Positions 1 through 64,000 of a DNA stretch of 64,000 nt are shown piece by piece (position 1 is the first letter of the stretch; each line of letters opens with the position of its first letter). Made by a program: the position numbers and the translations under genes. The DNA lies in contig RQSC01001393.1 in the NCBI GenBank assembly GCA_013416795.1, positions 99,721 to 163,720 on the forward strand, read 5' to 3'. A model generated the notes under the pieces. That model worked only from the letters and a program-made list of their open reading frames with translations, did not search any database and was not told the origin of the DNA. The DNA comes from Prasinococcaceae sp. CCMP 1430 (lineage: Eukaryota; Plantae; Prasinodermophyta).

Positions 1-58
1 GGCGCCGCGGGGGCGCGCGCAGCGGGGGCGCGCGCCGGCGCGGTGCGCTGCGCGAGAG

Positions 59-874
59 GTGCTCAGCGGCGAGCAGCGCACGAAGCTCGACGGTGGGAGC
101 GACCGCGACTTCTACGCGTTTCCGAGGTTCGTCAAGCACGTGGACGACGCTTTCCTCTCCCGGGTGACGCAGCTCTATGACCGGCTCATCCCTGAGGGGG
201 CTTGCGTGCTCGACCTCCAATCTAGCTGGGTGTCGCACCTGCCGGAGAGCAAGGGCTACGAGCGCGTGGTGGCACACGGGCTGAACGCACAAGAGCTCGA
301 GCGCAACAGCCAGGCGACCACCTTCTTTGTGAGGGACCTCAACGCCGAACCGGCGCTTCCCGCTCTCAAAGATGACTCCTTCGACGCCGTGGTAGACTGC
401 GTGAGCGTGCAGTACCTGCAGCGGCCCGAGGCTGTGTTTGCTGAGATCAACAGGGTGCTGAAGCCGGGCGGCGTGGCGATCTTCACATTCTCCAACCGTC
501 AGTTCTACTCAAAGGCAATCAGCGCGTGGAGAGATGGCACGGGCTTCAGTCGTGTGCAGCTCGTCAAGAGCTACTTCTCTGCTGTCGACGGCTTCACGCC
601 CGCAGTTGCATACACGGAGGCGGACGGCAGCGCAGTGCCCAAGAGTGCGTGTACGCGCGGGAGCGCCCGAGCTCGAGCGCCTGCACGCCTGCACGCCCAC
701 GCGCGTGTCTCTTGCCGCGCGCTGACGATGTGCCCATGCGCCCGCTGCGCGCCCGAAGACGTCTTCGAGAAGCTGTTGTGGGCATTGAAGCGTGGCCAGG
801 GGGACCCGTTTTACGCCGTCGTCGCGTGGAAAGAGTACCGGCCTGACGGGTTCGACACGCACGCCAGCAGCTAG
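59..874 (+). CDS. Class I SAM-dependent methyltransferase (type 11-like), probably 5'-partial
   Basis: KLDxxxDxxFYxxPRFVxHVD N-terminus, VLDLQSSWVSHLP, FDAVVDCVSVQYL and RVLKPGG motifs. Likely in-frame 114-nt intron 645-758 (GTGCGT donor, GCTGAC branch 721-726, AG 757-758) giving AVPKNVFEKLL. The true start probably lies upstream of the window. Confidence 0.8.
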   Translation: MLSGEQRTKLDGGSDRDFYAFPRFVKHVDDAFLSRVTQLYDRLIPEGACVLDLQSSWVSHLPESKGYERVVAHGLNAQELERNSQATTFFVRDLNAEPALPALKDDSFDAVVDCVSVQYLQRPEAVFAEINRVLKPGGVAIFTFSNRQFYSKAISAWRDGTGFSRVQLVKSYFSAVDGFTPAVAYTEADGSAVPKSACTRGSARARAPARLHAHARVSCRALTMCPCARCAPEDVFEKLLWALKRGQGDPFYAVVAWKEYRPDGFDTHASS

Positions 875-1504
875 CTAGAGAGACGAGGACGCATGAGCCT
901 TCGCGTGTGTACATGTGCATGAGGCGCCGCGCGCCACTAAGGCTACCCGTATGCGCGCCTCACGATGGGCGCTGGTCGCGCGGGTGGCACTCGGCAGCTC
1001 GCCGAGTAGACTATGGCATTGAAAGACTCGCAGTACCTCGAAGCACCTCTCCTCCACACACCCGCGCTCACACACACATAAATGGGACGGCCTCCCCCGC
1101 GAAAGCAAGCAGCTACCTGTCGCCACCCCCACCGCCGTCGGCCAGCCAAGGCACGCCGGCGGCGTCCTCGGCGCCCGCCACCCGCGCGGGCGCGCCGCCG
1201 NCGTGGTAGGAGGGGAGTCTGGGGACGGGCGGTGGGGCGCCGTGGGCGCGCGGCGGCGGCGAGCGCGGCGCTGCTGGTGCTGCTCGCGGCAGCGGCTGTG
1301 CTCGTGGCAGCCCGCGCGGGTCCCTCAGCGGCGGAGCTGGCGCGCGACAGGAGGAGGCAGGCAAAGGGAGGGCAAGTGGAGCACACCCCGCAATGGGACC
1401 ATTTCAGCAGCGTGACAAAGACTGTCGCGAGGCAGCGCGCGCGTGGCGGCCGCTACAATGTCACGCCCTCTAAGACGCGCGGCCTGGGGCTGAGCCGCGC
1501 CGCC

Positions 1505-3098
1505 ATGGGCGCACTCAAGGCCACGACAGCCGCGCGAGGTCCTCCCAGAGCGGCGAGAGGGGTGAGCGAGACGCCTCGCGTGCGCATGCGTCGTCGTCGG
1601 CGCTGACCGCAGTGCAGCAGCAGCAGGAGAGGAGGATAGCGCCGCCGTCGGCGGAGCATGCCGGCCAGCCTACGGAGTGGACGCACCCACACATCGTCGG
1701 GCCCGGCGAGCTGACGCGCGGCATCACATACACCGAGTACGCGACGCGCAGGCACGCTCTCGTTGAGAAGCTGCCAGACGGCGCGGCGGCTCTCGTGGCG
1801 GCGCCGCACAGGGACAAGCACCCGGGCACGGTCATACCGGCGCTCCAGGTGAGGAGCGCGCTGGGGCGCACTCGCGCGTGTGCGCGGGCGCCGCTCTGTG
1901 CCGGGCGCGCGCTGACTCGCGCCGGCGTTCGCCGCTGCGTGGCGCGGCCGCGTGCTCGCAGAGCTACCGCACGTCGCCGGACATGCTATACCTGACGGGC
2001 GTGCTGCAGGAGGGGTGCGCGGCCATCGTGCGCAACGTGAGCGGCACCGCGCGCCTCACGCTGTTCGTCCCCGACCCGGACCTGACGGTGGACGCCTGGG
2101 ACGGCAAACCAATCACCGCGACGGCCGGGGAGGAGGTCTTCGGCGCCGACGACGTGCGGCCGATGAGCTCGCTCCCGCGCGTGCTGCGCTCGCTGCGCGC
2201 GTCCGGGACGCGCTTCTACACGGAGGACAGCGTGCGCCAGTCGCTGGCGCAGTCGCGCGCGCGCGTGCGCGAGGACCTCGGCCGCGCCGAGCCGCTGCCG
2301 TACATGACGCACGCCCTCCGCTGGAAGAAGTCGGACGCCGAGCTCGAGCTGCTGCGTCAGGTGGCGAGCGGCACGTGCGAGGCCTTCGAGGAGGCCATCG
2401 CGCACTCGCTCAGGGAGGGCGCCACCGAGGGGAGTGTGGCGTCAACCGTCGAGCACGGCTGTCGCCTGCGCGGCGCCGACCGCATGGCCTACCCTAGCGT
2501 GAGCGCCGTCGGTGAGAGCATCAACGTCATCCACTACAGCCGCTGGGACCGCCGGGTCACGCACGCACCGGGCGAGCTCTTCGGCATGGACGCGGGCTGC
2601 GAGCGCGCGGGACTGTGCTCGGATATCACGCGCGCGTGGCCGACGAGTGGCGAGTTCTCCTCCGCTGCGCGCGACTTCTACGAGGAGATCCTCGACGTGC
2701 ACAAGCAGTGCGTCGCGGCCGCCACCGAGGGGAACACGCTGGACGACATGCAGCGCAAAGCGCTCGAGCTGCTCGCGGGAAGCTTGCGCCGCCTGGGTGT
2801 GAAGGGCGACGTGCGACACTTCTTCCCGCACAACGTGGGGCACTTCCTGGGCATGGACGTGCACGACTGCAAATGGGTGTCCAACGGAACACCCATGGTG
2901 GGCGGGGTGGTGCTCACGTGCGAGCCAGCGCTCTACCTGCCGCACATGCCGGAGGTGCCCAAGGAGCTCCGCGGTCTGGGCACGCGCATCGAGGACATGC
3001 TGGTGGTGCGGCCTGGCGGCGCCCCGCCCGAGGTCCTCTCGGGGGCGCTCCCGACCGAGGTTGCCGACATCGAGGCCATGCTCGCGAGGATGAGATGA
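1505..3098 (+). CDS. ICP55: Xaa-Pro aminopeptidase M24B, mitochondrial intermediate cleaving peptidase 55 (XPNPEP3-like)
   Basis: GQPTEWTHPH..PGE.T.GIT..EY..RR N-terminal signature; metal-site motifs GMDAGC, SDITR, PHNVGHFLGMDVHD, TCEP, RIEDM. Intron 1849-1961 joins the ORF frames correctly. The start (ATG 1505 plus an intron from 1562 to ~1617-1626) is tentative. Confidence 0.85.
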
Positions 3099-3349
3099 GG
3101 CGCGCCGGGAGACTATTAATACTCTTGTGCCACAGAGCGCACGGCCTGGCGCCGCCCCTGCGCGCGGGCGTGCCCGCGCGCGCGCCCGCAGGCTCGACCT
3201 GGGCGCTCGCTCGTCAATGCATGCGCGCGCGCCCGCGGGCGCCTCCTGTTTTTGTTATGCCCCGCTGCAAATTACAGAGAGCGCGCCCCGCCGCGGCCGG
3301 CCCTTCACGCTGGCCGCAGCGCGCAGCGCGCCCCGTGAGAGTGGACCAT

Positions 3350-4066
3350 TCAAAGGTCCTGCACCTGGAGGCCAGGGGGGAGCGACTGCTTGAGCTTGTC
3401 CGCCTTGTCCGAGTCCGTCACCACGAGGGTGTACAGGTACTTGCTGCAGCGCACCTTGAACTTGGTGGTGCCCGAGGTCTTCTTGATCTTGACCGCTGTG
3501 GGGGCAGAGGAAACAAAGCCAGCGGGGCTAAGAGGTCAGCGCCGGCGCAAGAGAGAGCGTCTATCCCGCGCAGCGCCCGCGCCCTCGCGCCCGCGCCGCC
3601 GCCGCGGCCGGCGGGTCCCCGCGGCATGCGCAGCACTGCTCCCGCGGCGCGTGGCGCGGCGGGCTGCACTCCGCGGGCTGCGATGCAAGCAGCGCATCGT
3701 GCGGGGCGGCCGCTCCTGCCACGTGCCGCAGAAGTTCGCTCGTGGGCTAGGAGGAGGGCCGCGCGGGGCCGCGAGCGCAGCCCGCGCCGCGCGCGTGCGC
3801 CACGCGCGCTACCACGTACCGCGGGCGTCCGGCCGGCGGGCCGTGATGAGGAAGTCCTTGATCTCGTTGATCTGCTTCGGCTGTGGGATGGCGGCGCCGA
3901 GGGTAGCACGGCAGCGCGTGGCGACGCGGCGTCAGCACTGGCCCCCTCCTCGCAGCTCACTCGCCNTAATGAGGCGCTCTCCCTGCCTCCCTCCCCTCTC
4001 TCCATCGCCCCCCCACACCCCACCAGGCACCCTCGCGCGTGCGCCCGTGTCATCCCCACGCACCAT
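3350..4066 (-). CDS. RPL38: 60S ribosomal protein L38
   Basis: Exons 4066-4064 (ATG only), 3880-3820 and 3495-3350 with GT-AG introns give 69 aa: [69 protein letters not shown]. Confidence 0.97.
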
Positions 4067-4220
4067 GGCTGCTGGCGTGGGGCGATGCTGCGAGCGCGCA
4101 GTATGGCGCACGAGGGAGAGCCACCGCCAGTGCCTGCGGCGTTCGCCAGCCGCCGCCGCTCGCGCACCCGCACCCGCCGATCTGAACCCCCCATCAAAAC
4201 GAAAGCGCGCTCGAATTCAC

Positions 4221-4379
4221 GTCAAAAAGCACTCGGCTGCAACGCCGAGGTCAAAAAGCATGCGGCTGCAACGCCGAGGTCAAAAAGCATCCGGCTGCAA
4301 CGCCGAGGTCAAAGAGCACGCGGCTGCAAAGCCGAGGTCAAAAGGCACGCAGCTGCAACGCCGAGGTCAAAAAGCACGC
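4221..4379. repeat. 29-bp tandem repeat, 5 full units plus a partial, upstream of RPL38
   Basis: Unit GTCAAAAAGCAYNCGGCTGCAACGCCGAG starts at 4221, 4250, 4279, 4308, 4337 and 4366. Confidence 0.95.
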
Positions 4380-5661
4380 GCGCGCTCGACTCGCGCGCCG
4401 ATTGTGCTGTGCTGCCCCCCCAACTTTTTCAACCGGAATTCCCGCATGCATTCGCCGCGATTTAGATATGGATTTTCAACTCGCTCTCAATAAAACGGAA
4501 TTATTGTATGAAGTTTCGATGTATTGGTATCAATCGCAACACCAACGCCGCTTCCTTCCTTCCTGACCTCGTTTTTTTTTTTTCGCGCGCCTTTCGACCC
4601 GCAATTCCGTGGTTTCGGGCGCTGCAGCTCGCAACAGCGGCCGCCCGCCGCGCGTTCCGGCCGGTCGCGTTTTCGCGCGAGCGATTCCGTCGCGACTTCG
4701 CAGAGGCGATCGCATTTGGGAGCGGGCCTTCCGCGCTTCCGCCCGCGCACCCCCCTTGCCGAATCGACGGAAGGCCGGCCTCGTTCGCGCGCGCCGGAAG
4801 CTTCCGCTTCCGGCCGGCGTCGCGCACTCCGCCTCGCTCCACGAAAGGCGCGGAAGCCAAAGCCGGCGCTTCTGGAACCCCCGCGCGCGAGCGAGCGCCA
4901 TCTGTCAGTCAGTCAGGGGTCTTTTCGGGTCTGTCCCTCGGTCAACGCGGCGAGGCTTCCGGCCGCGCCCCGGCGCGCGCGTGGAGGGTTTGGGCGGGCG
5001 TTCGATCCGGGTTTGCGGGGGTCGCCTTCGGAGGTCGCGCGCGCGCGGCTGGGATCGATCTACCGCACGATTCGCGGCGCACGTGCGGGCGAGCGCCTGC
5101 GCACGTGGTGCTGCCGGCTGGGGCGATGATCGGACGTGCGGCTGTTCGGCCCCCGTCGGGTGGGGTTGGGCGGGGCGGGTGCGTTTTGACCTGCGCGAAA
5201 GCGGGGGGAAAAAATCGGGCGGGCGGCCGGTGCGCCACAGCGCGCGCGCGGGGGCGCGCAGCGCAGCCCACCCGCCGGCGCGGTCGGCGCGCGACACGAG
5301 CTCACCACACCCATTCGTTGGCATTGGCGATCTCACTCGTACAGTACACATTACAAAGCTTTTGAGAATGACGCTGGACTAGTAGTCTCTAAAAAGTCTT
5401 TTAGTACTAGTCTAAGAAGCTTCTTAGTACTACTCTACTTTGCCAATGTAGACTACAGTAGGACAGTACCACGAACAGTACCATTGATTGGGCCACACGG
5501 CTACTAGTAGAGGCTCCTACCGATCGTTCGGCGACGCATAAAAATGGTCCCAAACTGACGGCAAAGCCAATCGGTGGNAGGCGCCGGCGGCGGCGGATGC
5601 GCCGCCCCTGCACTCGCCGCCGCCGCTGCCGCGCGCGCACCGCGTCGTAGCGACGCTCGAC

Positions 5662-7107
5662 ATGGCGCCGCCCGCGTCGGAAGTGCCTCGCGCGGAAGGC
5701 GCGCTCGTCCGCGTGTCGGGCCCGCTGAAACCGCGAAAACCGGTGACTGTTCGGTCGTGCATCAGGGACATCATGGCGATCTGCCTGCCGGCCATGGGCG
5801 CCATCCTGGCCGACCCAGTGATGAGCCTCGTGGACACCGCCTGCATCGGCCAGATCTCGAGCGTTCAGCTCGCCGCGCTCGCGCCCAACACGGCCATCTT
5901 CAACTTTGTCTTTGCGGGGCTGTACTTCCTTCAGACGGCCGTCACCGCGCTGTGCGCTCGCGCACTGGGAGTCGGCGACCGGCGGCGAGCGGGCGAGGCC
6001 TTCTGTGTTGGCGCGTTCCTGGCGCTGGCCATCGGCGTCGGCACCTCGGTTGTGCTCGAGGCATTCGCGCCGCAGCTGCTGTCGCTGATGTCGACGTCGC
6101 CGGAGATGATGGAGCCCGCGATGACGTACCTGCGCATCCGCGCATTGGCAGCGCCCGCGGTGCTCACCTGCATGGTGGTTCAGGGGGCGTGCTACGCGCA
6201 GGCCAACGCGCGCGTGCCGCTGGTGATCAACCTGACCGCGGGCGTGGTCAACCTCGTTGGCGACGTGGCGCTCGTGTTTGGTCCGCTGAAGATGGGCATC
6301 GCGGGCGCCGCGATCGCGACGGTCGCCGGCCAGTACGTGGCGGCCGCGCTCAGCATCTGGACGGTTGTCTCGGCGCAGCGCAAGGGCACCGGGCTGCCGC
6401 TCATGCGCCGGCTACCGACGCGGGACGAGGTCGTCCCCTTCTTCCGCATCGCGAGCGTGATGCTCACGCGCATGCTTTGTATCATGGCAGTCTACACGCT
6501 GGCCACCCGCAGCGCGGTGGCGCTCGGCACGCTTCCGGCGGCGGCCTTCCAGGTCGCCCTGGAGCTGACGTGGTTCCTGTCGTTCTTCCCCGAGCCGGTG
6601 TCGATGGCCGCGCAGGCGCTGCTCGCGCGCCTGCCGCCGGGCATCAACTACTCGCGCCAGGTGGGCGTCAAGGCGTGCGCTGTGGTGATCACCGGCGCAG
6701 CGCTCGCGATGTTCCTGGCCGCGGTGGTCACACTGTGCCCCTTGGGCATCTTCACGGGTGACGCGAACGTCGTGGCGGCCGTGGCGACTCTGCGATTGCC
6801 AATGATGGGCGCCGTCGCGCTGTGCTGCATGGCCATGACACTTGACGGCATTTTCATCGGCCTGGGTACCTTTAGCCATCTGGCGTTCTTCCAGGCGGCC
6901 AACCTCATGCTCATGCTGCCGTACTTCATGACGCAAGCCACCACGCTGAGCGCGACCTTCTGGGGGCTCGCCATATTCTTCGCGCTGCGGTGTGTGCAGC
7001 ATGTGGGATTCATGGTGCTGCGACACAACCCGTTGCGCAACCCGCTGAAGAGCACGACTGCGGCCAGCGCGGCGCAGAGCTACGAGATGGCAGGCGCTGG
7101 CATTTAG
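5662..7107 (+). CDS. MATE (DinF/DTX-like) multidrug and toxin extrusion transporter
   Basis: 481-aa ORF with LPAMGAILADPVMSLVDTACIG, YLRIRALAAPA and MGIAGAAIATVAGQY motifs, ~12 hydrophobic segments. A transit peptide may extend upstream across the n at 5578. Confidence 0.92.
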   Translation: MAPPASEVPRAEGALVRVSGPLKPRKPVTVRSCIRDIMAICLPAMGAILADPVMSLVDTACIGQISSVQLAALAPNTAIFNFVFAGLYFLQTAVTALCARALGVGDRRRAGEAFCVGAFLALAIGVGTSVVLEAFAPQLLSLMSTSPEMMEPAMTYLRIRALAAPAVLTCMVVQGACYAQANARVPLVINLTAGVVNLVGDVALVFGPLKMGIAGAAIATVAGQYVAAALSIWTVVSAQRKGTGLPLMRRLPTRDEVVPFFRIASVMLTRMLCIMAVYTLATRSAVALGTLPAAAFQVALELTWFLSFFPEPVSMAAQALLARLPPGINYSRQVGVKACAVVITGAALAMFLAAVVTLCPLGIFTGDANVVAAVATLRLPMMGAVALCCMAMTLDGIFIGLGTFSHLAFFQAANLMLMLPYFMTQATTLSATFWGLAIFFALRCVQHVGFMVLRHNPLRNPLKSTTAASAAQSYEMAGAGI

Positions 7108-7608
7108 GCGCCGCGACGCAGAGGGTATGCCGGGCCGGCTGCCGCAGCACAATGGACACCAACGACGGCATGGCCAGCGGTGAGGTGGGGGGTGGGATGG
7201 CGTGGGGGTGGGGGGATCACCTCGCAGGAGTGTAGCAACCCCCCCCCCACCCACACACGCCCCGTCACCCCTTCCACATCCACGCGCAAATACAGACCGA
7301 GAGACGCCAGGGCGTGCAGACCGCACACGCGCGCACGACCGAAGGCTGCCGATGCAGACGGCACGCGCCCTGGACAACGACTCTCTTTACCTCTAGCTAG
7401 AGATCTATTTTTGTTCGCCATAGAAGACACACAAACACATGCAGGCCTACGACGGTAAATTGCCGATGAAGTCGCACGTATACCACCGACCAATCGCACG
7501 CTGCGCGCCGGACCGCTGCTGCGCTGAGGTGGGTCTGCGAGGCATGAGCTCAAGTGCGTATTCTTACGACTGCGACCACGCCGCGGCCGCGCGGCGAGCA
7601 GGCCGCGT

Positions 7609-8152
7609 TCAGCTCTCCTCGTCGAAGGCGAGGTGCTCTGCCTCGAGCGCCCACTGAATGGCGGGCTCGCCGAGCCTCTCGTCTGGCACCAGCGACATGG
7701 AGCCGTCCTCCGCCACGCTCACCACGAAGATGAGCGCCTCGACGGGCGTAAAGATGGTGTACAGCACGCCGTCTTGCTCGAAACCCAGCAGCTCCACACC
7801 CTCGGCGGCGGTCTCGTCGCCGTCCTCGCCAAGGTCAAGCGACACGATGTCCTCGTCGGAGTAGCGGACCGCGCCGCGCACCGTCAGGCAGTACGCGGTG
7901 TTCTGCACGTACAGCCGCCGCGCGGCCAGGCGCTCCGAAACGAGGGGCAGGATCGCGTCCAGCTCGCCGTCGTTCAGGTCGGTCATTTCGTCTGTCACTG
8001 GGTCATCCGCCAGCACCTCGATGGGGGTGTCGACGGGAAGCAGAAGCGCGTACGGCAGGCCATCGTCGCCGTCGAAGCGCCTCCTCACCACGCACGGCAC
8101 CTCGCGGCCCGTTGCGGGGTCCTTGAGCGAAACCGTCTCTTCAACCACAGCG
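7609..8152 (-). CDS. DUF3727/DUF1292-like acidic protein exon, spliced in frame to the NOC2 ORF
   Basis: YALLLPVDTPIEVL, L...AYCLTVRG and YTIFTPVEALIFV match my recollection of the cyanobacterial/plastid DUF3727 family. There is no ATG of its own; CAG acceptor at 8154-8153. Confidence 0.7.
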
Positions 8153-8328
8153 CTGCGTGGACCGCGGAGCGTGCGCGCGCGCGGCTCGCGCGTCAGCGCG
8201 ATGCCCTCCGCGCGCGGTGCGGTCGAGCGAGGTGCGTTGCGAGCAGGGCTTTCGCGCCGCCCCCTTCGCGTTGAAGGCCCGGAGGCGCGTGGCGCGGCGC
8301 TTGCACCCGCGCGCCCCGCCTCACGTAC

Positions 8329-11304
8329 CTGCCAGCCTCCTCATCCGTCGCCGGCGGCGCCGCGCCCTCCGCCGCCTCGGCCTCGTCGAACATGGCGTCG
8401 AAGTCCACGTCCTCCAGCACGTCGCCGTCCTCGTCGGCCGCCGCCGCGGCCAACTTCTGCTTGACGTCGACCTTGGGCGCCGCGGGCCTCGCCGGCTTGG
8501 CCGCCCTCCGGCGCGCCTTGCCGCCCCGGCCTTCGTCCTCGCCCTCAGCGTCCTCCTCCGAGGGAGGGCCATCCTCCTCGCCCTCAGAGAGGTCGTCGCC
8601 TTCCATCGCGTCATCGCCGTCGTCAACGTCGTCGTCGTCGTCGACGTCGTCGCCGCCGCCGGCGCCCGCGCGCGCGCCCTGGCTGGAGGGCGCGCCGCCG
8701 CCCACGGTGACCTCGTCCACGCTCCCGGCGGCCTTGCGGGCGGCAGCGGCCGCCTTGAACTGGACGTAGAACGCGTGCACGGCCGTCGCCCCGGCGCTCG
8801 CCGCCCTCTTGCCCTTGCCGCCGCGCGCGGCGGCGCGCTTCCCCTCGGCCTCGAACTCGTCGACGCTGTCGGCGTCCTTGGGGGCGAAGCTCACGCCCGC
8901 GCGGCGCGCCTTGACCGCCGCAGCGGTCTCGCCCACGGCCCCGAGCAGGTTCTGCGCGTGCTTCCGGAAGCGCTCCACCGGGCAGCTCTTGGCGAAGCGG
9001 CGCAGCTCGAGCATCGGCGCGAGCGTGAGCTCCGGGAAGGCGATGTGGTACGACCAGGCCGCCAGGTGGCGCGACAGCAGCTCGAAGGTGCGCAGCACGG
9101 CCTCCTCCTGATAGGCGCGCGTCTGGGCGAGGCTCTTGGGCGCCAGCAGCTGGCTGTCGAACACGCGCTGCACGCCGGCGCCGCCGCTGCCCGATCCGCC
9201 CGAGTCGCCGCGCGCGCCGCGCCTCCAGCTGGCGCCCGTGAGCACCTCCACCAGCGGCGCGGCGAGCGGCGCGTAGCACCGCGACGCCTCCGCCAGGTCG
9301 CACAGCGCGCGCACGCAGCGCAGGCGCAGCGGCCAGCGCTGCATGCTCGGCTGCAGGCGCGCGACGCCCGTGAGCAGCTGGCACAACGGGTACGCGAGCG
9401 CGCCGAGCTCCGATTCGTCGGGGTACGCGCACACCGCCGCGGACCACAGCTCGAGCAGCCCGACGTTGCGCCAGCCCTGCGCGAGGCGGGCGTCCGCCTG
9501 CGCGCGCCCCTGCAGCGCCTGGCGCAGCACGTTGGCGCACTCGCGCAGCCCGGCGAACGCCTGCGTGTACGCCGCGTCGAGGTCCTCGCCGCACAGCGCC
9601 ACGACGCACTCGCGCTGGAAGGCAACGCGGGCGACCTCCGACGCCGCCGCAGTGCGCGCGTTGGCTGCGTAGCCGGCGCACATGCCCTTGAGCACGCGGG
9701 GCAGGAAGCCCTCGGGCATGCACAGCGCCTGGGCGTGCAGCAGCTCCCACGCGCAGTGGCGCGCGTGCACGCCCTCGCCGCGCGACCAGCACGCGAGCGC
9801 TGAGGTCATGGACTTGCGCGCGAGGCGCTCGTGCGCGCGCATGAGGGGCGCCAGCCGTGCGAGCGAGCGGTAGGTGAAGGCCAGCATCGCCTCGTCGGTC
9901 ATCTGCTCCAGCGCGTGCACCGCCGACGAGATGAAGCTCTTTGACAGCGGGCCCACCGTCTTCTTCCAGCGCGAGTGCTTCTCGGGCTCCTTCGGGAGCG
10001 CAGGCGCGGCGGAGGGCGCGTCCTTGCCGCCCTTGGCGCCCTTGCCCTGCTGCGCGTGCTTCCCGCCCGTGGCGAACACCATGGCGAAGACCTTGTGCAT
10101 GGAGGTCAACGAGCGCGTCATCACGCGCGTGAAGACCGAGCTCGTGGTGATGTCCACCTTGAGCGACTCCTCGCCCCGCCCGTCCATGTCATCGCCTGAT
10201 CGCCGTCGTCGTGGCCGCGCGCTTCGTCAGCCGACCGCAATGCGCACGCGCGCGCTGCTAGCTCTGCGAGCGCCCGAGCGCGTGTCAAGTCCAGCCGTCG
10301 CTCCTGCTGCCGCCCCCACCGGCCTCCATCCGCCCGCCGTCTGCGGCGCGCCCGCCGGTTTGCGGGCGCGCGTGGCTCAGAAAGTTTGAGGTATATGGTT
10401 ATGTCATCGACATTGCTGCAGCACCTGCTGCTGCTCCGTTGGTGATGCATGTAAAGTGGGTCGTCATTGCCACGCAGAAACACCCGGTGGGAGGGCGCAC
10501 TGAGGGGCCGGCGGACGGAGGGCCAGGGGCACCGAAGGAGCGCGCAGGCGACGGCGGGTACAAGGCTCGCGCTCGCGCGCACGCACCGTGGTAACACGCC
10601 GCGCGGAACGCGCGCACGATCGCGCGCGTCGCGTCCACGTCGCCCGAGCGCATCGCGGCGTCGAACCACGCGTCGACCTGAGACACGGTCACGACGTTGC
10701 GCGGCGCCTTGGGCTGCCGTGGGGGCCGCGACGGGGAGGCGGGTCCGGTGCGAGGGGGCGGACGATGTCAGGCGATCGCCACCTTGACGCGAGGGGGCGC
10801 GCCGCGCAGAGTCGGGCGCAGAAAGCAGACGGCGCGAGCACGCGCACGCACCTCGTCCTCCTCGTCGCCCTCCTCCTCCTCATCCTCGTCCTCCTCGTCC
10901 TCCTCGTCCTCCTCCACGTCCTCATCGCCGGTGCCCTCATATTTGAGAAGGTCGGAGTCGTTCTGCTCAAGAAATTTGTAGAACTCGGGGTCCTTCTTGG
11001 TGAGGGCCTCGAGGTGGCGCACGTGCGCCTCGTCGTCCTCCTCGTCGCTCTCGCTCTCGCTCTCGCTCCCGCTGCTGCTCGCCCCGTCGTCGGAGGCGTC
11101 GGCGTCCGCGTCGAGGAAGTCGCCGTCGAGGAACTCGTCCGCGGACATCGACGCCACGCGCGCCTGCTTCTTCCCGGCTGGCGCGATCCCGCCGGACCCG
11201 TTGGCCGCCACGCCCTTGGCGCCCCTGCCGCCCTTCGCCCCCTTGGTGCCCTTGGCTCCCCTGGCGCCCGCGCGCCACCACCTTTGCGCGTCCAGCACAC
11301 CCAA
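8329..11304 (-). CDS. NOC2: Nucleolar complex protein 2 (pre-60S biogenesis)
   Basis: MSADEFLDG, HLEALTKKDPEFYKFLEQND.DLL, AFRAAC, YRSLARLA, YPLCQL, PLRLRC, WSYHIAFPEL and SFAPKD motifs. Exons ~11304/11148-10852, 10713-10587 and 10195-8329 with phase-consistent GT-AG introns. Start codon uncertain (first in-frame ATG at 11148). Confidence 0.92.
10370..10475 (-). ncRNA. Intronic box C/D snoRNA in NOC2 intron 2
   Basis: Perfect 7-bp terminal stem GCGTGGC/GCCACGC directly flanking a C box ATGACGA and a D box CTGA. The element CCTCAAACTT(T) next to the D box is complementary to conserved 18S rRNA GAAGUUUGAGG. Confidence 0.8.
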
Positions 11305-11722
11305 CTTTCAATTCCGTCGTTTCGACAACACGACCACGCAGAGCGCACTTTGGGCCAACACCCAATAAAATGTATGCGTTTTGACATTCAAAGTCTCGGG
11401 AGGACGCGTCCTTCACCGTGGAAAACTCGCGTATCGGTAATTTGGGCGGCCGCTGCGCGCGTTCGCGGCGCGCGCCCGCGCGCTCTTTCCCCCCCTTTCC
11501 CGCCAGGCAGAGGGGAAAAGCGACGGGAAATGCTGCAGAGCAATCTTACGGATGAGGTAACTGCGCCTTACCGTAGTTTGTAACGCATTTGTGATGTTCC
11601 AAATGAATTGTCGGAATAGTGAGCCAAGGTCCAGTCTGGGCATTTTTGGCCCTTTTTTTGCGAGGCGAAGCATAAAAAAAAAAAAACGGGCGGGCGCGGG
11701 TGCGGGCGCGGCGCGGCGTGGC

Positions 11723-12529
11723 ATGGCACCAGCGAGTGATGGCGATGCCGCCTACCTGCAGCTCTTCTACCAGCAGTTCTACTCGCAGCAGCAGCGGAAG
11801 GCCGCACGGCAGGGGCAGCGCGTCGAGGAGCAGCAGCAGCGGCAGCAGCGGCGGCAACAGCTCCTGCAGCAGCAACCGCGCGGGCAGCAGCAGCAGCGGC
11901 AGCAGCAGCCGCCTCGAGCGCCTTGGGGAGACCCCGGCAAGTTCGCGGGGCGCTCGGTGGCGCGCTCGTACCGCGAGCACCGCTTTTCGTTCGAGGGCGG
12001 CGCGAAGAACGCGCGCTTGCGCTCAGCTCGCGATGGCCGCACCCCGCGCGCGCCGCAGCGCTCGCAGTCGGCCTCGCGTGCGGCGCAGGACTCGCGGGCC
12101 CTGGCGGGGAAGCAGCGCAGGCCGCAGACCGTGACGGCAGCGACGACGGCAGCGGAGAGGCTGTCGCTCGCCAAGGCGATCAAGGGCGCTCGGGGGGGGG
12201 CGCCGGGTGGTGGCGCGTCTGCGAGCACCAACGCGCGCACCGGCGCCGCCGATGGCGAGGTGGCGTACGAACATGTCAACGTCGGTGCGCTGGATGTGGT
12301 GCCTGCTCCCGCGCCTCCGCAAACGCGCCGAAATGGCGAGCGCGCCTTCCTGCGCGCGAGCGTGAGCGTCGCGCCAGCACTCGAGACGCAGGGACAGACT
12401 GGGGCAATCGGGGCGCGCGCCCCCCTGGCCAGGGGCGACGCAGGAAAGCTCGCGCACGGACCGGCCGACGTAGTGGTCACCCATGCGCCAGGGCGCCATC
12501 TGGAGAGCACGCGACATCACCGCGGGTCC

Positions 12530-12567
<38 letters not shown>

Positions 12568-14191
12568 CGCGCTTGGGCAGCAGCAGCTTCACTACCACAA
12601 GCAACAGCACCGTCCGCACAGCCAGCACGAACAGGTGTACGGCCACGCCGAGCACGCCGCGCCGTACGACGCTCGCCAGTCGCACGCGCGCGCACACCGC
12701 GGCCACGCCCACTCCCAGGCCCGCTCGCGTTCGCGCCTGAGCACGTCAGGCGCTGGCATCGCCGACAAGGGTCGCATGGGCGAGCGCGGCGCGCCAGTGA
12801 ATGAGCTGAGCGCCCAATTGCCGGGCTACAAGATCGGCATGTCGATCGGCGAGGGCGGGTTCTGCACGGTCCGCGCCGGGGTGCATCGGCTCACGGGTGC
12901 GGCGGTTGCGGTCAAGGTGTACGACAAGCGCCGACTTGGCGACCCGGCAGACCGCCGTCGTGTGGGCCGCGAGATTCGCGTGCTGAAGCGCCTCGCGTCG
13001 CCGCGCGTCATCCAGTTGCTCGAGGTTGTAGACGCGCCCTCCCGCATGTTCATGGTGATGGAGCGCGCGGCTAATGGCAGCCTGCTAGACTACGTGCGCT
13101 CCCGCAAGCGCCTCGATGAGCCCACGGCGCGCAAGTTCTTTTGCCAGGCGGTCGCAGGCATCGAGTACTGCCACAGGCACCTCGTTGTGCACAGGGACAT
13201 CAAGCTTGAAAACCTGCTGCTCGACGAGAACGACAATCTGCGTCTCATTGACTTCGGCCTGGCAGCCATCCTGCCCCCGGGCCCTCCGAAGAAGCTCAAG
13301 GTGCACTGCGGCAGTCCCTCCTACGCCGCGCCCGAGATCGTCGGAAGGACCCTGTACGACGGCCCTCCGGTTGACGTGTGGTCTCTCGGCGTCGTGACCT
13401 TCGCAATGCTCGCTGGGTACTTGCCCTTTCACGCACGCAACAACAAGCAAGAGCTGTGCCAAAAGATCATGCGCGGCGCCTTCACGCTGCCGGACTTCAT
13501 CTCTCGCGACGCAGCGGATTTGCTGAAGCGCATGCTGACCGTTGACCCCAGCCAGCGCATCACCGTCGGTGGGCTGTGGTCGCACCCGTGGGTCTCGGGG
13601 AGGGACGCAGGTGGCCTGAGCGAGGGTGCGGCGGCCTCGTATGGGGGCGACGCGCGTGGCGCGCGGCCCGGGACGGCTACCGCGGTCATGATGCGAGGCT
13701 CTGCGGCCGATGCGCGCGCGCTCGGATACGGCAGCGGGTGGGCTGGCCTGAGCAGCGGGCTCGGGGCCGAGCCTCGCGACTCGGACGGCACACCACAGGC
13801 CTTGCCAAGCCACGCAGATGCCATTGCAAACGAGGCCCTCGACGAGGACCTCATCCGTGCGCTGGAGGGCTTCGGCTACGAGCGAGGAGCAATCGTGGGC
13901 GCGGTCTCATCGGGCGAGCACAACTACCTCACGGCAAGCTACTGGCTCATGCAGCAGGCGCGCCGGAGGAGCGAAGCGGTCAAGTCGTGGGCGGCGGACG
14001 GGACGCAAGCCCCCTCGGCAGCAATGTCATCTGGCGGTGGCGTCTGTCGCCCAGCGTCGGCGCCCCACGCCGCCGCATCGGCGTCCGCACCGGGAGCAGT
14101 GGCAGAGTCGAGCCGAACGCCTGCATCGGCCGCCGCGGGCCCGCAGTGCGCCGCCGCACACGTGCGCAGCAGGGCCGCGTGGGGCTCGTAG
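11723..14191 (+). CDS. SNF1/AMPK-related (MARK/BRSK-like) Ser/Thr kinase with a polyQ-rich N-terminus and UBA-like domain
   Basis: IGEGGF, VAVKVY, HRDIKLEN, DFG, CGSPSYAAPE, DVWSLGV motifs; UBA-like region LDEDLIRALEGFGYER...LTASYWL; several CAG tracts; single exon. Confidence 0.9.
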
Positions 14192-14523
14192 CGCGACGTT
14201 CCCCCCCCTAATATCAGTTCGAGTAACACTTGCTTTGCATGGATGCTACGCTGTCCTCGCCAGCGCCGTCGCGTCGCCCCGACGGACAAGGAGTCCGGTG
14301 GCCCTGTTACAAATCCGGTTTCTTATTAACACAGTCACGATTTTTTTCGTGCAGCACCCACCAATCATACACTTGTGCTGCGGGTCAAGGCGATGAGTAA
14401 ATGCGGAGGCCGAGGCTGTGCCGCAGACTGCTATGCGGGTACAGCTTCGGTGCTCGGCCTGCCTCTTTCAACAATCTTCAATCAATCGAACCCGTTGTGC
14501 TCGGGCGACACGCGAGTCGCGCT

Positions 14524-16431
14524 TCAAGCGCGTCGGCGAACCTTCACCCCAGAGAAGTAGGCGGCGACGTTGGACATGTCCTGCAGCTCGTACAAGGCGA
14601 GCGTGCCGGCACTGCCGCCGCTGAGCAGCAGCGGCGAGCCGAGCGAGACGCCACGCGGCTGCCATGCGAGCGCGGAGACCACCTCGCATGCGCAGGCCGC
14701 CGTGCTATCGGACGGAGGCGTGCCAGCGGCGGGCGCGGTCGGGTCGGCGGCGCTCTGCTCACGCTCGCCGCCGCCGCTGCCGCCCTCGGCGCCACGCTCG
14801 CGCACGCCGAGCGAGTTGCGCGCGACGGCTGTGGGGCGCGCACGCGGGAGGCGATGGAGGGGACGGGTGGCGCAGCGGGGTCAGCGGCGAGCGCGAGCGA
14901 TCCTGTTCGCAGGGCGCGGCACGAGAGCGACGCAGACGCGCACGCGCGGATCGCCGCGGCCACGGGCGGGCGCGCGCGCGCGCTCTCTCTCACCGTCGCG
15001 CCAGTGCTCGTTGTACACGTAGACGTGCCCATCCTCGCTGCCGCACGCGGCCATCACGCCGCCGTGCTCCAGGTCGGCATCGCTGATGGAGAAGCCCAGA
15101 GGGCCGCAGGCGCCCACATTCTGGTGCGCGTACCAGCTGCGGACGTGCGCGTCGTTCCAGTCGTGCGGCTGCGCGCCCGGCGGCGCGACGCTGCCGTCTT
15201 CGCTGCCGTCGTCCGATTCGGACTGGACGTTGCACAGCCGCGCGCCCGCTCCGGCGGTCAGCATGCCCACCCGATCGGGGCGCCCGTAGCAGACGCTCTC
15301 GAGGACGCCCTCGACCTCGATGCTCTGGATGTGGCAGAGCCCGGCATTGGCGTCGTCGCCCGCCGCCCGCGCGCGCAGGCGAGCGGACGTGCGCTTGCGC
15401 GTCGCGGGCGACCCGGCCTCGCGCGCGTGCGAGACGTCGTATATGTGCACGAGCCCCGCGGCGGTGCCGACGGCGAGGCGGTTGTCGCTGGCCGAGGAGA
15501 AGCCGATCGACCGCACCGCGCTGCGACAGCCCACGGCGATCTCCCTGACGTCGCTCCTGTCGGGCACGCGCCGCAGCGTCTGCGCGGTCGCGCGCACCGT
15601 CACGAGCGACACGATGCCGCCGTCGGTGCCGACGGCGATCATCGAGCCGCACGAGTCCGCGTCCGCGCCCGCCAGCCCCTCCGCGCAGGCGCCGTTGCCC
15701 GCGCGCAGGATCGCGTGTCCTTCGACCTCGCTCCCGGTGGTGTCCGCGCCGTCGACGCTCCGGCCGTCGGCGTCCTCGCGCGGGCAGGGCGCGGCGATGC
15801 AGGTGATGTCCCCCCCCTCGACGACCGTCTCCATGACCATCGAGCCGGTGGAGAAGTCGAACACCATGAGGTTGCCGCCGGCGCCGCCCGCGGCCAGCAT
15901 GGAGTCGCTCCCCGGCACCCAGCAGATGCCGCCGGGGTGGCCGTCGGGGCGCACCCAGTGCGCGGTGGCGGAGAACGAGCTGGCGGCGGCCGCGACGGCG
16001 TCGCCGGCGGGGGTGGACGACCCGCTCGTGCCGACGCCCACGAGGTCGTTGCTGCTCCCGCACACCGGCCGCATGCCGAGCGCCGGCCCCGCCCCCGTCC
16101 CACCGCCGCCGTTGGCCGCCAGCGCGTCCGCCAGCGTGAACACGCTCACCTTGCCGCTCGCCCCCGCGACGGCGAAGTACCTGCCGCTGGGGTGCCACGC
16201 GATCTCCTCGACGCGCTCCTTGCCGCCTTTGCCGCCGCGCCCCCCCGCCGCCGCCGCGCGGTGCGACACGAGCGTCAGGCGGCTCGGCGGCGGCATGGTG
16301 CGCTCCGCCCAGCTGCTGCGGAAGCTCCAGGGCACCACCCGCGGCATGCCGGGCCTGCCCTTGCCCGTCAGCGATCCCGATCCCCCGCCCCCCGCCCCGC
16401 GATCGCCCAGGGCGGCCGCGACGTGCGCCAC
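14524..16431 (-). CDS. WD40-repeat protein, family not recognised
   Basis: IAWHPSGRYFAVAG, GICWVPG..LAAGG, SIGFS...LAVG, ACGSEDGHVYVYN and ALAWQP blades. Intron 14993-14829 is phase-consistent, with GCTGAC branch. Start uncertain. Confidence 0.8.
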
Positions 16432-17947
16432 CGCGCGCGCGACGTCCGCGTCGCGCGCGCTCTCCCCGTCGCCGCCACTCGCGGCTCGCGGCCTGCCCGG
16501 CCGCTGGCGGCGTCAGTGGGGGTGTCGGGGGCCGCGACGACATCGGCGCGCGCGGCGACGTGGAAACCAGGTTACGAAAGCTCCCCGGGTTACGGGGTGC
16601 GCCAAAGGGGAGTCGAAGCGTGCCGTGCGGAGTGTGGGCCGAGATGGGCCGGCGCCTTGACGCGGGCTACCAGGCGCTCTACCATTTCCTGGAGTGTTCG
16701 GACGGGCCCGAGCAGGAGAAGAAGCCGTGGGGCACGCTGGCGACTGTGGCGCGCCTCGACGAGCGCTGCAACACTACCACATTCAACGCGTCCAGGCGCG
16801 CGCCGGCAAACCCCGCCACCGGCTGGAAGTGCCATCAGAAGACACTGGGCTGAAGCGCATCGCGGGACGCGAAGCCGATTCGTGCCAGCGAAGGCAGGCG
16901 AGCGCACGGATGCAGATGCACTCCATTTCTCCAACGACGAGATGGTCGGACGCCCGCGCTCCCGCCTGGAAGCGCTGGCGCGCTCGCAGCGCGGCGTTGC
17001 GCAGCGCAGCGATGTAGTCTTCTCCGAGCAGCCCCCTCCAACCCCTTTCCATCCATNGCGGCGCGACGCCGGCCGCACCTGCAGCGCCGCCCGCGCGCAC
17101 CGGCCGCCGCGCGCGAAACGCGCCAATTTGGAATCCATAAATGTGTATGAAATACATTCGTTCATCCATAAATGGATACTGTAATACATATGGATTCAAT
17201 CGAGTGGATTCCGCTCTGCGCGCGCGCGCGCGCGCGCCGCAATTCAGCAGGGGCTCATAGGGCGGGACGGAACGCGAGACCAAACCAGCAAAACGGAATC
17301 CAATTGTGAATGTAGATAAACCATCGTTACGCGAATTGGATACTGCACACAAAGTGGATAAAACGACGCGGATTCCGAACCGCGCGGACGGATCGCGCGC
17401 GGGCGCGGGAGCCCGAATGCGCGCGCGTTTAGGGTTTTCATTGTGTTAGGGTCTATGATTCACGTGAATTTTTATGCGATCGACGCGCGTCCTCCGCGGA
17501 GGCGTGGTTTGGGGTGGCGTGGGGGAGTGCCGAACCGTGTGGGGCCGCGCGCGCGCGCGTGGCCGCGCGTCCACGCGACACGACACGCGTGTCGCGGAGG
17601 GGCACGAATGCACGCGCGCGCGGCCGCGCGGCCGCGCGTGTGTGCGTGCCCCTCCGCCAGCCTCTGACTGGCCCGGGCGCGCGCTGCGCCAGCGCAGCAG
17701 CGTGCGCGACTCGTCCAACGAAGCCCGCGGCCCCACGCCGCACACGTTTGAGAGCCCGGGGCCGCGGGCGCGGGCGCGCGGGCACGCGCGGGCGCGGCGC
17801 GCGCGCGTGGCGCGACGCCGTCGCGGCGTATTTTAACATCCGTAAAATTTTCCTCGTATTTGATTATCCATGTGTACATCGTGCGGAATAAAGTCCATTT
17901 CGGCGCGACGCACGCGAAAGATTCCGATTCGTATTCCGATTGACGCG

Positions 17948-18060
17948 GCGCCCATCAAAACGCAGGCGCGATGGGTTGCGCCCGTCAAAACGCAGGCGCG
18001 ATGGAGTGCGCCCATCAAAACGCAGGCGCGATGGGTTGCGCCCGTCAAAACGCAGGCGCG
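17948..18060. repeat. 30-bp tandem repeat, ~4 units
   Basis: Unit GCGCCCRTCAAAACGCAGGCGCGATGG(GT/AG)T with period 30; a further partial copy at 18241. Confidence 0.93.
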
Positions 18061-18493
18061 AGGCTGTGCACCCCATCAGCTAGAAGCGCGCTGGTTCTCT
18101 CTTCGGGGAAAGAACCACTCTCATCCCGGTTCACTCACGGGAAAATCCCGATCGCGCCGCGCCCGTCCCCGGAGAGGCACGCGCGGACCAGGTTCGTCAT
18201 CCGCGAGCCCGTCGCAGCGCGGGCGCGATGGTGTGTCTGCCCATCAAAACGCATGCGTGCCCCTCCGGGCGAGCTTCGGGGCGCGCGCGGCGGCGGCGAG
18301 TCAGCAGCGGCAGCGCGCGCGGGCCGCGGGGTGGGGTTTGCGGAAGCCGATTTCGGCGCGCGCGCTTTTTTTTTGAAACAGACGTTTTTTTTGAAACGGA
18401 CTTTTTTTTTTGGAGGGCGTCGGCCGGTCGGCGCGCGAGGCGGCCTCGCGCGCCGCCGCTCGAGGACGCACACGAAGCGATCGGGCTCTCACC

Positions 18494-19633
<1,140 letters not shown>

Positions 19634-19634
19634 N

Positions 19635-21826
19635 AGGGCCGCCCCGCCTCGGCGGCGGCGCCGCTGCTGGCGACGCTCGTCGTGCGCGACGCGTCGCGCG
19701 GCATCGAGTGGGGGGGCTTCGCCGGCGGCGCCGAGTCGCACGCCGCGGAGCGCGGCGTGGAGGGCGGCCTCGTGCTGGAGTTCAAGCTGCCCGCGCTCGC
19801 CGCCAAGGCCGCCGGCAGCGAGGGGCGGCGGTCGCGCAAGGGCTTCGGGATGGCCGAGATCTCCCTCGACCTGGAGCCCAGCGGCATGTGGTTCGGCGGC
19901 GCCCACATGATCAAGCAGGCGTGGCCGCTCAACGAGGCCTGCCTCGAGGTGGGGCCGTACTACCCCTTCGACAACGGGCCGAACGGCGTGAACACGCTGT
20001 GCGGAAACCAGTGGGTGACCAGCGCGGGCCTGCTCGTGATGGTGGACGCCGACACGCCCTTCCTGCACGTGGGCATGAACGCCATCAACCGCGGCTTCCT
20101 CGGGCTGCGCGCCCTGCGCCGCGCGTGGGGGGTGGGCATCCAGAACGCGGTGCGCGAGGAGCTGCCGCGCATGGCGTCGTGGTCCAACCCGGGCGACGGC
20201 CTCCTGCGCCTGCAGGCGCGCGACAGCTTCGAGTGCAGCCGCGTGCGCCACCCGCTGTCGGACTGGATGCCCGCCGGCCTGGCGGACAAGGCCAAGCAGC
20301 TCCCGCAGCTCGTGGAGCACGTGGCGGAGGAGGTGCTCGAAAAGCTGCCCGGGGAGGTCGCGACGCTCGTGGAGGACGCGCTGCACGCGGAGGACATGCA
20401 GGCCGCCCGCGAGCAGGCCGCCGCGATGACGCCCGCCCCGCCGCAGGAGGGCGAGCTGCTCGCCCGCGTCGTGCTCGCCGCCAAGGCGGACGTGCGCGAG
20501 GCCACGCGCGTGGGGCTGGCGACGCTGCCCAAGCCCTCGCGCCCGCCGCCCGTGGACATGCTGGCGCGGCCCATCTGGACCACGTGGGCGCGCTACAAGC
20601 AGCGCGTCGCGCAGAAGGACGTGACCGAGTACGCGCGCCAGATCTGCGACCGCGGGCTCTCGCACAGCGTCATGGAGATCGACGACAAGTGGCAGAGCGA
20701 GTACGGCGACCTCGAGTTCGACCCCGTCAAGTTTCCCGACCCGAAGGCCATGGTGGACGACCTGCACGCCCGCGGGTTCCTGGTGACGCTCTGGGTCATG
20801 CCCTTCGCGGCGGAGTGCTCGGAGGCGTACCAGGAGGGCGCCCCGAGGGGCTACTTTTGCGGCGGCGACGCCAACCCCCGCAAGGGCCTCAAGGCGGGCT
20901 TCTTCAAGTGGTGGAACTCGCCCGACGTCGCCGCGCTCGACCTGACCAACGACGAGGCCGTGGAGTGGTTCGTCGGGCGCCTGCGGCGCCTGCAGGACAA
21001 GTACGGCATCGACGGATTCAAGTTCGACGCGGGCGAGCCGTGCTTCCTGCCCCGTCGCGTGCAGACGTCCAAGCCCATGGCGACGCCCGTCGAATACACG
21101 CGGCTGTGGGTGACCAAGGTGGCGGCCAACTTCTCGGTGGCCGAGGTGCGCACGGGCCACCGTTGCACGGACACGTCCATCCTCACGCGCATGGGCGATC
21201 GCTTCAGCACGTGGGGCACCGGAAACGGGCTGCGCTCGACCATCCCGACGCTGCTGACCAGCGGCGTGCTGGGCTACCCCTTCGTGCTGCCTGACATCGT
21301 CGGTGGCAACGCGTACTTCGGCTCGTCCCCGGACGCCGAGCTGCTGGTTCGCTGGGCGCAGGCGAGCGCGCTCATGCCGACCGTGCAGTTCTCGATCGCG
21401 CCGTGGGACTACGACGGCCGCGGCGGCGGCGACGATCGCATTACCGGCATCACGCGCGACGCGCTCGCGACGCGTGCGCAGCTGGCCTCGCGGCTGCGCG
21501 AGCTCGCTGCCAGCGCGTGCGACGCCCTCGTGCCGATCGCGCGGCCGATGTGGTGGCTGGCGCCGAGAGACCCGAACACGTGGCCCATCGCCGACCAGTT
21601 CGCCATTGGCGACGACGTCGTCGTCGCACCGGTCGTCACGAAGGGTGGCAGGCAGAGAGACATTTACTTGCCCGAGGGCGACTGGCTGCCGGGCTCGGAC
21701 CCGGAGACGGTCATCGAGGGCGGCCGCTGGCTGCGCGACTTCCCCGCTCCGCTGGAAGAGCTGCCGTGCTTCTACAGGGCGCACTCGGTAGCAGCGGCGT
21801 GCGTCGCCAAGCCGCGACGGCCGTAG
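19635..21826 (+). CDS. Glycoside hydrolase family 31, MYORG/NET37-like; 5'-partial
   Basis: PIWTTWARYK, EIDDKW, GFLVTLWVMPF, nucleophile motif DGFKFDAGE, acid/base motif PFVLPDIVGGN, DQFAIGDDVVVAPV, IYLPEGDW. The N-terminus is lost in the poly-C/n join. Confidence 0.9.
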
Positions 21827-22287
21827 ATCGCCTCCGGTGGCGCGGGCACGGTCGACCTGGCGAGCCGTACGACAGGTGCTCAAACTCGCGTGTGCGTGCG
21901 CACGAGACGCAATCACACGTCCGAAACTCGAGAAAGAAACAGCAACAACAACGCCGGCCACGCATGAGAGCGCCGGCGCGAGAAACGCGAAATGACGAGG
22001 CACGCGCTGGGGGACGCAGGAAAGGCGCCCGCTCCCCCCCCCCCGCGCGCACGTGCAGCAGCCTGCGCGTGCAGAGCAACCCCCGCACTCGCGTTACCAC
22101 ACTACTACTGCTACGCCCTTGCGCTTGCGGAGGGCGCGTAATACGAACATGTATGAGATCATCGCGACTGCATGCGCGCATGCGACGGAGCCCCGTCGTC
22201 GGTGCGCAGGCCTGAGGGGCGCGCGAGCCCGCGCGGGTGCTCGCACAGGCGTCGCCGGGGCGCGCTTATTATTACAGGACAGCGTCA

Positions 22288-23159
22288 TTAGCTCGTGGCG
22301 GGCGGGTCCGACACGGCGAGGCCCTCGAGCGCGTCCAGTGGCGGCTCAGCTGGTGCCTCGGCGGGTGCCGGAGGAGGCTTCGGCCGGTCCTTGACGAACA
22401 CAGCATCCATTCGGCACCTGTCGACGCGGAAGGTGCGCGAGCCCTTTGCAACGAGCCGTGCGCACTCGCTGGGACTCTGCACCGATGCGTCAGCGACGCT
22501 CGAACGCGCACACACGCACGCGCGCTTCAGCGCTCGTCCGCCTGAGCGCGTCGGCGAATGCAACTCGCGCGCTCTCTCGGCCTCAGCCGCACGCCCTCCA
22601 GCACGTGTGGACACAAGGCGCACACACCTTGATCCGCACGCGGACGACTCCTCCAGGCAGCTTGCCCGCGTCGGCGGCCTGCTTGAGCACCCACAGCCGG
22701 CGGTTGTTCAGCGACGCGCGGCGCACTTCTCCGCTCGCCCGGTCGGTCCACTCGACGCACGCGATGACGGGCAGCGCGCTCGGCTCGAGCTCCCCGCTCA
22801 GTATCGATGCCAGGGTGTCCTCCACCTGCGCCCGCGCCCACGTGCGTCCGGCCGCGCCGCCCGCGCGCGTCAGCAGCCCAGGCGGAAGCGCGTCCACGCC
22901 CACGCAGGCGCGCATGCGCAGCTGCCGCGGCGGGGTATACCCTCGCGCGAGGTTGGGAGGGGCGCCCCGTGGGCGCTGGCACGCGCGCACGGCGGCCGCC
23001 TCGCACCTTGCGGCCGCAGCCGCTGAAGGTGCGGTCGATTTTCCCATAGGAGAAGAGGACGGTGCGCGGGTCGACGTCGTCGAGGTACTCGCCCGCTTTG
23101 AGCGCCGGCGCGGGCGCGCCGCCGCCCTTTCCGCCCCCGCCGGCCTTCTTCTTGCCCAT
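22288..23159 (-). CDS. Small ParB/Srx-like domain protein (179 aa)
   Basis: Exons 23159-23007, 22825-22628 and 22476-22288 with GT-AG, phase-0 introns. DPRTVLFSYGKIDRTFS..., LPVIACV, SLNNRRLWVLK resemble the ParB-like 'SLDNRRL' family. Confidence 0.7.
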
Positions 23160-23295
23160 GGCTGTCAGGTGGCGCGCGCGCCCTCGCGGCGCATGCCCGC
23201 GCGCGCGCGCGCGCGCGCTGTGTGGCAGGGGGGGCGCACACGTGTACGCATCGACGGCGACGCTTTTACTGCCAAGCAGCGCCCACCCCCAGCGC

Positions 23296-24882
23296 CTACC
23301 GTCGCAGCGACGCCTCTCGGCGCGGCTTGCGGCCGCCCAGCCGGGCGACACGGGCGCGCTCCACCGGCTCACCGAGAGCCGGAAGGGGAAGGCAAGGCGA
23401 TGCCCGCCCGCCTATCATCGCCTCGCGCCTCTGCCTCTTGGCAGGGCTGCACTCGACGCAGCCATGTCGACTCCCGCGGCACTTGGCGCAGCCGTGCTCG
23501 TACACGACCCGCGCATCGTGGGTCTCGTCCTGGAAGCGCTTCGGAGGTCGAGCGTTGCGGCGCAGGCGCGGGTGCTGAGTGCCTGCGCGCGAGGCCCCAG
23601 GCACCGTCGCCGCGGGAAACCACCCGGCCGCCATCGAACGCGCCACGCCCTGCGATGCCTTCTCCGCTGCTTCTTCCGATGGAGGGTGCCTACCTGCTGT
23701 CGGCGGCGCTGCCCCACCACTAGCCGTCGCTGTCGTTTCGCAGGCGAGCGCCATGAGCTTCTCTGCCGCCCCTGGTGCTGCCGCGGGAGCCGTCGCCGCC
23801 TCTCCCGGCGTTGGCGTCGCCTGCGTGGGGGCCACGGGCGTCACAGGTACGACCCTGTTCTGTTGCGCACCAGCGGCGGAGGCGACCTGCAAAGCATCAG
23901 CTGCAGCTCCCGTCACTTCGGAGTGATAGTCCTTGAGGCGCGCGGGAGGACCCGAGCTCCGACGCGCGCGTGCTGGCATGGCCACACTGCCAGCGCGCCG
24001 TAGCTCGGCGAGCGCGACGGCTTGCCCGTCGGCGGACCCCTCGCCGCGTGACTGACGCGAGCTCTGCAAGGCAACGAGCGCTTCTGCCCCCTCCCTCTGC
24101 AGCGCCGCAGATGCTGGCGACGTCATTGTCCCTGCGCACGCAGGTGCAGCACCGACGCCTGCACCACCCGAGAAGGGCACCACAGACGTGAACGCCTCCG
24201 AGACCGTCGTTCCCTCCGGCGTGCTGGGCTCACCGTTTCCCCCACCCGTCCTCGGTTGCCTCCTCTCCATGCTGCTTGCTCGGATGCCATCCCCGGCGTC
24301 GGCTCCTGCGGGTGGCCGCGCGCGCCCTGGCTGCGCGGCTGCCCGCCTCTCGGGCTCGCTCGTCCTTTCGCGCGGGGCTGATGTCATGTGGTCTGTAACG
24401 TCTGCGGGGATGCCCTGCTTCAGCGCACGATTCTCCGCTTGCAGCTCCCTAGCAAGGGCGAGGTCGAGGTCCGCCTTCGCCGCCTTCACCCTCAGCTCTG
24501 TCCTGAGCGCATCTATCTGGCGCTTCAAGTCTGCCTGCTCGGCCTTGGCTTGGTCCTGCACGCGGCCGAGAAGCATCCGCAAGTTGCTTTCGTGGCGATC
24601 GGCGGCGGCGCCCTCGCGCGCGCGCGCGGCGTCGCGCTCCGCGCGCGCGGCGTCGCGCTCCGCGCGCAGCTGCTCGGCCTCGCGCTCGGCCTTCGCGGCG
24701 CGCTCGACCTCTTCCTCGAGGCGCTGCTCCGCGATGTCGACCTCCAGCGCGAGGTGCGCGGCGTCGTTCACGCGCGACTCGAGGTGGGCCGCGAGCACCT
24801 GCTGCCACTCCTCGAGGTTGGGCGACGCCGACAGCATTCGGGGCGCGCGGAAGGGGGCGTGGCGCGCGCCGGGCGGCGCCAT
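23296..24882 (-). CDS. Coiled-coil, low-complexity protein with a C-terminal GCxKCRxxxxGCxxC Cys cluster
   Basis: ATG 24882; heptad-rich region LEEEVERAAKAEREAEQLRAERDAARAERD; HGCAKCRGSRHGCVECSP near the C-terminus. Confidence 0.6.
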   Translation of the reverse strand: MAPPGARHAPFRAPRMLSASPNLEEWQQVLAAHLESRVNDAAHLALEVDIAEQRLEEEVERAAKAEREAEQLRAERDAARAERDAARAREGAAADRHESNLRMLLGRVQDQAKAEQADLKRQIDALRTELRVKAAKADLDLALARELQAENRALKQGIPADVTDHMTSAPRERTSEPERRAAAQPGRARPPAGADAGDGIRASSMERRQPRTGGGNGEPSTPEGTTVSEAFTSVVPFSGGAGVGAAPACAGTMTSPASAALQREGAEALVALQSSRQSRGEGSADGQAVALAELRRAGSVAMPARARRSSGPPARLKDYHSEVTGAAADALQVASAAGAQQNRVVPVTPVAPTQATPTPGEAATAPAAAPGAAEKLMALACETTATASGGAAPPTAGRHPPSEEAAEKASQGVARSMAAGWFPAATVPGASRAGTQHPRLRRNARPPKRFQDETHDARVVYEHGCAKCRGSRHGCVECSPAKRQRREAMIGGRASPCLPLPALGEPVERARVARLGGRKPRREASLRR

Positions 24883-25276
24883 GGCCGCCCGTCTGGACTC
24901 CTGCTGCCTCGAGTCCCCGCACAGCGCTCCGTCCCCCCTCTCTGGTCCCTCTTTCACGCGGGCCCTGGCGGGGCGGGGCGCGCCGCGTGTGCGCCGTGTG
25001 GCACCGAGCACCACACAACAGCAGCAGCCGTTTCGTTTGTGTGTGCGCCGTACGCCCGTGAAGAGCACCGACATTGCACGCCCTCGATCCCCCTACTCAC
25101 TCACACACACACACACACACACAGTGCACCGCGCCGCCCACCGCTCGCGCCTGTGCCTTGACCTGCGTACCGCGAGAGCGCCCAAGGCCGCAGGGTGGGG
25201 TGGGCGGGGGGGCGGCCTGCGCGCCTCCTCCGTGGGCCTGTCGACAAGTACATATGGTATATCACTGGAAGGCGAC

Positions 25277-28200
25277 TCAGCGCGCGCGGGGCAAGCTTGA
25301 GACGTTCGCCTGCGCCTTCGGTGGGGTGGGGTGCGTTGGCGCGCGGGAGATGAGGGGCGACACGTGAGAGCCGCCGCGCATGGCAGCCGGCCGGCTCGCT
25401 GCCACCGTCGGGTTGCCCGCCTTGATCCCCTCCCACGCCCTCGTCTTCCAGTCGCTATGCATCTCGGCGCCTCCCTCGCTCTTGACCTCGGCCTGCAGGA
25501 CGACGCGCGCGCCGTGCGCCGTGCGCGAGATGCAGAGCACTGCCTCTCCGGCGGCCGCGCGCGCGCCCGCGTCGGGATCGCCGGCGCTGAGCGCTCGCAG
25601 CCGCCACACGACGTCCATACCTGAGTCGCACACCGCACGAGCGGCGGTCGAGCCCCCCCGCCCGCCCAGCGTCCCAAGAAAGAACGCCGCGCCCACGCGC
25701 ACCTCGGGATACGTCGACAGCAGCAGCTCCGCCGCACGCTCGTGCGCGCACGCCTCGAGGACCGCGCGCACGCCCTCGCGCGACACGAGCACCTCCGCCG
25801 GCGCTTGCGACACGGGCCGCTCTTCCACACCGCCGTCTGGCACAATGTTGCCCTCACGCGCAATCGCGAGGTCGTCGGCGTCAATGCCGAGACCCGTGCC
25901 CTCCTCATTCCTCGCATCGTCGAAAGCATCTTCGACCCCGGTGGCACCGCCGACAGGCTGGATGATGACGCGCTCCAAGGCTGCCAGCGCAGCCGCGCGG
26001 CATGCGGCCGTGTCCGCGTCTGTCAATGGGGTGGTGACACCCGTGCGCGCGGCCGTCATTCGACTGATGCCCTCGTCGCTGGCGTCGCCGAGCATGCTCA
26101 CAAGAATCCCTACCCACTCGGCACGTGCGATGGAGCCCTCAAGCACCGAGGCCACCTTCCCTGCCAGCGAACGCGCCACACGCGAGGGCGCCCGCCGAGT
26201 GAGCACCATGAGCCGCTGAAGCGCCGCCCCCTCCGCCTCGGCGCTCAGCAGCGCTTCGGCGGCGCTGTCGGTCGACGCGATGGAGATCAGCGCCTGCCCG
26301 GCCGCGACAGCTATGGTGCTGTCCCCGTTGACGCCCAGAGCGTCCACCAGGGCATCCAGCGCAGCAATCTCTTCCTTCGTCGCTCCCCCAGTCGAGGCCG
26401 CCACTGTCTCGCGCTCCACCAGAGTGTTGAGTGCTTGCTCGATGGCCGAGGGGACCACCTGGCGCCTCAACAGCGCCTCAGAGATAAAGCACTTCACAAT
26501 GCTCGGAAGCAGGCGAAGCCACATCAGCAGCCACGCAGCGATGTGTTCGGGTGCGCGTCGCAGTGTTCGCACCGCAAGTGCGCGCCGCTGCTGTTTGGGT
26601 AGTGCTCGCCACTGGCGTAGCCGCTGTACCCGCCCTACCGGTGTCTTCGCCTGCATCGATGAGCGCACCGATGCGCGCGAGCGTCCTGACCCGCGCGCGG
26701 GCAAGCGAGGACCCCTCGGCGACTCGCCCGGCGAATGCGACGGCGGATCGCCAGCGGCACTGCCCGAGCCCGTGCCGCTCTCGACGTCGCCGGCGACATC
26801 CTTTCCGTCGCTGTCGGCGTCGCTCTCTGCAAGGTCGCTCAGATTATCCTCGGTGAATTCGACTCCGCGCTCACGCAGTCGCTGCCGCTTGAACTCACGC
26901 TGCTTCTCACGGTCCTTGGAGCGATAGAAGGCTCGGCGCCATGGGTAGAACGCACGTACGCCTGCGAGCGAGCTTGCCGCGGCCCGTGCACACCGCGCAC
27001 GATGCACGCGGGACGCAGCACGCACGTCGTCGAAGGTGTCGCCGATCAACTCCACCGCAGCCGCGCGCGCATCCGCGAGGTATTGGCGGGCGCGTTCGAC
27101 ATCGCGGCCAGACGGACTCCCAGACGAGCGCGCGCCTGGAGCGATGCCTTCCGCGCGAACGAGGCCTGTGAGTGTCGCAAGTGCACCTGTGCGCGCGAGC
27201 ATATCCGCGGCCTCCTCCCGCGAGTGTGCATGTGCCCCCGACCACACTGTGCGAATCTCCACAACACAGCGATGCATGGCTCGATGGCGAAATGCGAGCA
27301 CGCAGCTGGGTGGCTGTAGGTAAGCGCATGCCACCGGGATGCGCACACGTGCGACCTCGTCTGAGCTTCCCTGTGCGTTCGACGCCAGGTCTGAGTCCGC
27401 GTTGACAATAGGTGGTGGTGGTTCCAAGAACTCAGGGTTGTGCTCGGGTAGACAGTCTTCCGCGTCCACGACCGATGATACATGCGACTGCACGCTCGCC
27501 CGCGCGCGAGGGCCATCGTCGGCCTGTAGGGTGCCTGTCAGGTGCGGTGACATCGGCGACGCTGGCGACATCTCGCTCACAGATCGACCATTCTTGAGTT
27601 GGGTGGGGCGTGCGTGGCCACTGCGGCCGCGAAGACGAGGGCGCGTGTGCGCGGCGGCACTCCCTCGCCGAGCGTCACCAGTGATGGCATCGTCGAATAG
27701 GAGTGTGCACCGTAGACCCACCGCTGCTTGCTCCAGACACGTGGCGCTTCTGACGTCAAATGCGCGCTCAAAGAACGATGTCACGTCATTGAGATCGATT
27801 CCATCCACGCCCCTGAGCGCGTGCTCGACCGCGTGAGCCTCCCAGCTACCAGCAGCACATGCACAGGCGAAGCACGCGACCAATCGTAGACGAGGCGTGG
27901 CGTCGGAGAGCAAATCAGCCAGCGGCATCCCACTTGGGATGCTCGACGAAAGGGCATCCCGATAGGCCTCATCCTCAACATCGCGAAGGTGTAGCTCATC
28001 GCCTATGGCCTCTCGCGCGCGCTTGACTGCCCGCCGGCAGCGGATCGCCGCGACGGCGCCGACGATAGGCGACCCAGTCACAGATATGGCGTAAGCAGCA
28101 CTGCTCACCGCTCCCAACGACAAAAACATCGACAAAAGCTGTGTGGCGAATGCGATGCTGGCGCACCAAATCGCCGCACCAGTGACGGCGCAAGCCAGCT

Positions 28201-31200
28201 CATTCGCGCTTCCGCACAACCCCCTGTACGGCTGCCACGCTGCGGTCACGTTGTAAAGCACGACGGCTGCACACAGTGCGAGGCAAGAGCCGATATTCGC
28301 CCCGAACATAGCTACGTTCCCGGCGAGTAGAAAGCGCACACACACGCTGAGCACGACGAAGTCTGCACGCACGAAAGAGGTGGGGCGCAGCACCCTGTCC
28401 TCCACCGGTAGCACCCTGAGTGCAAGCGAGAGGGAAAACGCCGTCGAAATCAGTGCGCACGGGACCATGAACAGATGTGCACCCTCCCAGCAGCGGGTGC
28501 TAGCGGCGGAGAGCACGAATGCGTACGGCCGGGCCGGGTCGAGATACCTGCACTCAAGTAGGGCGAAGCAGCATCGCCAGAGCGGCAATAGCAAGACGTT
28601 GAGAGCGTGCACACGGAAGATTCTGTCCCATGGCTGCGCTCCCCGCACCGCCGCCACGGCCGCAATCAAGGCCGGCTTCGTTCTCCTGCGCCAACACGAC
28701 ACAAGCGGAAAGGAGTTGCATTTGCCGCCCCGCTTCGTTAAGTCGCCCCCGCTGCCGTCTGCACCAAACGCGCCTTTCGTCGGCGTCTGTACATGTGCTT
28801 GGTCCCCAGTATGGACATAAGCGGCACCTGCAGCGCCGCGCTTGCTGGCGACCCATCGCGCACACACCGCGACCAAACAGATGAGGAAAAAGAGCGCAGG
28901 CAAGAAAAAGACGCTGCCTTCATTGGCGCCATCCCACGATAGAACGCGCATGACGATCAGTAGCGGCGCTGGCGCGTTGTCCACCGATCGGAAGCCACGC
29001 TGCCCGCAGAATGCGATCACGATCTGGAGTGCCACAACGCCATCGGTCACAGCGGTCAGATTCATGGTGACGCGCTGCGGCCGCGTCAGCACCAGGCTTT
29101 GCCGCAGCGCCAGCACGTCTCGAAGGATGTGCGCAGCGCGCAGTGAAGGCAGCGCCACCGGGTCGCGAGCTGCTCGTAGTCTTGTATCTGCTCTCCGTAG
29201 CACCGCCACGAACAGCAACAGCGAGATGATAGGCACGACCAATGCTGCGTAGAACGCGGTCGACACACACGCGGGGTGCCAGTCCACCAAGATGCTCGCG
29301 GTATGCGTCGCCTCCGTGCAGCCATCCGACACGTTGACACTGAGCGCGTACGACCCCACGACGTCAGGGCGGAAGCACATGCGAGACCCGTGGCCTGAAG
29401 TGTTGTGAGAGTCGCCCGGGAGGAAGTGAAGATCGCTCGCCTGTGTGCCGGCGTTGTATCCACCGTCGCAAGCAGCATCCTCGAGGATCGCACCCAGGGA
29501 AGGGGCTTGTAGGCTCCACGTGCTCGCAAAGGGGGCAGCGTCGAGCCACATGAGGTAGCTCATGGCGTCGCCATTTGTGTCAATGGACGTGCTCGCATCG
29601 AGACGAACGCGCGGGAAGCACGTCCTCCCATGCCAATCGAAGTCGAGCGTCGGGCGCAAGTCGGGTACGGGTGGGTCGTTGCACACCGCATCGAGCGCCA
29701 CGAATGCGCTCTGATCGTTGCCCTCGCCCAGTGAGCAATCGAGCGCTTTGTACTCGACCCGGAGGACGTACGAGCCTTCCGTGTCTGGCGTGAAACCGAC
29801 ACTCGCGCGAGAGGACCCGTCTGGTAGGCGCACAGGGTGGCGAACAGGGTCGTGCGTGTAGAACGTGGACGTTGGAGGGGCCTGGTGCACGTACCAGTCT
29901 GGCCACAGCGGCGCCTCGTGCAGCGTCGGGAGAAGCTCGTACAGTGTCCCCTTTTTCGGCTCGGGGCGCTGCATCAGCACGTATGCGGATGCTCCGCTGA
30001 CAGAGTCCTTGCGTTGCGGACTCCTAGTGACGACCGTCGCATCAAGGCCCTCGGAGAGGACCTGCTCCTGCACGCTCTCATCTAGCGTGTCAAAGGTCTC
30101 GAGTGGGTCGCGGTCAATGAAGGCCACAGCTCTGCCGAACTCGCCCACCACGCCGCTGCCGCCCCAGATGGCCTCCGGCTCGGCCAACGATGCTACGATT
30201 GGCACGTAGGAGCAGTTTACGCGCAGCGACACGGTCACGCGCACATAGCGCGTGGGTGCTGCATCCCCCCACTGGTCCTTTGCGACGATGCCGATCGTGT
30301 ACGTGCTCTCCTCTGATTTGTATGGGACGTAGAAGAAAACGCTCGGGGGGGATGCCGTTGGATCCTCGGCGGTGACCTCATCGCGGATGTCCAAACCGTC
30401 GCCTCTCCATTTGTACCCTACTTCGACGAGCCGATTGGTTTCTGGGGTAATCTCGTACGTCACAGGCAGGGCAGGGTCGTCAGGGTCGCTGGCGACGACA
30501 GGGAAGGACACCAAATCGCCCATGTTTGCGTGGGTATGCTCAGGCGGTAGCGGATCACGCCAGACAGGGGCACGCGACTGGTCCAGCACGAGCACGCTTA
30601 CTGCATACGTGGTGTTGGCGCCAAGGGCGTCTGTGAGGCGTATGTCGAAGACGCGCCGCCCGGAACTTTCATAGTGTGCGTACCACGTAAGATTGCCGTC
30701 AGCTGTCAGCACTGCCCCAGCCAGGAGCTCGTCGCCCGGGACGAGCTCGTACTCGAACGCGTCGCCTTCTGGGTCCTCCGCGCGCAGTCGCGCTTCGAGC
30801 CACTCGCCCTCTCGAATGCTCGAAGGTATGCTCTTTTTGTCGAGTTTTGGCGCTTCGTTCGTGTCTGACACCGTAATCATAGTCGTGGCCTCCGACGAGA
30901 CGAGCCCGCGCGCATCTTGCGCGACTACACTGAGCGCAATGGTCGTCACGCCGACTGCGCGACTGACGGCCGTATACGGCACCGTCCATCTGACGCGAGC
31001 GCGACAGAGCATCTGTTAGCGATGGAATCGACAAGAGGCGCGCGCTTGACGTGACGTGCGATGCGCCCGCGCCCCGACGCGGGCAGGGAGGAGCAAGCAT
31101 TGTCGCAGGGCGCGGACGCGAGCATGTTGACCGCACCTGAGCACGCCTGTCACTCCGTTGAGCGTCGAGGACGGCGGCAGAGTCTCAGAAACTGCTGCGT

Positions 31201-33142
31201 ACAACACCGCGTCCTCATCAGGGTCGTACGCCTCGTAGAGAAGGTCCGCTTCGTCGCCCTCGCGCACGCTTAGCTCGGCGACCGGAGTGGCGATCCAGAT
31301 TGGCGGCCGGTTGCGCTCAGCGAGGGACTCGCCCGTCTGGACGTCGACGCCGGTAGACACCGTCGCGGCGATGAGCCCCTCAACAGCGCCTTCGAATGCG
31401 GCCCGAGCAGACGCAATGGCTACGCTGGTGGCGTCGAACCTCTCCCCTTCTCCCTCTTCGTACTCGTACGCGCCAATGGAGGAGTCGTCGTCCTTGGGTG
31501 AGTACTCGAAGATAGTGTCATTTGTCAGCTCAGCGAGACGTTCGAGGCGGTCAATGTGCAGCTCCGCGGCGACCGCGTCCGCCTCGATACCCCACGTGCG
31601 CACTCCTGCTGGCAGCGCGGCTCCGGCTTGCACGGCAAGCTGCACGCCGAGACCGATGCGAGCATACACATTCCCCACCAGACGCGCGTGTGCCACATCG
31701 ACATCCTCCAGCGACAAGTACGTAGCGTCCGCATCAGTCGCGTTGGTGTCACGATCCCTCACAGCTTCGGACGGGGGCGCTGGCTGCTCCGCCGGGGTGC
31801 TCGCACCCCCCTCCGGATCTCCCTCCTCCGTTTGCTCGCACATCACAGAAGAATTGCCGCCCGCTTGTGCCGACGCGTCGACGTCGCACGGTGGCAACGG
31901 CGGTGGTGCGGGTGGACCGTACTTTTCTGGATCCAGAAGCTCGTGCAGGTAGTCGCCGGGCTGCGCGTCCAGCAGCGGGTCGCTCAAGCCGCTGATGACA
32001 AGCGCACCCGCGAGCATGAGCGCCTCACACGCACGAGCGTGTAACTCTCCACCACCGATCACGTACACGACAGCAGGCAGCTGGCCCGCGAGTCCCGCTC
32101 GCGAGGCGAGGAGCCCCACGAGCGACGCACCGTAGGGTGCGGAGGCCGCCGTGCGATCGGAGCTCAGCAGCTCGCCCGCCACCGCGTCGGCGCGCCCGAC
32201 AGCGCCCAAGTCGTACACAAAGCAGCGCGCGCACTGCGCCTGGGCGCCGCCCACGAAGCCGTTCACGTGCCGCAGCACGCGCGCCGAGCTCGCTTCCCCT
32301 CCCGCCACCCCACCGAAGCCATCGCCAACAGCGAGCCCGACCGTCACGACCCCCGCGACGGCGCGCGCCTCACCCGCTAAGTGCCGCGCCAGCTCGCCCG
32401 CGGCGACGCCGGCTGCATACGCACCCGCGTCCTCGCGCAGGATGTGCCACTGCGATCGATAGTAATCGCCGAGCAGCCCGTCCGCTGGCGGCGCGCCCCA
32501 GCCGCCCACCACGAAGAGGTCGCTTGTGCGGATGCCCTCAAGCGAGGCGCCGCGCGGCGGCCCGAACGCGGCGCGCACGCGGGTCGCATCGACCGCGTCG
32601 GCCGCAGCCGCAGCAACAGCAGTGGCATTGCAGCCCTCGAGCGCCGCTGCGTAGCGCGCGTCGCGCGCGGCGTCCTCGCCGCCCTCGGGGACGTCCGAGG
32701 CGCCGAGCGGCGCGAGCAGCGCGTCGGCATCCACTTCAATGGCGTCGCACCCGGCGAAGGCGCACGCCGCGCGCGCGCCCCGAAGAGCCTCCACGGAGGC
32801 CAGCGCGCGCCGCGCGAAGGTGGCATTTTGCGCCTGCATGGGCACGCGCGCGGCGCGCAACCGAGGGGGCGACACGCCGCTCGCGTTGCGGCGGGAGCGC
32901 GCGAGGGGGTCAGCACGGTGCGCCGCCGGCGCCTCCGCACCCGCAGCAGCTCGGACGCGGCGCTCCCCGGCGTGCCAATCCGCGCGCCGCGGAGGCGGCG
33001 CGCTCGAGCTCCCGCTCGACGCTGCCGGCGCCCGCGCACCTCCGAGTATCCTTCCGCCCCGCGTTCCGCTCCCAGCCGCTCGCCGACGACCACGCACAGC
33101 CTGAGCTCGCCGGCCGCTCGCGCGGCCGCCGGCGGCGACCCC
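25277..33142 (-). CDS. Giant (>2400 aa) cell-surface membrane protein: cadherin-like/He_PIG repeats, PKD/REJ-like repeats, multipass TM region, ARM-like C-terminus; 5'-partial
   Basis: An exon from the N gap (33142) to 31137 splices in frame (intron 31136-30990) into a 1900-aa ORF. Three N.P...E...A.DP(D/E)...Y....L.W repeats, two F.PD..GSY.L.V repeats, several hydrophobic helices, and helical ARM-like repeats. Confidence 0.75.
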
Positions 33143-33354
33143 NNNNNNNNNNNNNNNNNNNNNNNNNNNNNNNNNNNNNNNNNNNNNNNNNNNNNNNNNN
33201 NNNNNNNNNNNNNNNNNNNNNNNNNNNNNNNNNNNNNNNNNNNNNNNNNNNNNNNNNNNNNNNNNNNNNNNNNNNNNNNNNNNNNNNNNNNNNNNNNNNN
33301 NNNNNNNNNNNNNNNNNNNNNNNNNNNNNNNNNNNNNNNNNNNNNNNNNNNNNN
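33143..33354. other. Assembly gap (N run)
   Basis: 212 n; hides the last SERF exon and the 5' end of the large membrane-protein gene. Confidence 1.
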
Positions 33355-33491
33355 GGGGGCGAGGCGCGTCTCGGAGGGTGTGGGGAGGGCGGCGGGCTGT
33401 GTGTGGGGGGGGGGGGTGGGCGCTCGCGCGCGCGCTCGCGCGCTCGCGCGCGCGCTCACGCGCACGCTCGCTCGCGCTCGCGCGCGCGCAC

Positions 33492-34044
33492 CTGCGTGCC
33501 GGCCAGCTGGCGGTGCTTCTTCTCCTCCTTGAGCTTCTTCTTGCGCGCCTCCTCGGCGGCGAGCGCGGCCGGGTCGGCGTTGGCCTTGGCCGCGTCCTTG
33601 GCGGCCTTCTTCTCCGCCATGCGCTTGGCGTCCCTGCGCGAGCGCGGAGCGCGAGTGCGGGCGCGTGCGGGCGCGTGCGGGTGCGCACATGGGCGCGAGT
33701 GGGTGCGCGTGCGTGCGCGTGTGCGCGGGTGTGCGCGCGTGCGCGACCGTGCGTGCGCGTGTGAGCGCGCGCCTTGGACAAGCGCGAGGGCGGCACGCGC
33801 GAGGGCAGGCGGCGCCGCTGCGCGCGCGAGGCGAGGTGAGGCCCGCTCGCGAGCGAGCGCGAGCGCGAGCACGGCATGCATGCCGGCGTGCGAGCTCGGG
33901 CGAGCGCACGCGCGAGCGCACGCACCGCTCCCTGACTTGCGCGGGCGTCAGGTTCTTGTTCTCGTCGGACTTGCCCTTGCCCTTGGCCGCCTGCTTCTTG
34001 AGGTTCTTCTCGCGCGACTGATCGCGCGACAGCCCGCGCGCCAT
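33492..34044 (-). CDS. SERF: Small EDRK-rich factor (SERF/4F5 family); 3'-partial
   Basis: Exons 34044-33926 and 33633-33492: MARGLSRDQSREKNLKKQAAKGKGKSDENKNLTPAQVRERDAKRMAEKK. A further intron from 33491 runs into the gap. Confidence 0.8.
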
Positions 34045-34134
34045 GACGGGCGGCGGCGGCCGCGGCCGCGGGAGCTCGGGCTCGAGCTCGCGCGCGCGAG
34101 GTGACCGCGACGGGACGCGCTGTGGCGCGCGCCC

Positions 34135-34170
<36 letters not shown>

Positions 34171-34711
34171 CCCCACCCATCCCCACCCCGCGCCCACACC
34201 ACACGCGCACCAGCGCACGCGCCCGCGCACCCACGCGACTCCTCGAACCCTATTTACATTACCCCATACAGTATATGACACAGTTCGGGTTTACCTTCGT
34301 TTTGATGCGGTCCCGCCCCCCACGGAATCCGCCAGCCTGCGAGCCGCCGCGCGCACGAGCGCGCGCGGAACCCACTTTACTCTTCTTTTTACACCTAATA
34401 CGCGCGTATGGATTCGTTCATAAAAAACGTAATAAACATGTGGATTCCGTGGAACCCGCCCGCGCGCCGCCCGCGGCGCGCGCGCGCGCGCGCGCCGGGG
34501 CGACGGCGCCGCGCCGCATTCGTTGCGATCGAATAATTCGAATCCGCCAAGTCGCCTCGTACATACATCAACGCCTTATAGAGGCTCCCAAACGACGGTT
34601 ACGTTCGACGAAATTCCCGCACGCGGACGCACCGCGGCGCGCGGCGCTCCGGGGCATTCGCGTGGCACAACCGCCGTTTTGGGAGCCTCGGCGAGATGCC
34701 GCGCGACGTCG

Positions 34712-35091
34712 CGAAACGAATCGTCGCATTCGATTTCGACGCACGCTCCTTACGTCGGCTGCTTTTCCGGATTCATTGGTCATTTGCGCGGCAACAAGCG
34801 GTTTTTTTCGGCCTCGAAAAGATGTTGAGAAAGGTCTCTAAACGAACGTTCGGAGGCGATTTCGACGCACGCTCCTTTCGCCGGCTGCTTTTTCCGGATT
34901 GAGCGGGCATTCGCGCGGCAACAAGCGTTTTTCCCGGCCTCGAAGAGATGCTGTAAAAGGTCTCGAAACGAACGTTCGGAGGCGGTTTCGGCGCACAGCG
35001 CCCCCCGTCGGCTGCTTTTCCGGATTGATTTTGCATTTGCGCGGCAACAAGCGTTTTTTTGTCGGCCTCGAAGAGATGCTGTGAGAGCGCG
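34712..35091. repeat. ~126-bp tandem repeat, 3 units
   Basis: Units start at 34712, 34838 and 34964, sharing AAACGAA...GTCGGCTGCTTTTCCGGATT...GCGCGGCAACAAGCG...GGCCTCGAA.AGATG; partial copy at ~35239. Confidence 0.9.
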
Positions 35092-35101
35092 CGAAACGGA
35101 A

Positions 35102-35231
35102 AAATTCCAGTTTCCGAGATTTTTGGGGCCAGAAATCCCAGTTTTCGAGGTTACAGTACGCTAATAAATTTGGTGCCGAAAATCTCGAAAACTGGAATTT
35201 CTGGTCCCAAAAACCTCGGAAACTGGAATTT
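35102..35231. repeat. 48-bp inverted repeat with a 34-bp loop (MITE-like hairpin)
   Basis: Left arm 35102-35149 and right arm 35184-35231 are reverse complements with about 3 mismatches; each arm contains two copies of AAT(T/C)CCAGTTT(C/T)CGAG. Confidence 0.85.
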
Positions 35232-35344
35232 CCCGTCTCGAAACGAACGTTCGGGGTCGGTTTCGGCGCGCGGCGCGCGAACGGCGGCCCGAAGGGGGGG
35301 GGAGCCGCCGGCGTCGCCCCGCCCGCGTGGCACACACGGCGCGC

Positions 35345-36176
35345 NNNNNNNNNNNNNNNNNNNNNNNNNNNNNNNNNNNNNNNNNNNNNNNNNNNNNNNN
35401 NNNNNNNNNNNNNNNNNNNNNNNNNNNNNNNNNNNNNNNNNNNNNNNNNNNNNNNNNNNNNNNNNNNNNNNNNNNNNNNNNNNNNNNNNNNNNNNNNNNN
35501 NNNNNNNNNNNNNNNNNNNNNNNNNNNNNNNNNNNNNNNNNNNNNNNNNNNNNNNNNNNNNNNNNNNNNNNNNNNNNNNNNNNNNNNNNNNNNNNNNNNN
35601 NNNNNNNNNNNNNNNNNNNNNNNNNNNNNNNNNNNNNNNNNNNNNNNNNNNNNNNNNNNNNNNNNNNNNNNNNNNNNNNNNNNNNNNNNNNNNNNNNNNN
35701 NNNNNNNNNNNNNNNNNNNNNNNNNNNNNNNNNNNNNNNNNNNNNNNNNNNNNNNNNNNNNNNNNNNNNNNNNNNNNNNNNNNNNNNNNNNNNNNNNNNN
35801 NNNNNNNNNNNNNNNNNNNNNNNNNNNNNNNNNNNNNNNNNNNNNNNNNNNNNNNNNNNNNNNNNNNNNNNNNNNNNNNNNNNNNNNNNNNNNNNNNNNN
35901 NNNNNNNNNNNNNNNNNNNNNNNNNNNNNNNNNNNNNNNNNNNNNNNNNNNNNNNNNNNNNNNNNNNNNNNNNNNNNNNNNNNNNNNNNNNNNNNNNNNN
36001 NNNNNNNNNNNNNNNNNNNNNNNNNNNNNNNNNNNNNNNNNNNNNNNNNNNNNNNNNNNNNNNNNNNNNNNNNNNNNNNNNNNNNNNNNNNNNNNNNNNN
36101 NNNNNNNNNNNNNNNNNNNNNNNNNNNNNNNNNNNNNNNNNNNNNNNNNNNNNNNNNNNNNNNNNNNNNNNNNNNN
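35345..36176. other. Assembly gap (N run)
   Basis: 832 n; probably hides the first exon of the Alfin-like gene. Confidence 1.
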
Positions 36177-36404
36177 GCACGCACGCGGGGCGGCGGGCCG
36201 CTCGGCCCGGGACCCCGGCAACCCCGGCTGGGGCCGTACCAGTGACTCGCTCGGGGCGGGCACCCGACGCCTCGCGCGCGGTCGGCGAGCGCCGCGGAGT
36301 GTGCCCGCGGAGCGCGGTGCGCTGACCCCTGCCGCGCCTTGCGCCCCCTCGCCGTGGGCCCCGTCCCCCGCTCTCCCTACCTGCTGCCCCGACCGCGCCC
36401 GCAG

Positions 36405-38051
36405 GTGTCCGCGCTCAAAGCGGCGTGCGGCGATCAGAGCCGAGTGCTCTGCCTGTTCGCGCACGACGACGGGCGCTGGACGGTGGACGAACCCAGCCCG
36501 CAGGTGCCGCCCGATCTGCCCGAGCCTGTGCTCGGGATCAACCTCGTGCTGCCCGCGATGCACGAGGCCAACTGGCTCGACTTTCTCGCCGCACACAGCG
36601 AGGCCTGGCTGCTGAGCACGGCCATGTTCCGCGCGGCGCAGTGCCGACCCCCGTGCGGCAAGGACGAGCGGCGGGCGCTCTTCCACGCCATCAACGGCGG
36701 CCCCTCGCTGGTGGACGAGGTGCGCCGCGCCAATGGGACCATGCCAGCCGCGCCGCCCCAGCAGCAGGCCGGGGGCGCCGGTGCTGCCGCGGCCGGCGGA
36801 GATTCTGCGGCCGGGGAAGGCAAGGTCGGCGGCGGCAAGGCCGCCAAACAGAGCAAGAAAGCCAGCAAGGAGAAATCAGCCGCGGCCAAGCTGCGGAAGG
36901 CAGCAGAGCAGCAGCAGGAGGAGGCAAGAAAGATCAACCCCAACGCCAGAATCGATCCGGAGGAGGAGTGGTGGTTCGACCCCACGCGTAACGAGAACAC
37001 GTGCCGCGTGTGCAGGAAAATCTACCGCAAGGGCGAGTTCTGGATCTGCTGCGACAAGTGCGAGGCGTGGTTCCACGGCTCGTGCGTGGGCATGACCGAG
37101 GAGCGCTCGCTACAGATGGATCACTTCTACGGCCCACCAGGCGCGTGCTGCGTGCCACTGCAGAGCCGAGCGGAGGCCAGCGTGCCGTACTGCAAACCGA
37201 CCCACGACAATGGCGACGACAAGGGCAGCGGCGACGGAGCAGGCGGCGGCGGGGCAGGCGGCGGCGGGGCGGGCGGCGGCAGCAGCGGTGGCGGCGACGC
37301 GAACGGTCACCACAGCGGCGCTGGCGCCAATGGCGCTACCGCCGACGGTGACGGTGGCAACACCGACGCGGATGCCGGTGGCGCCGACGCCGGCGGGGCA
37401 GGCACCAGCGCTGGTGGGGACGGCAGCGGAGGCGGCGCAGCGGCGACGCAAGGGGATGATAATAAGGCTGCAACTGCGTCGGGGGAAGGAAGAGCCGAGG
37501 ACGCTGGCGGCGCCCAGAGGGACGGCCCAGTCGCCACCACCGCTGCTGGCGTCGATGCGCCTGCTGATAAGGGCGCCGGAGGGAGCGTGGCTGCGACGAA
37601 GAAAGCTGGGAGCGATGGCGGCACGACCACGCCGGCCGACGGCGAGGATTCAGCCCGTGGCGCCGATGGAGCTGGCGCTAGCAAAGAGCGAGCGGCTGCC
37701 GCTGCCCAGGTGGGGAAGAGGAAAAGAGCAGCGGAGGGCGAGGCTGAGCCCTCGAGGGAAGGTGGGACGGCGCCGTCGACGGCGCCGTCGTCAACGAGAG
37801 TGGCAGCCTCAGCCAATGGCGGCGCATCGATCTCGAATGGCGCGCGTGCCAAAGGCGCTGCAGCGGCCGTTGCATCCGCCGGCGAGGTCTCCTTAATAGC
37901 TGCCAAGGCGCTCGAGGCCGCCCTCGAGGCTGAGGACGCTGACGTAGGTGTGGGGAGTGCCGACGAGATGGACGGTGGCCTCTCGGACTTGCCGGCCGAC
38001 GCCGCTGGTGCACTCGCGGGCGCGCTCGGCATGCCTACGCTCTGGGCGTGA
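36405..38051 (+). CDS. Alfin-like PHD-finger protein (PAL/DUF3594 + PHD); 5'-partial
   Basis: LCLFAHDDGRWTVDEPSPQVPPDLPEPVLGIN..WLDFLAAHSEAWLL is the Alfin PAL domain; CRVC..FWICCDKCEAWFHGSC is the PHD. Acceptor CAG 36402-36404, branch GCTGAC 36321. Confidence 0.88.
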   Translation: MSALKAACGDQSRVLCLFAHDDGRWTVDEPSPQVPPDLPEPVLGINLVLPAMHEANWLDFLAAHSEAWLLSTAMFRAAQCRPPCGKDERRALFHAINGGPSLVDEVRRANGTMPAAPPQQQAGGAGAAAAGGDSAAGEGKVGGGKAAKQSKKASKEKSAAAKLRKAAEQQQEEARKINPNARIDPEEEWWFDPTRNENTCRVCRKIYRKGEFWICCDKCEAWFHGSCVGMTEERSLQMDHFYGPPGACCVPLQSRAEASVPYCKPTHDNGDDKGSGDGAGGGGAGGGGAGGGSSGGGDANGHHSGAGANGATADGDGGNTDADAGGADAGGAGTSAGGDGSGGGAAATQGDDNKAATASGEGRAEDAGGAQRDGPVATTAAGVDAPADKGAGGSVAATKKAGSDGGTTTPADGEDSARGADGAGASKERAAAAAQVGKRKRAAEGEAEPSREGGTAPSTAPSSTRVAASANGGASISNGARAKGAAAAVASAGEVSLIAAKALEAALEAEDADVGVGSADEMDGGLSDLPADAAGALAGALGMPTLWA

Positions 38052-38183
38052 GGCCCGTGGCGACTTCTTGCTATGCAGGTGCCTACCAGGCCATCTCAGC
38101 AGTGCGAGCTCCTCGGACCGCACTCCATGTCTCACGGGGCTCGAAGCGCGAGCGCTCTTCCTCGCACGCGCGCACGCGCGCGC

Positions 38184-38214
<31 letters not shown>

Positions 38215-38812
38215 TTACGCGCATCAGCGTGCGCAAATCATTTAGGTCGCTGCCGCGCGCTCGCTGTCGCTCCGGGCACGCGAGTGAGGGCGGAACTCTC
38301 GGCATTGGGAAAGGCGGCGTCCGTGGGACGCGCGCGCGACGCGCGTGAACCTGCTTCATGTGCGGTTAATCGCCTGCTTTGATCCGCTCACTTCCTCGCA
38401 CTGCCTGCCTGACGCGGGCCCCGCCCGCGAGGCTTGCTCAGCCGCCCCCTTGCCATCCGCCTCACCGGCCTCCACCTACCGCGTACCGCGCGGCGAGGCG
38501 AGGCGAGGCGAGGGAACGCTGCGCGAGGCGCCCCGCGCGCCTGTGCCCCACCCCCGGTGAGAATTCCAATGAGAGAGAGAGAAAAAAAAAACGCCGCTGC
38601 GCTGCAGCCTCCGGGCACGCTCGCAGGAGGGGGAGGGGGCATGCAGCACGCGAGGGCACGCCGCGGAGGCCGAGCTGTGCGCGTGGCGGGCCCGCGATCA
38701 CGCGTCTGTGCGGCGGGGGGGCGCGGCGAGGCGGGGTCGTGCTCGGCGCGCTCCCGGTTGGGCGCTTTGACCGGTCCGCCGCGCTGCGGGTGCGCGGCGC
38801 CGGGAAAATGCG

Positions 38813-41800
38813 ATGGCGCCGGCCGCTGGCATTGCTGCGCGCCACACGGCAGTACGCTCGCAGCGCGCTCTCGAGGCCGCTGCCTCCCACTCCTGGCACA
38901 CCTCCGACGCCGCCGCGGCGCGGCGCGTGGGGCTCGCGCTGAGCGGCGGCGGCTTCCGCGCGGCGCTCTTCCACGCTGGTGCCATCGCGCGGCTCGCCAG
39001 AGCGGGTGCGCTCGGCGCCGTTGAGGTACGAAAGGAGTGCCGGGCGACGCCGGGGCGTCATGCGAGAGGGGAGGGGACGGGTGACAGCGAACGTGTGCGC
39101 CCTTTGCGACATTGTGCTGATGATGATCGGCATGAGCAGAAACTGCCACGGTGTCGCGCTGACGGTTGTCGTCATCTTCGCTAATACGCGTTTACCCCTG
39201 CTCGCCGCGCGTCGGCGATGGCCTCATCGATCGGTGCTCTCGGCGCGTGCTCGCGCTCGGCAGGTCATCAGCACCGTGTCTGGCGGTAGCATCGCGGGGC
39301 TGCTGCTACACCTCCTGCTGAAGCGCCTGCTGGAGACGAAGCGCGACGAAGAAATTACCCGTGAAGGTACGCATTGTCGCATCCTGCTTGCGTCGAGAGA
39401 CCGCTACGAGTAGTATCAGTTGTCTTTTTCGTCGCTGGTCCTACGTCATAGACAGAGCTTATGAGGCGACGTCGTAGCTGACAGGGCCTCTGTGTGACAC
39501 CGTAACTTCGTCGCGCCCTCGCTGCGCCCGCGCCTCTCAAGACTACGTGCAGGTCGCGGAGGAACTCTGCCAGAGGTGCGTCCGTGGCTTCGTCGCAGCG
39601 CCGCGTCCTTCGTGCTCGTCTGGACGTCTGCCCGTGCGCGAGACCATCATGTTCTGACAGCTCAGCTGCTCACGCGCATCGCCGCGGGCGCGCTGGCAAT
39701 GGCACACGCACGCAGGCTCTTTGCACTGACGTCCCGCGGCGTGATGTGGGCGGCGGTGGGCCATCCCCGCGATGCTGTGCTAGTGTCATTTGAGCTGTCG
39801 GGCGAGCATTCGCGCCTGGACACGATCGCGCGCCAGATCCGCAAGTATTTGTACGAGCCGCTCGTCGAAGAAATGGAGGCCGAGCAGGCTGCTCGACGCG
39901 AGGAACACCGTGGCGGCGGAAAGGAGGACGCGCGCGACTCGGCGGAGACCACCCGCGCGGACGCAAGCCCCCTCGACACACTCGAGGGGTTGAAAATACA
40001 GCCCAAAGGCGCCCCTGATGGATTTGAGCCGGGCCAAGATAACTCCGCACGGACGAACAAGGTGCCCATACTGCTGATGAATTGCACGGTGCTCAACGAC
40101 TCTCACCGCTGGGTGTTTTCATCCGTGGGCTGGTGTGGCGAGGTGGTGGGGGACTCGCCGCTCGATCATAACCCGCCACTTCCTCGCGTGTGGTACGCCG
40201 ACATGCCTGAGCGTATGGTGCGACGACTTCACCCCGCGCTTGCGGCTGCGGCAAGCGCGGCGGTGCCGGGTGCCATCAATCCGCTTGAGCTCAAAGGCAA
40301 AGACCTGTGGCCACAGGGAGCGGCGACTGCGTATGGGGCCGCCAGCAAAAGAAGGGTGTCTGTCGGCGGTGGTGGCAACGTCGGAAATCGCTCCGAGTCG
40401 CCGCCCGCTGACCAGGAGGAGATGCGGCCTCGCCGCGCCGCCTCTGGCCACGCCTTCGGGCGCCGCGTGCACAGTGCCAAGAGCGGCAAGCTGGATTCGT
40501 ACAGCGAGCGTTTACGCAAGTGCTCGCTGGCACTCGCTGATGGCGGGGCGAGCGACAACACGGGCATTCAAACGCTCCTTGACGCGGGGTGTGACCTGCT
40601 CCTCGCCTCAAATGCTGGAAGCGGGGCGATTTGGCAAAGCGTCCCTTCGTCGCTCAGCTCCAACCTCTCAGCAGGGCTGCGTGCGCTCGTGACGCTACGC
40701 GCGAACCTCACGAAGGTCGTTGTCGACCGTGCTGCGAGTCAAGCAGCGCTGGTAGTCCACGTAGGCTTGAGCTTCTCACGAAGCTCCGAAGCAGCGTGGT
40801 TCCGCCCATCCCGTGCTGCGGCGTCGCACAGAATCAACACGCAGGGCAATCACCGCGCCGGACTGCACATACTTCAGTCCGCGCGCGAACGAGCGGACTC
40901 TTGGGAGAGGGCGGTGATGCGTGACGATGCCTCGTCCCCGTCACTGACCATGGCCGACGGAAGCGACACCCAAGACAGCGGCACTGGGGACACCACTGAC
41001 GGCGTCGTGCAGCACACGCAGGATGGCGTGGAGGAAGAAGTGGCTCCGGAGCTACTTCGCCCTGCACGGCCACTTTCGAAGGACGTGCTCAACGCCGTGC
41101 GCGTGATGCGCACTGCGCTGGATAGTTTTAGCGAGGTCGAAGCTTGTTCTCTGGCCGCAGTTGGCTACATCGAGTGCGGAGGGCAGCTCGCGCGCCACGC
41201 GGAGCAGCTCGTGGCGCTGCTTGGGCCTCACGGTCACCGCGGCCGATTGCTGGAACCGTCCACTGTCGCCGAGCAGGAGGCGCGGGTGCGAGGCGTTGCC
41301 TGCGCACACTCAAATGGTAGGACTACGAAGGTCATTCGCGCGTTCAACAAGAGGGAATCTGCCGCGCTGTCGCTGGAGGAACAGTGCCCACGCAACGGCG
41401 GCAGGGGTGAAAACGGAGCCAAGAAGGGTTTCGCCCCGGCCGTTGCAATCGCAGAGGTTGGGGCGATGCCTAACAACGCTCCAATCGTGAGCGATGAGGA
41501 CGCGTCAGAGGACAGCGAAAAAAGTGCTGTACCCTCCGGCAAGGCCACGACGGGCTCAGATGGCCTCGTGGAGGAGTGCGTGCCCTTTGCGTTCTTGGAG
41601 ATTGCCCCGCTACTCCGCGGGCGCACTAACCGCGCCGATGAAGAACAGGGCAGCAGCGGCTTCTTCTACAGGGCGAGCGCACCGTTGCGCCGCGTTGTGC
41701 GTCGCGCACGCGCAACGCGCGCGCGCAACGCCTCGAGCGACGACGGCACCCGGCGGGCGGCGCAGGACGTACTGATGCAGCTTCGCGCGGGATCCTCCCA

Positions 41801-43431
41801 GATATTTCGCCACCACAAGCTCTACCCGTGGCTGGGACGGCTGTTGCTGCTACTGGTAGTTTGCTGCGTGCTCGCAGCGCTCGGCGTGATCATATGGGTC
41901 ATTGTTGACCAGTTCTGGGACTATCCCAATCGCGAGTCGGTCCGCAGCTGGGGGAACTCGGTGCTCGGTCCGGTTGCAGAGGACATCGAGCAGACGATGA
42001 ACCAACAACTACTCGACCCCGCCACTCGCGCCTTCAGCCTGTACCAATTCATGGCGTTCATTTTCGGTGACAGCGTCAACGACGCAATCGCCGACATCAT
42101 CGCAGACAGTAACTTCACGACCTCCAACTTCACCGTCGAGGACTTCGTCGAGTTCCTCGAAATGGACAACGTTACGCTGGCCCCTTCGGTAGACCTGAAT
42201 TTCACAATGGATGGATGCGTGCCATACGTCGAGGGGCAGTTTGCCTTCACAGTCGTGGACTCTCTAGGGCTCGTATCAAGTGAGGGCTCAGTCTTGGAGA
42301 TACCGGCGAAATTCAGGGAGAGCTTCGGGTGAGTCGGCGCGCCGCCGACTGGCAAGCGGCCATAGCCCACTACTCACGGCGCGAACGATTTGCCTCTGCC
42401 GGTCTGAGTGCCCTCGTCTCCCTGCTGACTCTCACTCATGGACCTGCCATGTGTCCGTATCGCCTGGGCAATTTAGGAACTTCTCGTGCCGAATTCAGAT
42501 GGGAGTCAAGGGGCCAGGCGCCAGCACGTGCGGTTTCGACCTGTTTGACTATAGCCAGCCGTACGCGTACCTCGTCGATGTGACTGCGGAGCAGTGCGAG
42601 GCCTTCCAGGACGATGAAGACGCTTTTTTGTCTCTGTTCCTCGCATTCGTTGACTTTCAGGTGCGCAATCTCTTCACGCGTGCGCCGCCCTCGTAGCGCT
42701 CGTTGCAACGCTTCCTTCCTTCGAGCACTTGGGCACCCCCGTGGCCCGCTACCCTGCGGCTTCGAATTGCTCTGTCTGTCGCGCAATCGTTGACGCAATA
42801 TCTCACGTGCATGCACCGTCCGGTAATGTGCGCGCGCGCGCACCGCTGACGCAACGATGCAAACTGCGAATGCCGCGCGCAGTGCCCTGCTGGCGGAGGA
42901 CAAGGCGCCGCGACCATGAGCTTAGCTCGCCAGTACAACGACAGCTGCTTTCCTGTGCCATCCACCATCGAGGAGCTCAGTACTGCTATCGGTGCGAACA
43001 ACGCGAGCGCGGACCCTTTTGTGAATGGCGGTGGGGTGACGACCTGCCAGGCCCTTCAAACATTTGAGGAGGAGTCGATCTGCGAAGACTGGGACAACCG
43101 CACGATCTCTACCGTAAGCCTTGTGCTCATCGTGCTGCTGGGAAGCGCCTTCTTGCTCGCAAGCAAATTTCTGCCGTACGCTGGCTGGGGCACCGCCTTG
43201 ATCATGTGCTGCGTGCAGCTGGTGCGTACCTTTGGGCCGCGCGTGATGTACAAAGTTACGTGCAATCGCACCCGCTCCTGTGCTGACGATTGTGCACGAC
43301 GATGGTCACTGTTGGCCCATGCAATTGCCTCGTAGGTGCTGGCGTGGTCCCACCGCTACATGGTCGAACCGCTCACCCGTCGACGAGGCTCCATGGAACG
43401 CCTGCGCAGTCTATGGGGCGAACGAGGGTAG
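38813..43431 (+). CDS. Patatin-like phospholipase with a C-terminal two-TM, glycosylated-loop extension
   Basis: GLALSGGGFRAALFHAG, nucleophile elbow ISTVSGGS, LADGGASDN. Inferred exons 38813-39025, 39264-39366, 39542-39575, 39716-42328, 42477-42660, 42883-43221 and 43336-43431, all GT-AG and phase-consistent. Confidence 0.8.
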
Positions 43432-43865
43432 CCGCTTCAACCGACAGAGCGGTGGCAGTGCGCACGAAGAGACGTACCGTAGCTAGAAAGCGAGAGCGCG
43501 GTCGTCGTGGCACGCGCGCAGGCTCGCTCGCTCGCTCGCTCGCTTGCGCTCGCGTTCGGGGAACCGAAAGCGAAAGCGAAAGCGAAAAAAGTGAGCCAAC
43601 GGACCACACAGTGATTAAACAACAAGAAGTATTATCAATGTATCCAACGGGCCAAGCACAGAGGCGACTGACGTGTGGCGTGTGGCGGGGAGGGGGGAGC
43701 CGCGGGGGCGTCGCACGGCCCTCTTACACCACGAGGTGGCCGCCCCCGCGCCCCCGCGGCTGCTTCTGGGGGCGCGGCGCGCCAGGCCGCGCACGCGCGC
43801 GCACGCAGCGCGCGCGCGCGCGCGCGCGCGCGAGTGCGCGTGCGACGCGCGCGCGAACGCCTCCC

Positions 43866-46800
43866 TCACAGGGGCAGGCGCCGCGTGACGGCGTCCATCC
43901 ATCGCCGCTTGCCGCTGATTATCCACCGCCGGGCCTGCGATGCTGTCCTCGGCCGCTCGTACGGACTCGCGCGCGCCTTGAGGAGCCGATCTTCGGCAGC
44001 CGCGATCCGCGCGCCGAGCAGTCTGGCGCGCGCCTCGCCTGCGTCGGCGGCGCCCGAGCGCGACGCAGCGAACTCCGCGAGGAACGCCTCGAAGGAAAAG
44101 GCGAAGAGGACGCGTGTAGCAAGCACCGCCGGCGCCGCGTACGCCACGAAGAAGAACACCTGCGCGGGCTCGCTCGTGCCGGCCACCATGCCATCTTTGA
44201 CGATGTGCCAGTCGTTGCCGCACAGCAGCTCGAAGAGCGTCACCAGCGCGCTCGGCCAGTCGGCGAACGAGTTGCGGAAGTACGCGCGCGCTTCGTACTC
44301 GGTGCCGGCGAGCGCCGGGTTCAAAGCTTCGCACGGTACCACGCCCTCTCCGCCGCGAACGTAGTGCAGGTAGCACGGGCGGTCCGACACGCGCTCGAGC
44401 ATCCGCTCGACCATGACGCCATCATCCGCGTCTAGCCAAAGGCCCGTTTCTGTGTCGGTGCACACCAGCGTCCGGTTGGCCTCGCCACCGAGGTACGGCA
44501 CCTCCACGGCCCTCAGGGCGCGGTCACAGTACTCCAGGAGATCAGACGCCTCAGGCACGAGCCGCACCGCACCGCGGAACACGGCTACACCAGTGAGCGC
44601 CACGATGTGCAAGAAGCCGCCGATAGCCAGCGCGAACGCGCACATGACACTCGCAAGCCCCTGAAAGGCACGCCCGAGGGTGCGGAAGCCCACCACCGAC
44701 GAGCCCATGTTGACGATGCGCAGACACCGCAGCAGAGGGAAAAAGTTGACGAAGCCAGCGCTCGCACCAGCCGCCTTCGCCACGTCCAGCACGGCCGACA
44801 CCACGATCACCGCCGCGTCGAGCGTGCCCCACAGCTCGAGCCTCAGAACGGGGTGCACGCGCGCGGCAATCTTGGCGGCCAGCTCGAGCGCGAACGCCAT
44901 CGAGAACAACACCGCAACGGCATTTACGGCCGTGCTGTCGTCATCGCGCCGGTGGACGCCCACGCGCACGGCGATCAGCGCACCCTGCATGATGAGCGTG
45001 AGAATGACGCCCACCTCGAAGGCCGGACGTGTCACCAAAGTTCGCAATGGCTTCAACCGAGCGGCCGTCTCCTTCGTCGGACGCGTCAGCGTGCCCTCAG
45101 CGCATTCGAGGCGCATGGGGTGCTCCAGGAGTTCGACCAGGCTGCCAAACTGCTGGGCCGATAACATGAGGTGACTGTCGGGCATATGCGTCTCATCCGT
45201 GCCGTTCGCTCCATTCGTGCCCTCACCAGCCGCAGTCGTGACCCCGGGTAACGCGTTGGCACCCACGGTGGCGCTACCCGGCCTTGCCCTGGCCGCTAGG
45301 AAGAGGACGTCGGCAAGCTCTGCTGGCGTGGAGCTCGAGCGCATTGGTTGGCGGGAAGCGGCGTTGAAGCTAGTCAAGCGCCTCAGCGAATGACGCGCGT
45401 CGGCGCCGATGCTGCCATCAGATCCCGCCGCCGCATCCGCTGCCTGCAGCGCGAGGGTTGCGAAGCGGGAGTCGATCTCCTCGAGGTGGGAGAAGACCCG
45501 ACGCCACGCGTACAGAGGCAGCCCGGAAGGCCTGCCGTCCTCGCTGTCGCCGCAGGCCTCAGTCTTGCCACCCTCGCCTTCGTGTAAAGGAAGGCCACTG
45601 CTGAGCTCCTCAAATATGGCGTCGAGCACCTCCTTGCGCCTTCGTGCCAGCGTTGCAGCGCGGGTCTGGCATGAGCCCACCAGCGCGGCATAGACGGCTG
45701 CGTCGAGGAAGAAAGTGAGCACGAATGCTGTGAGCACCACAAAGGCCATGAAGAAGAGCGCGTTGGGCCACGCGTACGAGTAGTATGGCATCATGACGGC
45801 TGGGAAGTTCGAGAGCGTCGATGCCACTCCGAAAGACTCGAGTGCATCGTGATAGGAGCCGAAGCCCTCGAAAACGAAGCCCGCGGAGTCAGTGAGCGTG
45901 CTGTAGCCAGCGTACCCCACCAGCGCGAACAGAACGGCCGCGGCAGCAACCACGGCCATTACGCGCAAGACCGCCGGCGCGCATCGCGCAATCGTGGCGG
46001 AGACGAAACGCGACTGCGTCGTAGAACCCATGAGGAGCACCGCGCGGATGTATCGCCCCGGGCGCCACACGACGTAGTCGATGTACTCTTTCTCCGACAC
46101 GCCCGCCGCATGCACGACAAGCAATATTGCGCCCTCTATTGCGGCCAGGACCACCGCAGCCGTCTTGAGCTTTGGCCACACGCCCGCGTCGGTGCGCGCG
46201 CGCATGGCGAGGAAACAGTCGGCGCCATGGACGCCCAGCAGTAGTAGCTCCACGAAAAGGATCCACGCATCTGCGCTCGGCGACCATTTCGCACCACCGA
46301 GGATGCCCGCCGGTCGCGGTCGCTCCCACACGCACAGGCTGATTAGAAGCAGTGTGGAGGCGACGACGCACGTGCGCCACGCGCGACTCGTGTATACGCG
46401 GTAGGACGGCAGCATGGCCGCGCTGAGCAACGGAGGGGGGAGGCCGCGATGTAGGGCCCACAGGTGGACTGCCGCCTGTCGCTCCCTAGGCAGGTCGTCG
46501 GCGAACACGACCTTCTTGCCGACGGCGGCCGCAGCGGCGGCGAGCACACGCTTGCGCGATGCCTGCGCCTTTGCGGGCGTATCCGCCAGCGGCACCGCGC
46601 ACAGCGGGGTCGACGGCACTGAGACAGCTCTCAGGCTCGCGCGTGGCGTGTTCTGAGGGCTTGGATAATCGCTATCCCCAGCCGAAAAATCAACCGTGGG
46701 GGGGCTTTCGACGCACACTTCCTCGCCTGCATCAGCCGCGAGAGGCACGGCCCGCGAGGGCAAGTCCTCCGTAGCAGCACGCGCTTCCATGTTTCGCGCA

Positions 46801-49231
46801 GCAACTCCCTCGTCGAGCTCTTTGAGCGCCGTTGCCATGTCCTTCATCTCTGCTGCCCTCTTCAAGTCGTCTGGGTCCTCCTCAGGGCCGTCATATTTGA
46901 GAGTGCCTTGCATGGCCTTGCCCTCGACGACCCAATGCATCAGGTTCTTGCGGGTTACGATGCCGATTGGCACCCATCGGCCGTCCACCACCGGGAGGTG
47001 GCGCATGCCGAGCCGCCGGAAAAGGCGGATCGATCGGCCCAGCGCGTCGCCCGCCCGCACAGCTACCGGCGAACCGTCCATGACATCCGCAACAGTCGCG
47101 TCAGGATCAACCTGCACGCGCTCGAGCATCGACGTGCTCACGACACCCACGAGCGCGCCATCGCGGTCGACTACCGGAAAGCCGTTGTGCGACGTGGTGC
47201 GCTTCGCAGCGAGTGCCTCCTGCACTGAGTCGGTCTCACGCATGCACACCGCAGGTGCCGCCATGACGTCACCCACACACGCCCGTTCCTGCAATTCGTT
47301 GGGATGATCGCCCACCACGGGAAGGCACTTGAGATGAATGAATTCATGGTAGAGTCCGTCGTTGAACAGATTGCCGACAATGACGGCCGCGATGGTCGCG
47401 CATGCGATGGGCGGCGCCAGCAGCAGCGCCGACGTGAGCTCCACGACGAGGATCGTAAAGAAAAGCATGATGCGCCCCGAGCCCGCCATCATGGCCGCTG
47501 CACCGACGATGGCCATGACGCCAGGCTCCACTGGCACACCCAGCGGCACACAGGCGAGGCCCATGAGACGCCCAAGGCACGCGCCCATGAAGATGTTGGG
47601 CACCACGAGGCCCGTCGGCAGCGCGATGCCGACCGTGATCACAGCCATGGTGAAGTACAGAACGAAGGTGACCAGCACCTCGTGCCATGCCACCGCGCGC
47701 GTGAGGCCCTCGCTGAACAGCAGCTTGATCGCCTCGGGCGCCGGCACGAAGAGCAGACTGGCAGCGGCATTGTACTCACCCTCAGGACATGCGTACTGTG
47801 ACAGGAGGTGCTCGTCGATGCTGAATTGCTCCCAGCCCTCGACGTAGGTCGCCTGGTAGGGTTTCTGGTCGGAGTCCTCGTACTTCTCGGGCGTCATGAG
47901 TGTGTGGTTGAAGAGCTCCGAGCCCGGATAGACGAGCTTGTCGACGATCTGGCTCTCAACGTGCGGGTTGGGGCAGAAGTCGCTAGTGGTGGCCTTGTCG
48001 TACACCCTGCCCGCAGTCTTGTGGAGGCACGGGAAGGCGGAGGGCGCCCACGTGAACAGGCTGGCCGTGACCAGCCCGACCAGCACGACCTCGACCACGC
48101 GCCGCAGGGGCATCTTGGCAGTCACGTTCGCCATGCGCCATGTGTTTATCTTGACGGCAAGCCAGTTGAAGAGCGCCCCCATGCAGCCGCAGATGGCCCC
48201 AAGCAGGATGAAGATGGGGATGGCCCACCACGCATAGAAGCACTCGGGATGCTCGCTGATGTTGCCGACGTTGAACTTCACGTTCAGGGTGGTGTCGCCG
48301 GCCTGCGCTGCCTGCAGCCAGTACGACGTCCAGTATGCCGCCACACACGCGATGAAGGTCTTGTGAATCTCCTCGACGCTCACGTACGCCAGATCCTCGA
48401 GGACGAGCGCGACGCCGCTGGCGGGCGCCAGGAAGGCGGCGGCGACGCCCGCACCCGCACCGAGCGCGACCATGTTGCGCAGGACGTGGCCGGACAGGCG
48501 CAGCCTGGGGAAGAGGCCGCACATCGCGCGCCCCACGCAGGCGCCGATGTGGATGACGGGCCCCTCCGGCCCACACGCCAGGCCGCTGGCGACGGCGAAG
48601 GTCACGCCGACTGTCGTGGCGAGGCCCGTCTGCCAGTCCACGTGCCCTTCCAGTCGCACGCCGTTGACGTACGCCATGACGCCGGGGATGCCGCTCGACT
48701 CGGCTGCAGGCTTCCAGAGCACCATCGCCACGCCGGGCAGAGTGATGACCACCAGCGCTGCCGCGTACACCAGGTAGCCCCGCACCATATCGGCCCCGCC
48801 CTCCGAGCCCTCGATGAAGCTGTTGGCAAGCTTGAACTTGAGCTTGGTGAGCTTGTACGAGAAGAGGTGAATCAGGTAGGACAGCAGGCCCACGCCCACG
48901 CCCACCGCGGCCGCGATCAGCCAGCTCGCTGTGGCGTGCTCGCCGCCAATCACGCCGAAACGCGCACTGTACCGCCGCTCCACGTGCGACTTGGACTCGA
49001 ATGTGGCGATGCGCGCGTGCGTGGCGCGGGCGTGCTCGCCGTCCGCCGCGTACGCCGCCGCGCGCAGCCCGCCGAACGCGCTCAGCCCAGAGCCGCGGCG
49101 GTGGCCGCCGCCGGCTGCCTTGCAGCCTTGCGCAGGGCGCCCTTGGGCGAGCCCGTGCCGTCCGCGGGGCCGCCGGCCGGGTCATCCGCGCCCGACGCCC
49201 GCGGCGCTGGCGGCACGGGCACGTCCGCCAT
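43866..49231 (-). CDS. CLC chloride/proton exchanger with 2 CBS domains fused to a two-pore channel (TPC)-like module
   Basis: One stop-free 1705-aa ORF (48983-43866). CLC motifs SSGIP, GPEGP, LEDL, PTGLVVP, GLY; two CBS domains; then two 6-TM channel repeats with filters STLSNFP and LLCGNDW. The likely ATG at 49231 needs a frameshift near 49120. Confidence 0.88.
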
Positions 49232-50370
49232 CGCGCGCTTGCGGGGCCTCGCGCACGCTGCCCGCCACTGGGAGTCCGAGAGGGGATGGCCAAGGGGTAG
49301 CAGCGGCAGCGGGCTTCAGGGAGCTTCGGCGGCGAGCGGCAGCAGCCCGTGCGCACGCCGCCGGCCCACGCCGCCGGCGCACGCCCGGCGACGGCGGCGA
49401 CGCGGCCACGCCGCCCCCCAACCCTTCCACCCCCCGCCCCCCAAAAGCGTGTGCCTCGTATGGCGCCCCCGCACGCGCACACAGCCCCCTCCCCCCACTT
49501 CCGCCGCCGCACTCAGGTCCCAGCACCCACAGCCAACGTACACACTACGCTGCACACTGCACACACACGGGCAGACACGCACGCACGCACGCGCGCGCGC
49601 ACGCGCGCGCAGGTGCGCGCTGGAGCCCCGACCGAGGGAACACGGGGAACGTGCGCCCCTTCCCCCCAGCCGGGCGACCGGCCGGGCCACACGCGTAGCC
49701 AGACGGGCTTGCCAGCCCAGCAGCTTTAGCCAGACGCACCCGGCCGGAGCCCGCTCGAGCGGGCGCTGCCCCGGCCGGGCACGCACGCGCGCGCTTCGGG
49801 GAACCTCGCCTCGAACTCGTTCGCCCAAACCCAAACCCCTACCGCCCGACTTTGCATTCGAATGTTCGTCAAAAATCAAAATATATGAACCCTAAACTAC
49901 AAAGACCTCAAATGCGTCCAAACCTGCCGGGGGAACGCGTCCGGAGCGCGCCCCTCCAGCCCTCGTGGCGGCCCGCGCCGGGGGGCGCTGGGGAGCACAG
50001 CTCTCGCGTCTGAGCGCGTGTCGTCGAGGCGGTGTGTGTGTGGGAGGGGGTGTGCGCAAGGCGCTGCTCGCGCCACTGCCGCCGCGTGCGGGTGGTGGTG
50101 CGCGTGGGCGCACCGGCTCCCGCCCCCCAGCCTCGCAGGAGCGCCCTCGGGACGTGTGCGCCTGCGTGCCACGGGGCGTGGGGTATCCACCGCCCGGTTG
50201 TCGGCACGCGTGCTCTGCCCCTCTCGCCGATGAGGGAGGAGGGGGCGACGCGGGGCTAAGAGGAGAGCCTGACGTGCACGCTTTGCCTGCGTGCGCTCCC
50301 TGGGAACGCGGCCGCGCCGCCGGTGCGCTTGCGAGTCCTGCGCTCTCGAGAGAGCTCGCCGCCGGCGGCG

Positions 50371-51055
50371 ATGGAGCCGTCGGCGCTGCCGCTCGTCGCC
50401 GCGGCGCGCGCGCGGCGCGAGGCGCTCAACGCGGCCGCCGAGGGACTCCACGCCGCTGGCGACGAACTGGCGGGCGCGCGAGCTCGTGCTCGCGCTCGCG
50501 GGCACACGCGCGCTCATGCGCCTGCGCGGACTGCGGCGCGCTTCATGAGTGCTGAGGAAGGTGCGATCGAGCACGCGCTTCGCTCTCGCTGGGCGGGCCT
50601 CTGCGCGAGCGCCGTCCTTGTCGTCGCGCGCCCCATCTCCCCCACCACACACACACCACCACGCGCGGGCGCGCGCCTGCAAGGCTGTCGCCATCCTGCG
50701 CACGCACGCGCACGCACTCACACACAAACGCACACGCGCGTGCGCGCGCCCGCCCGTTCGTCCGCCAGTGGCCGTGAGCGACACGCATGGAGCTGAGGCT
50801 GCCTTCTTGCGCCAGCTCGTGGCGCCGTGCACACCGCGCAGCCCTCCGCCGAGCGAGGAGCGCGCGCGGGCAGCAGCCCACACGACAGCACCGGCTGCAA
50901 GCGCACCCTCGAAAGCGTTGCTCGCTGGCGCCGGCCCCGACAGAGATGACATCGACGCCGTAGGTGTCGAGTACGGCGGCAAGGCCGCGGCCGCTGTTGC
51001 GGCAATGCGGCGGCACTGTGCGGAGGTCGACGCGCTAATCGCGCGGTTGACGTGA
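50371..51055 (+). CDS. Hypothetical small protein
   Basis: ATG 50371; a phase-consistent GT-AG intron 50561-50768 joins two ORF-track frames; no family recognised. Confidence 0.45.
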
Positions 51056-51261
51056 CGGCGAGGCGTGACGCTCTCGCATGCTACGCCAGCGGGTGCGCCC
51101 AGGCGACCGGGCGCGCACTCACGCGCACGACGAGTGTACGACAATGTATAGTACTTTATATACAAACACAACGACGGCGATGACGCGTGGTGCGCGCGTC
51201 TCGCAAACTGTAGGTCGACCACCAGCTCGCACGGCACCCGCGCATGCGCGGCGCGCCTCGC

Positions 51262-52065
51262 TCAAGCGCGCGCTAGCCTCGCCCTCGCTCGGCCCGCAAG
51301 CCGCCCGATGCGGGGCCCGAGGAGCGCAGCGCCCGTGACGACCAGCGGGAACAGCAGCGCGCTCGACCACGCGGCGAGGCAAAGCGACGCGCACGCCCCG
51401 GTGGCGTCGGCGAGCGCCGCGTTGCCCCCGAGGCCCTCGCCGACGAACCTGCCCAGGAGCGCCTCCAGGTCCACCCCCTTGCGCAGCGCGATGAAGAAGA
51501 GCACCGCCGACAGCGGTCCTATCACGTTCTTGGCGGTCATGTACGCGAGCCCATACTCGGAGGTCATCGCGCGCGTGATCTCTCCCGCGCGGCGGACGGC
51601 CGCAGGTCGCTCGCTCACGCGCTCGGCCGTGCTGCCAGCTGGGTCCACGCTGCCGCCGCTCCCAGTCGGCCCGGTCGCCTCTCCGACGGCGAGCTCGCCC
51701 GCGCCGGCTCGGTGTCGGCACGCACGGACGACCGCGGCGCACGAGCGGGAGAGCCACAGCGCGCCCGCGCCCAGCGCTCGCTCTCCGGCGTCGATCATGA
51801 GCCCAACGTCGACCCGTGCGAGCGCGGGGCACGCTCGCGCCAGCGCGGCGGCCGCCACGGCGTCGAGCGCGAGGCGGGGGACGCGGATGGCCTTGGACAG
51901 CCCGTACGCGAGCACGAATTCGGGCGGCACGCTGACGGCAACGACCCGGTGCAGCAGCGCCCACAGGCAGAGCGCGCTGCCCGCGTCGAGCAGCACGAAC
52001 GCCACGAGGCAGCCGCCCGCGGACGCGCGCAGGCCTGCGTTCATGAGCGCCACCCACGCCTCCAC
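51262..52065 (-). CDS. Membrane protein with two FAM210/DUF1279-like repeats; start uncertain
   Basis: EFVLAYGLSKAIRVPRL and EYGLAY..KN.IGPLS.VLFFIALRKGVDLEALL resemble DUF1279 motifs; n join at 52155 upstream. Confidence 0.55.
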   Translation of the reverse strand: MEAWVALMNAGLRASAGGCLVAFVLLDAGSALCLWALLHRVVAVSVPPEFVLAYGLSKAIRVPRLALDAVAAAALARACPALARVDVGLMIDAGERALGAGALWLSRSCAAVVRACRHRAGAGELAVGEATGPTGSGGSVDPAGSTAERVSERPAAVRRAGEITRAMTSEYGLAYMTAKNVIGPLSAVLFFIALRKGVDLEALLGRFVGEGLGGNAALADATGACASLCLAAWSSALLFPLVVTGAALLGPRIGRLAGRARARLARA

Positions 52066-52298
52066 GGCCCGCGCTCCGGCGGGGCCGTCCCCCCCCGCAT
52101 CGGCCGCCGAACTTCATGACGACGGTGAAGGCGGTGTCATCGGTGTCCTGCGCGNCCTCCCCCCCCCAGCAGCAGCGCCCCGCAGCGCGCGCGCGCTGTG
52201 GCGCACCGGCGGCGCACCGCTCAATCCGCCACAACCCCACATCACTCGAACGCAATTTGATATGAAATGATACTCGCCCGTGGGTGAATTGCACAGGA

Positions 52299-52460
52299 AC
52301 TCGCCCGTGGGGAGGTGACACGTGCGGGCGAGCGTCGCGCCGCGCCGTCGTGGGACAAGATCTCCCGTGGGAAGGTGACACGGTCGGGCGAATTTCGCGC
52401 GGCGCCGTCGGCGGATTAGATCTCCCGTGAGAAGATTACACGGTCGCGCGCGTGCGTCGC
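52299..52460. repeat. Degenerate ~60-bp tandem repeat, ~3 units
   Basis: CTC(G)CCCGTGGG.AGGTGACACG..CGGGCGA units at ~52299, 52359 and 52419; an extra half-unit at 52272; core TCTCCCGTGGG also occurs at ~63255. Confidence 0.75.
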
Positions 52461-53165
52461 GCCTCGTACGGACGTGGCCCGACGCCGCCGCGCCACGCCA
52501 GCCGGTGCAGCCACGCCTCCCACCGAAGGGGTGTATGGTATGGAGCGTGCCCTCGGGCGTCGTAATTCCCGTAAAATGCATTCGGCAATGTCGTTGATAC
52601 TGTCGCGGAGGAATTTCACCCGCCGCGAATTCAACCACGCGCCGCCGAAGCACCCGCCCATCGAAATGCCTTCCGTCGTTACGAAAACGCGCTTCGCGTC
52701 CCAAATTCGAGGGACACATCCCGCGATGATGCACCCATTTGTAGGTACAATAAAACGGTATCATTGCCGGCGAACGCGTGGAAAGGGCGCGCGCCTCGCG
52801 GATCGCGCGCGCCGAACCGCACCGTTTTTATTTATTTTATTTTTATTTGTAATTATTTTATTTTTCCGCGCGGCGCGCGGGACCGACGGCGGGGATCGCG
52901 CCGCGCGCGGATTCCATCGGTTTTTGGTGGATTCCATTCTGGTTTGCGGGTGGAATTCAGATTAAGTAGAACGTTAAGTGGATTCCATATAAAGGTTTTG
53001 GGTTGGGGATTGGGCGAATTGGGTTCCGGCGCGCGCGCGCGGGTGGGCGGGCGGGCGGGGGGGGAGGGGGAGGGAGGGAGGGCGTGCCACACGTCGCGCG
53101 AGGCGCCTCGCGCTCGTACCCCTCTCGTCCCCCCCCCGGGCCTTGCCCCCTCGCGGCCTGCGTTG

Positions 53166-55433
53166 ATGTTGGCGCGCTCGCTCAAGGCGGTGGCACTCGG
53201 CGCGGCGGCGGCGACGTCGCGCGGCGGCGGAGCCGCGCAGCAGGGGCAGCGGCAGGCCCACCAGCGGCGGGCCGCGATGTGCTCGGCGGCCGTCGAGGCG
53301 GCGCCCGCGCTCGAGGGCAACGTGCTCGCGGCGTACGGCGCGGCGTCGGCGTCGGCGCAGCTGCCGCCCTTCGACAAGATCGAGGCCGACCAGGTCGTGC
53401 CGGCGATCTCCGCGCTGATCGACCAGCTGCAGGCGGAGCTCGAGGCGCTCGAGGCGAGCGTGGGCGAGGACGGCTCGGGCTGCCAGAAGTGGGAGGATCT
53501 GGCCGCGCCGCTCGAGACGCTCGGCGACCGGCTGGGGCGCGCGTGGGGCGCCGTCAACCACCTGAAGATGGTGAAGGACAGCGAGGCGCTGCGCACCGCC
53601 GTCGACGAGGTGCAGCCGCGCAACGTGGAGTTCGGCCTGCGCGTGGCGCAGTCCGAGCCGCTCTACCGCGCCTTCCGCGCCATGAAGGACGACTCGGCGC
53701 GCTACGAGGCGCTCACCGAGGCGCAGCGCCGCATCGTCGACTCGGAGATCCTCAGCGCCGAGCTCAGCGGCGTCGCGCTCACCGGCGAGGCCAAGGAGGA
53801 GTTCAACAAGCTGCAGCAGGAGAGCGCCAAGCTGAGCACCAAGTTCTCCAACAACGTGCTCGACAGCACCAAGGCCTTCGAGAAGTTCATCGAGGACAAG
53901 GCGCTGGTGGAGGGCCTGCCCGAGAGCGCCCTGGCGCTCGCCGCGCAGACCGCCGCAAGCAAGGGGCGCGAGGGCGCCACCGCCGAGGCCGGGCCGTGGT
54001 GCATCACGCTCGACTTTCCGTCGTACATGCCCGTCATGCAGCACGCCACCAACCGCGAGCTGCGCGAGGAGGTCTACCGCGCGTTCATCGCGCGCGCGTC
54101 GTCCGGCGAGGTCGACAACGGCCCCATCATCGAGCGCACGCTCGAGATCCGCAAGCGCAAGGCCGAGCTGCTCGGCTTCGGCCACTTCGCGGACGTGAGC
54201 ATGTCGCAGAAGATGGCCGACCTCGACTCGGCGCTGACGCTGCTCGAGGAGCTGCGCGCGGCGGCGTACGAACCGGGCGTCAAGGAGCTCGAGGACGTGC
54301 GCGCGTTCGCCAAGGAGTCCGGCGTCGACTACGAGCTCGAGCACCACGACATGACCTTCTGGGCGGAGCGCCTGCGCGAGGAGCGCTACGCGTACAAGGA
54401 GGAGGACCTGCGGCCGTACTTCTCCCTGCCGGCCGTGCTGGACGGCCTCTTCGGCCTCATCAACAGGCTGTTCGGCGTGACGATCGTCGCCGCCGACGGC
54501 GAGGCGCCCGTGTGGAACCCGGACGTGCGCTTCTTCAAGGTGATGGGCGAGGACGGCAACCAGCGCGCGTCGTTCTACCTCGACCCCTACAGCCGCCCCG
54601 CCGAGAAGCGCGGCGGCGCGTGGATGGACGAGGTGGTCGGCCGCAGCGCGCTGCTGGGCGAGGGCGGCGCCACGCGCCTCCCCACCGCGCACATGGTGTG
54701 CAACCAGTCGCCCCCCGTCGGCGACAAGCCCTCGCTGATGACCGTGAGGGAGGTGGAGACGCTCTTCCACGAGATGGGCCACGCGCTGCAGCACATGCTC
54801 ACCACGCAGCCCGAGGGCATGGTGGCGGGCATCCGCGGCGTCGAGTGGGACACCGTCGAGCTCCCCTCGCAGTACATGGAGAACTGGTTCTACGACAAGA
54901 AGACCTGCATGGCCTTCGCCAAGCACTACGAGACTGGCGAGCAGCTGCCCGAGGAGCTCTTTGACAAGGTCGTCGCGGCGCGCAAGTACCGCGCGGGCAC
55001 CATGATGCTGCGCCAGGTGCACTTCTCGGTGACCGACCTCAAGCTCCACTCGGACTACGTCCCGGGCTCGGAGGGCGGCGTCTTCGCGATGGAGAAGGAG
55101 ATCGCCAAGACGACGTCGGTCCTGCCGCCGCTGGAGGAGGACCGCTTCCTCTGCGGCTTCTCGCACATCTTCGCGGGCGGCTACTCCGCGGGCTACTTCA
55201 GCTACAAGTGGGCGGAGGTGCTCTCCGCGGACGCCTTCGGCGCGTTCGAGGAGGTCGGCCTCGAGAACGAGGAGGCGGTCAAGGAGACCGGCCGTCGCTT
55301 CGCCGACACCATCCTCGCGATGGGCGGCGGGCGCGACCCCAACCTCGTCTACCAGGACTTCCGCGGGCGCGGCCCCTCCACGGAGGCGCTGCTCAGGCAC
55401 TCGGGGCTCGCGCCGGCCACCGCCACCGCGTAG
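53166..55433 (+). CDS. OOP: Organellar oligopeptidase A (M3A, PrlC/OpdA-like) with transit peptide
   Basis: LPPFDKI, FYLDPYSRPAEKRGGAWMD, zinc motif TLFHEMGHALQH, VELPSQYMENW, FSHIFAGGYSAGYFSYKWAEVLSADAF; Ala/Arg-rich presequence; single exon. Confidence 0.95.
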   Translation: MLARSLKAVALGAAAATSRGGGAAQQGQRQAHQRRAAMCSAAVEAAPALEGNVLAAYGAASASAQLPPFDKIEADQVVPAISALIDQLQAELEALEASVGEDGSGCQKWEDLAAPLETLGDRLGRAWGAVNHLKMVKDSEALRTAVDEVQPRNVEFGLRVAQSEPLYRAFRAMKDDSARYEALTEAQRRIVDSEILSAELSGVALTGEAKEEFNKLQQESAKLSTKFSNNVLDSTKAFEKFIEDKALVEGLPESALALAAQTAASKGREGATAEAGPWCITLDFPSYMPVMQHATNRELREEVYRAFIARASSGEVDNGPIIERTLEIRKRKAELLGFGHFADVSMSQKMADLDSALTLLEELRAAAYEPGVKELEDVRAFAKESGVDYELEHHDMTFWAERLREERYAYKEEDLRPYFSLPAVLDGLFGLINRLFGVTIVAADGEAPVWNPDVRFFKVMGEDGNQRASFYLDPYSRPAEKRGGAWMDEVVGRSALLGEGGATRLPTAHMVCNQSPPVGDKPSLMTVREVETLFHEMGHALQHMLTTQPEGMVAGIRGVEWDTVELPSQYMENWFYDKKTCMAFAKHYETGEQLPEELFDKVVAARKYRAGTMMLRQVHFSVTDLKLHSDYVPGSEGGVFAMEKEIAKTTSVLPPLEEDRFLCGFSHIFAGGYSAGYFSYKWAEVLSADAFGAFEEVGLENEEAVKETGRRFADTILAMGGGRDPNLVYQDFRGRGPSTEALLRHSGLAPATATA

Positions 55434-55787
55434 GCGGCGCCCGCGCGCGGCCGCGGCCGGAACGGACGCGTCGCCGCGGCAGTAACAGTCGTCGGCGTGT
55501 CTGTGCGCGCGCCTCGGGCACAGCGCTAGGTGTGTGTGTGTGTGCGCGCGCACGTGTGCGCGCACGTGTGTGTGCGCGCGCGTGTGTGTGCGTCTGTGCG
55601 TGCGTGTGTGTGCGTGCGGGGGTGCGGGCGCTCACGAGCGCGACGTCGCGTTCGGGTTACTACCTTTGAGGTCGGGACTTTTCCAGGGTTGTAACGCGTT
55701 CCCCCGCGCGCCGCGCGGCCGCGCCACGTGGCGCACCGGCGGCGCGCACGGGTGGGTATTGCGCGGGCGTGGCAGCATTAGTTGTTT

Positions 55788-55957
55788 GGTGTGGTGTGGT
55801 GTGGTGTGGTGTGGTGTGGTGTGGTGGTGTGTGGTGTGGTGTGGTGTGGTGTAGTGTGGTGTGGTGTGGTGTGGTGTGGTGGTGTGTGGTGTGGTGCTGT
55901 GTGTGGTGTGGTGTGGTGTGGTGTGGTGTGGTGTGGTGTGGTGGTGTGTGGTGTGGT
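55788..55957. repeat. (GTGTG)n pentanucleotide microsatellite
   Basis: ~170 bp of GGTGT units with a few interruptions. Confidence 0.97.
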
Positions 55958-56260
55958 GACTCCGCGCCAATTTCGAGCCGGCGGGGCCGCGCCGCGGGAG
56001 GGGGGGGAGGGAGGGGCGCGCCGCGCACCTTCCCGCCGCCGCGCCGCCCCTTTCCCCCCCCCCTCTTCTCCGCTCCCCCTCTCGATCGCTCGCCTCCCAG
56101 GAGGGGGCGGGCCTCGCCGCCGCGCAGCGCTGCGGGTGGGCGGATGGGCGGCGCGTGTGGGGCGGGGTGGGGCGGGGTGGGACGGTCAGGTAGAGGCGAG
56201 AGGGGTGGCGGCTTCGCCGCAGGGGAGAGCCCAGCCCCGTCTCCTCCCGTCGCCTCCGCG

Positions 56261-57007
56261 CACGCCGTGTGCGCGGGGGCGCGCTCGGGCAGCGCCGCGA
56301 CGCTCGCCGAGGTCGCCGACGGCCGCGCGCTGCTCGTGGAGAAGTCCTTCGACACCTGAGGCCACTGCCGCGCCGTCGCGCCCGAGTACAAGGCCTTCGT
56401 CGCCGCGCACCACGACGAGCTCTCGGACGCCGTCGGCTTCGCCACGGTGCTGGCGGGCAACTCGCGCGGCTGCGAGGCCTTCAAGGCCATCGGCGGCGTG
56501 GACGTGCCCGAGGGCGCGGTGACGTACCTCGACGACACGCGGAGCGGAGGCGCGTTCAAGGACTGGTTCGGACTGACGCGCCCACAGTTCGTGCTGCTGG
56601 CGCCCAACGGCACCATCCTGGACCTCGCGCCGAGCACGAGCTGCGGGCAGTGCGGACAGTGGAGCGACGCGCGGTACGCGAGACTGCTCGGTGAGGTGGC
56701 GGCGGAGGTGCGCGCCGCGCGCGGAGAGGCGGTGGCGGCGACCCCGCCGCCCCCAACCCCGCTGGCTGGCGCGCCCAACGACGACGAGGACACCACAGTA
56801 GCATCGAAGGAGGCGGCTGAGAAGGAGAAGTCGAGGAAGAAGAAGTCGAGGAAGACCAAGAAGTCGAAGAAGCTGAAGAAGTCGAAGAAGCTCTCGAAGA
56901 AGGCGGCCAAGGCGCTGTGCAAGGGTCTCAAGAAGAAGGCGTGCTCCAAGGGAGACGCCAAGAGGCACTGCAAGTACAAGAAAAAGCGGGGCTGCGCGCC
57001 CAGGTAG
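56261..57007 (+). CDS. Thioredoxin-fold (redoxin-like) selenoprotein with a UGHC active site and Lys/Cys-rich tail; start unresolved
   Basis: LLVEKSFDT-TGA(56357-56359)-GHCRAVAPEYK continues in the same frame to TAG 57007. cis-Pro loop TRPQFVLL; SECIS in the 3' UTR. Confidence 0.85.
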
Positions 57008-57192
57008 CGCCCCCACGCATGCACGCGCGCACGCGCGCACGCGCGCACGCACGCACGATGCACGCGAACGTCCACACCCCTGCCCACATCCGCATCCACG
57101 CCCGCGCTCGTCCCAACAGCCATGCCCAAGCCCAGGCCCAACACACTCACAAGCACATGCGCAAGTCTCTGAGGAGGCCGCTCTTCGCCACA

Positions 57193-57266
57193 CCCACACG
57201 CATGACGGCGCGCGGCACAAGCTGGCACGTCAGCGCCACCGCCGCGCCGCCCGACGCCCGCGTGGG
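57193..57266 (+). promoter_or_regulatory. SECIS element (type II)
   Basis: Helix I CCCACACGC/GCGTGGG; core ATGAC (57202-06)/CGAC (57252-55); 10-bp helix II GGCGCGCGGC/GCCGCGCCGCC with one bulge; unpaired AA 57219-20; apical mini-stem GCTGG-cacg-TCAGC. Confidence 0.85.
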
Positions 57267-57402
57267 CAAGCGAGGGGTCATCCGCGACCGCGCGTGGACG
57301 CACGCACCGAGTAAGCTGTCGCAGTTGAAATCTTACAAGTCAATCCCAGAGCACATGTGAATGGGCGCGAGAAAGAGAGCGAAGGAGCGCAGCCGCGCAG
57401 CG

Positions 57403-59160
57403 CTACGCGGCCGGGCACGCGGCCTCCTCACCACCACGCGTGTCGGCTGCGCCGTCTCCCCGCTCGCCGTGGGCGCCGTCCTCGTCGGCAGCCGCCAGCG
57501 CGGCATCCGCGTCGAAGCCCCCGCCGCGCCACAGCACACGCCCCACCGTCGTGGCAAAGTACGCCATCTCCGCGAGTGTCCAATTGGCATCGTTGTGGCG
57601 GCCGCTGTGGCGGTGGCCGCACTCGGGGTCGAACGCGCCCCCACCAGGCACCTCGGCCTCGCACGCGACGTACAGCGCTCGCAGCTCCCGCAGCAGCGGC
57701 AGCGCGAGGTGCGCACCCACGCACGAGCGCGGGCCCGCGCCGAAGATGCTCCACGCGTACGGCTCGGCGCCGGCGCCTATCCCCGTGCCCCCCCACGGCC
57801 CCTTGGCCGTCCCCGCGCCGCCACCCGCCTGCGCCGCCTCCGCCGCCTCGGCCGCCCGTGCGAGGTCAGAGGCGAATATGACCACCTGCGCGGGCGCTTT
57901 TACCACCACCTTGCCGTCAAGAACCACGTCCTCCGTCACGCGGCGCTCGAGGATTGGGAAGGGGTGCGCGCGCCGCACGGCAGCCTCCAGCGACACGTGC
58001 GGGCCCGCACGCTTAATCGCCACGGCGATGTCGCCCGCGTTGATCGCCGGCGACAACAGCACGGGCTGCAGCAGCACGCTGTAGCGGCGAGGATTGCGCC
58101 AACCCTCGCCATGGCGCGCCCACAGCACCGCGTGCGAGCGCAGCAGGTCGTCCACCAGCACGCGCACCGCCGCGTCCTTGAGCCGCGCGTCGGCGCGGCC
58201 GCGCACGGCGATCTCCCTGCGCCACTCCCACGAGGCCGTCAACAGCGGCTCGAAGGCCTCCTCCCAAGCGCGCCCGAAAATGCACTCGACGTACGTCGCC
58301 AGCGACAGCCGCGCGACGTCGTCGGCGACGACCCGGCTGTTCTCGCCGCCTCTCTTCACGCGCGCGAGCAGCTGCTCGCAGTTGCGCCGCGCGACGGCCG
58401 CCACGTTGGCAGGCGTGAGGCCGGGGAGGTCGCGCACCAGCGCGTGGAAGTCTGCGATGAGCGCCGCGTGCAGCGGCCCGTCGACGCTCTCGAGCGACAG
58501 CACCGGTTGCCACGCGGGCGACGCCACGTTTCGCTCGAGCAGGTCGCCCTTGTCGGCGCTCGCGCGCAGCACGGCGAAGGCCTCGCGCGCGCCGCGCACG
58601 CTGACCACGCGCTCGCCGCGCAGAGCGCCGAAGGCGGCAAACAGCAGCCCCCGCACGAGGTCGTCGCCGCACAGCGCGCGGAAGTCGAAGAGGCCGCGCT
58701 TGTGCGCCGTGATGAGCGCGTTGGCTGCGCGGTACGCAAAGCACGTCATCAGGTCCACCTGCACCACCGCGAGCTCGCGCGGCGTGATACCACCCGGCAG
58801 CGCCAGCATCGCCAGCAGGCTCGACAGCTCGAAGCTGTAGCGGTGGCGGAAGAAGGCGAGGTGCTCCAGGCGCGCATCGCCGAGCTCGCACACCGCCTGC
58901 GAGAGCGCCAGCACGGCGAGGATGCGCCCGTAGCCCGCGAGCACCTCCTTCGCACCGGAGAGCGCCACCACGCCCGCGGCGAGCGCGCCGACGAAGGCGA
59001 GCACCGCGCGCCACTCGAGCGTGTCGAGCTTGCCCGCGACGAGGTCGCCCGCCATCGTCTTGGCGAGGTACGCGGCGCACGCGTGCGGCATGACCAGGTC
59101 GTCGGCCAGCACGGCGACCGCCGCGACCGCCAGGCCCGCCACGTTGGCCGCACGGCTCAT
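57403..59160 (-). CDS. Divergent cytochrome P450 with a hydrophobic N-terminal extension; start uncertain
   Basis: Heme-thiolate motif FGAGPRSCVG; K-helix region EAAVRRAHPFPILER. Coding-like sequence continues upstream of ATG 59160 to about 59245. Confidence 0.8.
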   Translation of the reverse strand: MSRAANVAGLAVAAVAVLADDLVMPHACAAYLAKTMAGDLVAGKLDTLEWRAVLAFVGALAAGVVALSGAKEVLAGYGRILAVLALSQAVCELGDARLEHLAFFRHRYSFELSSLLAMLALPGGITPRELAVVQVDLMTCFAYRAANALITAHKRGLFDFRALCGDDLVRGLLFAAFGALRGERVVSVRGAREAFAVLRASADKGDLLERNVASPAWQPVLSLESVDGPLHAALIADFHALVRDLPGLTPANVAAVARRNCEQLLARVKRGGENSRVVADDVARLSLATYVECIFGRAWEEAFEPLLTASWEWRREIAVRGRADARLKDAAVRVLVDDLLRSHAVLWARHGEGWRNPRRYSVLLQPVLLSPAINAGDIAVAIKRAGPHVSLEAAVRRAHPFPILERRVTEDVVLDGKVVVKAPAQVVIFASDLARAAEAAEAAQAGGGAGTAKGPWGGTGIGAGAEPYAWSIFGAGPRSCVGAHLALPLLRELRALYVACEAEVPGGGAFDPECGHRHSGRHNDANWTLAEMAYFATTVGRVLWRGGGFDADAALAAADEDGAHGERGDGAADTRGGEEAACPAA

Positions 59161-59250
59161 CGCCTCCACGTTCACCGCCGCGCCCACGGAGCCGATGTAC
59201 AGGTGCCCCACCCAGCGCAGCGAGCGCGCGTAGCCGCCGAGGCCGCCGCG

Positions 59251-59506
59251 ATGAAGCGCCGCATCCAGGAGAAGCTGCTCGCGCAGGCGCGCGCCGCTCC
59301 CGAGGATCCCAAGCTCGCGGAGCGGCGCAGGATGCGCGAGGCTGCCGCGGCCAAGAAGGCCGAGCTCGAGGCGATGCGCAAGAAGATCCAAGCGCAGCTG
59401 CTCTCGCACAAGAAGACGGAGGCCCCGCCCGCCGGCGCGGGCGACAAGGCCACCGGCGCGGACGCCACCGTCGCGCGCGAGGACGCGCCCGCGGACGCGC
59501 CCGCGG
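59251..59506 (+). CDS. Fragment of a charged helical protein, truncated at an n join
   Basis: MKRRIQEKLLAQARAAPEDPKLAERRRMREAAAAKKAELEAMRKKIQAQLL with strongly GC3-biased codons; ends at n 59507. Confidence 0.4.
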
Positions 59507-59850
59507 NGGCGCGCGCGCGCGCGCGCTGTGGCGCCCGCGCCAGTCCCCCCTCCGCCCCCAAGCTGGAGAGCGAACCCAGAGGAGCGATGGAGCGCGCGCG
59601 CCCCGGCCTTCCTCCCCTCCCCCCACCCCTGGCCCCCCCTGCACCTGTGCACCCTCCCCCCGCCGGCGCGCGCACGTGCGGCTGCCGCGCGGCCCCGCAG
59701 CCGCGGCGAATCCACCCATCCTACCATCAACTCACTCACACATCAAATCTGGATTCCATTTTAGGGACTCAACGCGCACAAAAGAATGGAATCCATGGAA
59801 TCCATCACCCCCCGGCCCTCATCCGCCCGGGCGGGCCGCCGCGGGGCCGC

Positions 59851-60050
59851 GTGCGATTTGACGTGCGAATGTCAAAACGCACGCATTTTATGTTGTGTGT
59901 TCCGCGTGCGTTTTGACGTGCGGAGGTCAAAACGAACGCATTTGTGTCGAGTCTGTCGAGTGCGTTTTGACCTTCCAAGGTCAAAACGAACGCATTTGAA
60001 TTGGTTTGGTCGCGTGCGTTTTGATGTGCCGAGGTCAAAACGAAGGCAAT
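59851..60050. repeat. Array of four 32-bp palindromes with short variable spacers (period 54-55)
   Basis: GTGCGTTTTGAC-N8-GTCAAAACG(C/A)AC followed by GCATTT, at 59851, 59906, 59960 and 60014. Confidence 0.93.
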
Positions 60051-60323
60051 CCGGGGGTCGCGTGCGTGTTGGCGCGGGGTGGCTGGCAGGGGGGGGTCGA
60101 GGCCGCGAAGGCACCCAAGAGCACACCCTCAAGCGATGTACGAACCCCCTACACACCAACCCCATGTTGGGCGGCCCACGCGTGCGCGTCTAGCTAGGTG
60201 AGACGACTGCACTTGAGCGGTCGCATGCGTGTCCTGTTACCGGGCGAGGCAGGCATCTAGGAGGACGCGACGCGACCATTCTCTCAGTAGGATTGCATGG
60301 CTGGTAGTCCCATTGTCCCAAGC

Positions 60324-63165
60324 TTAGTTCTTCTTGGACTTCTTCTTCTTTGACTTCTTCTTCTTGGACTCCTTCTTGGACTCCTTCTTGGCCTTCTTCT
60401 TGGACTTCTTCTTGGACTTCACCGGCTCCGGCTCCTCCACCGGCTCCGGCTCCTCCATGCACACCTTGTTCTCGTAGACGCAGCCCTCCTCCTTGCCGCA
60501 CTTCTTCTTCGAGAGGCCCTCGCAGTGGGACACCGGCGGCTCCTCCATGCACATCTTGTTCTCGTAGACGCAGCCCTCCTCCTTGCCGCACTTCTTCTTC
60601 GAGAGGCCCTCGCAGTGGGACGGGTGGTGGTCGTGGTGGTGGTCGTGGTGGTCGTCGTGGCCGTCATCGTGCTCATCCTCATCGGTGAGACCGCACGCGC
60701 TCGCGACGTACAGGCCAGCGTCGTAAAGTTCCACGTCGAGGCAATGCGCAACGGGCGCAATCTCCGCGAAAGCGGCGGCGCACCCGCTGTCGTCGGAGCA
60801 CCTGTCGCCGTACGTCGGCTCCTCGCCCTTCGGGCACTTGGGGATGCCCAGCTCCTTGGCCTCGCTCTTGCTCGACGCGCAGTCAGGCAGGCAGCTCCCG
60901 AAGAATGCGTCGACGAGCGGCTCGAGGCGCTTCCGCTTGGGGCACGGGGCGTCCTCCTCGTCGTGATGGTCGTCGTGGTGGTCGTCGTGGTGGTCGTCGT
61001 GGTGGCCGCCGTCGCATGCACACTGTTCGGTCCAGTAGCCCGTGCAGCTTGCCTCGTCCGTGTCGCAGTCGCATTCGTGCGCCGTGTAGTCGTAGCAGCC
61101 TGCGGGGTCGGCGTGGTCATCGTCGTGATCGTCCTCGTCAACGACATCACATGCACACTGCTCGGTCCAGTAGCCCGTGCAGCTTGCCTCGTCCGTGTCA
61201 CAATCGCACTGGTGCACCTCCATGTCGTAGCAGCCTGAGGGGTCGACGACGCACGCATTCGGGTCGATGACGATGCCCTTGCCGTGGTCCTGGGTGAGCT
61301 CGCCAAGGTCGGCGTAGGTCACGCCCTTGACGGGCAGGGCAGCCTCGATATGGGACTTGATCTTGCAGTACATGCGGGGATGGAGGTCGGCGCGGCTGGG
61401 CGCCGGCCACAGGAGGGCGTCGATGGCCTGCCGCCGGCGCTCCAAGAGCCGGCGGTGCTACGGGCTGTGCTGCGCGGTCATGCACTAGCCCTCGGCCCAG
61501 TCGCCGTCGTCGCCGGTCCCGGCCTGCACCTTGTAGCTGTACTTGAGGGTCGCCTGGAGGAAGGTCTTGAGGAAGCCCGCGCTGATCTCCTCCTGGGCGG
61601 CCTCGATGCCGGCCACGTCGGCGGCGAGCGCCGCCTCGCGGCCCGCCGCGAAGGAGGCGAAGGCCTCGCCGAGCACGTCGGTGCCGAAGTCGGCGTCCCT
61701 CTTGCGGGTGACCTCGGCGGGCGCGTTCTCGCCGGTGAGGCCGTACCAGAAGGCGTAGTACTCGTCGTAGTAGATGTTGTTGGAGCCCGACGCCTTGGGT
61801 GCGTTGAGGGCCACGCCCAGCTCGGCCTGCTCGAGCGCCTCCACGGCCTCGTGGTTGGCGTACAGCACCAGGATGGCCTGCATGTTCTTCTTGGCGGCCA
61901 CGACGCGCACGTCGTCGCTCATGCCCTCGAAGTCGCCGGTGCCGTCGAGCGCGGCAACCATGTACGTGTCCAGGAAGTCGGTGGCGCCGTAGAGCGTCAC
62001 GAAGCCCGTGGCCAGCGGCTCGGCCGAAAGGTCCTTCTGGGCCATGCCCTGGAGCGTGCGCAGGCCAGAGCCCTTCGCCGAGTTCTTGCCGTTGGAGTAG
62101 AGCTCCTACCGTCGGCGCATCAAGCCCCCGCTGAGCGGCTCCTTCCGGAGCTAGAGCGGGTGATCGAGGGCGATCGACGCGTGGACGATCGACGAGTCCT
62201 CAACCGGGAGCGGGCCGCACGCGTCGGCAGAGATGACGATGCCCTTGCCGTGGTCCTGGGTGAGCTCGCCAAGGTCGGCGTAGGTCACGCCCTTGACGGG
62301 CAGGGCAGCCTCGATATGGGACTTGATCTTGCAGTACATGCGGGGATGGAGGTCGGCGCGGCTGGGCGCCGGCCACAGGAGGGCGTCGATGGCCTGGGCG
62401 GCCGCGAGGTTCTCGGCCGCCACGATGCCCGACACGACGCGCCAGTACGTGTAGCCCTCGGCCCAGTCGCCGTCGTCGCCGGTCCCGGCCTGCACCTTGT
62501 AGCTGTACTTGAGGGTCGCCTGGAGGAAGGTCTTGAGGAAGCCCGCGCTGATCTCCTCCTGGGCGGCCTCGATGCCGGCCACGTCGGCGGCGAGCGCCGC
62601 CTCGCGGCCCGCCGCGAAGGAGGCGAAGGCCTCGCCGAGCACGTCGGTGCCGAAGTCGGCGTCCCTCTTGCGGGTGACCTCGGCGGGCGCGTTCTCGCCG
62701 GTGAGGCCGTACCAGAAGGCGTAGTACTCGTCGTAGTAGATGTTGTTGGAGCCCGACGCCTTGGGTGCGTTGAGGGCCACGCCCAGCTCGGCCTGCTCGA
62801 GCGCCTCCACGGCCTCGTGGTTGGCGTACAGCACCAGGATGGCCTGCATGTTCTTCTTGGCGGCCACGACGCGCACGTCGTCGCTCATGCCCTCGAAGTC
62901 GCCGGTGCCGTCGAGCGCGGCAACCATGTACGTGTCCAGGAAGTCGGTGGCGCCGTAGAGCGTCACGAAGCCCGTGGCCAGCGGCTCGGCCGAAAGGTCC
63001 TTCTGGGCCATGCCCTGGAGCGTGCGCAGGCCAGAGCCCTTCGCCGAGTTCTTGCCGTTGGAGTAGAGCTCCTTGGCAGCCGCGTAGTTCGGGGGCGACT
63101 CGCCGAGGAAGGCCTCGATCTCGCCCACATCGAGGGCGATCGACGCGTGGACGATCGACGAGTCC
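60324..63165 (-). CDS. Low-iron-inducible periplasmic (FEA1-like) protein with two tandem domains, Cys/His-rich repeats and a Lys-rich tail; 5'-partial
   Basis: ORFs 63128-62151, 62045-61485 and 61445-60324 share one frame and are broken only by stops inside two complemented 55-mers. Motifs RTLQGMA, KRDADFG, WAEGYTYW, YADLGEL resemble the Fea1 domain. The N-terminus is cut by n 63166. Confidence 0.72.
61266..63165. repeat. 966-bp-period direct duplication (934 bp aligned) inside the FEA1-like gene
   Basis: 61266-62199 matches 62232-63165 on visual comparison, apart from 61431-61485 and 62108-62162. Confidence 0.93.
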
Positions 63166-64000
63166 NCTCGCTCGCGCCGCGGCGGCTGCGGCGGCGGGCG
63201 GCTGCGCCGGCCGGGCCTCGTCCCTCCCCATCAATGGTTTTTAACCTACATAAGTCTCCCGTGGGTATGTTTCGTTCCTTTCGCGACACTTGTATGTCTC
63301 GGTCAGTCCTCAATCGACGGGCCTTTCGAACCCAGGAACACAAACCGGATTCCGATCCGCGAAGTCCGTGTGAGGTGGCGCACGCCGTCGGTGCACACCC
63401 CGGAAATGATTCAAGAAGCGGGCGCGAGGAGAAGAAGCGAGTCGACGCGAAACGAACCGTTGCGCCGCGCGGGCGCGCTGGCAGCGGCGGGCGCGGCGCC
63501 CACTCATCGCGCGCGCGCCGCACTGAGCCGCGCAGCGGGGGGACGACATTTTGGGTTGTGTTTAGGGTAAGGCAATTTTTGAATTACATCTGATATGAAC
63601 TTTGAATGGAGGGTTCAGATGTACGTCCTGCCGGCAGCTGCCCCAGCCGCTCGGTCCGACACCCTCGACCCGGGTCATCCACCGGGCTGATGCCGGTCGG
63701 ACCGACGGAAACGCCCGGTCTCGAGGTGCCATACATCGGGTCAAATCTCTCCAACCCGGGTCGCGAGCGGTGACCCCGCGGAGCGCAGCGGGGAGCGCAC
63801 GTGGGCAGCCCCACGTGGGCCCCGACGCATGCATTATGACGTGCGCAACGCATATCTGTTGAGGATCTGACGCGATCTCGTACGAGTCACGTGAAAACAG
63901 CCTTTGTTACCATTGCAACGGAAACGAAAACGCGCACACCGCCGACGAGCAACGCATTTCGCACATGTCTTTTACGGAAGCGCCTCCGAATTGAAGCCTG

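Follow-up and report, generated by a model that had tools for sequence, protein, structure and literature searches.

A predicted CLC exchanger–two-pore channel fusion encoded in one reading frame in Prasinoderma coloniale

Locus and reading frame

The window analysed here is a 64,000-nucleotide stretch of the Prasinococcaceae sp. CCMP 1430 assembly (GCA_013416795.1, RQSC01001393.1:99721-163720). One of its genes encodes, in a single frame, a CLC transmembrane domain, a pair of CBS domains, a linker and a two-pore channel (TPC), as summarized in Table 1. As assembled, the locus reads as an ORF of 1705 codons without stops (43866–48983, minus strand), in agreement with the preliminary description, plus an out-of-frame 5' piece; the listed ORF begins with GTG and lacks an ATG start in frame. 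An ATG stands at 49231, but an 8-nt tandem duplication in the assembly, and this alone, puts it out of frame; the duplication is missing from Tara contig L002 and from contigs derived from the reads of runs X1 and X5. The duplication is private to this assembly and spurious; the frameshift near 49120 that had been left to be resolved is thereby removed, and the real ORF comprises 1785 codons from ATG 49231, with no evident intron and no stop. A gene model of equal length (PRCOL_00007259, 1785 aa) is present, unremarked, in the published annotation of the marine green alga Prasinoderma coloniale. Two further assembly flaws, a gap and a poly-C run of 1139 nt, lie near the gene. Within the N-terminal region, P. 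coloniale and lineage 2 share the conserved motif RRGSGLSxFGG (49080–49100), a candidate phospho-regulatory site.

Table 1. Features of the CLC–CBS2–TPC gene, in window coordinates
Feature	Position	Strand	Remarks
Whole CLC–CBS2–TPC coding sequence	43866..49231	minus	1785 codons after removal of the spurious 8 nt
N-terminal cytosolic region	48984..49231	minus	holds RRGSGLSxFGG
8-nt tandem duplication	49117..49131	minus	GCAAGGCT followed by GCAAGGCA; source of the apparent frameshift
CLC transmembrane domain	47373..48734	minus	ORF residues 84-537; Pfam Voltage_CLC
CBS1–CBS2 pair	46914..47303	minus	ORF residues ~561-690
Linker	46485..46913	minus	ORF residues 691-833, ~140 aa
TPC N-terminal helix and repeat I (IS1–IS6)	45669..46484	minus	filter I STLSNFPAVMMPYY
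Inter-repeat cytosolic region	45084..45668	minus	four modelled helices and disordered inserts
TPC repeat II (IIS1–IIS6)	44064..45083	minus	filter II LFELLCGNDWH
C-terminal cytosolic tail and stop codon	43866..44063	minus	conserved RRW[IM] motif

The N-terminal half resembles CLC-6, CLC-7 and plant CLC-d

The Pfam search of the ORF recovered Voltage_CLC (PF00654; 205.7 bits, cut-off 24.8) and CBS (PF00571) with 64.3 bits in two stretches. Compared with PDB sequences, the N-terminal half matched CLC-6 (3e-66), CLC-7 (3e-58) and AtCLC-a (7e-54). It aligns with CLC-6/CLC-7 and plant CLC-d/CLC-a across the transmembrane domain and both CBS domains, the CLC-6 alignment spanning residues 15-607 and CBS2 pairing with CLC-6 residues 803-861. 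Its nearest named free-standing relatives are CLC-6, CLC-7 and CLC-d; identity to any free-standing CLC is only about 27–35%.

The CLC proposed earlier from its SSGIP, GPEGP and GLYH motifs and two CBS domains was thus recovered by Pfam, and the motifs were located: S97 (SSGIP), the gating residue E140 (GPEGP) and the central tyrosine Y545 (GLYHE), which lies just past the end of the transmembrane domain at window positions 47349-47351, are invariant in all four aligned sequences. The LEDL motif, previously read as carrying the proton glutamate, is also present. In the alignment with CLC-6, however, the internal proton-Glu position, which in CLC-6 is the last E of LEE, falls on the third residue of LE[D/E]; P. 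coloniale has Asp there (D197), and P0002 and P0003, the fusions of two other lineages, have Glu. CLC channels have Val at this position. Asp is a conservative change here, and the other CLC transport residues are all intact. The fusion retains the CLC-6/7-type SSGIP serine, the gating glutamate, an acidic residue at the internal proton-Glu position and the central tyrosine; it differs from CLC-6/7 in the Asp-for-Glu replacement in P. coloniale and in about 1000 additional residues after CBS2, which lead into the channel. By these sequence features, the N-terminal half is of the CLC-6/CLC-7/plant CLC-d type, with predicted Cl-/H+ exchanger residues.

The C-terminal half is a predicted two-pore channel

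The same Pfam search assigned two Ion_trans stretches (77.6 bits) to the C-terminal half, so that all three expected families, Voltage_CLC, CBS and Ion_trans, were found on the ORF. In phmmer searches, this half matched TPC3 (2.4e-18), TPC1 (1.5e-12) and entries for AtTPC1 and TPC2 (~1e-8) over both repeats; the best Cav match reached 5e-7 without a significant stretch. The AlphaFold2 model (pLDDT 82, pTM 0.83) contains 12 transmembrane helices plus pore helices in two pairs, corresponding to the two six-transmembrane repeats per chain of TPC1, TPC2, TPC3 and AtTPC1. Foldseek matches 1-18 in the PDB were all TPC1, TPC2 or TPC3, with target-normalised TM-scores of 0.64–0.78, compared with at most 0.28 for Nav and Cav structures. 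Together, sequence and model identify a complete two-pore channel, nearer to TPCs than to Cav or Nav channels, in line with the full TPC of the preliminary description, whose quoted IIS4 segment (LLRCLRI) and two pore sequences were all located.

TPC signatures follow the patterns T-[TS]-A-N-x-P-D-V-M-M-P-A-Y in filter I and L-F-E-L-x-V-V-N-[NQ]-W-H in filter II, and the C-terminal half of the fusion carries them as xxNFPxVMMPxY and LFELxxxxWH. Also TPC-like are three arginines in IS4 (WRPGRYIR; R974, R977 and R980, all invariant) and a long IS6 entering a helical cytosolic domain. Identity to free-standing TPC-like proteins is 18–24% overall in the multiple alignment and 24–39% over matched stretches. 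The fusion differs from TPCs in its filter residues (LSN and GND versus TAN and VNN), in a long luminal loop of repeat II (~105 aa, with four invariant Cys) and in its TPC N-terminus, which is free in TPCs and tethered to the CLC here.

One earlier proposal, degenerate EF-hand remnants between the repeats, found no support: the inter-repeat region matched no EF-hand Pfam model at E<=0.1, and in the AlphaFold2 model four cytosolic helices stand where TPCs have their EF-hand domain. Inter-repeat Ca2+ sites of the EF-hand kind are a trait of the plant TPC1 subtype and do not define TPCs generally. Given the missing EF-hand match, the protein is not classed as plant TPC1-type, which has Ca2+ loops where the fusion has no recognisable ones.

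The filters vary among lineages. P0003 combines a canonical filter I (TTANFPDVMMPYY) with LFELMVVNNWM in filter II; the filter II triplet is GND, VHN or VNN depending on the lineage, and filter I reads LSN, not TAN, in two lineages. In addition, IIS4 (LLRCLRIV) holds two arginines in P. coloniale versus three in P0003, and the TPC half is diverging faster than the CLC half. The filter II variation and the two-arginine IIS4 suggest that the function of the channel half may be shifting. Taken further, and joined to the Asp at the proton-Glu position, these changes might mean that one half has lost transport and now serves as a regulatory or scaffold module: the TPC half might, for example, sense voltage or lipid on behalf of the CLC, or the CLC half might target or dimerise the channel. 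We regard such a loss as very unlikely, since all lineages retain the pore helices, the S6 segments and the Asn, Phe and Pro that are invariant in filter I, the GND filter recurs in a free-standing TPC-like protein (P0013), and the CLC changes at its transport residues amount to one conservative replacement. Polymorphism argues in the same direction, being mostly synonymous in both halves: within the species, differences stand at 12:2 (synonymous to non-synonymous) for the CLC domain and at 12:5 for the TPC.

Occurrence and integrity of the fusion

The full ORF was recovered in independent assemblies, namely Tara contigs L002, L004 and L005 at 99% identity and the X1 and X5 contigs, which cover 43848-49400 with zero mismatches. 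Approximately 28 environmental contigs or population variants carry it at full length in every case. Two diverged, uncultured marine lineages encode fusions of identical domain order (P0002, 1734 aa; P0003, 1573 aa), the two relatives being about 50–60% and 42% identical to the P. coloniale protein; by domain, identity is high in the CLC and TPC halves and low in the linker.

These data bear on whether the fusion is a mis-assembly, a chance read-through of neighbouring genes or a gene dead by frameshift. The duplication, poly-C run and gap noted above lie close by, and long chance ORFs arise in GC-rich DNA, many of them in this window. However, the identical uninterrupted ORF occurs in many independent metagenome and read-derived contigs, the read-based contigs lack the frameshift, and two diverged lineages have the fusion in common. 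With the joint probability calculated below for the open linkers, an artefact is in practice refuted and its remaining likelihood negligible. Contiguity across the linker, on which the earlier proposal depended, is supported by these contigs, and the proposal's core claim of an exchanger-type CLC, a CBS pair, a linker and a TPC in one frame is backed by Pfam, PDB sequence and AlphaFold2/Foldseek comparisons as well as by the fact that three diverged lineages keep the fusion intact.

In a phmmer search of 1.84e9 representative proteins with the TPC half, P0003 was the only full-length fusion listed; the other close match, P0004, is a 165-aa fragment 96% identical to the C-terminus of the P. coloniale gene. 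A CLC domain was absent from 14 other TPC-like proteins (969-1783 aa) with long N-terminal extensions, and no CLC was found in the flanks of 25 TPC-like loci in JGI metagenomes. The ESM Atlas contained no mixed cluster, a word-based search with the TPC half returned no close free-standing homologue, and the flanks of the window and of contig L001 showed no synteny. A different combination was found in P0096 (GCA_002286825.1), where a predicted SLC12-like transporter lies N-terminal to a two-repeat TPC-like channel. The best PDB matches of its transporter part are SLC12A3/NCC and KCCs, chloride-coupled as is predicted for the N-terminal half of the CLC fusion; it differs in belonging to another transporter family, in being a predicted intron-containing gene model and in being unrelated to the CLC fusion clade.

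The linker and its transcription

The linker, present at about the length given in the preliminary description, has a high content of Ala, Pro, Ser and acidic residues and is poorly conserved, and its codon-position GC bias is almost flat over residues 751-800. It is predicted to be cytosolic, and its composition resembles that of disordered segments. Linkers of the three lineages are of unequal length and cannot be aligned, yet all are in frame and open. Between the last motif of CBS2 and the first transmembrane motif of the TPC lie 203, 133 and 160 codons, with no in-frame stops, whereas every other frame of these stretches holds 1-6. The probability of each being open, estimated from composition, is 0.006, 0.061 and 0.086; the product of these values, multiplied by 1/3 per lineage for the frame, gives a joint chance of ~1e-6 for three open in-frame linkers.

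Metatranscriptome contigs map to both halves, and all are short. One of them (46807-47022) runs from CBS2 to 36 codons into the linker; among these contigs none bridges 46485-46806, and RNA libraries can include DNA. The culture RNA run X24 contained next to none of the words of the gene, so its expression in culture is low or absent. Two Logan contigs of ~5.5 kb (L004 and L005) were considered as full-length mRNAs and rejected, as their ends fall at the GC-rich simple repeat that lies immediately 3' of the stop and breaks DNA contigs too.

The locus might instead yield its CLC and its TPC mostly as separate proteins, made from a transcription or translation start inside the linker or by cleavage of the linker, the fusion then serving co-expression and not a physical link. 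A long, disordered-looking and poorly conserved linker, the absence of an RNA contig spanning all of it and its Met codons in P. coloniale (771, 793, 796 and 812 in the 1785-aa numbering) are compatible with separate products. In lineage 3, by contrast, no Met occurs from CBS2 to residue 880, well within repeat I, so that no AUG is available for starting its TPC separately. Moreover, the frame has stayed open over 133-203 codons in all three lineages despite freely varying sequence, which an internal promoter does not need. We consider separate proteins unlikely, although the linker may be cleaved.

Discussion

We consider it probable that P. coloniale has a genuine gene for a conserved bifunctional CLC–CBS2–TPC fusion, with a product predicted to remain uncleaved and with the activities, compartment and coupling outlined below. 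The preliminary description knew of no CLC–TPC fusion, and the full-text literature searched, including the P. coloniale genome paper, mentions none; novelty is stated with respect to that literature.

From N- to C-terminus, the encoded protein would comprise a cytosolic N-terminus, the CLC transmembrane domain, the CBS pair, a cytosolic linker and the TPC. CLC C-termini and TPC N-termini are both cytosolic, which makes the junction topologically legal. Both families are homodimeric; two chains could therefore build one CLC dimer and one TPC dimer, which would lie side by side in one membrane. The preliminary description argued from a shared two-fold symmetry, but because both modules share that membrane, the symmetry axes of the two dimers must lie apart. 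In a closed 2:2 complex, flexible linkers would accordingly hold the dimers side by side, the alternative being daisy-chained chains. The fusion would fix a 1:1 ratio, ensure co-targeting and place an anion/H+ exchanger beside a cation channel, probably in an acidic endomembrane compartment and possibly under common regulation. Such a protein might have joint control over membrane potential, pH and luminal Cl-, together with the release of cations or osmotic balance.

The fusion suggests that the two organelle transporters act as a unit, and its halves may be physically or allosterically coupled. In its strongest form, this would be a 'Rosetta stone' case of an obligate supercomplex, allosterically or electrically coupled, in which both halves might be gated by the CBS pair or by a lipid common to them, for example PI(3,5)P2, and free CLC-6/7 and TPCs elsewhere would also be paired. 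We regard this extension as unlikely; if true, it would imply physical or tight functional CLC-6/7–TPC pairing in other eukaryotes, human lysosomes included.

In lysosomes and vacuoles, CLC-6/7-type exchangers and TPCs count among the principal routes for ions. Published reports describe tonic inhibition of ClC-7 by PI(3,5)P2 (PMC9242644), a TPC2 gain-of-function variant that has an increased affinity for PI(3,5)P2 and leads to lysosome acidification and hypopigmentation (PMC9840614), and gain-of-function CLCN7 variants that cause hypopigmentation and lysosomal storage disease (PMC11261146). These reports connect ClC-7 and TPC2 with one lipid and with shared phenotypes in human cells. A fusion retained by selection in an early-branching green lineage would add independent evolutionary evidence for CLC–TPC cooperation. 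It would also be a rare case of one chain combining two different dimeric membrane transport proteins, raising the question of whether these assemble as a closed 2:2 complex or a chain. As a single construct with fixed stoichiometry and proximity, it may be of use for cryo-EM and would be suited to studying the balance between anion/H+ exchange and cation release.

The fusion gene and its correction

As assembled, the minus strand of the window carries the 1705-codon stop-free ORF claimed in the preliminary description. The encoded sequence is 99% identical to P0001, a 1785-aa protein whose 90%-identity cluster includes the equally long gene model PRCOL_00007259-RA of EukProt EP00793_Prasinoderma_coloniale; judged by these matches, the window belongs to Prasinoderma coloniale, whose genome was the basis for proposing the phylum Prasinodermophyta (PMC7455551). 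The P0001 N-terminus (MADVPVPP...) corresponds to the ATG at 49231, the start pointed out earlier, and the frameshift near 49120 that precedes it was resolved by alignment to the near-identical Tara contig L002 as an 8-nt tandem duplication in the window. Contigs from reads of two runs, which belong to two studies and carry two different organism labels, cover 43848–49400 with zero mismatches and lack exactly those 8 letters. The frameshift is therefore private to the assembly of the window, the duplication is most likely an assembly error to be corrected, and the true ORF comprises 1785 codons.

Further irregularities were recorded. A run of 1139 consecutive C, adjoined by a tandem repeat, is almost certainly an assembly artefact or filler, and a stretch whose composition profile shows neither G nor C, flanked by lower-GC sequence, is probably a run of N marking a scaffold gap. 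Short-read and metagenome contigs end at a (CG)n repeat close to the gene.

Features of the window and related contigs (window numbering unless a contig is named)
Feature	Position	Strand	Remark
ORF as assembled	43866–48983	minus	1705 codons
Corrected ORF	49231 to 43866	minus	1785 codons
8-nt tandem duplication, GCAAGGCT/GCAAGGCA	49117–49131		breaks reading frame; exact place ambiguous within range
RRGSGLSxFGG motif	49080–49100	minus	
RNA contig, CBS2 into linker	46807–47022		
GC-rich (CG)n-type simple repeat	43782–43847		~20 nt past stop codon
Poly-C run	18495–19633		
30/60-nt tandem repeat	17948–18078		
Putative gap	~35400–36150		
Lower-GC flanks of putative gap	33000–33400; 35000–35400		
First CLC exon, lineage 3 (FESHSLLERLYS...)	L003:200–661		
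Main ORF, lineage 3	L003:813–5570		
P0096, SLC12-like/TPC fusion	L006:3001–7446		GCA_002286825.1, NSDO01000121.1

Conservation and expression of the fusion

Because the window has a GC content of ~68%, long chance ORFs are common, and many overlapping ones are listed; chance was therefore tested as a separate question. Tara and Logan assemblies of several samples contain the same uninterrupted ORF, as do the read-derived contigs described above, and the domain order is kept in two further lineages of uncultured marine relatives, represented by P0002 (lineage 2; 1734 aa; 49% identity to the window in BLASTP and 60% when multiply aligned) and P0003 (lineage 3; 1573 aa; 42–43%). From the last CBS2 motif to the first TPC membrane motif, the three lineages span 203, 133 and 160 codons with zero in-frame stops, the other frames holding 1–6 stops each. 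Given base composition, the chance of such an open span is 0.006, 0.061 and 0.086, respectively, and the joint chance of three open linkers, including 1/3 per lineage for frame, is ~1e-6. All of ~28 environmental variants across the three lineages are full length, with polymorphism mostly in the linker and zero frameshifts or stops. Within the species, the CLC domain shows 12 synonymous against 2 non-synonymous differences and the TPC 12 against 5; purifying selection acts on both halves.

Comparison of the three lineages by domain and pore signature
Property	Window	P0002	P0003	Common TPC form
CLC domain, identity to window (%)		73	57	
CBS pair, identity (%)		75	51	
Linker, identity (%), many gaps		44	24	
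TPC repeat I, identity (%)		54	35	
TPC repeat II, identity (%)		53	39	
Filter I	STLSNFPAVMMPYY	STLSNFPAVMMPSY	TTANFPDVMMPYY	TTANxPDVMMPAY
Filter II	LFELLCGNDWH	LFELLAVHNWH	LFELMVVNNWM	LFELxVVN[NQ]WH
IIS4 Arg count	2	not clearly aligned	3	

The main rival explanation, that one locus yields separate CLC and TPC products, is improbable. Lineage 3 has no Met codon between CBS2 and residue 880, within repeat I, which excludes an AUG start of its own for the TPC of that lineage. The first CLC exon of this lineage lies upstream of the main ORF in another frame, pointing to an intron that interrupts the N-terminal part of the CLC; the called protein P0003 thus lacks part of its N-terminus. The CBS–TPC junction sits in a single exon although such organisms splice the fusion gene.

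RNA support is at contig level and comes from two metatranscriptomes of seawater. The contigs are short (126–259 nt, at least 98% identical) and map to the CLC half, the TPC half and the CBS2 boundary, where one extends 36 codons into the linker, with DNA carry-over possible; the rest of the linker is bridged by none of them. X24, a culture RNA run of 2015 bearing the organism label of the 2024 DNA runs, contains hardly any words from the gene. A single mRNA for both halves is likely. With the open ORF found in independent assemblies and three diverged lineages, the single-polypeptide fusion proposed initially is supported, and we consider it probable that the gene is genuine and conserved and codes for a bifunctional CLC–TPC protein.

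The exchanger and channel halves

Pfam searches recovered Voltage_CLC on residues 84–537 (E 1.4e-60), a pair of CBS stretches whose end falls close to residue 686, and two Ion_trans stretches (E 1.1e-21). The closest solved structures to the N-terminal half are human CLC-6 (3.4e-66), CLC-7 (3e-58) and Arabidopsis CLC-a (7e-54), with CLC channels scoring far below. The nearest free-standing matches, mostly unnamed, share 27–35% identity with this half, the named ones being CLC-6, CLC-7 and plant CLC-d. Every quoted CLC motif is present, including the transport residues Ser in SSGIP, gating Glu in GPEGP and central Tyr in GLYHE. Nitrate-selective AtCLC-a has Pro at the selectivity position, whereas the fusion has Ser. 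The internal proton site, placed earlier at a Glu of LEDL, is indeed acidic, but alignment to CLC-6 assigns it to the latter of the two acidic residues in LE[D/E], where P. coloniale has Asp and both P0002 and P0003 have Glu. Within the otherwise unconserved N-terminus, P. coloniale and P0002 share RRGSGLSxFGG, which resembles a basophilic kinase site and possibly has a regulatory role.

The C-terminal half matches TPC3 (2.4e-18, three stretches spanning both repeats) as well as TPC1 and TPC2, with four-repeat Cav and Nav channels ranking behind. The model predicted from 39 aligned TPC-like sequences (pLDDT 82, pTM 0.83) comprises an N-terminal helix, IS1–IS6 including two pore helices, an extended IS6 that continues into four cytosolic helices, and IIS1–IIS6, in which ~105 aa form a loop ahead of the second pore. 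The 18 top-ranked PDB entries in a Foldseek search are TPC1, TPC2, AtTPC1 or TPC3 without exception (target-normalised TM-scores 0.64–0.78); Nav and Cav chains reach at most 0.28. The pore signatures align with TPCs column for column, and IS4 carries three invariant Arg. These results, with all quoted motifs present, bear out a full TPC; the degenerate EF-hand remnants described previously were not recovered, Pfam EF-hand models giving no match between the repeats. By sequence, the half is therefore filed as a TPC outside the plant Ca2+-activated TPC1 subtype.

Distribution and novelty

A search of 1.84 billion representative proteins with the TPC half recovered P0003 as the only full-length fusion; the one other close match is a 165-aa fragment of the fusion gene itself. 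Where other TPC-like proteins have a long N-terminal extension, it contains no CLC domain, none of 25 TPC-like metagenome loci has a CLC nearby, and the ESM Atlas holds zero mixed CLC/TPC clusters. As the preliminary description had held, no CLC–TPC fusion is described in the literature searched or in the P. coloniale genome paper; the published annotation contains the gene model, apparently never remarked on. The novelty is one of architecture, assembled from two well-known families.

A separate predicted protein, P0096 (1308 aa, from an intron-containing gene model), joins an SLC12-like membrane domain of the cation-chloride cotransporter type (best PDB match SLC12A3, 2.4e-19) to a two-repeat TPC-like channel, and would be a second, unrelated chloride transporter–TPC fusion.

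Proposed function

The C-terminus of CLC proteins, with the CBS pair, is cytosolic, as is the N-terminus of TPCs; both families are homodimers, and CLC-6/7, plant CLC-a to CLC-d and TPCs occupy endolysosomal, TGN or vacuolar membranes. Joining them would thus be topologically consistent, and two chains could supply both a dimeric exchanger and a dimeric channel within a single membrane. This part of the earlier idea of shared two-fold symmetry is possible, but the axes cannot coincide because both modules lie in the same bilayer. The modules may sit side by side, tethered through two flexible linkers, the shortest being that of lineage 2 (~70 fewer residues); alternatively, chains might be joined in rows.

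ClC-7 is reportedly inhibited by PI(3,5)P2 (PMC9242644), and a gain-of-function TPC2 variant reportedly shows raised PI(3,5)P2 affinity (PMC9840614); shared regulation of both halves, for instance by this lipid, is speculation, and coupling between their activities is hypothetical. The fusion would keep an electrogenic anion/H+ exchanger and a cation channel together at a fixed 1:1 ratio, and each of them could act as a shunt for the potential that the V-ATPase generates. Joint salt movement with little net charge may in this way serve acidification, Cl- loading, cation release or osmotic control.

Follow-up and report, generated by a model that had tools for sequence, protein, structure and literature searches.

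Gene structure of the locus

We analyzed a 64,000-nucleotide stretch of DNA from Prasinococcaceae sp. CCMP 1430 (the window), in which a forward-strand gene contains an in-frame TGA and is followed by a SECIS element in its 3′ untranslated region (UTR) (Table 1). The TGA lies in the frame of position 56261, within the context ALLVEKSFDT-TGA-GHCRAVAPEY, and the open frame 3′ of it comprises 215 codons. A preliminary description of this DNA had taken the TGA to be a selenocysteine (Sec) codon inside a continuing coding frame, and codon usage bears out the continuation. The GC content of third positions (GC3) is 1.00 before the TGA, 0.95 after it, and 0.90 in the tail, compared to 0.66 to 0.74 in the flanks. 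The TGA was also found unchanged, rather than as TGC or TGG, in a metatranscriptome contig (X1 record 1) that spans 56316 to 57785. No tRNA gene was found in the window.

Table 1. Coordinates of the features of the gene within the window
Feature	Position	Strand	Basis or remark
Doubtful 5′ segment	56144..56262	+	Opens with an in-frame ATG, the sole one from the upstream gene to the exon
Pre-Sec coding segment AVCAGARSGSAATLAEVADGRALLVEKSFDT	56263..56356	+	Conserved Cys and strand leading into the active site; GC3 1.00
TGA as Sec codon (almost certain)	56357..56359	+	First residue of U-G-H-C; same column in relatives
Rest of thioredoxin-like domain	56360..56700	+	Alignment A6, AF2 model, synonymous SNPs
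Pro-rich/acidic linker, then polybasic four-Cys tail, then TAG (57005-57007)	56701..57007	+	Translation; GC3 0.90
3′ UTR before the SECIS	57008..57192	+	(CACG/CGCG)n low-complexity run at about 57010-57065
Type II SECIS	57193..57266	+	Fold and pattern; core AUGA 57202-57205 / GA 57253-57254

The coding segment before the TGA carries a block of the form F-x-x-C-x-G...TL...G-x-A-L-h-h-[ED]-K-S-[FY]-x-T, which is conserved in seven aligned members of the family (the Sec is written as X in this alignment). Over the 90 nt before the TGA, identity to L002, a 59%-identical orthologue, is 76%; further upstream it is 21%. Beyond the TGA lie the codons of a resolving Cys (56366 to 56368) and of an invariant Cys (56471 to 56473), a W-F-G-x-x-R-P-Q loop (RPQ at 56579 to 56587), and a C-G-Q-C-G sequence at 56642 to 56656. 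The TRPQF loop that had been described within the post-TGA frame is located at 56576 to 56590, and its RPQ is invariant in 13 members. Alignment A6 displays C38, D59, F70, G71, R74, P75, Q76, P91, C95, C98, and G99 as invariant columns. Compared to L001, a wild contig that is 99.2% identical over 56263 to 59243, the domain segment from 56360 to 56700 contains three SNPs, all of them synonymous and none nonsynonymous. The second CGQC motif of the preliminary description is likewise present, but its spacing in relatives is C-x2-C, C-x3-C, or C-x6-C; because of this variation, a structural disulfide is a more probable role for the pair than that of an additional redox center. The Lys/Cys-rich tail covers about 56830 to 57004. 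The tail of L002 is of the same kind and has four Cys at similar spacing, while in other members the polybasic tail is replaced by a linker rich in Ser, Thr, and Pro and by a hydrophobic C-terminus.

The SECIS element and the 3′ UTR

A type II SECIS had been proposed about 190 nt after the stop codon. Both the pattern and the fold of such an element were found at 57202 to 57254, with the ATGA beginning 195 nt after the TAG. Helix I pairs 57193 to 57200 with 57259 to 57266, helix II comprises 10 bp with one bulge, within the 9 to 13 bp expected of a SECIS, and an unpaired ACAA (AA at 57219 and 57220) and an apical mini-stem, which marks type II, are also present. A pattern scan of both strands of the window (128 kb) yielded only three ATGA-type sites. 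The rarity of this pattern, together with the contrast in GC3 between the gene and its flanks, places these features beyond chance. One SECIS-pattern match on the minus strand at about 59160 was rejected, since its ATGA coincides with the region of the start codon in the neighboring P450 gene. The SECIS is part of the transcript: RNA contigs are contiguous from 56316 through the TGA, the TAG, and the SECIS, and three of them (X1 record 1, X2 record 15, and X5 record 23) extend out of the coding sequence into the 3′ UTR. Metatranscriptome contig X2 has a G-to-A change at 57246 that would break a helix II pair.

The element is conserved in L002. While the preceding 3′ UTR (57008 to 57192) gave no alignment with the UTR of L002, the two strands of the SECIS are identical at 19 of 20 and 15 of 16 nt within this otherwise unalignable region. 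One G-C pair is changed to G-U, and the apical stem and helix I consist of other bases that still pair, so that the changes are compensatory. Compared to L001, the SECIS contains no SNPs, and its flanks contain three each. The folding z-score of the element (−1.3) is unremarkable, as is expected for DNA of 70% GC. The Rfam model SECIS_1 gave no match at an E value of ≤10 on positions 56900 to 57500 of the window; it did score 31.8 bits (E value, 0.004; gathering score, 35) on the 3′ UTR of L008. A covariance model (R1) built from L008 and L012, two distant members, matched the SECIS of L010 (E value, 3e-5). The same model gave nothing above noise on L011, L013, or the window, whose element scored 7.9 bits. 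SECIS-like elements were found in the 3′ UTRs of L011, L012, and L013, and the cut-off start of one was found in L009. Analysis of six SECIS elements with MAFFT and RNAalifold resulted in sequence misalignment and no usable consensus.

Conservation of the predicted Sec codon among relatives

Marine metagenomes and protist transcriptomes yielded, at the DNA level, nine independent relatives with 30 to 60% identity, and one family member comes from the green alga (prasinophyte) Cymbomonas. Some of the relatives are spliced transcripts that extend from an ATG and a signal peptide through the TGA to a C-terminal anchor. Homologues keep the predicted Sec codon: a TGA occupies one column of the U-x-x-C motif, with conserved flanks, in all 10 loci (30 to 99% identity), none of which lacks Cys or Sec there. 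This column is shared by L001, L002-4, L005, L008, L009, L010, L011, L012, and L013. The two middle residues of the motif vary across the family (GH, GQ, PG, PL, GR, GT, and PH), and a Thr immediately precedes the Sec in nearly all members. L009, L010, and L012 each have a signal peptide and a hydrophobic C-terminus. The conserved TGA at 56357 almost certainly specifies a Sec, which would be an active-site residue of a small redox enzyme.

Homologues that align a Cys to the TGA were found neither among 1.84 billion representative proteins, in an exhaustive phmmer search that returned 11 true clusters, nor by profile search. The family therefore offers no Cys homologue to anchor the Sec column, which is a common line of support for selenoproteins; this does not contradict the Sec codon. 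Sec appears to be obligatory in this family, as judged from the relatives recovered. To our knowledge, selenoprotein families without any Cys form are unusual. The expectation that gene callers would truncate the gene proved correct: every database entry starts 3′ of the TGA or skips or splices around it, and the NCBI model of Cymbomonas skips it.

Other searches for relatives returned little. Pfam yielded nothing usable for the window pieces and eight homologue pieces, and the window pieces gave no match even at an E value of ≤10; the pieces before and after the Sec were searched separately, which lowers the sensitivity of Pfam. The sole Pfam match across members was AhpC-TSA_2 in one member (E value, 0.055). 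The family profile gave no match to PDB sequences, and no bacterial relative was found by phmmer, whose matches P0006, P0010, and P0013 are unrelated repeat proteins and were rejected. A pattern scan of JGI metagenomes produced 107 chance matches and no relatives, and a degenerate DNA pattern for WFGxTRPQF produced two chance matches and no relative. Exact look-up of the window open reading frame and of P0003 found neither on record, and the motif strings of the family were found in no paper.

Predicted fold and probable redox class of the encoded protein

The post-Sec part was modeled with AF2 using an alignment that included locus-derived pieces covering helix 1 (pLDDT, 77; pTM, 0.75). This model replaced a first one from a shallow alignment, which had a pLDDT of 61 and weak matches. 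All top PDB and AFDB matches have a thioredoxin fold, the best being DsbF, ResA, CcmG, StoA, and DsbE. Superposition on TlpA/ResA/CcmG-type structures gave VIA Z scores of 5.3 to 6.2, which are moderate (Z < 8), with a root mean square deviation of 2.7 to 3.0 Å over 93 to 96 residues. Foldseek TM scores were 0.56 to 0.58 (0.58 to DsbE, 1lu4), with E values of about 0.005 to 0.03. Residue 1 of the model aligns to ResA 74/75, CcmG 81, and PGFS 45, directly after the first active-site Cys (the numbering of ResA C74/C77 and PGFS C44/C47 is that of the entry titles), and the Sec therefore falls on that Cys in the model. The predicted structure fits a TlpA/ResA/CcmG-type thioredoxin fold with Sec at the first Cys of C-x-x-C. 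The R-P-Q sequence lies just before the model strand pair E76-80/E86-89 and is tentatively read as the cis-Pro loop facing the active site.

The preliminary description had placed the TGA at the first Cys of a CGHC motif of the thioredoxin/PDI kind. The U-x-x-C redox position and the thioredoxin-like domain hold, but the likeness to PDI is coincidental. We rejected a PDI identity because the motif is variable, Thr rather than Trp precedes it, PF00085 gave no match, and the protein consists of one domain instead of the a-b-b'-a' arrangement and does not end in a KDEL-type signal.

The 5′ end and competing explanations

The coding signal starts abruptly at 56263, and no splice acceptor, signal peptide, or upstream exon could be recognized 5′ of this position in the window. 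The only ATG between 55400 and 56262 is that at 56144, which opens a Gly/Arg-rich segment (GC1/2/3 of 0.75/0.82/0.74) without codon periodicity or a signal peptide. The first 20 residues of its product have a mean hydropathy of −0.51, whereas signal peptides in homologues reach +1.2 to +1.4. A codon-periodicity scan of 52500 to 56262 revealed only an upstream M3 peptidase gene. L001 diverges completely upstream of 56263; its 85 upstream nt differ from the window, are in frame, and have G or C at all third positions. The flanks of L001 gave no blastn match in the 64-kb window, and a protein search with its 59-amino-acid upstream piece also gave no match. It is conceivable, although we consider it rather doubtful, that within a real selenoprotein family the window copy is 5′ truncated, whether through structural variation, partial duplication, or a faulty join of the assembly in low-complexity DNA rich in GC. 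The locus as written would then lack a secreted enzyme and would at best yield a product from the ATG at 56144 without a signal peptide. The abrupt onset of codon periodicity, the in-frame sequence of L001 that is nowhere in the window, and the non-hydrophobic N-terminus behind the sole upstream ATG all speak for truncation, as do the absence of an AG at the 56262/56263 junction and the closeness of the M3 peptidase gene, which ends only about 830 nt upstream with no exon-like stretch between. However, the part that is retained differs from L001 only by synonymous changes in the domain and has an untouched SECIS, and a contig from sequenced DNA of this organism, which may be the assembly's own sample, matches 56187 to 56283 exactly across the junction. 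In addition, the same Cys codon in L002 is preceded at a distance of 12 nt by an intron acceptor, which makes an intron near this position plausible and a first exon possibly unrecognized. L001, for its part, departs from the window sequence at its two ends, as is seen in chimeric metagenome scaffolds.

Two further explanations concern the codon and the chemistry. That the TGA is an ordinary stop, with the open frames on its two sides being unrelated noise of high-GC DNA or the remains of a dead gene and the stem-loop a GC-rich hairpin formed by chance, is extremely improbable. At 70% GC, long open frames occur in all six frames, and neither the folding energy of the hairpin nor the Rfam search singled out a SECIS in the window. 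On the other hand, the TGA column and its conserved flanks recur in 10 loci of diverged lineages, including spliced transcripts from ATG to anchor, GC3 periodicity runs in a single frame across the TGA, and the SECIS forms a conserved island in L002, with SECIS-like elements in the UTRs of other members. Less easily dismissed, but still unlikely, is that the same gene with the same Sec decoding encodes a peroxidase of the peroxiredoxin/AhpC kind, in which the Sec would be peroxidatic and a nearby Cys resolving. Prx5, AhpE, Tpx, and AhpC are among the fold matches (Z scores, 4.8 to 5.6), the nearest named clusters in language-model features are AhpC-TSA/Redoxin (0.89 to 0.92), and the weak AhpC-TSA_2 match in one member and the Thr directly before the Sec in nearly all members point in the same direction. 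A match in fold is unable to separate reductase from peroxidase chemistry. However, ResA, DsbF, CcmG, StoA, and DsbE rank highest among the structural matches and superpose best, and the motif is a strict U-x-x-C, as in thiol-disulfide oxidoreductases, and not the P-x-x-x-T-x-x-C motif of peroxiredoxins.

Relation to known systems

Thioredoxin-fold selenoproteins with a UxxC motif and a 3′ UTR SECIS are a well-known kind. The bacterial proteins TlpA, ResA, CcmG (DsbE), DsbF, and StoA are the best structural matches to the family. The register of the active site fits, the loop containing the Pro before the last strand pair is shared, and these proteins are extracytoplasmic, as the family putatively is. 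The family differs from them in lacking sequence homology (Pfam AhpC-TSA, Redoxin, Thioredoxin_8, and Thioredoxin gave no match) and in having Sec instead of Cys. Moreover, it is eukaryotic, has a signal peptide combined with a GPI-like or polybasic tail, and contains extra conserved Cys (one preceding the motif, another in helix 2, and those of C-G-Q-C-G).

The PDI-type selenoproteins of algae (Ostreococcus and Thalassiosira) have the U-G-H-C motif, a eukaryotic SECIS, and putatively the secretory pathway in common with the gene described here. Their motif does not vary and follows a Trp, whereas in our family the middle residues vary and Thr stands before the Sec. The PDI alignment in the supplement of Lobanov et al. 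2007 reads UGHCK, with APWCGHCK in the rows of Cys forms (PMC2375036). In the 113,000-character sequence supplement of that study, none of the strings TRPQ, VRPQ, ARPQ, RPQF, RPQY, CGQCG, and CGSCG was found (PMC2375036). In the algal catalogue of Jiang et al. 2020, about 80% of the TlpA and Hypo members are Sec forms, and a hemerythrin domain is reported for the TlpA family (PMC7539508). Compared by description only, these two families are likewise algal, thioredoxin-like or uncharacterized, and mostly in the Sec form, while the family presented here has no hemerythrin domain. The SECIS-first searches behind such catalogues could have picked up this gene. Gobler et al. (2011/2013) reportedly found 59 selenoproteins in Aureococcus. 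It is plausible that the family is new, the comparison by sequence having covered the supplement of Lobanov et al. 2007.

Proposed function and significance

Overall, we consider it very probable that the locus is a selenoprotein gene in which UGA is read as Sec with the help of a SECIS, and that its product has a TlpA/ResA/CcmG-like fold and belongs to a small marine-protist family without a Pfam model. The conservation of the TGA and of the SECIS, the coding character of the sequence on either side of the TGA, its transcription, and the class of fold are observed, while the insertion of Sec, the catalytic cycle, the cellular location, and the function of the tail are deduced. According to the proposed mechanism, the ribosome would read the UGA at 56357 as Sec, directed by the type II SECIS. 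The Sec would replace the exposed N-terminal nucleophilic Cys of C-x-x-C, and the Cys three residues on would resolve the intermediate as a selenenylsulfide. Because relatives have a signal peptide, a Ser/Thr/Pro stalk, and a hydrophobic GPI-like C-terminus, the family most likely comprises secreted thiol-disulfide oxidoreductases tethered to the cell surface, as predicted from these sequence features. In the lineage of the window, a polybasic tail with four Cys stands in for the anchor and could keep the enzyme attached to the anionic surface of the cell.

No Pfam model covers the family, and all of its public protein entries, including the NCBI model of Cymbomonas, are cut at or spliced around the Sec codon. 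For annotation, it is a tangible example in favor of a Sec-aware profile. That no Cys form was found, and that the relatives resemble cell-surface proteins, adds value beyond the known mechanism. A wider proposal, which we offer tentatively and hold to be somewhat less probable than its opposite, is that these genes form an uncatalogued, Sec-only family of extracellular, cell-surface-tethered thioredoxin-like selenoenzymes in marine protists, including pelagophyte-like lineages, Cymbomonas, and several cultured protists, without Cys relatives in present sequence space and with two anchoring devices, a GPI-like C-terminus or a polybasic four-Cys tail. For algal ecology, the gene would represent one more selenium-dependent enzyme in a high-GC marine alga, of a kind known to need selenium for growth. 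If the wider proposal is true, a surface selenoenzyme without a Cys substitute would link the need of bloom-forming algae for selenium with a redox reaction outside the cell.

Conservation of the UGA codon in a small protein family

The domain that follows the UGA codon was used as the query of an exhaustive phmmer search against 1.84 billion representative proteins. The search returned 14 matches, 11 of them real and three of them unrelated repeat proteins, and a profile search added five further clusters. As the preliminary description had anticipated for gene callers, the calls of almost all relatives are truncated and start at the first Met or Val past the UGA position. The DNA of nine relatives was fetched and read upstream in frame; TGA was found at the identical column in all nine, and none had lost both Cys and Sec (selenocysteine, U) there. 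The Cys homologues that were expected to align with the codon did not appear, either in phmmer over the 1.84 billion representative proteins or in the profile search.

Residues around the UGA column and SECIS-like elements of family members (L001 to L013, DNA loci from marine metagenomes and protist transcriptomes; R1, our covariance model)
Locus	Residues	Intron	SECIS-like element
Window and L001	KSFDT-U-GHC		
L002-L004	KSYDT-U-GQC		
L005	KSYTT-U-PLC	Follows	
L008	KSYET-U-PGC		Pattern; Rfam SECIS_1, 31.8 bits, E 0.004, slightly below gathering score
L009	KSFHT-U-PGC		Contig stops inside ATGACGGCGGAGCC..., resembling start of window SECIS
L010	KSSYT-U-GRC		Without AA; recognized by R1, E 3e-5
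L012	KSAYT-U-GTC		Pattern
L011 and L013	Q-U-PHC	Immediately before	Pattern

The block preceding the codon (aromatic-x-x-C-x-G ... T/S-L ... A-L-h-h-[ED]-K-S) is kept in every member in which this exon is present. Between the window and L002, a 59%-identical orthologue, the 90 nt preceding the TGA are 76% identical, and identity falls to 21%, the random level, in the next 90 nt upstream. In each of L010 and L012, from JGI samples resembling culture transcriptomes, a single unbroken frame opens with an ATG and signal peptide, reads across the TGA and closes with a hydrophobic C terminus. The sole named entry of the family, the hypothetical protein CYMTET_18213 (NCBI; protein-search match P0003) of the green alga Cymbomonas tetramitiformis, fuses ...SSADREIPF straight to PCRAMAPKF and lacks about 35 residues that in the relatives hold a conserved Cys, a strand and the Sec codon. 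Judged from these sequences, the gap most likely reflects a false intron used to dodge the in-frame TGA.

Reading frame and RNA coverage

The frame of 56261 translates as ...AVCAGARSGSAATLAEVADGRALLVEKSFDT, the TGA and GHCRAVAPEYKAF..., and it stays open past the TGA, as had been proposed, for 215 codons. The DNA around the gene has a GC content of about 70%, and GC by codon position served as a coding check independent of homology. Third-position GC in this single frame was 1.00 in 56263-56356, 0.95 in 56360-56700 and 0.90 in the tail, compared to 0.74 in 56144-56262 and 0.66 in the 3′ UTR; thus, the frame that codes before the TGA also codes after it. The remaining features listed from the sequence (TRPQF, CGQCG, the Lys-rich tail with four Cys and the ATGA...AA...GA stem-loop) were all recovered.

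Positions of features at the locus and of flanking elements in the window
Feature	Position	Strand	Basis or remark
TGA codon	56357-56359		
TRPQF	56576-56590	+	Translation
CGQCG	56642-56656	+	Translation
TAG stop	57005-57007		
SECIS core	AUGA 57202-57205, GA 57253-57254	+	Fold/pattern
M3-family oligopeptidase gene	53238-55421	+	HEMGHALQH motif
Cytochrome P450-like gene	57403-59163	-	FGAGPRSCVG haem-binding motif
RNA contig X1, record 1	56316-57785		1,462 nt
RNA contig X5	56964-57195		Bridges stop
RNA contig X2	57075-57799		Covers SECIS
(GT/GC)n-like DNA and (TGTGG)n microsatellite	55530-55640, 55780-55960		
G-rich and C-rich tracts	55975-56260		
Rejected R1 candidate	13055-13107	+	13.7 bits, E 0.08
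N runs	33143-33354, 35345-36176		

The locus is present in marine metatranscriptome runs. Across the contigs aligned to the window, coding sequence, UTR and SECIS form one continuous stretch of RNA. These contigs do not tell the transcribed strand, since they lack strand information and the P450 gene runs toward the locus on the opposite strand. Record 1 of X1 differs from the window at 14 positions, none of them at 56357-56359, and thus carries neither TGC nor TGG in place of the TGA.

The SECIS element

The stem-loop begins 195 nt past the stop, close to the 190 nt first estimated. Its helix II has 10 bp and a single bulged C, the AA of the unpaired ACAA lies 13 nt from the core, and an apical mini-stem of 4 bp makes it a type II element. 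The 3′ UTRs of the window and L002 cannot be aligned apart from the SECIS island. Within it, the 5′ strand (ATGACGGCGCGCGGC-N-CAAG) is identical at 19 of 20 positions and the 3′ strand (CCGCCGCGC-N-GCCCGA) at 15 of 16, the sole change turning a G-C pair into G-U. Pairing is kept by wholly different bases in the apical stem (UGGC/GCCA in the window, GGUGCA/UGCACC in L002) and in helix I (CCCAC/GUGGG and GCUCGC/GCGAGC, respectively). Relative to L001, a 99.2%-identical TARA scaffold, three UTR SNPs precede the SECIS, none falls within it and three follow. A G>A difference at 57246 in one metatranscriptome contig would disrupt a single helix II pair. SECIS-like elements with matching geometry were found in the UTRs of other members.

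Rfam gave no SECIS match for the window element, and R1, built from the elements of two distant members (L008 and L012), scored it within noise. The window helices are unusually rich in GC, and for this reason the conserved island and the compensatory changes outweigh these failures of generic models. A SECIS pattern scan of both strands found only three ATGA-type sites in the 64-kb window, one of which was discarded as the start codon region of the neighboring P450 gene. The best R1 match in the window begins with GUGA but has GC in place of the 3′ GA and is therefore not a SECIS.

Predicted fold and chemistry

Pfam gave no match to pieces of the protein, and the family profile matched no PDB sequence. 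A model of the 113 post-Sec residues, based on an alignment of 13 members, reached a pLDDT of 77 and a pTM of 0.75, with the order helix-strand-helix-strand-helix-strand-strand-helix. Its leading PDB and AFDB matches were all thioredoxin-fold proteins, the best being the extracytoplasmic oxidoreductases Mycobacterium tuberculosis DsbF (Z 6.2), ResA (Z 5.7-5.8, rmsd 2.8-3.0 Å), CcmG (Z 5.3), and StoA and DsbE (Foldseek TM 0.56-0.58). The scores are moderate, and the model supports a thioredoxin-like fold class. Peroxiredoxins appear slightly lower in the same list, and the enzyme might accordingly reduce peroxides; however, the top matches are oxidoreductases, and disulfide exchange would be the chemistry that they suggest.

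Model residue 1, next after the Sec, superposes on ResA 74/75, CcmG 81 and human PGFS 45, the active-site Cys being C74/C77 in ResA and C44/C47 in PGFS (numbering per entry titles). In this register, the Sec coincides with the first Cys, the nucleophilic one, and the window Cys with the second. The likeness of UGHC to protein disulfide isomerase (PDI), to which the preliminary description had pointed, is coincidental, since the two middle residues vary freely across the family. The second Cys motif is C-x2-C, C-x3-C or C-x6-C depending on the member, and this variable spacing fits a structural disulfide more readily than another redox center.

The 5′ end and the neighboring genes

The upstream M3-family zinc oligopeptidase gene, which shows strong codon periodicity, ends about 830 nt before the selenoprotein exon; an 863-amino-acid minus-strand ORF over its DNA is high-GC noise. 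Downstream, the stop codons of the P450 and selenoprotein genes are about 400 nt apart, so their 3′ UTRs may overlap. The listed 778-amino-acid P450 ORF is probably overextended, and the hydrophobic N terminus of its product starts at a Met near 59163.

Coding periodicity of the selenoprotein gene begins abruptly at 56263. Between the M3 gene and the exon there is a single ATG, at 56144, which is in frame and leads into Gly/Arg-rich, nonperiodic sequence without a signal peptide. L001 matches 56263-59243 without gaps (2,981 nt, 99.16% identity), but its terminal 85 nt and 268 nt bear no relation to the window. One of the two breaks is located in the coding region of the selenoprotein, the other some 80 nt upstream of where the P450 gene starts. 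All third positions are G or C in the 85 nt upstream of the match, which are in frame and occur nowhere in the 64-kb window. These ends represent either a strain structural variant or a chimeric scaffold. RNA, which had been expected to locate the 5′ exon, reaches upstream only to 56316.

The 5′ end of the gene is thus missing in the window, and the abrupt start, the divergence of L001, the lack of an AG at the 56262/56263 junction and the lack of a signal peptide lead to three readings. The window copy may be interrupted by an intron that was not recognized as such; in L002, the homologous Cys codon lies 12 nt after an intron acceptor. It may be 5′ truncated in the sequenced strain, or it may be misjoined in the assembly beside the (TGTGG)n microsatellite and G/C-rich low-complexity DNA. 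The low-complexity DNA adjoining the junction is of a kind where assemblies break. The window also contains nine single N bases (one at 59507) besides the N runs, indicating an assembly with gaps and uncertain bases.

Architecture and relation to known selenoproteins

Two Aureococcus selenoproteome papers reportedly describe 59 selenoproteins, novel ones included. Should the window come from Aureococcus or a near relation, as GC content and the marine metatranscriptomes would suggest, the gene may already be among them. Decoding of algal UxxC thioredoxin-fold selenoproteins via 3′ UTR SECIS elements is well established (PMC2375036, PMC7539508). None of the motifs of the present family occurs among the supplementary sequences of the 2007 Ostreococcus/Thalassiosira/Dictyostelium selenoprotein catalogue (PMC2375036). 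The 2020 algal catalogue contains "TlpA" and "Hypo" families, mostly in the Sec form, which are comparable here by description only (PMC7539508).

A hydrophobic signal peptide starts the three members with complete 5′ ends. Most members continue into a stalk rich in Ser, Thr and Pro and then a hydrophobic extreme C terminus, a layout like that of GPI-anchored surface proteins; the window protein and L002 end instead in a polybasic tail with four Cys at similar spacing. Both kinds of ending may hold the enzyme at the cell surface.

The hidden selenoprotein originally proposed is confirmed as an observation and supported as an interpretation, apart from the likeness to PDI, the assumption of a green-algal host and the absent 5′ end. 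The window locus holds a genuine selenoprotein gene, of a kind already known. Its family is small, lacks a Pfam model, is systematically misannotated and seems to have no form other than the Sec form.
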